Below are positions 1 through 35,826 of a stretch of DNA of 35,826 nt, one piece after another; the first letter of the stretch is position 1; each line of letters begins with the position of its first letter. The DNA lies in IMG/VR virus record IMGVR_UViG_3300037991_004101, positions 1-35,826 of that record. One strand, 5' to 3'. A model generated the notes under the pieces. The model saw only the letters and a program-made list of their open reading frames with translations. It did not search any database and had not been told where the DNA came from. Made by a program: the position numbers and the translations under genes. The DNA is from a virus (taxonomy: Duplodnaviria; Caudoviricetes).

Positions 1-602
1 ACAGGCTTTTTTAATCTTCGTGATATGGCTAAAGCATATTACCAAAACTATGAGTCTAAGATCTTGGTTGAGGATTCGCTTGGCTTGCCTACCTCGGCAA
101 CAGCCGGAGAAGTCTATGACATCATAGTTCTATACTATGACCGACAGAGCGAGAGCACCAAAAGACAGACTTTTCAAGTGACTCATGAAACCTCCGCAAG
201 CTTTGGAGGATCATCTATAGGTAGACTCCTTCACATAGCCGATTCCAACAGCTTCTCCAATAATGTGAGCTTTGCAGATTGGCAAGACTCGGAAAGAGTC
301 CTGATCTTTAGGGGTAGCCAAGTCATTGAAGACAATGCAGGCCAAATCATGCTCAAGCTCTTAGAGAGTGGTGGTGGTGATGAGATCAATGGAGACTATG
401 ACCTTTTAGGACTAGGCTTGAATATATCGAGCAGCGATATAGATGAAGACAGCTTCCTCGCTGTTGGTGCTTCCTGTCCTTTTGTCTTCACTGATCAATT
501 CGCAGGTGATGGATCGAGCTTGAGAGGAATCTTTGATAGCTTGCTCAAGCTTATGGGGGCTTGTCTTGTAATGAAGCGAGATGAGTCCACCGGTCGAAGT
601 CG
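1..602 (+). repeat. Left copy of 602-nt imperfect terminal overlap (matches 35225-35826)
   Basis: Colinear without indels; about 48 substitutions by manual alignment; the first ~92 and last ~40 nt are identical. Confidence 0.95.
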
Positions 603-1500
603 TTTGAGCCTACAAGCCTTAGGTTCAGAGCGCTCGACTGACTCTTCATTGACCATCGAGGCCGGTGACTGGTTAAGTGATCCTGCGCCACATTGGGACA
701 TCTATGAAGACATAGTCACTCAAATTAAATATGAGTTCGATTACTCGGCAGAAGAGGACAGCTATTTAAGCGAGGTGATCTTCAACAACCAAGAAGCAAT
801 CAACCGCTATGGTGGAGAGCGGAGCAAGATCACTTTGACTTTGCCTGGAGTAAGCTCAAGAGACTTCGGGAGGAATGCAGGAGATAACTTCAACTTCTTT
901 CTTCCAAGCTCATCTCGAATCTTCAACATTCTATCAAATCCTTTGAGAGTATGGCGAGGCTCAATTGGTACAGGTCCAAGCGCTTTCCTAGATGTTGGGA
1001 GCTACGTGACTGTAAGTTCTCCACACTTGCGAGGCTATAGCGATTCTTATGGAGTGACCAATGGAGTTGGAATGGTTCGATCTATCAATCAAGAGCTAAT
1101 GAGCGAGGGTTGTGAAATCGAGCTACTCACCACAGGTTTGAGTCCAGTGGCTTGGAATGCGACAGCCTTTGTCAGTATTGTCCCAACTAATACGACTGTC
1201 GTAGTTGAGAGTAATTTATTTAGTCGTAGCGGTGTTGATGATGTGAGCTTCTTTAAGGTTGGCGATGTTGTTGACTACTTACCACAAGGTGATCATGATA
1301 ATGCTATTATAGGCTTAGAAATACAGAGTATTTCATCTAACATAATTACATTTACAAGCGCTCATGGAATATCCGCACCAAAGGGAACTTTAGAGCCTAC
1401 CACTTACGCCAACGCAAGCTCCACACATAAAGCAGACGCTTATTTAGCAAATGCTAGCAGTATAATAAACACAGACACCGAAGCACAGGAGTTCAGTTAA
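1..1500 (+). CDS. C-terminal half of large tail-tip/hub protein (gene starts at 33650 on the circular map, ~1024 aa)
   Basis: Frame is open from base 1 and is the same frame as the ORF starting at 33650 (35225-33650=1575 nt). The ORF-track start at 25 is an internal Met. Position is at the end of the tail module. Confidence 0.8.
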   Translation, partial: TGFFNLRDMAKAYYQNYESKILVEDSLGLPTSATAGEVYDIIVLYYDRQSESTKRQTFQVTHETSASFGGSSIGRLLHIADSNSFSNNVSFADWQDSERVLIFRGSQVIEDNAGQIMLKLLESGGGDEINGDYDLLGLGLNISSSDIDEDSFLAVGASCPFVFTDQFAGDGSSLRGIFDSLLKLMGACLVMKRDESTGRSRLSLQALGSERSTDSSLTIEAGDWLSDPAPHWDIYEDIVTQIKYEFDYSAEEDSYLSEVIFNNQEAINRYGGERSKITLTLPGVSSRDFGRNAGDNFNFFLPSSSRIFNILSNPLRVWRGSIGTGPSAFLDVGSYVTVSSPHLRGYSDSYGVTNGVGMVRSINQELMSEGCEIELLTTGLSPVAWNATAFVSIVPTNTTVVVESNLFSRSGVDDVSFFKVGDVVDYLPQGDHDNAIIGLEIQSISSNIITFTSAHGISAPKGTLEPTTYANASSTHKADAYLANASSIINTDTEAQEFS

Positions 1501-2165
1501 TGCCAACTAAAGCAGACCTTGAAAACAAAATCTTAGATCTTAAACATGAGATCAGAAGACAAGAGCGTTCTATCAATCAATTAAAGCTTGATATAGATGA
1601 ACTTCCTTCAAATGCTTTTCAGCCAAGTTTCCCGACTCCACAACTATCTGAACAAACAAGACAGGCACTTGATCGAGCAAGTCAAGAATGGGAAAGGGTT
1701 GTTTATGACCCATCTTCAAGAATCAACACATACATCAAAACTAAAGAGGGTATTGGGTGGTCTTGGGAATCTGACTATATCAAGAATGGTCAATTTGCTT
1801 GGTGTGGTGCGTTTGCTGCCTTTGCTCATAAAGCTGTGAAGTTTCCAATTAGACATAAGATCTTTCCAAGCTGTTATCGTATGTATAAAGCATGGTCGAA
1901 GACTTCACGTTCGATTGATCATGCTAAGGTTTTGCCAGGTGATATTGTTGTTGTATATACTTCCAAGCGATCAATCCAAGGTGATCACATAACGCTTTGT
2001 ATTGATAATTCCACAATCAATGAGGGATATATCACAACCATTGAGGGGAATGCTCATGGCACTCTTGGCGATGGAGAGTATGGTGAGGGAGTAATCAAGC
2101 GAGAGCGCAAGCTTGAAGAGTTCGCTCATGTTTATCGACTATTAGGAGATGACTTTGATGAGTGA
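1500..2165 (+). CDS. CHAP-domain endolysin / cell-wall amidase with N-terminal coiled coil
   Basis: CHAP-type motifs AWCGAF (catalytic Cys), GDIVV, DHI (His) and TIEGN; followed by a holin-like gene. Confidence 0.8.
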   Translation: MPTKADLENKILDLKHEIRRQERSINQLKLDIDELPSNAFQPSFPTPQLSEQTRQALDRASQEWERVVYDPSSRINTYIKTKEGIGWSWESDYIKNGQFAWCGAFAAFAHKAVKFPIRHKIFPSCYRMYKAWSKTSRSIDHAKVLPGDIVVVYTSKRSIQGDHITLCIDNSTINEGYITTIEGNAHGTLGDGEYGEGVIKRERKLEEFAHVYRLLGDDFDE

Positions 2166-2370
2166 TCCTAAACTTTTAGATAAAGCAGGAGGACGGAAAG
2201 TCTTAGCTTTTTATTCTGCTCTAGCCTGTTGTTTTATTCTAGCTCTATTAGACAAAGCACACACTGAAGTTTTAGGTCTAATTGATACGCTTTTCTTCAT
2301 TTATGCAGGTGCAAACGTCATGGCAAAACGTCAACCACAACCACAACAAAAGGAAAAAACAAATGAGTAA
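2158..2370 (+). CDS. Small two-TM holin-like protein
   Basis: Two hydrophobic segments (VLAFYSALACCFILALL; VLGLIDTLFFIYAGANV) and a charged C-terminus, next to the lysin. AGGAG lies 9 nt before ATG 2158; alternative start 2149. Confidence 0.6.
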   Translation: MSDPKLLDKAGGRKVLAFYSALACCFILALLDKAHTEVLGLIDTLFFIYAGANVMAKRQPQPQQKEKTNE

Positions 2371-2749
2371 ACTTGGAGTACAGAATCCTATTTCAGCAGG
2401 TCAATTAGTTGGCGCTTATAATGCTTCTTCAGTATCTGACACAGATTGGCACACACTAACCAGTAATGAGTTTTATGATACAGTAACAGGAAATCAAATA
2501 ACCGATGGTCTACAGTTTGCCTTTGTGGCCTTGATCAGTTCCTCAACCTCAACCTTAAGCTTTTTAAAGCTTCGAGCGGCGGCAGGAGCAGGAGATGGAA
2601 AGACCAACACTGATGGAGTGATACCTGTATTTGGTCGATTTGAGATTGATAGCCAAGCTCTTCAGGCAGGCGATTCGGTTACATCTATTGCATATGCTAA
2701 AGGTGCAAGTGGTGACTCTGTTGTTATCATTGCAGGCTTCAACAAATAA
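2363..2749 (+). CDS. Hypothetical virion protein (128 aa, MSKLGVQNP...)
   Basis: AAGGA RBS and ATG overlapping the holin end; Gly/Ser/Ala-rich; directly upstream of the tail fibre. Confidence 0.6.
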   Translation: MSKLGVQNPISAGQLVGAYNASSVSDTDWHTLTSNEFYDTVTGNQITDGLQFAFVALISSSTSTLSFLKLRAAAGAGDGKTNTDGVIPVFGRFEIDSQALQAGDSVTSIAYAKGASGDSVVIIAGFNK

Positions 2750-2759
2750 GGATTGAATC

Positions 2760-5336
2760 ATGGCGATTAAAACACAAACTTTTACAGGTGGTGGTGGTGG
2801 GAGTATTACTGGAGGCCTTGTATACAAAGGTACATTTAATGCAACCACCGGACTCCCAAGTTTGGCAAATGCCGAACAAGGTGATTATTATAAGATTGCA
2901 ACAGCAGGAACAATTTACGGTCAGACTTGGGACATTAATGACAGCTTATTGATCAATGCTGATATGGGCGGTTCAATAACAAATAGTAAGATTGATAAGA
3001 TCGACAACACCGAGCCAACTAATGTTCTGATTACTACTAACAATCTAAGCGATCTAAACAACGCAGGGACAGCGAGAACGAATCTTGGCCTTGGTAATGT
3101 AGCGACACTGTCAACAGGAGTTTCAAACGGAAACGTGATTGTAGCGGATTCCACTGGTCTTCCTGCGATTGATGGTAGTCAGTTGACAGGCATAATAGCG
3201 ACCGACTCAACCAAGTTGGCAATAGCAAACAACTTAAGCGATCTAAACAACGCAGGGACAGCACGAACAAATCTTGGACTTGGCAATGTTGCGACACTAT
3301 CAACAGGAGTTTCAAACGGAAACGTGATTGTGGCAGACTCGACAGGTTTACCTGCGATAGACGGTTCACAGTTAACAAATATCACAGCAACCGACTCAAC
3401 TAAATTGGCTATTGCAAACAACTTAAGTGATCTAAACAACGCAGGGACAGCACGAACAAATCTTGGACTTGGCAATGTTGCGACACTATCAACAGGAGTT
3501 TCAAACGGAAACGTGATTGTAGCGGACTCGACAGGTTTACCGGCGATTGATGGTTCACAGTTGACAGGTATCACAGCAACCGACTCAACTAAGCTTGCTA
3601 TAGCTAACAATCTAAGCGATCTAAACAACGCAGGGACAGCGAGAACGAATCTTGGCCTTGGTAATGTAGCGACACTGTCAACAGGAGTTTCAAACGGAAA
3701 CGTGATTGTGGCAGACTCGACAGGTTTACCTGCGATTGATGGTTCACAGTTGACAGGTATTACAGCGACTGACTCAACCAAGTTGGCAATAGCTAACAAT
3801 CTAAGCGATCTAAACAACGCTACCACAGCGAGAACGAATCTTGGTCTTGGTAATGTAGCGACACTGTCCACAGGAGTTTCAAATGGAAACGTAATTGTAG
3901 CGGACTCCACTGGACTTCCTGCGATTGATGGTAGTCAGTTGACAGGTATTACAGCGACTGACTCAACCAAGTTGGCAATAGCTAACAACTTAAGCGATCT
4001 AAACAACGCTACCACAGCGAGAACAAATCTTGGACTAGCCACAGTAGCCTCAACAGGTGCTTACAGTGATTTAAGTGGAAGTCCTACTAATGTAAGTACA
4101 TTCACAAATGATGCCGGCTATTTAACTTCAGCAGGCTATCCAGTGCAAACAGCGATTGGAGGTATGGACGAGACAGGAACTGGAGGGAGTGATAATAGCA
4201 CAGATATAAATCTAAACTCGGCGCTATTGTTAACAGCGGCAAGTGTGAATGATGTAGAAGTTAAACTTCCTTTAATCTCCACCGCTAGTGATGGTGATGT
4301 GGCTATAATAGTAAGAAAAAACTCAGGATCATTAAAAATTAGTAAACATGATAGTGAAACTGTATCTAATCCAATTATGTACTTAGATGCGGGTTTTGGT
4401 GATAACTTTACAATCACTAATAATCAACAGCAAATTCATGTGAGATTTGATAGCGCAGGCTCTGGAAGGTGGTACATATACGATAAAGCCCAAGGAACTG
4501 CGGCATTATTAGACGTTGGAACTTCAGCAAATCAAATAGTACAGTTAGACGGATCTTCAAGATTGCCTGCTGTCGATGGCTCACAGTTGACAGGAGTGAC
4601 AGCGACCGACTCAACCAAGTTGGCAATAGCAAACAACTTAAGTGATTTGAACAACGCAGGGACAGCACGAACGAATCTTGGCCTTGGTACAGCTTCAACA
4701 AGTGCAAGCACTGACTTCTTGAGCGCAACAGGAGCGGACTCATTAGGTGGTAATCTTGATGTGAATGGAAATGATATTGTTTCATCTTCTAATGGTGATA
4801 TTGAAATCGCTCCTGATGGAAACGGCTCATTCATCATCAAGGGAAATGCAACAAGTGGAAGCGGTCGAATAGTTCTAAACTGTGAACAAAACTCGCATGG
4901 AATCACGTTGAAAGGGCCTCCACATTCAGCCGAAGCAAGTTACACATTAACACTTCCAAATGACGATGGTGACGCAGGCGAAGTTTTAAAAACTGATGGA
5001 AATGGCAATTTAGATTGGGTTGCTCAAAGCGGTGGTGGTTCTGCTCCAACTGTGACCAGTGCTTCTCCGAGTTCAAACTATACAATCTCAACTCATGCAG
5101 ATAATGAAGAGATTTATATCCTAACTCCATCGGCTGACATTTCGGTTTTCTTACCATCGGCTTCGAGTTGTGGGAGCGGTTACAAGTATCAAATCAAGAA
5201 TCTTGGTGCTTACACTATCACTATTGATCCGGATTCAACTGAGTACATTGACCACTCAGGACAAACAACTTTCGATATTGTCCAATATGAAAGTGTTACC
5301 CTGGTAACCGATGCTTCAAACTGGTTCATTATCTAA
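2760..5336 (+). CDS. Long tail fibre protein with 63-aa tandem repeats
   Basis: NNLSDL..TARTNLGLG and LPAIDGSQLT shaft motifs; GGNLDVNG / YTLTLP / VLKTDG.GNL.W motifs; C-terminal LP...IKN...ITI...ID...ESVTLV..SNWFI beta module. All are typical of aquatic phage fibres. Confidence 0.85.
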   Translation: MAIKTQTFTGGGGGSITGGLVYKGTFNATTGLPSLANAEQGDYYKIATAGTIYGQTWDINDSLLINADMGGSITNSKIDKIDNTEPTNVLITTNNLSDLNNAGTARTNLGLGNVATLSTGVSNGNVIVADSTGLPAIDGSQLTGIIATDSTKLAIANNLSDLNNAGTARTNLGLGNVATLSTGVSNGNVIVADSTGLPAIDGSQLTNITATDSTKLAIANNLSDLNNAGTARTNLGLGNVATLSTGVSNGNVIVADSTGLPAIDGSQLTGITATDSTKLAIANNLSDLNNAGTARTNLGLGNVATLSTGVSNGNVIVADSTGLPAIDGSQLTGITATDSTKLAIANNLSDLNNATTARTNLGLGNVATLSTGVSNGNVIVADSTGLPAIDGSQLTGITATDSTKLAIANNLSDLNNATTARTNLGLATVASTGAYSDLSGSPTNVSTFTNDAGYLTSAGYPVQTAIGGMDETGTGGSDNSTDINLNSALLLTAASVNDVEVKLPLISTASDGDVAIIVRKNSGSLKISKHDSETVSNPIMYLDAGFGDNFTITNNQQQIHVRFDSAGSGRWYIYDKAQGTAALLDVGTSANQIVQLDGSSRLPAVDGSQLTGVTATDSTKLAIANNLSDLNNAGTARTNLGLGTASTSASTDFLSATGADSLGGNLDVNGNDIVSSSNGDIEIAPDGNGSFIIKGNATSGSGRIVLNCEQNSHGITLKGPPHSAEASYTLTLPNDDGDAGEVLKTDGNGNLDWVAQSGGGSAPTVTSASPSSNYTISTHADNEEIYILTPSADISVFLPSASSCGSGYKYQIKNLGAYTITIDPDSTEYIDHSGQTTFDIVQYESVTLVTDASNWFII
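3039..4037 (+). repeat. 189-bp tandem repeat, 5 full units plus a partial 6th; detached partial copy at about 4563-4690
   Basis: Units start at 3039, 3228, 3417, 3606, 3795 and 3984 (exact 189-nt period); differences are mostly synonymous. Confidence 0.95.
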
Positions 5337-5346
5337 GGAGTTAATT

Positions 5347-5775
5347 ATGACTTTTGTCCATAAGCTTGGCTCGCTAGAAATAGGAATTGCTGATTTAAGC
5401 AACAGCTATGCAAGCGGAACAAGTTCACCCTATGGCTTGAGTAATGCAGTCGGTAACTTGTCGCTTTCTATCGGTGGAACAGACAGTGATGAAATCACAC
5501 TCTCAAGAGGTCGTTATGTTCTTTATGCTGTCCCTTATGTAACAACAACAGCCAATGTTCAATTTACTTGGCAGTCTGACGCAAGTGGCTCATTTGCTAA
5601 TGTTGGAAAAGTTGGAAAAGTTCCGATTTCTGGAGATGGTACAGGACAAAACTCATCGGCGGTTTATGCGTTTGATGTGACTTCAAGCGTTAAGGTTCGA
5701 TTGAGGCTTACTGCATTAGGTGGCTCTGCTAGTGACTCGGGCGGTTATGTAAGAATTAGTAAGGGGGATTTATGA
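5347..5775 (+). CDS. Small fibre-associated beta protein (MTFVHK...), possible C1q/TNF-like jelly roll
   Basis: TAAGGAG RBS before ATG 5347; EITLSRGRYVL motif; follows the fibre gene. Confidence 0.6.
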   Translation: MTFVHKLGSLEIGIADLSNSYASGTSSPYGLSNAVGNLSLSIGGTDSDEITLSRGRYVLYAVPYVTTTANVQFTWQSDASGSFANVGKVGKVPISGDGTGQNSSAVYAFDVTSSVKVRLRLTALGGSASDSGGYVRISKGDL

Positions 5776-6197
5776 CTTTTTTAAAGAGGCCAGCGCTTGG
5801 TTTATGCTTTGCAACAGGTGGAAGCAATGCTTCGACAGTGGCTTCAATTGGCTTTGATCAAACTGAAGACAGCGGAAGTCAGTACGATAGCACTGATCGA
5901 AGCAACACTTTCAGCACTCCAATATTAGGAATCACTCGAATTTGTGGTGATGAAACGCAAACTATATTAAGACTATCTCAATACTGTGCAAGTGACAATG
6001 AGACCGACACAACAGAAAGAAAATATGTGTTCAGTGGTCGCACTTGCGATGAGAATGACACTCAATATACAAAAGGCGATTCTGAAAGTTATTGTCGAAA
6101 TAATGTAGTTAAGATCTATGAAGTAGGTACTGCTGTTAGTTCAAGAAAGTGGGCTTGGCTAGAGTGGACTCATCTTGAGTTTTATAGAGTAACTTAG
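5772..6197 (+). CDS. Small fibre-associated protein (MTFLKR...)
   Basis: AAGGGGG RBS and ATGA overlap with the upstream gene. Confidence 0.6.
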   Translation: MTFLKRPALGLCFATGGSNASTVASIGFDQTEDSGSQYDSTDRSNTFSTPILGITRICGDETQTILRLSQYCASDNETDTTERKYVFSGRTCDENDTQYTKGDSESYCRNNVVKIYEVGTAVSSRKWAWLEWTHLEFYRVT

Positions 6198-6206
6198 GAG
6201 TTTATC

Positions 6207-6701
6207 ATGACGTTTTTAAGAATGCATAAGCTTAAGCTTAGTCAACACATATTTACATGCACTGACAACCAAAGCAGAAGCACAGCAAGTGCTATAGTTC
6301 AACTTAATTCAACGATCTACACACAGCAAAACTATTTCAATTACACACCAACAGTCAGCACCACAGATGATCGAATCACTTTACCGGCAGGTAAATACTA
6401 TCTTGAATGTGCTTTAAGTATCACTAAGAGCGCAGGAACATGGAATATGGAGTATTATTGGCGCTCTTACGACTCCGGGACTAGTACATATACGACCATT
6501 GGCCATGAGGGTAGAGAGAACGGGGCTTTAAACCAAGGCAACCCATATAAGAATCAAATAGCTACTGCTTACATTGAAAGCGCTAGTAGTATTGAATTAT
6601 CTGTTTGGTCAGAAGGGTCTACAACTTACGCTATTAATAGCACCACATATCTCCCAAATTATGGAGGCAAGTCAAGACTTGCAGTATGGAGACTAGAATG
6701 A
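6207..6701 (+). CDS. Small fibre-associated beta protein (MTFLRM...), possible C1q/TNF-like jelly roll
   Basis: TAGGAG RBS; RITLPAGKYYL motif. Confidence 0.65.
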   Translation: MTFLRMHKLKLSQHIFTCTDNQSRSTASAIVQLNSTIYTQQNYFNYTPTVSTTDDRITLPAGKYYLECALSITKSAGTWNMEYYWRSYDSGTSTYTTIGHEGRENGALNQGNPYKNQIATAYIESASSIELSVWSEGSTTYAINSTTYLPNYGGKSRLAVWRLE

Positions 6702-6994
6702 TTGAACAATTACTAACTAACAAAGAGACAGTCCCCTACGCTTTAGCATGTTTCTGCATTGTACTCTCGATGTTCATTGGTTACCTTTTTGGCCACCAAG
6801 ATCCAGGAGCTGTCTGTGCTGAGTACATTATTCAAGAGCGACAAGCAACGAGCAAAGCGATTGAACTAAATGAAGAGCTGACACAATGCAAAGCAACAAA
6901 AACAGGTGGCGCTGTGATTGATTGCAAACGTGTGTGTGATGAACAGACAAAGCGAGCGCTTGAAAATTACAAGTCTATAGCTTGTGAGGACTAG
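6698..6994 (+). CDS. Membrane-anchored Cys-containing coiled-coil protein (i-spanin-like)
   Basis: ATGA overlap, GGAG RBS; N-terminal TM segment followed by a helical, Cys-rich region. Confidence 0.45.
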   Translation: MIEQLLTNKETVPYALACFCIVLSMFIGYLFGHQDPGAVCAEYIIQERQATSKAIELNEELTQCKATKTGGAVIDCKRVCDEQTKRALENYKSIACED

Positions 6995-6996
6995 TC

Positions 6997-7440
6997 ATGA
7001 ACTTTTTTTTAAGCGTTGTGATGTTCCTGACTCCACTTGTTGACATACCAGCCACCGCCATTTGGCTAGGAAAAGGTATTGAAATAATTCAAGGGGAAAA
7101 AATCAAAGCTGGCGAAGTGGCGTCAACAACAAAGATGATGCTGTCAATTCATGATTTCGTTCGTCTGAAATCAGCAATGGAAAGCTCAACTGATCTTTGC
7201 TCGTGGGCGATCACTGAGACAGCAAACGAGTGCATGAAGGGCGCAAAGCGACAGCTTGACATTGCGCTCAATCGTGAATCTAATCAGAGCGATTTAATCA
7301 CAGCTTACGAGCACAGATTAAAACAAACTGAGTCAGCATTGAATGATTCTGAAAACTATAATAAAATACTTCTATATGTTAGCGGTGGTTTGGCTATTAT
7401 AGCGGCTTCGACAACGACACTGTTTATTGCAAAGAAGTGA
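6997..7440 (+). CDS. Exported coiled-coil protein with C-terminal TM helix (possible spanin-like)
   Basis: Hydrophobic N-terminus, central heptads, C-terminal ILLYVSGGLAIIAASTTTLFI; no lipobox Cys. Confidence 0.4.
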   Translation: MNFFLSVVMFLTPLVDIPATAIWLGKGIEIIQGEKIKAGEVASTTKMMLSIHDFVRLKSAMESSTDLCSWAITETANECMKGAKRQLDIALNRESNQSDLITAYEHRLKQTESALNDSENYNKILLYVSGGLAIIAASTTTLFIAKK

Positions 7441-7444
7441 AATT

Positions 7445-7693
7445 ATGGACAGCATGAACCCAATTGATATTGGTCAACTTTTAGCGCTTGCGGCTTTTTG
7501 GTTTTCAACTGTAAAAGACAAAGCGTCAAAAGCTGAAGAGCTTGGACAGATGAAGCAACAGATCAGATCTCTTGAAACTCGTGCTTCAAATGTCGATGCG
7601 CAATTGAATGAAATCAACACGAAGCTGAATCAACTTGTTGAAAGCAATGCACGTCTTGAAACTCAACTGACATTATTAATCAGTCAACAGTGA
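7445..7693 (+). CDS. Small TM plus coiled-coil protein (holin/XhlA-like architecture)
   Basis: IGQLLALAAFWF followed by leucine heptads; start position uncertain. Confidence 0.5.
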   Translation: MDSMNPIDIGQLLALAAFWFSTVKDKASKAEELGQMKQQIRSLETRASNVDAQLNEINTKLNQLVESNARLETQLTLLISQQ

Positions 7694-8136
7694 AAGCAAA
7701 GCATTTAAAAGTTCGCATTCAACAGTGTGAATTGATCGCTTCAAGCTCCCCTTGTCCACGTCGCAAAGTGGGCGCAATCATTGTTGATCCTGTGACTAAT
7801 GTCATCATTAGCGAAGGATATAACGGAACACCAAGAGGAAGTTCAAATCACTTTTGCGGTGGCGCAACATGCAAGCGTGATGAACAAGCAATTGAAAGCG
7901 GAACACAGAATGACATAGGCTGTCATCATGCTGAAATGAACGCCATCTTGAACGCTGCTAGAACTGGCAACTCAACACTTGGCAAATGGCTGATTGTCAA
8001 CTGTGATCCTTGCTTAATGTGCGCAAAAGCAATTCATCACGCTGGCATTGTCAGAGTGTATTGTCCAAAGCGGACAAGTTCAGGACTATCATATTTACAT
8101 GAAAACAAGGTCAAGCTTGTCTCAATTGAAACATAA
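7690..8136 (+). CDS. dCMP deaminase (ComEB/deoxycytidylate deaminase family)
   Basis: C.RRKVGAII, GYNG.P.G, HAEMNA and PCLMC zinc motifs; GTG start overlapping the upstream stop. Confidence 0.93.
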   Translation: MKAKHLKVRIQQCELIASSSPCPRRKVGAIIVDPVTNVIISEGYNGTPRGSSNHFCGGATCKRDEQAIESGTQNDIGCHHAEMNAILNAARTGNSTLGKWLIVNCDPCLMCAKAIHHAGIVRVYCPKRTSSGLSYLHENKVKLVSIET

Positions 8137-9258
8137 GTCAAAGAACTCGTTGACTTTGTTCCAATCGTTTTTCTTCATGTATGTCATCAGTCTTTGAGCT
8201 TCATTTATATACTCGTCAGGTATTCGATCCAGTTCAGCGACAAGTTCAGCGTAAGCTGGTTCACAGATACGAGGCCCATAAATGTTTGGTGGACAGTCTA
8301 CAAGCTTTGGGTACTGTGCGACAAAGCCAGCGTGAACACCGTCAACCGCTTCTTTGTTTTCATGAAGCCACCAATTAGTTAAATCTGACCAGCCCCTTCT
8401 GATTACATCATGTTTGATGAAGCTGTAAAAAGCGTCTTCAAGCTCTTCAGGAGTCATGTCAGCTGGATCAAGCTTTTGTCGATTCAAGCGACCTTGTGCC
8501 GCTTCTCTTGAAATATTATGCTCGTCGATCACTTCCCAAAACTCTTGCTCGTTACTGAATGACCAAACTGTCTTGGCTTCAGTCTTGGCTTCAGTCTTGG
8601 CTTCAGTCTTGGCTTCAGCTTTTACTTCAGTTTTTTTTTGCGCTTGCTGTGGTGCTTGTTGTTGTTGTGGCGCTTGACGCTTCGGTGCTTGACGCTTTGG
8701 TGCTGGCTGCTTAACGTTGATCTCTTCACCAAGTGAATCAGCGCTGATTTGCGCTCGCTCGTCATCACTCATGTTTGTGTTGTCTGCGATCTCATCAGCT
8801 GAATAGATGCCGCTGACTGCGTCGGGAAATGTTGCACGAAGTCCCATTGTCAAAACTCTTGATCTAAGCATCTGCAAAGGCATTTGACGCCAGTTGCGAT
8901 TGTTGGTCAATCCTTGTGCTTGCGCCATCTCATAAGTATAAGTAAACGTATGGACAATGTCAGCTGGCTCATCTGTTCTAGCAAACTCCATAGTGCATTG
9001 TTGAGCTGACCAAGACGCAATGCGCATGAATCGAACAAGGCCGCTATTTCGACAGATGCCTGACATCGCATCAGCATTCAAACTTGGCTTGCCTCTTAGA
9101 CAATATGCTTGAGTTTTTACTAGTCCCATATCTCCGTTGAAATGATGACCGAACGCTGAATGACAAAGTAATAAGTCAAGCGGCCTTTGTCCATCTGTCA
9201 AAAGACTTGCAATCTCTTTGGCTTCTTCTCTGTTTGTCGGTGTGTAAATTGATTTCAT
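8122..9258 (-). CDS. RecT/Red-beta-like single-strand annealing protein with C-terminal extension
   Basis: GKPSL.A..M......SG, AQGL...NW..MP.QML.SR.....LR..FPD...G.Y..DE motifs; low-complexity linker; AAGGGAG RBS. Confidence 0.75.
   Translation of the reverse strand: MKSIYTPTNREEAKEIASLLTDGQRPLDLLLCHSAFGHHFNGDMGLVKTQAYCLRGKPSLNADAMSGICRNSGLVRFMRIASWSAQQCTMEFARTDEPADIVHTFTYTYEMAQAQGLTNNRNWRQMPLQMLRSRVLTMGLRATFPDAVSGIYSADEIADNTNMSDDERAQISADSLGEEINVKQPAPKRQAPKRQAPQQQQAPQQAQKKTEVKAEAKTEAKTEAKTEAKTVWSFSNEQEFWEVIDEHNISREAAQGRLNRQKLDPADMTPEELEDAFYSFIKHDVIRRGWSDLTNWWLHENKEAVDGVHAGFVAQYPKLVDCPPNIYGPRICEPAYAELVAELDRIPDEYINEAQRLMTYMKKNDWNKVNEFFDLCFN
8571..8618. repeat. 12-bp tandem repeat (TCTTGGCTTCAG)x4 encoding the EAKT linker
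   Basis: Four exact copies, in frame within the RecT-like gene. Confidence 0.95.
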
Positions 9259-9283
9259 GTTGTGTTCTCCCTTTATTGTTTAA

Positions 9284-9568
9284 TTAGTATTGATAGTCAG
9301 CTGTTTGATAATCACGAGCGTCATCAAGCCTGGCTTCCCAGTGATCTATATTTGCAACGCACCAAGATCTAATGTTGTTGTAAGTGGGTTCAGCATTGAT
9401 AAGCATTTGCTTTCGTGTGTAGCTCATACCACCGTTGATGACATTTGCGCATTCATCGGCTGGCGCATATCCACCGAAATTGATTACTACAAAAAGAATT
9501 GGCGCAAAGATTAAAGTGATTAAGCAGACAAGTTTAAAGTCTTCCATTAATTGATTGTCGGGATTCAT
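9284..9568 (-). CDS. Small single-TM protein (94 aa)
   Basis: AAGGA RBS; LVCLITLIFAPILFVVI TM segment; two downstream Cys. Confidence 0.75.
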   Translation of the reverse strand: MNPDNQLMEDFKLVCLITLIFAPILFVVINFGGYAPADECANVINGGMSYTRKQMLINAEPTYNNIRSWCVANIDHWEARLDDARDYQTADYQY

Positions 9569-9582
9569 GTCAGTGTCCTTGT

Positions 9583-9753
9583 TTAGTTGTTTAGTTCTCT
9601 TGCCGCTTCTCTGTCGAGTTCAGCATTCAATTCTTCTTCGTATTGAGCAACGTCATCTTGTTCTTGATCATCGTTCTCAGCTTCATAGCTGTCTTGATTA
9701 TTGATGCGATGAAGTTCAATGCGCATTGCAATTGAAAGTGTCGTTGTGTCCAT
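9583..9753 (-). CDS. 56-aa highly acidic protein (not in the ORF track)
   Basis: TAAGGA RBS; MDTTTLSIAMRIELHRINNQDSYEAENDDQEQDDVAQYEEELNAELDREAARELNN*; fills the gap in the leftward operon. Confidence 0.8.
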   Translation of the reverse strand: MDTTTLSIAMRIELHRINNQDSYEAENDDQEQDDVAQYEEELNAELDREAARELNN

Positions 9754-9764
9754 GTCGTTTATCC

Positions 9765-9968
9765 TTATTGTAAAAAGTCTTGTGCTGTAAAGATGTCAGT
9801 AAACATCATCTGATTAGCAATTGAAGCGAGCTTTTCAGCAAGTTGCTTACTTGGCTTTGCTCTATTGTGAATGATCTTTGAGAGATACATTGAATTTGTC
9901 CCAGCTTGTTCAGCAAGCACTGTAAGCTTGATTGATTTCTTTAGCTTTTTTCTTTTAGCTTCATTCAT
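9765..9968 (-). CDS. Cro/XRE-like helix-turn-helix regulator
   Basis: LTVLAEQAGTNSMYLSKIIHNRAKPSKQLAEKLA fits the XRE HTH pattern; GGAG RBS before ATG 9968. Confidence 0.85.
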   Translation of the reverse strand: MNEAKRKKLKKSIKLTVLAEQAGTNSMYLSKIIHNRAKPSKQLAEKLASIANQMMFTDIFTAQDFLQ

Positions 9969-10004
9969 GTTTGTCTCCATTGAATGACTGTTGATGATGC
10001 ATAA

Positions 10005-10033
10005 GAACTAACAAGTGAAAAAAGTATAGTCAA
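10005..10033 (-). promoter_or_regulatory. Leftward sigma70-like promoter TTGACT-N17-TAGTTC (TG-extended)
   Basis: Consensus-like hexamers with 17-nt spacing, upstream of the leftward operon. Confidence 0.6.
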
Positions 10034-10058
10034 GTTTTTTTGTAGATAAAAAAACATA

Positions 10059-10087
10059 TAGACAATAATGTGTGAGCGTGTTAGTTT
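10059..10087 (+). promoter_or_regulatory. Rightward sigma70-like promoter TAGACA-N17-TAGTTT (TG-extended)
   Basis: Back-to-back with the leftward promoter, and both share TGTTAGTT; upstream of the initiator gene. Confidence 0.55.
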
Positions 10088-10115
10088 TTGTTCACTATAT
10101 AGGGGAGAAATTGAC

Positions 10116-10814
10116 ATGACTACACAAAAGAACGGTCTTGCACTCAAAGACCAATTAAGTCTTCAAGTAATGAAGCGACGTGATATCACAGCGTCAACAA
10201 AGCTCGTTTTAATCGGTATACTCTCAAGAGTAGACTGGACTACTTGGGAAAGTTCAAAAGGCTTCAAGAATGTATCTCAGAGAGATCTTGCTGACATCTG
10301 CGGAACAACGCTCGCAACAGTTGGCAAGGCAATTCAAAAGCTGGAGAGTTTAAACTTAATTCAGCGTGATGTATTCAAAGCCACAAAGCGGACAGCGCCA
10401 CCAACAAAAGTCAACATCAAGCTTATTCAAGAATACAAAGCAACTAAGATCAAGCGCTACAAAAGCAAGACTAAAACAAAGCCAGACTTTAAGCTTGAAG
10501 AAATTAAAACTATGTCACAGGGTGACAAAGAAACTAGGTCACTGAGTGACAAAGAAATTAAGTCACTGAGTGACAAAGAAAATAGGTCACTATCAATAGA
10601 GAGCGAGAATATTACAATAAAATATCAATATATAAACATGGCACTGGGCCAAGAGTGTATTGAAGAATCTGCTTTGAATGAAGAGGCTGAAGACTGGGGA
10701 GTTCGTAATTCAGAGCTTTGGGGAGATCATTTAGAGAATGATCTTTTGATTTCTTCTCACTCTGACATATACTCTGACACTGACATTGACACTGACAACG
10801 ACAAGGACAACTAA
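10116..10814 (+). CDS. Replication initiator (lambda O-like, winged HTH)
   Basis: GGGGAG RBS; SQRDLADICGTTLATVGKAIQKLESLNLI wHTH; internal iterons; adjacent DnaC-like gene. Confidence 0.8.
   Translation: MTTQKNGLALKDQLSLQVMKRRDITASTKLVLIGILSRVDWTTWESSKGFKNVSQRDLADICGTTLATVGKAIQKLESLNLIQRDVFKATKRTAPPTKVNIKLIQEYKATKIKRYKSKTKTKPDFKLEEIKTMSQGDKETRSLSDKEIKSLSDKENRSLSIESENITIKYQYINMALGQECIEESALNEEAEDWGVRNSELWGDHLENDLLISSHSDIYSDTDIDTDNDKDN
10514..10638. promoter_or_regulatory. Putative replication origin: 24-bp iterons plus AT-rich unwinding tract
   Basis: GTCAC-N3-GTGAC-AAAGAAA units at 10514, 10538 and 10562, partial unit at 10586; AT-rich tract at about 10608-10637. Confidence 0.8.
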
Positions 10815-10815
10815 C

Positions 10816-11739
10816 ATGAAAAGCTTAGCAAGCGAAGTTCACAAGATCACTCGACATCTTGAAGAGTTCAAACGATTACGGGCCAACATGCCAAAGGCTG
10901 AAAAGCCAAAGGTGGTTTTCAAAGATTTCAGAAATCTGAATCATGACAATCTTGAAGATCATGACATGATTCATCAAGCGGCAGCTTATTTCAAAACCAA
11001 AGAGATTCCATACTGTGGCCGCTGCGGTGAGGGCTTCATCTATTCAGTTTGCAATCTTGGCAACAGAACAGCGACAATTTGCAAATACTGCGAGCGACCG
11101 AGGCGACGATTGAAAAAGCTAAATGATCTTCAATTGCCTTATGATGCAATTGGCATGCATCTAGGCCGCTATGAGTTTGACTCTCAAGAGCAATTCGACA
11201 GAGTGAAGACGCTTGTGACTTGGCTGAACACTCCAAAAGATCAAAGAGCTGATGTCAGTCCAAGCATTTACCTTTATGGCTCACCTGGCAATGGCAAAAC
11301 TTCATTGCTTTATGCACTCGCAAGACAAGCTGTCTTCAGTGATCACAGAGTTTTATTCACAACACACACTCAATTGATTGATCAAATCAAAAGAACGTTT
11401 AAAGGGAACAATGACAATCCTCTTGATCAGTGGCTTGCAAAAGTGGACTTGCTTTTGTTCGATGAGTTTGGCGGCATCGGCGGAGGCGCAAATATGACTG
11501 AATGGTTCAAGGCCACAACGATTGACATTATTCAACGCATTTATGAACGCTGGGCAGCTGGCAAGCTGAGCATTGTCATGACAACGAATCTGACTCCTGA
11601 TCAACTCTTCAACAAGGCTTTGAATAAAAACAAAGCTGGTGCTTCACGTCTTCAAGCTATATTCAAAAAACCAATTTACATGCAAGGCCGAGACAGACGA
11701 GGTGACAACGGGAATCTGTCAGACTGGGGTGTCAAATAG
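10816..11739 (+). CDS. DnaC/IstB-like AAA+ helicase loader with zinc-binding N-terminus
   Basis: CGRC...CKYC; Walker A GSPGNGKT; Walker B LLLFDEFG; IIQRIYER, MTTNL and SRL motifs. Confidence 0.88.
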   Translation: MKSLASEVHKITRHLEEFKRLRANMPKAEKPKVVFKDFRNLNHDNLEDHDMIHQAAAYFKTKEIPYCGRCGEGFIYSVCNLGNRTATICKYCERPRRRLKKLNDLQLPYDAIGMHLGRYEFDSQEQFDRVKTLVTWLNTPKDQRADVSPSIYLYGSPGNGKTSLLYALARQAVFSDHRVLFTTHTQLIDQIKRTFKGNNDNPLDQWLAKVDLLLFDEFGGIGGGANMTEWFKATTIDIIQRIYERWAAGKLSIVMTTNLTPDQLFNKALNKNKAGASRLQAIFKKPIYMQGRDRRGDNGNLSDWGVK

Positions 11740-11741
11740 TC

Positions 11742-11770
11742 TTGCAAGCTAGAAAGCATTGTGCTTTAAT
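11742..11770 (+). promoter_or_regulatory. sigma70-like promoter TTGCAA-N17-TTTAAT (TG-extended)
   Basis: Predicted +1 near 11777 coincides with the first base of a 14-bp inverted repeat. Confidence 0.6.
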
Positions 11771-11776
11771 CTCGAC

Positions 11777-11910
11777 AGCCTAATCATTCATTATTAACTT
11801 TTTATTTATTTCAAAACTAAGTGTTTTAAACACAGACTCTTTGAATGGTGTGAAGTTGGCCCTTTGGTATTAGTATGAGACAACTTGAATGATTAGGCTT
11901 TTTCTTTTTT
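11777..11910 (+). ncRNA. Candidate ~130-nt structured small RNA or leader
   Basis: Perfect 14-bp inverted repeat AGCCTAATCATTCA (11777-11790) / TGAATGATTAGGCT (11886-11899), nested inner stems, a U-tract, and an upstream promoter. Confidence 0.55.
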
Positions 11911-11963
11911 CTGTGTTTCGTTTCGTGTTTACAAAGCGTTTACACAGTAAGGAGAAAAAGTTT

Positions 11964-12158
11964 ATGGATAAGCAGCCAATTGCGTTTAGAGTATCTTCAG
12001 AAGTGAAAGCTGAACTGTCAGCTATTGCACAAACTGAAAAGATGCAACTGTCAACAGTTGTTAGAATTCTCTTGGAGATCGGGATTGATGAGTATCGAAA
12101 AGCTAAAACAAGAGCTGGAGCAAGCTCAAATCTACTTCAACTTTTGGACAGAAAATAG
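11964..12158 (+). CDS. Ribbon-helix-helix DNA-binding protein
   Basis: AAGGAG RBS; PIAFRVSSEVKAELSAIAQTEKMQLSTVVRILLE pattern; GTTTACA direct repeats just upstream. Confidence 0.8.
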   Translation: MDKQPIAFRVSSEVKAELSAIAQTEKMQLSTVVRILLEIGIDEYRKAKTRAGASSNLLQLLDRK

Positions 12159-12303
12159 ACATCTACCGACAGCCGCAGAATCAGCGGACTATTTCGCTGG
12201 TAGGCTTGCCAAGCTCAGGAAAGAAATAACAGATGGCGAGAAGCATCAACACAATCATGATTCAGGGCGATGTTGTCGAAGCGCCAAAGATCGAACAAAA
12301 TAA
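12088..12303 (+). CDS. Hypothetical helical protein (MSIEKLKQELE...)
   Basis: Protein-like amphipathic sequence; bridges the RHH and SSB genes with long overlaps. Confidence 0.5.
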   Translation: MSIEKLKQELEQAQIYFNFWTENRHLPTAAESADYFAGRLAKLRKEITDGEKHQHNHDSGRCCRSAKDRTK

Positions 12304-12592
12304 ATACACTCAGTTCTTGCAACTCAAAGTGAGAACTATTGAAAGCTATATTGATAAAGATCAACAAGCTAGACAGCACATTGAAATACATGAAGTTCGC
12401 GTATTCGGTCAACTTGGAAGAATGCTCGCAGAGACTACCCAGCAAGGCGACACAATACTTGTTGAGGGAGCGCTGAAGAGCTTTGACAAGCAATTCTATG
12501 TCAATGTGAAATCAATCAAAACTGTGATCAAAGCAGATGGCACAATGCCAGGCAATGATGTTGATCGAAGACTACCAAGACGAAAGGTTTAA
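12233..12592 (+). CDS. ssb: Single-stranded DNA-binding protein (OB fold)
   Basis: SINTIMIQG.V...P, E.H.V.VFG.LG, QGD.ILVEG.L SSB pattern; no acidic C-terminal tip. Confidence 0.8.
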   Translation: MARSINTIMIQGDVVEAPKIEQNKYTQFLQLKVRTIESYIDKDQQARQHIEIHEVRVFGQLGRMLAETTQQGDTILVEGALKSFDKQFYVNVKSIKTVIKADGTMPGNDVDRRLPRRKV

Positions 12593-12601
12593 ACAAAAGA
12601 C

Positions 12602-14248
12602 ATGAATGCATTTAATAGCGAAAAACCAAGACAAACTATAGGTAGACTTTTTCAAAAAATTACTACTGAGCGTTTTCAACAATTTGATTGTAACATCAAT
12701 TCATCAAAAGATAATAAAGACTATCAATGGATATGTGACATTTATGATCAAGCATCGAATAGCTTAATTGAACTAAAATCTCACAAAATCATTGACCCAC
12801 ACGAAACAACGCTTGACACATTCGAGAAAATCTTAAAACAAGATGAAGTCAGGCGAAAAAATAATCAAAACAATTCAGGGCTTTTTTATCAACTGACTGA
12901 AATGAGCAAAAAATCAGAAAGTTTTGCTGTTATGGTTGGTTGTTACAATGAGGATGTCAACAAATTAAAAAACCAACTGATCAGTAATGACCCAAAGGGT
13001 TATGCTTCTTTCACTGAATATCGTTTTTTAATCGTACTGCCTAATTCAGTTTATTGGTGTTCTGTCCCTCAAAGTAATTTTTGGAGACATATTAAGGCAT
13101 CTTGGGAGATAAATAATGGACAAATTAAAAGCTTCTTGAGAAATACGCTCGCAAGTTTTGATTTCTTAAGATCATATGAGATTACTGATCAAACAGGTTA
13201 TGAAAGAAGCTTGATTGATTTTGTCAAACAATTAAAATTTGGTCTAACTGAAGATCAGATTGAATTAGCTTTTGATGGTAAACCTTACCACAACTATGTG
13301 ACTGACACTCAACAACTAGAAATCAAACTAGATAAAACAATACAGACTTGGATTGAAAAAGAGAAGCAAGCTCAAGAATCAATTGAAGCCGAACAAAACG
13401 AAACTACTCAAGAACAAGCGCAAATTGAGCCTATTGAAAAGATCACTAAAGACCAAGTTGTTTTGTTTAAGCCTGACCAGCTTGAACTAATTGAAAAAGC
13501 TGTTGCTGATCATGAGTCTTTTTCAGCAATATCAGTCAAAGTTGGGCATTCTTCAAACTATATTGCTCAAATTATCTCACAGCCCAAAGGCACTTATACA
13601 AGAGAAGAATATGAACTATTTAGAAATTGGTTCATTGATATTTGCTTAGAGTCAAACCACTGGGAAACACCAAGTGATAGATGTAATTTAGATCAACTAA
13701 AACTAATCACTGACACATTGAGAATTAAATTAAGAGGACACAAGGCGCAAAATACAGGACTCAGAAACAGTAAGGCTGATCTAGAAAGTCAAGTTGAAGA
13801 GCTTACTGAATCAAGAGTCAGACAACGAAACATCATCAACGGTCTTGAATTAAAAATCAAAAAACACGAAGAGGAAATCAAAGAAATGGCAAACGCAGAG
13901 ACACAAGAAGACAAAGGCTTGAGTCAACTTGAAAAAGAAGCATATGAAGCGGAGATTGAAAAACTAAATGACTTCATTCAAGGTCACAAAGCAAGAGTTG
14001 AAAACTTTAAAATCAGTAATGAAGAACTTAAGGGAATCATTGAGAGATCTGAAGCAAGAGCGCTTGAAACTGAAGCTGTTAAACTTCAAGACGAGATTGA
14101 AGAGCTTCAGGAGGAACTTGAAGAGCAAAAGTCAGAGACTGAATCACTAAGAAACAATATACATAGCGCTTATCAAAAAGATCTTGAACGCTATCGCAAG
14201 ATAATTGACATGTTACTAGATCAACTCGACAAGCAAGAGAATGAATAA
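12602..14248 (+). CDS. 548-aa protein: putative PD-(D/E)xK nuclease domain plus long C-terminal coiled coil
   Basis: CDIYD.....LIELKS motif near the N-terminus; last ~180 aa are E/K/L heptads. Confidence 0.5.
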   Translation: MNAFNSEKPRQTIGRLFQKITTERFQQFDCNINSSKDNKDYQWICDIYDQASNSLIELKSHKIIDPHETTLDTFEKILKQDEVRRKNNQNNSGLFYQLTEMSKKSESFAVMVGCYNEDVNKLKNQLISNDPKGYASFTEYRFLIVLPNSVYWCSVPQSNFWRHIKASWEINNGQIKSFLRNTLASFDFLRSYEITDQTGYERSLIDFVKQLKFGLTEDQIELAFDGKPYHNYVTDTQQLEIKLDKTIQTWIEKEKQAQESIEAEQNETTQEQAQIEPIEKITKDQVVLFKPDQLELIEKAVADHESFSAISVKVGHSSNYIAQIISQPKGTYTREEYELFRNWFIDICLESNHWETPSDRCNLDQLKLITDTLRIKLRGHKAQNTGLRNSKADLESQVEELTESRVRQRNIINGLELKIKKHEEEIKEMANAETQEDKGLSQLEKEAYEAEIEKLNDFIQGHKARVENFKISNEELKGIIERSEARALETEAVKLQDEIEELQEELEEQKSETESLRNNIHSAYQKDLERYRKIIDMLLDQLDKQENE

Positions 14249-14480
14249 GCAAGAAAAGCTTCATGCTATTGTTTTAGATCAAAAGAAGCTTAAGGAACTC
14301 AAAGTGAAAGTTGCCTATCAAATCAGAATGCTTGCTATTCAGTATAAAAAACTAGGTTTCAGTTTTGGGCAGATTGCAGACACCTTCAACAAAGCTGGCT
14401 TGACTACTCCAAAAAACAACAGTCAATTCACGCCAGGCGCAGTTGCAAAGCTAATTAAGGAGAAACCAACTAATGAGTAA
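14241..14480 (+). CDS. Stand-alone serine-recombinase-type DNA-binding ('Recombinase') domain protein
   Basis: GFSFGQIADTFNKAGLTTPK...FT..AVAKLI matches G.S...IA..LN..G..T...W/F...V..I; no catalytic domain. Confidence 0.65.
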   Translation: MNKQEKLHAIVLDQKKLKELKVKVAYQIRMLAIQYKKLGFSFGQIADTFNKAGLTTPKNNSQFTPGAVAKLIKEKPTNE

Positions 14481-15147
14481 AATTTATCAAGATGGCAATG
14501 GAAGCGCAAAGCTGATTGACTTCATGGGAAGTGACAAGCGTATTGTTGATGCTGCTCGTGTTTCGTTTCTCAAAGATGATTATGCTGAAACGCAGTTGAC
14601 AGACAGAGACAAGAAGCTGATCACGTTTCTCGCTTCACATAATCACACTTCACCCTTTGAACATTGCATTGCTACATTCATTATTAAAGTTCCTTTGTTC
14701 GTGCGATCTCAAATCATGAGACATAGAACATTCAGCTATAATGAAGTAAGCAGACGCTACACTTCAGAGCGCATTGACTTTTGGAAGCCTAGTCAGATGA
14801 GGGGACAAGCAAAAGACAATCTTCAATGCTCCGATGGCGTTGTTGAATCAAGTGAAGCTGAAAGCGCTTTTAAGCTTGCGACTGAGTTCAGTCTTGCTAG
14901 TTATCAACAGTTGCTTGATGCTGGTGTCTCTCGCGAAATCGCTCGTGGCATCTTGCCACAATCGACATACACAACATTCTACATGACAGGCAATCTTCAC
15001 AACTGGATTAAGTTCATCAAGCTCAGGAATCATGAACACGCTCAACCCGAAACAAGAGACATTGCTGAACAGATTCAACGAGCGCTTGAAAAGTGCTTTC
15101 CAATTTCAATGTCAGCTTACTTTGATTCTAGTGCTGAGTTATCATAA
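14473..15147 (+). CDS. thyX: Flavin-dependent thymidylate synthase ThyX
   Basis: AARVS, HTSPFEH, RHRTFSYNEVSRRY (RHRx7S motif), EIARGILP, HAQ.E. Confidence 0.97.
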   Translation: MSKIYQDGNGSAKLIDFMGSDKRIVDAARVSFLKDDYAETQLTDRDKKLITFLASHNHTSPFEHCIATFIIKVPLFVRSQIMRHRTFSYNEVSRRYTSERIDFWKPSQMRGQAKDNLQCSDGVVESSEAESAFKLATEFSLASYQQLLDAGVSREIARGILPQSTYTTFYMTGNLHNWIKFIKLRNHEHAQPETRDIAEQIQRALEKCFPISMSAYFDSSAELS

Positions 15148-15182
15148 ATTAAGATGACTACTTTTTAGAATCGAGTGATTGA

Positions 15183-15533
15183 ATGAATGATGAGTATTTA
15201 AAGCTTTTCTGTGTGAAACTTTATCAAGATGGCTTCTCTGTTAATGAGATTCAAAAAGCGATTATCACAAATCATGATATTGTGATGTTGCTTGATGATG
15301 TTCAGAGCTTGCTTGATGAAGCTTTGACTGAACAAGATGTACAAAAACGCACACGTACGCGAGAAGAACAAGTGCTTCATGCACTCTGTGAGATCAAGAA
15401 AAGACTCGTTGATACTGACTGCTCTCCGCTTCACAAAGAGAGTGAAGAGCTATATCAAACAATTTGGCAAGCGATAGGTGAACATTATGGCTGGGACAAA
15501 ACAGACATCGAAGACACAGAAGACCAAGACTAA
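15183..15533 (+). CDS. Hypothetical acidic helical protein
   Basis: 116-aa ORF in operon orientation between thyX and terS. Confidence 0.7.
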   Translation: MNDEYLKLFCVKLYQDGFSVNEIQKAIITNHDIVMLLDDVQSLLDEALTEQDVQKRTRTREEQVLHALCEIKKRLVDTDCSPLHKESEELYQTIWQAIGEHYGWDKTDIEDTEDQD

Positions 15534-15960
15534 ACGCAAAAGCAAAGCTCAGATTCAACGAGAGAAAAAGCAAGAACTTCTCTTGGATAACATCAGAGCT
15601 GGCATGTCAATTCATGCCGCTTGCACTCAAGCGGGAGTTGGTCGCACAACTCATTATCAATGGTATGAAAAGAACGCTGCATATGCTGAAGAAGTTGACG
15701 CAGCAATTGGTTTTTCAGAAGCGGTCATGCTCGCAAAGCTTGACAGATGCATTGACGACAAGATGGACTGGCGTGGCTGGGCATGGCGTTTGTCAAAGCG
15801 CTTTCCTGAGTATTACGGTGACTTAAAGCAAATTGAAATGAATGTTTCAAAAAAGTCTGATGGCTCTGAAGAAGTACTTAGCATGATGAAGCAACTTGAA
15901 GAGCAAATGCAAAATAAGGGAAGCCTAGCTTCGTCTAGGGAGAACACAGACGAAAGCTAG
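15487..15960 (+). CDS. terS: Terminase small subunit (HTH type)
   Basis: GMSIHAACTQAGVGRTTHYQW HTH and DWRGWAWRLSKRFPEYYG motif; immediately upstream of terL. Confidence 0.8.
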   Translation: MAGTKQTSKTQKTKTKRKSKAQIQREKKQELLLDNIRAGMSIHAACTQAGVGRTTHYQWYEKNAAYAEEVDAAIGFSEAVMLAKLDRCIDDKMDWRGWAWRLSKRFPEYYGDLKQIEMNVSKKSDGSEEVLSMMKQLEEQMQNKGSLASSRENTDES

Positions 15961-15998
15961 GCTTCACTGACATGAATACAATGACAAGTTGTAGACAA
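15910..15998 (-). ncRNA. Candidate antisense small RNA (~85-90 nt) complementary to early-gene translation starts
   Basis: 17-bp stem with one bulge (15920-15936 / 15948-15965), loop region UGUGUUCUCCCU, CCUUAUUUU tail, and an upstream minus-strand promoter. Exact 12- and 13-nt complementarity to the mRNAs at 9261-9272 and 9563-9575. Confidence 0.6.
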
Positions 15999-16003
15999 CT
16001 AGA

Positions 16004-16032
16004 AAACTAGATCAAATCATGACTGAAATCAA
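16004..16032 (-). promoter_or_regulatory. Minus-strand promoter TTGATT-N17-TAGTTT overlapping the terL start
   Basis: Same -10 hexamer as the rightward early promoter; points into the 15920-15965 hairpin. Confidence 0.5.
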
Positions 16033-17392
16033 ACTAAATCCGCTTCAGCTTGAAATCATCAGAGGCATCACACGCAAAGACAAAGTGATTGCTGCTCGTT
16101 GTGGCTGGGGTTCAGGCAAGACTTCAGCGCTTGTGTTCTCCATCTTGTACTTGTCAAAAACAAGACCAGGGACTTCTTCGCTTTTAGTCACTGACACAAC
16201 ACCAAGATACAATTCAGTCTTAATGCCTGAAATGGAAAAATGGCTTAGTCCTCTTGGCTGGTCATACAATCACACAATGAAACAATGGACTGACAACAAC
16301 AATGGTTCAACTGTGTGGTGTCGCTCTTACTTTCGACCAGGTACAAGAGAAGCAACGCATAATCCTTTGGAGGGTTTAAACGTAACAAGCGGAGTCTGTT
16401 TAATTGACGAGTGTCAAACACTGACAATGGAAGTAGCACATAAAGCTCTTGGTCGTCTTCGTGCTGGGCCTAGTCCCATTTTGATTCTTGTTGGCTTGCC
16501 TGTCGTCGATGCTTGGTGGGTCAACATGGCAGAAAGTCAAAACATTACGCCTCTGTTCTTCAGCTCTTATGTCAATCAAGACAACTTAGCTGATGAGTGG
16601 TTCGAAGCAACCAAGATGTTGCCGGCTGACGAGCGTGAAGCAATGATCATGAATAAGCCAAAGCCACCGAGCGGCTTGATATATTCTGAGTTCAATGAAG
16701 CAAGCCATGTCATTGATAATTGGCAATATAAAGAAAGCATGACTGGGCGCATTGCGATTGACTGGGGATTCAGAAAACCAAGTGTATTGATTATTGCATA
16801 CGATGAAGAGCTTGACGCCTCTGTCATTTGTCATGAGATCAATCCGCAAGAGGTGACAACCGATCAACTGACAACGCTAATCTTGTCGATTGCGTGGCCT
16901 CGTTCATTGAAGAGTCAAGCACCAAGCAAGCGCATTTGGCTTGATGCTGGCGTTGCTGACAAAGCTGGTAAAGCTCGCAATGATCAAACAGGCAAGAGCG
17001 CATTCAGAGTTATGCGACAAGAGCCACCAAGAGGAATTGGAGTACCTCTTCGTCATACAAGTGACCCTATCAAAGTTGACATCTTGAATGGAGTGCAACG
17101 GCTTAAACGTGCTTTCAATTCAAAGCGCTATTTAATCACCAGGGAAGTGTGGAACAAAGGCGAGCGAGCAAGTGGAAACAGCATCAGAAAAGCAATCCTT
17201 TCTTATGCTTGGGATAACAAAGAGCAGCCAAAAAAAGATGGTAGAGAAGATCCACTCGATGCTTTAAGGTATGATTGCATTACATTCAATTGGAATGAAA
17301 ACGCACTTGATCAGAAGTATAAACCAAGACGCTCGGCAGTTCGTGGAAGCAGAAAAGTAAATGTTGGAGGATCAAAGACAAGGAGCTTTTAA
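16019..17392 (+). CDS. terL: Terminase large subunit
   Basis: Walker A CGWGSGKT, Walker B CLIDE, nuclease motifs IDWG and D..DALRY. Confidence 0.93.
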   Translation: MTEIKLNPLQLEIIRGITRKDKVIAARCGWGSGKTSALVFSILYLSKTRPGTSSLLVTDTTPRYNSVLMPEMEKWLSPLGWSYNHTMKQWTDNNNGSTVWCRSYFRPGTREATHNPLEGLNVTSGVCLIDECQTLTMEVAHKALGRLRAGPSPILILVGLPVVDAWWVNMAESQNITPLFFSSYVNQDNLADEWFEATKMLPADEREAMIMNKPKPPSGLIYSEFNEASHVIDNWQYKESMTGRIAIDWGFRKPSVLIIAYDEELDASVICHEINPQEVTTDQLTTLILSIAWPRSLKSQAPSKRIWLDAGVADKAGKARNDQTGKSAFRVMRQEPPRGIGVPLRHTSDPIKVDILNGVQRLKRAFNSKRYLITREVWNKGERASGNSIRKAILSYAWDNKEQPKKDGREDPLDALRYDCITFNWNENALDQKYKPRRSAVRGSRKVNVGGSKTRSF

Positions 17393-18216
17393 TGGAGTTT
17401 ATTGAAACTAAATTAGCCATAGTTCTTCTTGACTTGATAGGCTCAACCAAGTTTGTCCAGTCCGTTGGTCCTATGAAGAGCGCTATGTGGCTTCAATACC
17501 ATGATCGGCTTGCTCGCTCCTTGATCTACAAGTTCAATGGAAGAGAGATAGATCGTTCCGATGGATTCCTCTTAAGCTTTGAACGTCCAATAGATGCGGT
17601 TAATTTCGCTCTGACTTATCAGGAAACAATTCCCCAAAAGACTAAACTTGGTTGTAGGATCGGAATACATTGGGGAGTAGTGGTGGAAGTCAAACAGGCT
17701 GAGATCTACACCATGACAGGAGCTAAGTCCGTTGAGCTTGAGGGAGTAGCCAAGAATATATCAGCTCGTACTATGTCACTTTGTCAAGCCGGTCAAGTGC
17801 TGCTAACCAAGGAAGCCATGACAGCCATTAAAGGCCGGACTAATAGCTTTACCCCCAAAGGTACAAGATACGCTTGTGTTGGTGAGTACAGGTTTAAGGG
17901 AGTCAAAGAGACTCAAATCATCTATGCAGTTGGTTCAACTATTGAATCTTTGCAACCTCCTCCAGGAGGCGACAAGGTTAAAAGACTAGGTGGACCAAAG
18001 AAGATCAAGAGTAGGATAAGAGATCGAAAGCTTAAAGAGTGGATAGCTTGGTTTTTGGTGAGGTATTGCTTTATCTTGATTCTCTATGTGATCTCTACTT
18101 CAGTCCCTATTCTAATTGATCCACATGCAAGAAAGATGAATGGAGTTGATGACCTGTTCTATTGGATAGATTATGTCATGGAGTTTATAGCGATGTTTTT
18201 AGGTGGTGTATTATGA
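17392..18216 (+). CDS. Class III nucleotidyl (adenylate/guanylate-type) cyclase with C-terminal TM helices
   Basis: LDLIGST (metal Asp 1), GREIDRSDGFL (Asp 2), RIGIHWG.V, G.AKNISAR (N-x3-R), GQVLLT, FKGV; two hydrophobic C-terminal segments. Confidence 0.88.
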   Translation: MEFIETKLAIVLLDLIGSTKFVQSVGPMKSAMWLQYHDRLARSLIYKFNGREIDRSDGFLLSFERPIDAVNFALTYQETIPQKTKLGCRIGIHWGVVVEVKQAEIYTMTGAKSVELEGVAKNISARTMSLCQAGQVLLTKEAMTAIKGRTNSFTPKGTRYACVGEYRFKGVKETQIIYAVGSTIESLQPPPGGDKVKRLGGPKKIKSRIRDRKLKEWIAWFLVRYCFILILYVISTSVPILIDPHARKMNGVDDLFYWIDYVMEFIAMFLGGVL

Positions 18217-18680
18217 ATGCAGTTGAAGACAGGCAAGAAGCTAAAGAGTTCTCCAAGGATATAAAAGCGAGGCGTGGTTGGTGGTTCTCTGTTATGTTTC
18301 TCCTCCTTATCGTTGGTCTTATCCTGTTCCTAACTTACGTTAAGATAGTCGATGAGAATAGGGACGTGTTAGTGGGAATACTTGGTGTGATCACTGGTTC
18401 AATCTCAAGCATGGTGGCTATTGCTTCCGGTCGTGATCCATCGGAAGTGGAGGAACTTAAGGACAAGCTAGCTAGCGCCAATGCAGACAGAGAAGCTTTA
18501 ATCGCTCGGCTTAGAGATGCACAAATCCAAATGCAATTGAAGACTGACCAGTTGATGGAGTTACAAGGCGCAGTCATTGACAAGCTGTCTTTGTTCAGTG
18601 GTGAGAAGCCGATCAAGACCAAGTCTATTAATCAAGTAATCCTTGATCCTACTGTTGAAGAATGGATTCCTAAAAAGTAA
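18213..18680 (+). CDS. Two-TM protein with C-terminal coiled coil, translationally coupled to the cyclase
   Basis: ATGA overlap; TM segments WWFSVMFLLLIVGLILFLTYV and VLVGILGVITGSISSMVAIA; heptads follow. Confidence 0.8.
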   Translation: MNAVEDRQEAKEFSKDIKARRGWWFSVMFLLLIVGLILFLTYVKIVDENRDVLVGILGVITGSISSMVAIASGRDPSEVEELKDKLASANADREALIARLRDAQIQMQLKTDQLMELQGAVIDKLSLFSGEKPIKTKSINQVILDPTVEEWIPKK

Positions 18681-18743
18681 TTGAAGTTTGAAGCTCACCA
18701 ACTTATAAGAGTCTTGCAGGTTGAACAAACTGCTAAATGAAAG

Positions 18744-18778
18744 AAAGGTCACTGAGTCTAAGGCGGTGGCCTTTTTTT
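18744..18778 (+). terminator. Rho-independent terminator
   Basis: AAAGGTCACTG / CGGTGGCCTTT stem (two G-U pairs, so + strand specific) running into a T7 tract. Confidence 0.8.
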
Positions 18779-18821
18779 CTATGTAGAGAAAACACTTGAT
18801 TTTATACTGAACAAGCTTTTA

Positions 18822-18850
18822 TTGATAAATAAGTGTTCAGTGTTTATATT
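18822..18850 (+). promoter_or_regulatory. Promoter for the structural operon TTGATA-N17-TATATT, with overlapping inverted repeat
   Basis: Consensus-like hexamers; ACTGAACA (18806-18813) / TGTTCAGT (18834-18841) dyad brackets the -35. Confidence 0.6.
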
Positions 18851-18882
18851 GTTTGTAAGCACCAATAGATCAAGGGGCGCTG

Positions 18883-20301
18883 ATGAGCAACGAAGAAACA
18901 AAAGAACGCTCTCCGAAGCATTTAAGAGCGCTTACGCCTAGATTTGTCACCAAAGGCATAACAGGCACTCAGCTTAGTGGTGGAGTCATCACAGGTAAAG
19001 AGCAGAATCCAAAGCTTACGGGGCTTAATTGGGTTAATGAAGCTGAAGAGATGGTAAGGACTGATCCTATCGTTCGTCGCTCTTGGCATATGCTCCGCCA
19101 AACTTTACTCTCAGCCACCTGGCGCTTTGAGCCTGGAATAGAGAATGATCCGGTAGCTGATGAACTAGCTCGCTTTGCAAATGAGTGTTATGGCTTCGAT
19201 GGTTATGCAGGCCAAATGACTACCTCTTGGGAAGATCAATTGGCTTACTTATTCGAGTTCGTTCCTCTTGGTTATCGATATGCAGAGGAAATCTACCGAG
19301 TAGGACCAGACAGTCAAGGAAAGATTAAAGTATGGCTTGACCACTATGCAGATAGAGAACCGAGCGCTCATAACCGTTGGCTATCAAGAGACAGTCAAAA
19401 CCTTGATGGTGTTCTTCAGAATACAGTTGGTACAACTTACACTCCTCAACCGATACCAGCTAACAAACTTTTGCTTCTTACACTTAACAAGACAGGCTCA
19501 AACTTTGAGGGAGTTGGAATGCTCCGTCCTGTTTGGTGGTGGTGGAGAACCAAGCAAAGAGTATCAAACTTAATGTGTGTTGGTCTTGATCGATGGGCAG
19601 TACCAACTCCCAAGGTTAAAGTAGACAGATCACAAGCCGAAGCTCTTGGTCTTAGTGATGGTGATATAGACGCCATGATCGAAGATGCAGAAGCACAAGC
19701 TCAAAGTTTTATCAGTGCGGAGCAGTCCTATCTTGTGGAGAATGGCGCTGTTAGCTTTGACACTTACGCAGCACAACCGAACCTCTATGCGAGTGGACCA
19801 ATCGAGATCATAGCCAAGTGTGATTCCCAAATAGCTTCCGCTTTCCTTACTCAGTTTGCTGATCTTGGCAACACTGAAACAGGAGCGAGATCCGTTGGTG
19901 AGATCCATCTCTCAGTCTTTAGACGCTCGGCTATAAACCTTTGTGATCTTGTAGCAAGCCAAGTCAGTGGTGTTGATCGTCGTGGTGGTGGAACTATTGG
20001 ACGTTTAATCCGTTGGAACTATGGCTTAGTTGATCCCTCCAAGCTTCCAAAGCTAACTCACACAGGTCTTGACACTGATGACTTGGCCGAGTCTTTGGGA
20101 ATGCTTCCGGGCCTTGTTCAGTCTGGTCTACTGACTCCTGATGATGAGTTGGAGAGAGCAATCCGAGAGAGACTTGGAGCAGGTGACTTGCCTGAAGATG
20201 CTCAACGCTCTGCACTTGAAAGAACAAGCTCAGTCAAAGGTGGTGGTGCTATGGCAGCACTCACAGAGCAATTGATCAAGCGGAGGCGAAAGAATGGCTA
20301 A
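18883..20301 (+). CDS. Portal protein (Mu gp29/DUF935-like)
   Basis: LGY..AE.IY, IPANKLLL, G.GMLRPVWW.W..K, DRWAVP, GAR..GE.H and LIRWNYG motifs; size and position fit. Confidence 0.88.
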   Translation: MSNEETKERSPKHLRALTPRFVTKGITGTQLSGGVITGKEQNPKLTGLNWVNEAEEMVRTDPIVRRSWHMLRQTLLSATWRFEPGIENDPVADELARFANECYGFDGYAGQMTTSWEDQLAYLFEFVPLGYRYAEEIYRVGPDSQGKIKVWLDHYADREPSAHNRWLSRDSQNLDGVLQNTVGTTYTPQPIPANKLLLLTLNKTGSNFEGVGMLRPVWWWWRTKQRVSNLMCVGLDRWAVPTPKVKVDRSQAEALGLSDGDIDAMIEDAEAQAQSFISAEQSYLVENGAVSFDTYAAQPNLYASGPIEIIAKCDSQIASAFLTQFADLGNTETGARSVGEIHLSVFRRSAINLCDLVASQVSGVDRRGGGTIGRLIRWNYGLVDPSKLPKLTHTGLDTDDLAESLGMLPGLVQSGLLTPDDELERAIRERLGAGDLPEDAQRSALERTSSVKGGGAMAALTEQLIKRRRKNG

Positions 20302-22270
20302 AAAGAGAACACAAGCTCAGACTCCTGCGCCAAAAAAAGATCGAATCAAGGGAAGCGCTAAGAATCCAAAAGGGAGCGCAAGCGGTGCAAGAGGTGGAAT
20401 CAAGATCAGTGACCAAGCTGTCAAGAGTCTTGAGAACATGAGAGACAAGCACAATGATCGCTATAATGCCAAATCTAAAAAAGTAGATATGGGTACACTC
20501 AAAGCGGTCTTCCGAAGAGGTGCCGGTGCTTTTTCTGTGAGCCATCGTCCAGGTATGAACCGGACTCAATGGGCGCTCGCTCGTGTTCGAACTTTCCTCA
20601 AGTTGGTTGGAACAGGTCAAAGGAAGAAAGCCTACACCACCGATCTTGACTTACTCCCCAAAGGCCATCCTCAAAGGACCGAGAAAGAAGCTAAGGCAAA
20701 AACACTCGCTCCGAAGAAGTATGATCATATTGATTTTACTCCACCAAAGGGAGCGCAAGAGTCAGCCAAACGAGCTTTAGAAGTTCGTGCTGATAAACCA
20801 CCAAGTAAAAGAGGTATGACTCCAGTTGGCATCGCTAGAGCTAGAGATCTAGCCAACGGTCAAAGCCTTTCACCCGACACAGTCCGAAGAATGCTTAACT
20901 ATTTCACAAGACATGAAGTGGACAAAAAAGGTTCCACGTGGAACATTAAAGGAAAAGGTTGGCAAGCTTGGCATGGTTGGGGAGGTGATTCCGGCTTCTC
21001 TTGGGCAAGAAAGATCGTGAAACAAATGAATACAGCAGACGAGAAAAGCACAGCGCTCCGAGCTTATGGAGAAGCTGTCCAAATCAGTTTTAACGAACCA
21101 AGTTATGATGTTCCTAATGGACTCACTATTGGCCGACCATTTAAGACTTTAGCTCTTGGTCAAGTCTCTTCTCGTATGAGTGGAGATGCTGTTGGCAAAG
21201 AGATCGACCAAGACCTACTCCAAGAGATGGTCCGAGTCTTTAACGAGCGAAAGCAGAATGATCCAGTGATCATTGATTGGCAACATGCCACATCACCATT
21301 TCAAGGTGGAACTCCTGCGCCTCCCGAAAGTGGGAATGCTCTTGGACTCATAGTTGAATTAGATCTTCGTGAAGATGGCCTTTATGCTACTCCGGCTTAT
21401 AACGAGAGAGGATTGGAAGTGGTCAAGAATGCCGGTGGTGTTCTTTGGTCAAGTCCTGAGTTCCTTAATGGAGAAGTCTACTCTCGTGATGGTGGATCGA
21501 AGATTGGCAATGCTCAACTATTAGCAATCACACTCACTCCAAGACCTGCTCAATCACACGACAAGATTGAAAGGGTAACTCTAAACGAAAGGACATCCTT
21601 AATGGATAACATTGAGACTATGTCTGTTGAAGAACTCCGTCAAATGCTTGTCGCAAAAGATGAGATGGTGAAAGAGCTTGAACAGAAGATCAAAGATCAA
21701 ATGACAGAGTCCGAAGCTTCTATGAACAAAGAAGAAGAAGACAAAGAAGAAATGGCAGAAAAGAAAGATGAGGAGAAAGAGAACAAGCTTGCTCACACTC
21801 CGGATCATGAAGAAAAAGAAGAGAAAAAGGACTATAAAATGAGCGAACAAGTTCTAAGTGAGTCTACACTTCTAAATGAAGTTCAAGCGCTTCGTGAGAA
21901 CAACGCTAAATTAAATGAGCGTATCGAAGCAATCGAAGCAGAGAAAAAAGAAGTAGAGAAGCGTGAAGCTATCAATACTCTTTTGAATGAAGGCAAGATC
22001 ACTCCGAGCGAAGCTGTAGTAGCAGGTAAAGCTTTCGAGCTTCGTGAGATCCAAGGAGAGTTCTGGACTATGTTCTCTGAGCGACCATCGAACAGCGCTA
22101 TCCCTCTTGTAGAGGTTGGCCATGGTGCTAGTGGTGAAGAGATCAGCCGAGCCACTCTAGACGCTAAGATCCGAGAGACTGCCAAAGAGAAAAGCATGAG
22201 CTATTCTGAGGCTCTAAACTATATCCAAAAGAATCAAACTGATTTCTACACCAAAGCTATGGAGGCTTAA
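20294..22270 (+). CDS. Prohead protease (Mu I-like) / scaffold fusion with two extra basic N-terminal domains
   Basis: IIDWQHAT, SPEF and ITLTPRPA protease motifs; acidic coiled-coil C-terminus; possible internal in-frame scaffold start at 21602 (AAGGA RBS). Confidence 0.82.
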   Translation: MAKKRTQAQTPAPKKDRIKGSAKNPKGSASGARGGIKISDQAVKSLENMRDKHNDRYNAKSKKVDMGTLKAVFRRGAGAFSVSHRPGMNRTQWALARVRTFLKLVGTGQRKKAYTTDLDLLPKGHPQRTEKEAKAKTLAPKKYDHIDFTPPKGAQESAKRALEVRADKPPSKRGMTPVGIARARDLANGQSLSPDTVRRMLNYFTRHEVDKKGSTWNIKGKGWQAWHGWGGDSGFSWARKIVKQMNTADEKSTALRAYGEAVQISFNEPSYDVPNGLTIGRPFKTLALGQVSSRMSGDAVGKEIDQDLLQEMVRVFNERKQNDPVIIDWQHATSPFQGGTPAPPESGNALGLIVELDLREDGLYATPAYNERGLEVVKNAGGVLWSSPEFLNGEVYSRDGGSKIGNAQLLAITLTPRPAQSHDKIERVTLNERTSLMDNIETMSVEELRQMLVAKDEMVKELEQKIKDQMTESEASMNKEEEDKEEMAEKKDEEKENKLAHTPDHEEKEEKKDYKMSEQVLSESTLLNEVQALRENNAKLNERIEAIEAEKKEVEKREAINTLLNEGKITPSEAVVAGKAFELREIQGEFWTMFSERPSNSAIPLVEVGHGASGEEISRATLDAKIRETAKEKSMSYSEALNYIQKNQTDFYTKAMEA

Positions 22271-22272
22271 TC

Positions 22273-22656
22273 ATGGCTAATACAGATCAAATCATTTCAT
22301 TCGTTGCCGCTGAAGCAATCACTGAGTACGCTCTTGTTTCAGCTGATACCGCAGGAAAAATCGTCATCACTGATGCTGCTACTGATACAAGATGTTTGGG
22401 AGTAGCTCAAAGAGCTTGCTCAGCAGGTGACTCCGTTGAGGTTGTGATTAGTGGTAAGACTCGTGTTATTGCAGGTGCTACCATCGCTAATTCAGTAAGT
22501 TTAGTTATGGCTACTACTGATGGAAAAGTGGCGACACATGCAACTAGCGGAAATTACGCTATTGGCTCAATCATTCCTAACATCAACCAAGTTTCTTCAG
22601 CAAGTGGTGATCAAGTATTCATCAACTTCACTGGTCCAAAACTTCTAATCCCTTAA
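22273..22656 (+). CDS. Capsid decoration/cement protein (DUF2190-like)
   Basis: AAEAI, LGVA....AGD.V.V...G...V.AG..I and DGK pattern; lies between scaffold and capsid genes; GGAGG RBS. Confidence 0.8.
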   Translation: MANTDQIISFVAAEAITEYALVSADTAGKIVITDAATDTRCLGVAQRACSAGDSVEVVISGKTRVIAGATIANSVSLVMATTDGKVATHATSGNYAIGSIIPNINQVSSASGDQVFINFTGPKLLIP

Positions 22657-22667
22657 GGAGATAATCC

Positions 22668-23669
22668 ATGGCTTCATCATATAGCAATCTACATCCAGTA
22701 GACCAAATCCTCACAAGCCTAGTAAATGAGGCAGTTCCATCGGATAATCAACTTATCGCTGATAAGGTATTCGAGACCATCAAGATTCCTGAGCGCTCAG
22801 GTACTCTCCTTTTAGAAGAAAGCCGAAATTTCATGGGAGCAGGTGCAGGCCTTGACCTTGAAAGAGCACCAGGCTCAAGTCGTGCCACTATTGGTGGCTT
22901 TGATCGTTCTAGCCAAACTTATAAGGCGAAGATCTATGGCGCTTCTGACTCCATCGCTATGGAAGATATTTTCGATAGCCAATATCCCGGAAGCGAAGAA
23001 GCACGTATCGCTAAAAAAGTAAGCCGAGTAGTTAAGCTAGCTCGTGAGAAGCGAGCGGCAGATCTTCTTTTTGGTACTGGTAACTTCAACAATGGTGATT
23101 GTGGAGTGACTTTTGGTGAGAAGTTTAATGCAACAGGAGCGCAACCTTTAAGCCACTTGCATAGTCTTAAAGATACAGTATTCGCCAATGCTCATGGTAT
23201 CAATCCAGATACTTTAGTCTTCGGTCGTGCTTTATTCCGAGAGCTTGCAAGGAATCCCGAAGTTCGTGGCTATGTTGGTAGCTCTGCTCAAGGCATTGCT
23301 AGCGGCAACCTTATCCTAAATGATGAGGCTGTTCTCTCTGTGCTTCGTGATGTTCTTGGCATTCCTAACATCTATGTTGGTCAAGCTCTCCAAGACACTG
23401 CGGTTCCTGGTGCAACTTCAAGCGAATCACCTATTTGGACTGATGATGTTTTATTCATGGGTATTCTTCGAGGCTCGGACGCTATCGTTCAAAAGAGTGG
23501 AAACGTTAAAGGAATGCCTGTTGGCGCTCTTAGTCTTAGCTTTAATGATATGGTCGCAGGTCAATATGATTCTTTAGACCGTACCCGTCGCTATGTTTAC
23601 GCTGAAGAAGTTGGAACTTTCCACGCTGTTGATTCTACTCTTGGCTTCATCTTGACTGACTGTCTATAA
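22668..23669 (+). CDS. Major capsid protein (HK97 fold)
   Basis: 333 aa; IADKVF, R.PG, REKRAA, G.NPDTLV.G...F..L..NP motifs; TAAGGAG RBS. Confidence 0.88.
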   Translation: MASSYSNLHPVDQILTSLVNEAVPSDNQLIADKVFETIKIPERSGTLLLEESRNFMGAGAGLDLERAPGSSRATIGGFDRSSQTYKAKIYGASDSIAMEDIFDSQYPGSEEARIAKKVSRVVKLAREKRAADLLFGTGNFNNGDCGVTFGEKFNATGAQPLSHLHSLKDTVFANAHGINPDTLVFGRALFRELARNPEVRGYVGSSAQGIASGNLILNDEAVLSVLRDVLGIPNIYVGQALQDTAVPGATSSESPIWTDDVLFMGILRGSDAIVQKSGNVKGMPVGALSLSFNDMVAGQYDSLDRTRRYVYAEEVGTFHAVDSTLGFILTDCL

Positions 23670-23672
23670 GAT

Positions 23673-24584
23673 ATGCATTGTTCTTGTGGTCAACCTGTTC
23701 TCCTATCGGAGAAAAAAGACGCTGATAAAATAGCAGTTGAAGACATGACCCGACAGGCTAAGAGTCAGTCGGGTCCGTTGGCCACATTAACAAGAGCAAG
23801 AGTAAAACAACTCAAGGCTGAGATCTCAGCTGAGAAAGCTTTTGCTTCCACTCTTAGGAAAGCAAGAGCGCAACTATTGGAGACAGTGGAAACAGCTATT
23901 ACAGCTAGTAATCCATTGACTCTCCTAAATCTAACAGATGAACAACTTTTGGAGTTTATCTTACAAGGTGGTCTTGGACTTGCTCTTGATGAGTTCATAG
24001 AGCAACAAGAAGCAATTAAAGCAGCAGCTGAACAAGCTATCAAAGCCATTCAACCCAACTTTGGGTTTGACTCGATAGCTCCACAACTTGACACCATACA
24101 AGCCACAACAGCTCAAGCGGTCTTTGATGAGGTAATCTTACCAACATTTAAGACAAGTATTAATGAATCTTTAAGGGATTTATTGGTGGACGTACCTCCC
24201 AACATTGTCATGAGTAATCTTGAAGCGAGGCTCAAGCGCTCCGAGGGGACACAATTGACAGAGGTAAAAACAAGGATCTCCCAATATGGTCGAAGCATCA
24301 CAGCAGTAGCGAGTGAAGTGGCAGGACTAGACAATTATTTATATACAGGTCCAAAGGACGGAATCACTCGGCCATTCTGTAGAGCTTTGATAAATCTTGT
24401 TGTTAATGACAAACAAATGAGAAAGCTTAACAATGGTCAAGGTCTAAGTGTTATCACTTCAGGTGGTGGCTATAACTGCCGACATAGTTGGTCACCAGTC
24501 ACCGAGGGATTTATAGAAGCGGCTAATTTAACCAAGGCCAAACAAGCCGACATAAACAAAGCAAACAGGAGCGCCAAAAGATGA
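23673..24584 (+). CDS. Head morphogenesis / minor capsid protein (Mu F, SPP1 gp7-like)
   Basis: Y.GPKD..TRPFC and GGYNCRH.W motifs. Confidence 0.75.
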   Translation: MHCSCGQPVLLSEKKDADKIAVEDMTRQAKSQSGPLATLTRARVKQLKAEISAEKAFASTLRKARAQLLETVETAITASNPLTLLNLTDEQLLEFILQGGLGLALDEFIEQQEAIKAAAEQAIKAIQPNFGFDSIAPQLDTIQATTAQAVFDEVILPTFKTSINESLRDLLVDVPPNIVMSNLEARLKRSEGTQLTEVKTRISQYGRSITAVASEVAGLDNYLYTGPKDGITRPFCRALINLVVNDKQMRKLNNGQGLSVITSGGGYNCRHSWSPVTEGFIEAANLTKAKQADINKANRSAKR

Positions 24585-25540
24585 GAAAAGCGATAACAGG
24601 CCAAAACTATCTTTATGAGTGGAATGCTCCAACACCATTAAGCACAGCACCAACTTTAGTGGTTAAAGGTGGCTCATCTGCTTTTAGTGAGACAATGACC
24701 CAAAGCCGGACAGACTTGACAGTCAATTCAATCGCAACAGATAGAAGAACATTGACTTTAAACACTAGCGCTATCTCTCTCCATCGAGATCAAGCTAAAG
24801 GTTTCTTGGTGACTGATGGAGATACTTGGTTTTCAGTGACTATCTCAAGAGTAGTTGGGACCACTGCTATTCTTGCCGAGCCACTTCCAAGAGAGATCGA
24901 CTTAAGCACAAGCGCAACCTTAGTTTTCTCCATGTACTATGTGACTGTCACAAGTTCAGCGGTTACAGGTTTAAGCGGTTACTATCCTTATGAGCTTAGT
25001 TACTCGGCAGATCTTGGAAGTCAAAACCATACTAAGCTTGAGAAAGGTATCATCAAGGCTACTCCAAGACCTTTCGACACTGGACTAGATCATGATGAGC
25101 TTGTGGCTACTTTTGCCAACCTTGCCGACATGATCCCAAGAAGACAGAGCGACTTCCAACCACAGATCAAAGCTAGTCTTGATGAGATCGCTTTAATGAT
25201 TAGAAATGTTATTTCTTCAAATGATGACATCACAGAAGATGAAGTTTTCAATGCAGAATCTTTTAAGCTTGCTCATGCTTATTGTACAGCTTCCCGAATC
25301 TATGAACTTAATCTTCAGCTTGATGCTGCCGAAGCTATGAGAACAAGATGCCAAGAACTTCTTGATTCTGCTTTGGGATCTGTTGCTTTGGATCTTGATG
25401 GTGATGGGATTGTGGACAGTGGTGAAGAGAACCTTTCTCGAAAAGGTGGAAGTCCTTCCGACTTTCGAGCGAGTTGGAGATCTTACAGTAAAAACTCAAA
25501 TGATGCTTTCTTCACTCCTAAAAGAGGAATGAGGCACTAA
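24581..25540 (+). CDS. Putative head-tail adaptor protein
   Basis: Position after head genes; helical C-terminal half; DLDGDG motif. Confidence 0.5.
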   Translation: MRKAITGQNYLYEWNAPTPLSTAPTLVVKGGSSAFSETMTQSRTDLTVNSIATDRRTLTLNTSAISLHRDQAKGFLVTDGDTWFSVTISRVVGTTAILAEPLPREIDLSTSATLVFSMYYVTVTSSAVTGLSGYYPYELSYSADLGSQNHTKLEKGIIKATPRPFDTGLDHDELVATFANLADMIPRRQSDFQPQIKASLDEIALMIRNVISSNDDITEDEVFNAESFKLAHAYCTASRIYELNLQLDAAEAMRTRCQELLDSALGSVALDLDGDGIVDSGEENLSRKGGSPSDFRASWRSYSKNSNDAFFTPKRGMRH

Positions 25541-26043
25541 TGGCCGCCAAAGTTACATTGAATCTACCGAGGAGCTTATGGACTGCTGAGGACTCAATGG
25601 GACTAGCTTCCAATACCTTGGCACAGATTAAAATTAGGACAGGGAAAGGAGTAGACGCTAATGGACAGCCATTTAAAGACTACTCCCAAAAGCCTATCTA
25701 TGTAGCTAAGAAAGGTGCTCGGCTAGCTCCCAAAGGTGGACGGCCATCAAGGACAGGTAAGAGCGTCTACTATGCTAAAGGCTATGCACAATATAAGGAA
25801 GATAGTAGGCGTAGGGGGCAAGGTGGGGAAAGTGCTAGCGTAGACTTGGTCCTTAGTGGGAACATGCTGAATAACTTTGTAGTTACCGAAGCGACCAAAG
25901 ATGGATTCAAGATAGGACTGACTAAACATGCTAAGTATGGTTACTATGTGAATGAGGAGCGAGAGTTCATTGGCTTGACTCCTGGTGAAGTAGACCTAAT
26001 TGTCAAAGCTGTCGAGATTGATCTAAGGAGAAAACTTAAATGA
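25540..26043 (+). CDS. Neck / virion morphogenesis protein (Mu gpG-like)
   Basis: G.D..G.PF..YS, VDL.LSG.ML, R.F.GL motifs; basic protein. Confidence 0.7.
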   Translation: MAAKVTLNLPRSLWTAEDSMGLASNTLAQIKIRTGKGVDANGQPFKDYSQKPIYVAKKGARLAPKGGRPSRTGKSVYYAKGYAQYKEDSRRRGQGGESASVDLVLSGNMLNNFVVTEATKDGFKIGLTKHAKYGYYVNEEREFIGLTPGEVDLIVKAVEIDLRRKLK

Positions 26044-26504
26044 GTCAAGGTATCTTTGAAGCGCTTGAATACTTAGAGAATCAAGTAGAGGGAATCACTC
26101 CCAAGACTGACTCTCATCATGGCTTTGTTGCAACTAATAGAGGAACAGGCCACACCATACCACTTGAGGAGAGAGCCAACTCAACTCGATACTTTGAATT
26201 GAGAATTGATGGCCTTGCTCAAGATGATGGTCAAGCCGGCCTAAGTGGTCGCAAGCGCTCAAGAGTGCTTTGTCGTGTACGCTATGACATCCCCCAAGAT
26301 GATGGTTTTTTACTTCGCTTGATGAATGAAGACTGCTCTGCTCTCATAAACACTTTAAAAGGTCCTCAGTATAATCTCGCTACAACAGGCATAGTCAGCT
26401 TGATTCCACTTGAGGCAACCATCGAAACAATACTAGACCAACAAGGTGAGAGACTAGCCTTTATTCTCTCACTTCCCTTTGATCTTCTTTATCTGGAGGC
26501 TTAA
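26040..26504 (+). CDS. Putative tail terminator/completion protein
   Basis: Size, position just before the major tail gene, and a terminal beta-strand pattern. Confidence 0.5.
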   Translation: MSQGIFEALEYLENQVEGITPKTDSHHGFVATNRGTGHTIPLEERANSTRYFELRIDGLAQDDGQAGLSGRKRSRVLCRVRYDIPQDDGFLLRLMNEDCSALINTLKGPQYNLATTGIVSLIPLEATIETILDQQGERLAFILSLPFDLLYLEA

Positions 26505-26506
26505 TC

Positions 26507-27805
26507 ATGGCAGTGACTCACCGTTCACTTTCAATTGCTGTTGAGAGTTCTTTTGGTTCTCTCTCGGCTACCACTGGACTTCCTGTGACAACAGGCTTGA
26601 CCTATACTTCTATCCCTTGCGAGCGAGATCCAATTGTGATCGCTGGTGAACCTGTAGTCTCGGAGCGCAATGATGCTCGTGATGGTTCTTATTTTGTACC
26701 AAGTGAACCAGACACAGTCTACTCTTCAGGAAGCCGAGTAAGAAGACGAACCGGTCAAATCGTTTGTCGAGTGGACTTAACCACCATCGGAACAGCTGCT
26801 GACAATTACACATCAAACTATCTTGGTTTGCTACTTGGAGCAGGTCTAAAAACCAAACTACCAAGTGTTATCTCTGATACTGTAAGCGGTGTAAGTGGTA
26901 ACGAATATACACCAAATAGTGCTCCTGCTATCGCTGACATTGGTACTTTAATCAGTACATCAATTGCAGGTCGTGCAGAATATAGCGCTATTACTGACAA
27001 TGATGGAGGGACAGGGAATGTCATTTGTTCTCCTGCTTTCTCTGCTAACTCTTATACAGCATTAAGAGGGTTACAAACTTGGTATACACCAAGCCGAACC
27101 GAGACAGGAAACTTTGAAAGCTCAGTGGCCTTTATCATTGAGGGAGTGAACTTTAAGACTTTAGCCTTTGGTTGTGTTTTAGAATCTCTAAACATCACTT
27201 TAGACAATGGTCGCTTAATGGCTGAGTTTACATATCAAGCGGCATACATCACCGATGATCATGCGAGCGCAACAGGTCCAACAGAACCAAGCTATAACAC
27301 TGGAGCAGCTCCTTTATTCAGAGGTTCATATGTTGTATTGAGTAGTGCATCACCATCAAGCTTGACCAATGCTTCTTCTCCTGATGCTCTTGGTCGAATC
27401 GCTCTTGATTGTGAAGACTTCAGCTTGACCTATACAAACACACTCACACCACTTGGACACTCAAACAGTATTCTAGCAATGAGTGGAATGGAGATAAGTG
27501 ATGTAGCGGTGGAGCTATCTCTCACCATCTCAACAGTCAACACCACCATCAAAGATGACTTCTTCAATCGGACAGTGAGGCAAGTCTTGGTTGGAACCGG
27601 TCCTCAAGGTGATGGTCAAGGTTGCGCTATTATGCTTCCTGCGGCAATGCTCACAAATGATCCGAATGTGTATGACATTAGTGGCAACGATATAGTAAGA
27701 CAACAGTTGACATATCAACAGAGTCGCTATGCAGGAGACTTCGGAACTTCAGCTTATGAAGCCAATGCAGGCAACTCTCCATTCAGAATCGCTCTTGGAG
27801 TTTAA
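26507..27805 (+). CDS. Major tail (tube) protein
   Basis: L.IA.ES.FG N-terminus, GC..ESL.I and FSL...N.L motifs; precedes chaperone and tape measure; GGAGG RBS. Confidence 0.75.
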   Translation: MAVTHRSLSIAVESSFGSLSATTGLPVTTGLTYTSIPCERDPIVIAGEPVVSERNDARDGSYFVPSEPDTVYSSGSRVRRRTGQIVCRVDLTTIGTAADNYTSNYLGLLLGAGLKTKLPSVISDTVSGVSGNEYTPNSAPAIADIGTLISTSIAGRAEYSAITDNDGGTGNVICSPAFSANSYTALRGLQTWYTPSRTETGNFESSVAFIIEGVNFKTLAFGCVLESLNITLDNGRLMAEFTYQAAYITDDHASATGPTEPSYNTGAAPLFRGSYVVLSSASPSSLTNASSPDALGRIALDCEDFSLTYTNTLTPLGHSNSILAMSGMEISDVAVELSLTISTVNTTIKDDFFNRTVRQVLVGTGPQGDGQGCAIMLPAAMLTNDPNVYDISGNDIVRQQLTYQQSRYAGDFGTSAYEANAGNSPFRIALGV

Positions 27806-27807
27806 TT

Positions 27808-28326
27808 ATGGCTTTGCATTTTCTAACCAGTTCAAACGAGACTATTGATGTGGTGGTGACTTGTGATTCCTCAGTGGAAGCCACCGAAGATCAAAGAAAC
27901 GCATATTTAAACAGTGGTTCTCTTGATGATCTTGGAACTGTTAAAGAAGATGCTACCAAGTTTACTCTTAAAGCGCTCTCTCCATCGGAGCGAGAAGAGG
28001 CAGAAGTTAGAGCAGGTGCTTACACTCGGAGCGAGCTTGGCCGCTTGCTTTGGGTTGAAGCTCCAACCGATCCCAAAGCGAGAGCTGTTTGGCACCATGG
28101 TCTAACCGATGAAGAGCGAGAAGCTATGGCCGATTACAATGCTTATCTTCAACGTGTTTACATGGAAATGATCATAGGTAGTCTAACCAAGATAAATGGT
28201 GAAGATGCAACCATGAGCATAGTTAATAACATTAGGCCCGAATCCAACAGAGTCCAAACTATTAGTGAGTTGGTTATGCACATTCAAAGGATAAGCTTGC
28301 TCGGTATTGAGGGAAAATCGCTTTAG
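27808..28326 (+). CDS. Tail assembly chaperone (gpG analogue)
   Basis: Between tail tube and tape measure; ends with an in-frame slippery heptamer. Confidence 0.8.
   Translation: MALHFLTSSNETIDVVVTCDSSVEATEDQRNAYLNSGSLDDLGTVKEDATKFTLKALSPSEREEAEVRAGAYTRSELGRLLWVEAPTDPKARAVWHHGLTDEEREAMADYNAYLQRVYMEMIIGSLTKINGEDATMSIVNNIRPESNRVQTISELVMHIQRISLLGIEGKSL
28311..28317 (+). other. -1 programmed ribosomal frameshift site G GGA AAA
   Basis: X XXY YYZ heptamer in frame (G-K), three codons before the stop; the -1 frame is open to 28745; analogous to lambda G/GT (GGGAAAG). Confidence 0.85.
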
Positions 28327-28745
28327 CCTCTAGTGTATGGTTAAACCACAGTAGAGGCCGAGCTTGGTCTTGTGAACAATGCCAAGCCAAAAAAGAACTA
28401 AGGAATCTTCGAGGGAATTGTGGTGGACCTTTTAAACAAGGACTTCCACAAGCCCAAAAAGATGAGCTTGGTCTTTTCTTGCCTGGTTATAGAGTCGCTC
28501 CTGACTGTGGAGAAAACTATAGTGAGCTTAAGATTCGCTCCTGTCCTGTTGCTTCTTCCAATCGGCTAGCTTCAATTATCCAAGCCTATCACAGACATAG
28601 AGCAGGTCTAGCCAAAATTACTCATACATATCCGAATCCAACTTGTGCCTTACTTGAAGCGGTTGATGTGCTACACTCTAACACAGAAGAGGCACACTTA
28701 AGATCTCAAGAACGTGCAATGAAAGAGGCTCATAATGGCAAATAA
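28317..28745 (+). CDS. Frameshift extension of the tail chaperone (gpGT analogue, ~312-aa fusion)
   Basis: -1 frame reads IALASSVWLNHSRGRAWSCEQC... and is continuous with the ORF-track entry 28479-28745. Confidence 0.8.
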   Translation: MALASSVWLNHSRGRAWSCEQCQAKKELRNLRGNCGGPFKQGLPQAQKDELGLFLPGYRVAPDCGENYSELKIRSCPVASSNRLASIIQAYHRHRAGLAKITHTYPNPTCALLEAVDVLHSNTEEAHLRSQERAMKEAHNGK

Positions 28746-30780
28746 TCAAGTAGAAATTGATGTTGTCTTAAATGCTGAACAAGCCGAGCAAGGCTTTGAT
28801 AAGCTTGAACAAGGCTCCAAGGCTGTCGGTGAATCATTCAGTAGCGTTGGAAAAGCCGTTTCATCTTTGGGAGGAGAGGCCAACCAAGCTTTAGGCGGAG
28901 TTGGTGAGTCTCTTAGTGGTGTAGTCGATGGTTTTGGAGAGCTTGCAACAGCTGCCAAGAGTGGTGGAGCAAGCTTTACAGCTTTAGCAGGTCCAATAGG
29001 AATCGCTGTAGTAGCTGTCATGGAATTAATCCAAGCTTTTAAAGAATACTCAAGCGAAGTAAGTGGCGCTAATATAAAAGTTGAGGCTTATCAATCTAGT
29101 GTTACTGAATTAACTTCGATCATTGAAGAGCTTAGTGATGCTCAGGTCAAACTCAATAAGGCAGACATTGAAGCCTTTAGAATCCAGAGTCAAAGAGCAC
29201 AAGCTTTAACAGCTGAGGGAGAACTCTTAAATCAAAAAGGAGCTACTCTTAGAGCAGAGATAGCTTTACAAAAAGATGCAATTGCAGAGATTGAAAAGAA
29301 GACAAAATCAGAGAGTACATATTATGTACAGAAGTTATACTTTGAAACAGTAATAGCAACCAAGAGAAGAGAGATAGCAAGTCTTGAAGCCAAGCTAGCT
29401 CCTATTACTCAAAAGGCTGATAATACAGCTATTAAAGGAGCTGAACAGCGCTTAAAGCTCACTGAAATGAGAGAAGAGAAACTCAAAGAGTCTCCTGAGT
29501 TCATTAAGAAGCAAGCCGAACTTGAAGCAAAGATCTTAAATGAAGCAAATAGAAATCAACTACAAGCAACAAAAAGCACAGTTGATACACAAATTAAGAT
29601 CGCTCGTCTTGCTAGTAAGCAAAAAGAACGTGAACTAAAAGCTATTGAAGATATAAGTGAGCAAGTAAGATCCAAGGCCATAGCAGGAGAGCGAGCAAGG
29701 CTTCAAGCTGAGATCACAGCTATTGAAAAGAGCGCCGCCGACAAGAGAAAAGCGGAAGCAGAGAAGCGAAGACAAAAGCGCCAAGCAGATCGAGCAAGAG
29801 AAGCGGCTATGGAGTTAGCCAAAGCTCGACAATTACAAGCCGAGCTTAGAAACATTAGAATGCTTGAACTGGAGTCAATGAGACTTCAAGGTGCTAGTGC
29901 TATTGAGTTGGCAGTAGAACGTTTTAATGATGAGGTTGCCTTGGCTGACGGAAGCGCCAATAAGATCATAATTGCTAATAAGCGTTATCAAAACGAGATC
30001 ACCAAGATTCAAGAAGATGCACAAGAGAAACGCTTCGCAGAAGAAAAACAGTTTGCTCAACAGCGCTCTAACTTTATCTTTGAGACTCTTGAGTTTGACG
30101 CTCAACAGATTAAAGACCAAACTGCTAGAGAATTAGCTCTTTTAGATCTAAGATATGAAAAAGAAATCAGATTAAATGAGCATACTCAAGAAGAGATTAC
30201 AGAACTTCAAAGAAGAGAATCTATTGAAAGACAGAAGATTCAAAAGCAATCCATAGACGCTCAAATTCAACAAGTTGGAGAATTTGCCAACCAATATGGA
30301 GCAGGTTTGGCGGAGGCCGCTTATGCTTCTCTTTTGTTTGGTGAAAGCTTTAAGGAATCTGTTGGAAATATATTGATCTCACTTGGTCAACAGGCAGCAG
30401 TTCAAAGTCTAATGGAGACAGCCAAAGGAACAGCAGCTCTAATCCTAAATCCTGCCGGTGCTTCCAATCACTTTTTAGCCGCAGGTCTATTCGCAGGAGC
30501 GGCGGCCTCCGCAGGTATAGCAGGAAAAGCGATGGGAGGTGGTGGAGGTGGAGCAGTGGCCACAACTTCCACAGGTGCAGTCTCTCCAACAGGCACACCA
30601 CAAACAGCGACCACACCAGACAGAGAGCAAGCAGAAACATCAAGCATGGTGTTTAACATAAACTTTGGTGGAGCTGTGATATATGACACTAAGAAATCAG
30701 CCGAGCAAGCTTTAGCCGACCGAATCACAAACATTCAGAACACTCGAAGACGTGGAGCACCAAGAAGAGGAGCTATGTAA
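28735..30780 (+). CDS. Tape measure protein
   Basis: Ala/Gly-rich ends with hydrophobic stretches, long central coiled coil, canonical position. Confidence 0.88.
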   Translation: MANNQVEIDVVLNAEQAEQGFDKLEQGSKAVGESFSSVGKAVSSLGGEANQALGGVGESLSGVVDGFGELATAAKSGGASFTALAGPIGIAVVAVMELIQAFKEYSSEVSGANIKVEAYQSSVTELTSIIEELSDAQVKLNKADIEAFRIQSQRAQALTAEGELLNQKGATLRAEIALQKDAIAEIEKKTKSESTYYVQKLYFETVIATKRREIASLEAKLAPITQKADNTAIKGAEQRLKLTEMREEKLKESPEFIKKQAELEAKILNEANRNQLQATKSTVDTQIKIARLASKQKERELKAIEDISEQVRSKAIAGERARLQAEITAIEKSAADKRKAEAEKRRQKRQADRAREAAMELAKARQLQAELRNIRMLELESMRLQGASAIELAVERFNDEVALADGSANKIIIANKRYQNEITKIQEDAQEKRFAEEKQFAQQRSNFIFETLEFDAQQIKDQTARELALLDLRYEKEIRLNEHTQEEITELQRRESIERQKIQKQSIDAQIQQVGEFANQYGAGLAEAAYASLLFGESFKESVGNILISLGQQAAVQSLMETAKGTAALILNPAGASNHFLAAGLFAGAAASAGIAGKAMGGGGGGAVATTSTGAVSPTGTPQTATTPDREQAETSSMVFNINFGGAVIYDTKKSAEQALADRITNIQNTRRRGAPRRGAM

Positions 30781-31979
30781 TGCCTTTAAATAATCCTGCG
30801 CCTAACTTCGGTTTATTAACCTCCTTTGATATGACTGGACAAAGTGGAACTACTGTCTTCACTCGCTCAGGTGGAAGTGATGTAGATCTCCCAACTTTCA
30901 CAGGTGACCAAGGCTACTATGAAGATGTACTCTTCTTCTTGAATGGTCGGGGAGTAGATGCAAGCTTCAAAGCTGATTATCAATTAGGACTTGCTACCTT
31001 TGGCGCTTCTTGGTCCATGACTATCAATCAAGATGATAAAGTGACCATTCAAGCAAATGCACAATTCAAAGTTACATCAACCGGAAGCAGTGATCCTTTT
31101 GGATTTGGTAGTGCTACACTTGTTTCAAGCTTGGTGGGTTCTGTTTATGTTTTGAGCGCTCCCAATGATTGGACTAGAGGACTGATCGATCTCGACAATG
31201 TCACCTATAGAATAGATGAGTCAGAAGGCTCTAACACTTTCAACATTCCAAGCATCAAGAGTGATGTTCAAGATGTAACTTGCTTCATTCGTGGGTATAA
31301 CGAAAGCGATGTTGACAGCTTTGGACTAAGCTCACTTCAAGCACTGGATAATACTGCTCAAAGTTCAACGGACATCACTTGGGCTTTAACCGATAATGGA
31401 CATACTCAATGTCACTATAGGACAAGTTTAGGCGATATTACATGGAGCAATACAACCATAAGAAATCTCTTAGGATTCACAGGGGGAGAGTCTCCTGTGG
31501 TCGATGGAAGTCATTCTCGTCTAACATCTACCTACAAAAACCAAGCTGTTTTAATTCCATCAAGACCATATCAAAGTCACCACTTATCAGTAGAAAACAT
31601 GAGTCAAAGTCGGAGGAAGATAGGTGGAGGTTATGTATCAAACTTTATAGGCTCTTATATAACGTCCATTCTTAGATTCGATCTTGATGCTCTACTGGAC
31701 CAAGTTGATGACTATCGACACTTTACAAATAACTTCCTCCCCTTGGTAGGCAGTGGAGAGCGAATCAACTTCTATCAATCGTGGGGAGACTCCAGGAGAG
31801 CGCTTATTACTAGTCAAGTTAACGCAAGCCAACCAGCTTTTGATTTGATGTTTACTTCAGAAGATAACGGAGCTTACGGAAGAGTAAGAGGAAGCTTAAC
31901 CACTGCTGACTTTGACTTGGCTTATCCAACAAGACTCAAGAGAAGAGTTCCTGTTAATATGGAGATTGAACACCTATGA
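30780..31979 (+). CDS. Minor tail / distal tail-like protein
   Basis: Follows the tape measure gene; Ser/Thr/Gly-rich; TAATG overlap. Confidence 0.6.
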   Translation: MPLNNPAPNFGLLTSFDMTGQSGTTVFTRSGGSDVDLPTFTGDQGYYEDVLFFLNGRGVDASFKADYQLGLATFGASWSMTINQDDKVTIQANAQFKVTSTGSSDPFGFGSATLVSSLVGSVYVLSAPNDWTRGLIDLDNVTYRIDESEGSNTFNIPSIKSDVQDVTCFIRGYNESDVDSFGLSSLQALDNTAQSSTDITWALTDNGHTQCHYRTSLGDITWSNTTIRNLLGFTGGESPVVDGSHSRLTSTYKNQAVLIPSRPYQSHHLSVENMSQSRRKIGGGYVSNFIGSYITSILRFDLDALLDQVDDYRHFTNNFLPLVGSGERINFYQSWGDSRRALITSQVNASQPAFDLMFTSEDNGAYGRVRGSLTTADFDLAYPTRLKRRVPVNMEIEHL

Positions 31980-33043
31980 GCAATTCATATTCATCACCAC
32001 CAACATTGGTAGATCCTAGCCGAGTGACAGCAGGCTTGACACTAAGGACCACCGAAATTTCAAAACTTGGAGAGCTTCAAAATTATTCTTTTGCTCATGG
32101 TGGTTGTGTTGATGTAGTGGCTCAAGCTTGGGGGAATGCAGTCTTTAGAGTTGATGCCACAAGCAAGACCGATATTTGTGAGTGGTATATCCCACGACCA
32201 AGCGACCATCACAACGTCTTTAAGTTTCGGGTTGCTTGTCATAGATCGGCAGCAGGAAACAAGATAGGTGGAAGAATTACTTTCCCTCTGTCATCTAATA
32301 GTTATGAGTCGGAAGTAGTAATTACAGATACAAATCGATACGGCACAGTTTTTGAGGAGCTAGCTATTTCGGTGACAGCTACTGAAAATGAATTATTTTG
32401 CCGGCTCACTCTTTTTGTGGAGTGTTCAAGTGGTTATGTAGAGATCTCCAATGTAAATGGATCTTGGGTTGATATACTCTCTCCTTTAGATACTGGAATC
32501 TTAAATCAAGGTGATAGTGAGTTCACACCGCAGGGAATCAATAGGCTCGGAGCAGATCGACCTTTAAGCGCTCGTTTTGGTGTGGAGACTTTGAGGAACA
32601 TAACCACATTAAGGAAGCGAGGTAGGACGCTTCTAAATTGGTCGGGTGCATTCTCTTTTGTGTCGGGAAGCAATAGTCCTCCCAAAGGGCTTGGAACTTT
32701 TGATCTTGACTTGATGTATTCAATTGTTTCGCTCTTTGGAGGTATGAACCAAATTGAAGATCTTAATGTTGATGTATTTATTAACGTAGAGAACTATTCA
32801 AGTGGGACATTTGAAGTTGAAGTTTTTGGTTATAGATTGGCGATAGCTCAGAATGGCTGGAATAGCTATGGCCTAAGTTTAAGGCTTAGTGAGCTTGAGA
32901 GATATAGCCGAGACTTTAGACTCTCCATGTATCAAGTCGGATTGATGCCAACGGCTAGAAATCAAGCGATCTTACTTGGTGATAATAACCGGATTACTAG
33001 CAATCCTGTTTACATCAAGGGCTTGTCAATTATAGGAGTATAG
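31976..33043 (+). CDS. Minor tail protein
   Basis: ATGA-coupled within the tail operon; beta-rich. Confidence 0.55.
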   Translation: MSNSYSSPPTLVDPSRVTAGLTLRTTEISKLGELQNYSFAHGGCVDVVAQAWGNAVFRVDATSKTDICEWYIPRPSDHHNVFKFRVACHRSAAGNKIGGRITFPLSSNSYESEVVITDTNRYGTVFEELAISVTATENELFCRLTLFVECSSGYVEISNVNGSWVDILSPLDTGILNQGDSEFTPQGINRLGADRPLSARFGVETLRNITTLRKRGRTLLNWSGAFSFVSGSNSPPKGLGTFDLDLMYSIVSLFGGMNQIEDLNVDVFINVENYSSGTFEVEVFGYRLAIAQNGWNSYGLSLRLSELERYSRDFRLSMYQVGLMPTARNQAILLGDNNRITSNPVYIKGLSIIGV

Positions 33044-33044
33044 C

Positions 33045-33653
33045 GTGTTAATACCTACAGGATTTAAAAGACTACCAAGTGAGCAAGGTTGCTATAATAA
33101 TCAAGTTCTCTTTGGTGGAACTGTTAGCCAAATGGCTAGCGCTTTAGCTCAACTTACTCACTGTAAGTTCTTAGGACAGGCACATTATAACATTGGTCAA
33201 CCGACATTCACTGCGATAGGTGGCAGACAAGGTTCAAGTACACTCTATAAGAATGTGACTTCCTATAATCTCCTATTCCAAACAACGCCTATCACTTCAC
33301 ACTTGGCTTTGATCGTCCAGTGTAGATCTTGGGGAGATCCAAATCAGAGCTGTTTCTTTGATGTAGAGTTGAGGAATACAACAAGCAACAGTTACTCAGG
33401 GACCGTCCTAGATGTTGGGATAAGATTCCAACAAGGATCTGATCTAACCGGTGGGGACTTTGAAACAATAACAGCTTTCACAGGAACGGAATTAATTGAC
33501 GCTCCGACCAATACCACTCCGGACTTTCCTCGGCCTTTGTTTGTACCAAGTGCAAATCGTGGTCAGCTGTTAAACTTGCGATTTGACTTTAATTATGTGG
33601 AAGCCTTTACTATTCATATATATGATTTGTTGATTCCTGAGGTGACTCCATGA
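33045..33653 (+). CDS. Minor tail protein (GTG start)
   Basis: TAGGAG RBS; within the tail operon. Confidence 0.55.
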   Translation: MLIPTGFKRLPSEQGCYNNQVLFGGTVSQMASALAQLTHCKFLGQAHYNIGQPTFTAIGGRQGSSTLYKNVTSYNLLFQTTPITSHLALIVQCRSWGDPNQSCFFDVELRNTTSNSYSGTVLDVGIRFQQGSDLTGGDFETITAFTGTELIDAPTNTTPDFPRPLFVPSANRGQLLNLRFDFNYVEAFTIHIYDLLIPEVTP

Positions 33654-35826
33654 CAATAACAAGAGAGAATGGACGCAGGATCTTTGCTCTTCAAGTCAGT
33701 GGATTAGAGTATAGATACCACAGCACCACACCACCAAGCTCAACGAGTTTAGATGCTAACATAGCAACAAGCATTGCTTATATTGATCAAGAGGGAATCT
33801 CAACAGTTGGAGCTTTTAGCGCTTCGGTTGATCCAAGTGGTGGTATTGGTCAATACTCTCCAATTTCAATCACTCTCCAAATAGATCGCAAAGGTGGAAG
33901 TGGAGATCCAGGAGTAGTCTTTGGCAGGTGTGGCGCTCGGAGTGCTTCCAAGAGAGCACAGTTAACCGAAGATATAAACAGAGCAGACACCACCATCAAA
34001 GTAGGTCTTGATTTAACTGGATTATCTTATCCAAGGCTTTTTCATATTGGTTCTGAAACAGTCAGAGCAAGTAGCGCAACAAGCTCAACCATCACAGTAA
34101 CAAGAGCACAGGGAAACACTAGACCACAGTTTCATCGAGTAGATCTTGAGGGGTCTTTTGTTCCTGAGATCACAACCGAGATAACCACCTTTAGAGGTAG
34201 ACGAGCAAAACTATTCATGGCTCATCAATATACTGATGGGACTGTTAGTAATTATGTAGAAGTGATAAACGGCTTTATTGAGCAAAGTCCAATCATTGAA
34301 GCAGGTGACTCCATCTCTTTGTCTATCGTTCCTTTGACTGCTCTACTTGATACTGAGTTGGCTGACAAGATCAGTCAGACTAGACTCCTACAAGGCTTCC
34401 ACTATTTCGATGGTGAATATGGAAGCTCTATGGAGTACGCTCTTGGATTGAGTTATGACACCGAGCATCAAAGTCCAACACTTGCTCCAGATACAAGCAC
34501 AGCCATAACAGCAAATACTTTTAATACTGTTATCAATTCAAATTATACAACAGCGGATTACTTAGCCGACTTTGATCCATCTTTACCAAGTGGACCGGAT
34601 CGAGATGAATACATAGGAAGCCACCCACGTTATCCAAAGCTTAAGAGCTTCTTTCAAGCTCCTTTTGCAAATGAGGGAGTCTTCCCAACTAACTTAACTT
34701 ATTCCTCATCAATATCCGGTTATACAGTCAACGCAGATAGCTCTCCAAGTGTAGCGCTCACAGCAACAGAAATAACGAATACAGGCTTTTTTAACATCAC
34801 AGTAAACCGATATGAATTGAAACAACATGAGCTTGGTAATTCTGAGGTCAAGCGATGGCCTAATGTGATCAATGATGTTTTGGCAAGCTCAGGACCAAGC
34901 ACAACTCAAGGCTTTAATGGTGGCTTTGCTCAATGGCGCTTGAATGCTGATAATGTGATTCGAGCAAGCAAGCTGAGTAACTCACCATTTAAGGGCAAGG
35001 TAGTCTTATGGAATGGCTACAACGGTTTTATTAAGTTTAAAGAACATATTGAGAATGAGTTTGGAACAGCTTCTCCGAGGCTATACACCAACAACGGAAC
35101 AAGCTTAAACTTTCCTCCGGGTATTGGCCTTTATTATCCCTTGGACATTGGGGAGCAAGAAGATCCATTCTATCCCGACCAAGGTGACAAGTTCATAGAG
35201 GTCACAGCCTCAACCGAATCGAGAACAGGCTTTTTTAATCTTCGTGATATGGCTAAAGCATATTACCAAAACTATGAGTCTAAGATCTTGGTTGAGGATT
35301 CGCTTGGCTTGCCTACTTCGGCAACAGCAGGAAAAGTTTATGACATCATAGTTCTATACTATGACCGACAGAGCGAGAGCACCAAGAGACAAACTTTTCA
35401 AGTGACTCATGAAACTTCTGCAAGCTTTGGAGGATCATCTATAGGAAGACTTCTTCATATAGCCGATTCTAATAGCTTCTCCAATAATGTGAGCTTTGCA
35501 GATTGGCAAGATTCGGAAAGAGTCTTGATCTTTAGAGGTAGTCAAGTCATTGAAGACAATGCAGGCCAAATCATGCTCAAGCTCTTAGAGAGTGGCGGTG
35601 GTGATTCGATTAATGGCAGCTATGATCTTTTAGGATTAGGCTTGAATATATCAAGTAGCGACATCGATGAAGATAGCTTCTTGGCCGTTGGCGCTTCCTG
35701 TCCTTTTGTGTTCACTGATCAATTCGCAGGAGATGGTTCAAGCTTGAGAGAGATCTTTGATAGCTTGTTGAAATTGATGGGTTCTTGTCTTGTAATGAAG
35801 CGAGATGAGTCCACCGGTCGAAGTCG
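33650..35826 (+). CDS. Large tail-tip/hub protein, N-terminal part (runs off the window end; missed by the ORF track)
   Basis: GAGG RBS and ATGA overlap; MTITRENGRRIFALQVSG... has no stop to the window end; continues as 1-1500. Confidence 0.88.
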   Translation, partial: MTITRENGRRIFALQVSGLEYRYHSTTPPSSTSLDANIATSIAYIDQEGISTVGAFSASVDPSGGIGQYSPISITLQIDRKGGSGDPGVVFGRCGARSASKRAQLTEDINRADTTIKVGLDLTGLSYPRLFHIGSETVRASSATSSTITVTRAQGNTRPQFHRVDLEGSFVPEITTEITTFRGRRAKLFMAHQYTDGTVSNYVEVINGFIEQSPIIEAGDSISLSIVPLTALLDTELADKISQTRLLQGFHYFDGEYGSSMEYALGLSYDTEHQSPTLAPDTSTAITANTFNTVINSNYTTADYLADFDPSLPSGPDRDEYIGSHPRYPKLKSFFQAPFANEGVFPTNLTYSSSISGYTVNADSSPSVALTATEITNTGFFNITVNRYELKQHELGNSEVKRWPNVINDVLASSGPSTTQGFNGGFAQWRLNADNVIRASKLSNSPFKGKVVLWNGYNGFIKFKEHIENEFGTASPRLYTNNGTSLNFPPGIGLYYPLDIGEQEDPFYPDQGDKFIEVTASTESRTGFFNLRDMAKAYYQNYESKILVEDSLGLPTSATAGKVYDIIVLYYDRQSESTKRQTFQVTHETSASFGGSSIGRLLHIADSNSFSNNVSFADWQDSERVLIFRGSQVIEDNAGQIMLKLLESGGGDSINGSYDLLGLGLNISSSDIDEDSFLAVGASCPFVFTDQFAGDGSSLREIFDSLLKLMGSCLVMKRDESTGRS
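35225..35826 (+). repeat. Right copy of the 602-nt imperfect terminal overlap
   Basis: About 92% identical to 1-602 by manual alignment. Confidence 0.95.

Follow-up and report, generated by a model that had tools for sequence, protein, structure and literature searches.

The terS-terL junction of the phage genome analysed here raises the question of whether the end of the small terminase gene carries, on its opposite strand, a small RNA that reaches the translation starts of distant early genes. A sequence-only reading had put forward such an RNA, with a plus-strand decoy for a CsrA-type regulator as its alternative. In what follows, the window designates the whole stretch of DNA that was analysed (35,826 nucleotides). 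A conserved signal at the junction and a complementarity to gene starts that tracks the relatives make it likely that one RNA turns down the early replication and recombination genes. We regard a trans-acting antisense RNA, likely damping these early genes together, as the probable explanation.

Genome setting and gene neighbourhood

The window represents a whole phage genome of about 35.2 kb, the first and last ~600 bases of which repeat (imperfect terminal repeat at 1-602 and 35225-35826). In three relatives, the two open frames at its ends are united in a single gene of about 1030 codons, so that the record can be read as a complete circular map. The leftward early operon encodes an HTH protein, a 56-aa protein, a 94-aa protein and a RecT-like protein. 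The rightward early operon encodes the initiator, a DnaC-like loader, an Arc-like protein, SSB, a 548-aa protein and ThyX, and is followed by terS, terL and the virion genes. The genes terS (15487..15960, plus strand) and terL (16019..17392, plus strand) were assigned to the PHROG terminase small and large subunits, respectively. Directly 3' of terL lies an adenylate/guanylate cyclase-like gene (PF00211, 17392-18216), and in several relatives terL is followed by a gene of similar length and start. A counterpart of the junction element behind terL was looked for by eye in distant relatives, and in those inspected the next gene comes straight after terL.

No integrase, CI-type repressor or ParA-type ATPase was recognised among the 44 window proteins, and no RNA-binding regulator either. 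A tyrosine integrase was absent from all 4 relatives searched for it, and a ParA-type ATPase from all 5. No relative was found in the prokaryote genome collection, and among annotated phages the matches were distant terminases only. Family and structure searches with the product of the 548-aa gene (12602-14248) gave no usable match. Within the initiator gene, positions 10513-10575 hold three repeats with a 24-bp spacing and a palindromic GTCACTCAGTGAC core, followed by A/T-rich DNA; these are likely origin iterons. Promoter-like (10122-10094) and terminator-like (10153-10133) minus-strand sites overlap the initiator start. A run of CTGACA/TGACA repeats (10762-10805), similar in relatives, covers the end of the initiator gene and the dnaC leader, where it could provide extra pairing sites or protein sites.

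Anatomy of the predicted RNA

On the minus strand, the junction presents in order a promoter-like site, a 5' hairpin, an unpaired linker, a long hairpin and a U-rich tail. From the promoter spacing and the tail we infer a small RNA of about 87 nt (15910..15996, minus strand), the 5' end of which would fall between 15996 and 15999. The promoter would be a leftward one of host type placed in the first terL codons: its predicted -35 box TTGATT (16027..16032, minus strand) lies inside terL codons 3-5 and its predicted -10 box TAGTTT (16004..16009, minus strand) in the non-coding spacer. The 5' hairpin (15977..15993, minus strand) has 5 bp and a 7-nt loop, CUUGUCA (TGACAAG on the plus strand), which by modelled pairing is a possible third seed, against the dnaC leader. 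Next come the unpaired linker seed (15966..15977, minus strand), antisense to the ACUGAC-AUG tag at the starts of early genes, and the long 3' hairpin (15920..15965, minus strand), which has 17 pairs with one bulge and spans the terS stop (15958-15960). Its 11-nt loop (15937-15947, minus strand) bears an anti-Shine-Dalgarno seed against recT. The RNA would end at this long hairpin, which is likely a terminator and is followed by the U-rich tail CCUUAUUUU (15910..15919, minus strand).

The sequence-only reading had described a 17-bp hairpin with one bulge across the terS stop, a minus-strand TTGATT-N17-TAGTTT site (16032-16004) and a U-rich tail, all of which are present. It missed the second hairpin, at 15977-15993. 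The 13-nt stretch that it called a hairpin arm shows the identity claimed for it but is mostly unpaired linker between the two hairpins.

Folding of the hairpin 15920-15965 was better than that of all 200 shuffles on each strand (z of -5.1 on the minus strand and -6.2 on the plus strand), so that folding alone cannot name the strand. The predicted RNA lies opposite the last 17 terS codons, stop included, and the spacer; the terL start is outside it, the 5' end stopping 20-23 nt short of the terL ATG. No Rfam family matched the window at its gathering score, and around the junction Rfam gave five chance-level matches to unrelated families. For positions 14500-17500 no RNA holder was listed, a negative that has no bearing on expression. 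Two coding interpretations of the junction were rejected: a small frame at 15972, because its length, frame and start are not conserved, and a terS-terL frameshift, because both other frames are closed by stops at the A-run.

Predicted targets in the window

Interaction energies were calculated with our own ViennaRNA-based script, rather than with IntaRNA, as ungapped duplexes plus the opening energies of both partners; they ignore the strain of pairing within the 11-nt loop. The 40 gene starts of the window were ranked in this way, one of them, that of a 172-aa gene (score -5.9), being set a few bases off. The six top-ranked starts all belong to early genes. The ribosome-binding site of recT (RecT-like, start 9258; site 9261..9272, minus strand) comes first with -15.2 kcal/mol, followed by the start of the 548-aa gene at 12602 (12599..12610, plus strand; -12.7 kcal/mol) and that of the replication initiator (ATG 10116; 10110..10124, plus strand; -11.5 kcal/mol). 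The starts of the 94-aa gene (9568; 9563..9575, minus strand; -11.1 kcal/mol) and of the 56-aa acidic gene (9753; 9744..9756, minus strand; -8.7 kcal/mol) rank fourth and fifth. The leader of the DnaC-like loader gene (10816; 10795..10805, plus strand) is a weak sixth, near background at -6.4 kcal/mol.

These targets had been anticipated in part. The 12-nt identity between 15937-15948 and the recT start (9272-9261) and the 13-nt identity between 15965-15977 and the 94-aa gene start (9575-9563) are exact; no longer match links 15900-16035 with the remainder of the genome, and one further 12-mer match occurs at 22284. We also recovered the match of 15/18 to the 56-aa gene (one G-U, two A-C) and that of 11/12, with a G-U, to the gene at 12602. 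The 8-nt matches announced for the HTH and initiator genes are both exact, but the HTH duplex falls to 0 kcal/mol in the window once accessibility is counted. The proposal that three consecutive leftward genes are the targets stands insofar as recT and the 94-aa and 56-aa genes are among the top five; the predicted targets are however found in both early operons. The set has been widened to the initiator, the variable gene after ssb and, weakly, dnaC, and the HTH gene is unsupported in the window.

As for the comparison with shuffled sequences, the target energies beat both shuffled RNA and other gene starts: none of 500 shuffles reached the five-target sum of the predicted RNA, while for the 56-aa start alone 14 of 500 scored as well. 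The junction (score -65.0) was also ranked among 1664 equally long windows taken from the two strands, where it comes second, and first once windows overlapping a target's own start are set aside (next -46.7, mean -10.6). On the sense strand, CTGACA occurs 26 times against 14.2 expected and ACTGAC 25 times against 10.4. The early gene set was picked after the window's matches had been seen and the region was chosen for its matches, so that the tests within the window are partly after the fact and the relatives carry the weight.

Conservation of the layout in relatives

Relatives were gathered by TerL, TerS, RecT and DnaC searches, which yielded 126 distinct terS 3' ends. The layout is common to 42 distinct junctions, which were divided by eye into six groups: A (20 junctions, including the window), B (2), C (7), D (6), E (3) and F (4). 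In a DnaC tree of 18 genomes and 4 outgroups, a branch separates each of groups A, C, E and F from the rest, and B and D are each represented by a single tip standing apart; the RecT tree was poorly resolved and did not keep group A together.

Within group A (17 sequences), 97.6% of the cells are paired over 15 modelled pairs, 8 of which vary on both sides. Both-side changes affect 3 of 5 pairs in the 5' hairpin (17 sequences, 98.8% of cells paired, loop core invariant) and 5 of 10 modelled pairs in the long 3' hairpin. The covariation score was reached by none of 500 column shuffles, a test that relatedness inflates, and slid registers drop to 23-54% paired. The stems vary freely beside conserved loops and linker. 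The linker seed is mostly invariant in group A, and groups D-F have other letters there, which their own gene starts match. A covariance model built from group A (17 sequences) and run against 54 sources retrieved the window and L022 (E 0.15) only, with no other group at E < 0.1 and groups C-F out of its reach; kinship across groups therefore rests on position and anatomy.

Of 27 distant relatives, 24 do not show the layout after terS, 22 of them having nothing in that place. The other three (L161, L165, L172) form one lineage, in which the layout recurs with an unrelated seed of 16-18 nt directed at the lineage's own recT. Behind the terS stop of L161, L164, L165, L167, L169 and L172 lies a hairpin with minus-strand G-U pairs and unrelated letters, and a minus-strand TTGAT-17-CATA site occurs within the start of the next gene in 5 of these 6. 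L202 and L186 score above controls for a single gene only. The terS 3' ends of L023, L063, L176 and L186 bear hairpins that favour the minus strand, with no or weak matches to the early starts tested; they are possibly related units with other targets.

Promoter-like site, tail and strand of the structure

The promoter-like site of the window (TTGATT-17-TAGTTT, 16032-16004) has 7 of 12 consensus letters and is not among the sites listed by an automated promoter scan. It shares its -10 box, letter for letter, with the site ahead of the initiator. On the two strands of the window genome together, TTGA-16/18-TAnnnT was counted only 20 times, and it is antisense at a single one of 41 gene starts, that of terL. 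In all 42 junction variants a TTG-led hexamer stands 16-18 nt from a TA-led hexamer, which would place the start near the 5' end of the unit, and the -10 box has the TAnnnT form in 35 of them. Two genomes (L033, L092) have an unrelated gene in place of terL after terS, yet this gene supplies the -35 box and the unit is retained. Downstream, the 14 nt that follow the stem contain on average 7.9 T on the minus side versus 2.9 on the plus side (48 variants), a count to which A-rich codons may contribute because the U-rich tail lies in the terS coding sequence.

The mismatches of the long stem are informative as to the strand. Counted per sequence rather than per event, and on the inner stems that the script took for group F, the mismatches of 31 distinct stems are G-U on the minus strand in 40 cases and on the plus strand in 3, all three adjoining the loop. 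The same procedure applied to 216 neighbouring windows gave 87 versus 122. Judged from these sequence comparisons, the long stem is selected on the minus strand. Together with the conserved promoter geometry and the tail, this bias points to a minus-strand RNA running from about 15996 to about 15910.

Lineage-matched seeds and tags

Co-variation between the RNA and its predicted targets was followed in 18 genomes possessing both the junction and the early region. When the RNA of each group was confronted with the early starts of each group, the own-group combination scored best in all 6 rows and in 4 of 6 columns. Correct assignment of RNAs to targets ranked first among 720 permutations, and among 120 when group A was set aside; for control genes the corresponding figures were 176 of 720 and 29 of 120. 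The words involved differ between lineages: A and C share the ACTGAC-ATG tag, E has CTGACAAAGG, and D has ACGAC and GACAGG. The group F seed CCACAGGAGAA sits in the unpaired part of the long stem and the group B seed AATAAGGAGAACT in the stretch behind the stem. The L034 junction has no start-codon tag and shows instead a 14-nt match to the upstream half of the same leader.

Non-homologous genes located after ssb bear the tag of their lineage and rank near the top. This slot holds the 548-aa gene in the window (12602-14248) and, elsewhere, GHKL-type ATPases of 655-663 aa or a 92-aa STPR-repeat protein (7232-9214 in L213, 5959-7923 in L220, 7865-8140 in L215). L121 (near 7494) and L119 (near 12477) possess an extra 56-aa gene in which the start region and the opening codons are a duplicate of the corresponding part of the 94-aa gene. 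When gene starts were ranked in two near-whole relatives, the leading 7 of 40 in L060 and the leading 4 of 44 in L093 belonged to early genes. We also scanned the loci of seven relatives for windows beating the junction, and found 0 of 584 (L008), 0 of 598 (L154), 2 of 506 (L093), 4 of 516 (L036), 4 of 454 (L049), 7 of 542 (L155) and 31 of 492 (L022, where the truncated test window excluded the seed). The top-scoring rival windows in L036, L049, L155 and L093 are themselves antisense to further gene starts with the same tag, some of them belonging to the non-homologous genes after ssb. These comparisons favour the antisense reading proposed earlier: as far as sequences can tell, complementarity is kept in relatives that use different letters, and the structure is selected on the minus strand.

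Several results weigh against pairing between the RNA and its targets. Mismatches between junctions and their own starts comprise 13 G-U-compatible changes, 22 A-C and 26 transversions, and those of the other-group control 44 G-U and 54 A-C. G-U is thus not favoured and the wobble test gives pairing no support, its power being low because most mismatches lie outside the seeds. L013 and L017 have a one-base insertion in the linker seed, though the L017 initiator retains the tag. Groups B, D and E show modest pairing energies, mostly of -5 to -10 kcal/mol. Control starts match early starts in score in L049, a non-early start comes second of 46 in L045, and some non-early starts also rank high in L038, L050 and L154.

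Alternative explanations

The main rival to an antisense RNA is a tag of the sense strand read by a protein of the phage or the host, either a regulator resembling T4 RegA, which is a translational shut-off regulator, or a protein bound to oriented DNA sites like the stoperators and start-associated sequences of mycobacteriophages. The junction would then be one more tagged site, ahead of terL, and a minus-strand RNA would be local at most. Such a protein would suit the sense-strand enrichment of CTGACA and ACTGAC and their repeats ahead of early starts; by co-evolving it would also yield lineage-matched tags, and it is at ease with RNA-target mismatches that do not favour G-U and with the full Shine-Dalgarno and ATG that accompany the junction tag in L035, L038 and L044. 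It accounts poorly, however, for unrelated segments of the junction matching different starts (start-codon tag, Shine-Dalgarno loop, tail). That groups F and B and the L161 lineage match via Shine-Dalgarno-side sequence is unexplained by one protein motif; moreover, the stem is selected on the opposite strand, with its own promoter and tail, and no RNA-binding regulator was recognised. We consider this explanation unlikely. As a separate observation, in L035, L038, L044 and L147 the junction tag follows a full Shine-Dalgarno and opens a frame of 14-20 codons, the end of which falls within or close to the terL start.

A more local role is conceivable, in which a cis-antisense RNA or a terminator unit adjusts the ratio of TerS to TerL, either by forming a duplex or through convergent transcription, the matches to early starts being by-products. 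The complete complementarity to the terS end and spacer fits this role, and so do the minus-biased terS-end hairpins of L023, L063, L176 and L186, with no or weak early-start matches. What makes it improbable is that the terL start is left uncovered, that the unit persists where another gene replaces terL (L033, L092), and that neither the own-lineage matching (1 of 720) nor the conserved loops and linker beside varying stems are explained. The junction could also act as DNA, as a pac-type packaging-initiation site or a single-stranded DNA hairpin at the terS end, with TGACA boxes bound by terminase. The pac sites of other phages are often in or near terS (P22, SPP1, T4), TGACA occurs two to four times in the spacer, and a G-T wobble bias suits single-stranded DNA equally; since promoter geometry, U-rich tail and matches to gene starts 3-7 kb off would be unexplained, we find this very improbable. 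Finally, a plus-strand element might be at work, whether the CsrA/RsmA-type decoy with a GGA hairpin loop suggested by the sequence-only reading or the start of a small peptide gene. The loop does carry GGA in groups A, B and part of C, and most members of group A have an ATG after the linker. Decoys of the CsrB/RsmZ type have several GGA motifs, placed in hairpin loops of the transcribed strand; here, unlike them, there is one GGA loop, which groups D and E as well as L034, L038 and L044 lack, and it is the other strand whose structure is selected. As for a peptide, its frame would have 9-26 codons in a varying reading frame, with an ATG that L013 has lost and that groups B and D do not possess. 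A decoy or peptide start is hardly credible on these grounds.

Proposed mechanism

In the antisense reading that we prefer, the predicted RNA would pair with the translation starts of the early genes and block their translation jointly. The unpaired linker would mask the start codons of the initiator, 94-aa, 56-aa and 548-aa genes, the 3' loop would do the same to the Shine-Dalgarno of recT, and leaders, that of dnaC for instance, may be within reach of the 5' loop. Because its promoter resembles the early promoters, the RNA would accumulate with time and genome copy number. Its accumulation could wind down the initiation and recombination proteins around the onset of packaging, and the terS-terL message, fully complementary to the RNA, could absorb it late.

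A more ambitious version can be offered tentatively, and we lean against it as a whole: a master switch made of RNA only, in a phage with no recognisable integrase or CI-type repressor. A tag in the early starts, those of newly acquired genes included, would be read by one junction-antisense RNA that counts genome copies, shuts down initiation and recombination at packaging and is cancelled by the late terminase message. The regulon would be held together by RNA pairing alone, its seed and tags being re-coded in each lineage.

Comparison with known systems

Most known phage antisense RNAs are directed at a single neighbouring gene or at genes of the host. C4 of P1 and P7 acts on one antirepressor operon. 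It folds into three stem-loops, is released from a precursor by RNase P and has a role in immunity and lysogeny (PMC5320573, PMC5499578); the CI RNA of P4 is named beside it (PMC5499578). Like C4, the junction RNA would be a phage product of about 80 nt that pairs in trans with messages of the same phage through two exposed stretches, one of them over a ribosome-binding site, here by prediction and co-variation, and in both cases seed and target vary jointly between related phages (PMC5320573). Unlike C4, it has two hairpins and a linker, no Rfam match and its own predicted promoter and terminator. With a dedicated predicted promoter just ahead of the 5' hairpin, processing by RNase P would be unnecessary. 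Its predicted targets are at least 5 gene starts in two divergent operons, in genomes where no integrase or ParA was found. The junction RNA would thus work like P1 C4 but is not a member of that family.

As described, VpdS of VP882, PreS of lambda and DicF (PMC12197685) and SviR of PLE (10.1101/2022.04.08.487710) target genes of the host, of another element or of both, several of them with Hfq, and SviR uses separate seed regions. The predicted RNA would share with all four of these RNAs short imperfect seeds, several targets and translation control; it differs in mirroring a start-codon tag of the phage's own early genes and in its place at the terminase junction. By sequence and prediction, it has the features of a trans-encoded sRNA, namely its own promoter and terminator, no coding capacity, and conserved unpaired seeds against distant starts. 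The accessible text of the review PMC12197685 describes no phage RNA with the junction layout.

OOP, aQ, sar and sas are cis-antisense phage RNAs acting on the overlapping gene (PMC12197685, PMC5415839). As with these, an opposite-strand promoter lies within a phage operon and a coding end is overlapped; in contrast to OOP and sar, conserved exposed stretches match genes 3-7 kb off and the terL start is not covered. The plasmid copy-number RNAs CopA and RNA I are cis-encoded with one target (PMC5415839), and the junction RNA would resemble them if, in proportion to genome copies, it limited a replication initiator. No account of the junction element was found in the literature searched, most subscription journals being outside its coverage. 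In the supplementary files searched of a catalogue of phage structured RNAs, six contig identifiers were unmatched (PMC10690425), and the catalogue may still list the hairpin as an unnamed candidate.

The closest counterpart to the tags is provided by the start-associated sequences of Cluster K phages, asymmetric 13-bp elements of fixed consensus at non-structural gene starts (PMC3203893). That paper leaves open whether they are read by RNA or protein, and notes single copies, oppositely oriented, that are tied to no gene start. The tags described here, ACTGAC-ATG and CTGACAAAGG, are likewise oriented repeats at non-structural starts; unlike the 13-bp consensus they are shorter and lineage-specific, and a candidate RNA reader is present. 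If the antisense reading is true, one RNA that evolves jointly with a tag at many early starts of the same phage would be the RNA counterpart of a shut-off of the T4 RegA type. It would also offer an answer to what reads start-associated repeats, which PMC3203893 left undecided between RNA and protein. The natural lineages supply matched and mismatched sets of RNA and targets, which makes this readily testable by reporters.

Follow-up and report, generated by a model that had tools for sequence, protein, structure and literature searches.

In the genome of a ~35-kb uncultured marine phage, two adjacent genes located between those for the terminase large subunit (terL) and the portal protein encode a class III nucleotidyl cyclase-fold protein of 274 amino acids (CYC) and a coiled-coil protein of 155 amino acids with two transmembrane (TM) helices (TM2), and these genes almost certainly constitute a selected two-gene unit. 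In the window, by which we mean the whole 35,826-nucleotide stretch of DNA analysed, CYC (positions 17392–18216) and TM2 (18213–18680) both lie on the plus strand, with the former being assigned on profile, fold, conservation, and hydropathy evidence and the latter on hydropathy, dN/dS, and a match to phrog_9990. The flanking genes were identified as terL (16019–17392, plus strand; PHROG terminase large subunit, E = 3.8e-9) and portal (18883–20301, plus strand; Pfam Portal_Mu, E = 5e-25, and PHROG portal), in agreement with the location given in an earlier note on the same DNA. The ATGA overlap that couples CYC to the 2-TM/coiled-coil gene was also present as described there, and the stop codon of terL overlaps the start codon of CYC (TAATG); we infer that terL, as the upstream flank, shares a transcript with CYC. 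An intrinsic terminator-like hairpin with a U tract (18739–18779, plus strand) had a folding energy of −21.2 kcal/mol (z = −5.2), with none of 200 shuffled sequences being equally stable, and it is retained in a contig from which the pair is deleted (L090). The terminator reported to follow the pair is present, but it closes the entire terS-terL-CYC-TM2 run and survives loss of the pair. A promoter scan yielded 6 sites versus 6.7 expected, and no promoter is therefore claimed. No joints were seen in contigs aligned over the region. The terL-portal slot also takes other passengers, including methylases, thyX, dCMP deaminase, and a sigma-like gene, and thyX was a close neighbour (no more than 5 kb away) in 5 of 17 non-terL contexts.

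The earlier note had proposed that the two genes form a module and had called for a check of their co-occurrence, with the 2-TM gene standing independently of the cyclase in most relatives as one outcome that would count against it. Among 40 terL loci that reach portal, 25 contained both genes, 15 neither, and none only one, so that the 2-TM gene was not found without the cyclase in any of these spans. All 80 viral loci anchored on TM2 have CYC upstream, as do 69 of 80 metagenome loci, with the order being swapped or an insertion intervening in 4 of the latter and the remaining 7 being too short. The pair also turns up in phages as large as 375 kb, in some cases with its gene order reversed, and is adjacent in unrelated large phages. 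TM2 was never found alone, and two outgroup cyclases that lack the catalytic Asn (L342 and L343) are without TM2 and have another TM-plus-coiled-coil gene directly upstream. A single deletion removes both genes in L090. The junction was present in one contig only and could be a low-frequency variant or an artefact of assembly; two further lineages without the module do not hinge on it. The dN/dS values for the CYC domain (0.075) and TM2 (0.056) indicate purifying selection and are close to that for terL. Broken copies of terL (1 of 114) are as frequent as those of CYC (1 of 137) and TM2 (1 of 119), and we therefore disregarded the split copies of CYC (L158) and of TM2 (L235). A further 44 shorter TM2 matches, 60 to 94% identical over part of the query, look like fragments. 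Covariation analysis of CYC and TM2 (125 pairs, Neff of 45) yielded noise in variable columns only.

CYC is a class III cyclase-fold protein. It comprises a cyclase domain (residues 1 to ~190), a basic linker (193–216), a TM anchor (218–236), and a variable tail, and its motifs LDLIGST (D14), REIDRSDGF (D57), VELEG, and NISAR (N122 and R126) include both metal-binding Asp residues and the N-x3-R signature noticed previously. These four residues are conserved without exception among 121 close homologues, and the catalytic Asn is present in 125 of 130 unique phage CYC proteins in a wider homologue set; the Asn of N-x3-R is a trait of the phage clade, with Pro or Ala at this position in large relatives and no such Asn in cellular relatives. 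Comparison with the Pfam Guanylate_cyc profile, which had been suggested as a check, gave 24.1 bits relative to a cut-off of 21.9. An AF2 model of CYC (pLDDT of 85) matched class III cyclases in Foldseek (E = 1e-13), and its best fold match was 1ybt (Z of 23.0, rmsd of 2.0 over 166 residues). Hydropathy analysis revealed a single clear TM helix rather than the several C-terminal helices first described, with one hydrophobic peak being apparent in 89 of 120 homologues and two peaks in 31. The TM tail has a dN/dS of 0.38. The base-specifying positions are noncanonical, as had been noted: neither the pair for ATP (K with D or T) nor that for GTP (E with C) is present, and CYC instead has D54 and E115. 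E115 occupies the adenine-type Asp position, and the register of D54 is uncertain by one residue, with D54 falling at the specificity site in two of four pairwise alignments and a gap falling there in the other two. The active site is also atypical in that the β2-β3 turn is one residue shorter and in the presence of invariant K112 and K121. We predict with good confidence that CYC is enzymatically active.

The CYC domain belongs, by sequence, with the TIGR04510/XC_0250 clade, as the earlier note had suggested in pointing to peptide-modification cyclases. Positions 7–204 (of 814) of the TIGR04510 profile match CYC with an E value of 2.5e-42; the score of 145 bits is below the 400-bit cut-off for the full-length family. 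An XC_0250 orthologue (L314) is 34% identical to CYC over 189 amino acids and shares with it the odd motifs D-R-S-D-G and GAK..E.EG.AK, and the clade motifs D28/D14, D-R-S-D-G, GAK..E.EG..K, and Arg are common to CYC and XC_0250/TIGR04510 proteins. CYC differs from these proteins in its size (274 versus 810 to 900 amino acids), its lack of a TPR part, its TM tail, its transition-state Asn in place of Pro, and its partner, which is TM2 rather than the cNMP-GGDEF protein that accompanies the XC_0250-type gene. A linked cNMP_binding or GGDEF gene is present beside L314, and none was found among the 42 open reading frames of the window. The closest large relatives of CYC have the same domain fused to STAND NTPases, TPRs, and kinases. 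The best solved structures by both sequence and fold, those of the compact mycobacterial cyclases Rv1900c/LipJ (1ybt, 1ybu) and Ma1120 (4wp9, 5d0e), gave Z values of 23.0 and 18.6 with 22 to 27% identity to CYC; these proteins are adenylyl cyclases that make cAMP, differ from CYC in their base-specifying residues, and have no TM2-type partner. The K101E mutation of Ma1120 increases guanylyl cyclase activity (PMC4215837).

XC_0250 of Xanthomonas campestris has been reported to be a GTP-specific guanylate cyclase (PMC3770947). XC_0250 is the sole characterised member of the clade, and we put the chance that CYC makes cGMP at about even. The residue assignments for XC_0250 in that report do not fit our alignment, and we found no correction notice for it. 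The earlier leaning toward a product other than cAMP or cGMP is not supported, given the reported activity of XC_0250 and the odd motifs of its orthologue.

TM2 consists of two TM helices (residues 25–43 and 52–70), whose short connecting loop contains an NRD motif, followed by a conserved, predicted coiled coil (76–128). The membrane helices and the coiled coil are equally constrained (dN/dS of 0.052 each). We collected, with the pattern itself as the seed, a reference set of 16 two-helix NRD..Y[YF]FG proteins, 13 of which adjoin a peptidoglycan hydrolase (endolysin). TM2 scored 35 bits against the profile of this set, whereas none of 500 motif-preserving shuffles exceeded 20.3. After masking of the columns fixed by the pattern, the median for TM2 was 10.8 bits and the best members reached 21.8, compared with 11.4 for the best non-member, so that only the best members stood apart. 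In addition, phrog_9990 matches 51 of 51 TM2 members and 11 of the 16 reference proteins. This lysis-cassette family (phrog_9990, phrog_1544, phrog_38564), which is annotated as being of unknown function, has a hairpin with the same N-R-D-x6-G register as TM2. TM2 differs in that its hairpin ends in IASGRDP, in its conserved COOH-terminal coiled coil, and in adjoining a cyclase rather than an endolysin. TM2 is probably related to these lysis-cassette proteins, and this putative kinship, which we regard as moderate, lends support to the earlier remark that the partner could be holin-like. Holins are usually far less conserved than is TM2. In the small phages the pair lies outside the lysis cassette, in the window TM2 is not beside the endolysin-like gene, and a scan of 73 neighbours from large-phage contexts revealed no endolysin family. 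Profile searches of TM2 found no known nucleotide-binding domain, as the earlier note had also seen. SLATT profiles scored below their cut-offs (17.2 versus 26.5 bits for SLATT_fungal, and 13.6 versus 35), fold searches with the TM2 model (pLDDT of 71, pTM of 0.27) returned only generic long-helix matches, and the ESM Atlas returned three clusters for full-length TM2, all of them viral and without a name, whereas residues 15–95 gave no named match that could be used.

All occurrences of the pair that we found were in viral or metagenomic contigs, including those of many uncultured marine phages. Among 50,697 cultured-phage records, there was no match to TM2 and one weak match to CYC. Sampling of genome contigs with two patterns yielded no CYC relatives, and a sample of 301 genomes from one phylum (that of G001) yielded no TM2; neither sample establishes absence. 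Our literature search found no paper on this gene pair.

In combining a class III cyclase with a membrane protein in two genes, the pair resembles Pycsar and Pucsar, in which a cNMP cyclase is coupled to a CNBD-TIR or a pJV1-spdB3 3TM effector, with Pucsar making cGMP (10.64898/2026.08.12.744502). These systems defend the host, their cyclases are soluble and belong to another clade, and their effectors are of the 3TM or TIR type, whereas CYC is membrane-tethered and TM2 has two TM helices, no CNBD, and no PADLOC match. PADLOC gave no match for P0001, PycC matched two homologues only, and weakly (15 to 23 bits), and PycC structures ranked 18 to 21 (Z of 15 to 17), below purine cyclases, in the fold search with CYC; the link to Pycsar drawn previously thus holds as an analogy but not as identity. 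Panoptes (OptS-OptE; PMC12657218) follows a logic like that of our preferred model, in which a membrane effector is silenced for as long as a nucleotide signal persists; OptS, however, is an mCpol that produces cyclic dinucleotides, and the binding domain of OptE is soluble. OptS matched CYC with a Z of 9.6, which is within the GGDEF-like background and does not indicate homology.

Our preferred model, held tentatively and from sequence, is that cGMP produced by membrane-tethered CYC restrains a probably holin-derived TM2 and thereby tunes lysis or the response to superinfection; that TM2 is a controlled membrane effector is likewise possible, at somewhat less than even odds. CYC would be translated by coupling from the terL transcript and would therefore appear in the middle to late stages of infection. 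It would dimerise at the inner membrane, with D14 and D57 binding metals and N122 and R126 stabilising the transition state as in class III enzymes, and the acidic D54, which falls on the Lys/Glu specificity site or adjacent to it, may favour GTP. The hairpin and the cytoplasmic coiled coil of TM2 would mediate its oligomerisation, and TM2 would encounter CYC or the CYC product at the face of the membrane, where the CYC linker is basic (+8) and the facing TM2 segment acidic (−3). A high signal would keep TM2 closed, and a fall in the signal, due to NTP exhaustion or to a competing phage that destroys cNMP, would release it, as in the Panoptes-like logic. Given that the phage has a separate endolysin-like gene (1500–2165) with its own neighbouring 73-amino acid 2-TM gene, TM2 would act as a modulator of lysis rather than as the sole holin. 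A more elaborate version, which we consider unlikely, is a phage second-messenger circuit assembled from a pared-down cyclase of bacteria and a membrane protein of lysis cassettes, in which cGMP would report the nucleotide state of the infected cell, gate a holin-derived pore through a new coiled-coil cNMP site, and so set lysis time or bring about cell death on depletion of the signal by a rival phage.

Somewhat less probable than our preferred model, and on balance rather unlikely, is that TM2 is a sensor or regulatory subunit that switches the CYC dimer through its coiled coil in place of the absent TPR or STAND domains, with cGMP acting on CRP-like or cNMP-GGDEF proteins of the host and thereby changing surface, motility, or metabolism. 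No cNMP-binding domain was found in ten phage records (the window and nine related records), and the adjacency of the cellular XC_0250-type gene to a cNMP-GGDEF receptor also favours such an arrangement. Most TM2-paired cyclases (110 of 125) contain a basic linker motif that is missing from L342 and L343, and the other TM-plus-coiled-coil gene upstream of these TM2-less cyclases points in the same direction. The constraint on the TM2 helices, which equals that on the coiled coil while the CYC tail drifts, and the location of TM2 relatives in lysis cassettes argue against this reading.

It is improbable that CYC serves counter-defence, in which it would flood or jam a cNMP immune pathway of the host, either through production of a competing nucleotide or through association with related cyclases of the host, with TM2 positioning it. 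The STAND, TPR, and kinase fusions of its large relatives would fit this role, with STAND-fused cNMP cyclases being a predicted immune clade (10.64898/2026.08.12.744502) and a candidate match to the CYC clade, as would the spread of the pair among unrelated phages and a slot shared with DNA methylases. Jamming, however, needs no obligate membrane partner from a lysis family, and the place behind terL suggests late expression. Similarly improbable is that CYC binds NTP but makes either no cNMP or a different product, acting on TM2 by contact as a nucleotide-sensing, antiholin-like protein. The atypical active site, the Pfam score barely above the cut-off, and the proximity of thyX would be compatible with this role, but the metal-binding Asp pair and Arg are invariant, the clade has the canonical Asn, and the nearest solved folds are those of active cyclases. 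That two unrelated accessory genes share an insertion hot spot by chance is scarcely credible: the slot hosts many passengers and the CYC-TM2 distance correlation (0.68) is not above that of either gene with terL (0.75), but other passengers come and go singly and CYC and TM2 never do, and the absence of single-gene spans together with the linkage across phage types, swapped order included, already contradicts it.

In the published systems considered here, cyclic-nucleotide signals are produced by bacteria and are degraded or sequestered by phages. If our preferred model is correct, a widespread phage module under strong selection that both produces such a signal and links it to a membrane protein of lysis ancestry would reverse this picture, and it may point to a lysis clock set by metabolism or a means of phage-versus-phage exclusion as well as a possible mode of cNMP binding that does not rely on a CNBD. 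The module would also provide an independent test of the product of the large TIGR04510 clade, which is now based on one paper.

Re-examination of the sequence confirmed the open reading frames of both the cyclase (17392..18216) and its two-helix partner TM2 (18213..18680), together with their overlaps, their motifs and the terminator (18739..18779), all as the earlier note had described them. Of the C-terminal transmembrane helices that it had assigned to the cyclase, only one is clear. The kinship that it had proposed with peptide-modification cyclases held, the N-terminal part of NCBIfam family TIGR04510 matching the cyclase with an E value of 2.5e-42. The protein scored above its Pfam cut-off in a profile search, and its AF2 model (pLDDT 85) gave 187 PDB matches at E ≤ 0.001, with Ma1120 and Rv1900c at the top and a best structural Z of 23.0. 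The cyclase fold is therefore secure.

A profile search of 1.84 billion representatives retrieved a few phage-type proteins first and then large fusion proteins, in which the same type of domain is joined to TPRs, STAND NTPases, kinases or WD40 repeats (34 of 150 scanned). The TIGR04510 cut-off was passed by 36 of 38 large relatives chosen by length. Named genomes with such genes were mostly Lysobacterales, and 122 of the 201 genomes in the family of genome G001 carried one, a tally in which the unpublished genome G171 is counted. Among 107 large relatives, D14, D54, D57, K112, G118, K121 and R126 of the phage cyclase were conserved in 106–107 and E115 in 100, with the position of N122 occupied by Pro in 75 and by Ala in 22. 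In a FastTree of 77 domains, which was midpoint-rooted and indicated no donor, the TM2-paired phage cyclases formed a single clade (support 0.998) that also contained three proteins of unknown context. Two relatives lacking the Asn (L342:5234-6363 and L343:5648-6768) fell outside this clade. They lie in a baseplate region without TM2, immediately downstream of a one-helix coiled-coil gene of 101–103 amino acids that is possibly a second type of partner. The phage cyclase is a new, truncated, membrane-tethered variant within a known clade. Its pairing with TM2 echoes the two-gene plan of Pycsar, Pucsar and Panoptes, although by membership tests the pair belongs to none of these; no phage-borne cyclase with a TM2-type partner was found in the literature covered, from which subscription journals were mostly absent.

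The orthologue of the Xanthomonas campestris clade member XC_0250 (L314:1453-4113, 886 amino acids) is encoded behind a cNMP-GGDEF gene, is 34% identical to the phage cyclase over 189 residues, and has D41, D71, L73, A150, L157 and A161 at exactly the published XC_0250 numbering. PMC3770947 reports cGMP synthesis by XC_0250 and no activity on ATP. The catalytic residues named there (D41, L157 and A161) disagree with our alignment, which places the first metal-binding Asp at D28 and the transition-state residues at P141 and R145; we therefore give this cGMP report moderate weight. In two of four alignments, D54 coincided with position 101 of Ma1120 or with the Asn of Rv1900c; according to PMC4215837, K101E moves Ma1120 towards GTP. 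E115 corresponds, judged by spacing, to D157 of Ma1120, a placement that would favour adenine. Our best guess for the product is cGMP, at roughly even chances.

Homologue clusters numbered 737 for the cyclase and 1533 for TM2. Three sets of loci, which overlap and include near-identical phages, were examined for pairing. The cyclase was upstream of TM2 in all of the 80 best viral loci anchored on TM2 (out of 213) and in 69 of the 80 best metagenome loci (out of 404), where the contig was too short in seven, the order was swapped in two and a 700-codon gene intervened in two. Among terL-anchored loci (best 80 of 226), 40 extended to the portal gene and the other 40 ended too early; 25 of these 40 spans carried both genes, 15 neither and none one alone, and the independent occurrence of TM2 that the earlier note had named as counting against it was thus not seen. 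Unique protein pairs numbered 125, or about 45 at 90% weighting. A further 66 loci, reached via distant cyclases, contained TM2 in 62 cases, were cut at the contig end in two and lacked TM2 in two (L342 and L343). The pair was present in contigs of up to 375,691 bases, among unrelated neighbours.

Phages without the module occupied three places on a midpoint-rooted tree of 84 terL sequences, which we read as three joint losses; 70 of the sequences came from phages with both genes and 14 from phages with neither, the fetching of loci having enriched the former. In one of the three losses, contig L090 retains the first nine cyclase codons, fused at a CTTGC microhomology to the spacer that follows TM2, a junction seen once. 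Both genes were also absent from a relative rated 100% complete, with three controls positive for TM2. Given these losses and the lack of single-gene spans, the module is dispensable yet indivisible. The cyclase had a median pairwise dN/dS of 0.075 in its catalytic domain and 0.38 in its tail; the medians for TM2 and terL were 0.056 and 0.054 (68 unique loci and the window, dS restricted to 0.1–1.5).

Besides its two transmembrane helices and a short loop, TM2 has a predicted coiled coil that contains invariant polar residues. No family in Pfam, NCBIfam or PADLOC matched it above its cut-off, and phrog_9990 was weakly matched by all 51 aligned members. To test for kinship with lysis cassettes, we combined the N-R-D-x6-G register of TM2 with a Y[YF]FGSS ending and found 16 viral loci. 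A profile of these 16 proteins scored the window TM2 at 35 bits, compared with a maximum of 20.3 for 500 shuffles that kept the pattern residues; with the pattern columns masked, TM2 reached 21.8 at best (median 10.8) and the best other ORF 11.4 (6702 ORFs). Phrog_9990 was matched by 11 of the 16, and, with 40 of 70 neighbouring ORFs scanned, a peptidoglycan hydrolase lay within about 1.3 kb in 13, with a DUF5675 gene in a 14th. On the 35-bit score, phrog_9990 and the hydrolase neighbours together, the TM2 hairpin probably derives from a lysis-cassette protein, although that family is unnamed and our search for it was seeded with a pattern of our own making.

The window spans an entire virus record. 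Its ends (1-602 and about 35225-35826) overlap over 603 bases at 92% identity, and the genome is therefore probably complete at about 35.2 kb; this repeat also makes it probable that ORFs 33650-35824 and 1-1500 belong to a single tail gene and that the assembly joins two strain variants. Its best-matching contigs are marine metagenomes, and its portal protein is only 23–27% identical to those of cultured phages among the 20 matches listed. The genome encodes replication functions, thyX, terS, terL and the portal, capsid and tail proteins; an endolysin-like gene and its small two-helix neighbour lie at 1500-2370. In G+C content the cyclase–TM2 pair resembles the remaining genome. The layout of 8122-10814 is lambda-like, a replication initiator and a DnaC-like loader being opposed by a RecT-like gene and a short HTH-like ORF on the minus strand, but no integrase was found among 42 window ORFs. 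Downstream of portal, a 658-amino acid gene (20294-22270; 415–570 amino acids in relatives) joins an N-terminal DUF5824/phrog_2859 region to a predicted protease-scaffold part.

The slot between terL and portal (window 17392) is a hot spot in related loci, with passengers gained and lost: DNA methylase-like genes, thyX, dCMP deaminase and a 150-amino acid sigma-factor-like gene, the methylase and sigma labels coming from motifs rather than a profile scan. A cytosine-methylase-like ORF follows terL in five related loci (L003:4796-5980, L012, L079, L146 and L147), in each of which a second long ORF (331–579 amino acids) in another frame of the same strand covers most of it. A 22-base element 5' of portal (18803-18824), identical in 54 of 424 loci that were not deduplicated and present also in module-less phages, is possibly a late promoter or operator. 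Of 17 contexts away from terL, five (L370, L384, L385, L396 and L230) have thyX no more than 5 kb from the pair, some also with purA, guaC/IMPDH, purB-like or pyrD-like genes close by. In several large phages the pair repeatedly adjoins a membrane protein of 88–98 amino acids with a P-x-K-S-K-K-F motif (L396:6079-6345, L221:1960-2256, L344:5626-5919 and L229:3529-3822), with no Pfam match in the three scanned.

A search for cNMP-binding domains gave none in the window, in nine other records (four at least 90% complete) or in the 73 of 125 neighbours scanned. The mechanism that we favour, tentatively, is a guard-type circuit of cyclase and TM2, its direction suggested by the fact that TM2 never occurs alone, by how strongly its membrane helices are constrained and by the logic of Panoptes (PMC12657218). 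The main rival, in which TM2 would act as the sensor with the host as its target, is somewhat less probable. A counter-defence role is improbable, even with the STAND-fused relatives of the cyclase domain in its favour, which a preprint (10.64898/2026.08.12.744502) treats as a predicted immune clade; we likewise give little credence to the cyclase being a non-catalytic sensor. In the guard-type circuit, the cyclase would be made late and tethered to the membrane, where it would produce cGMP, and this cGMP may keep a holin-derived effector, TM2, shut until the signal drops.
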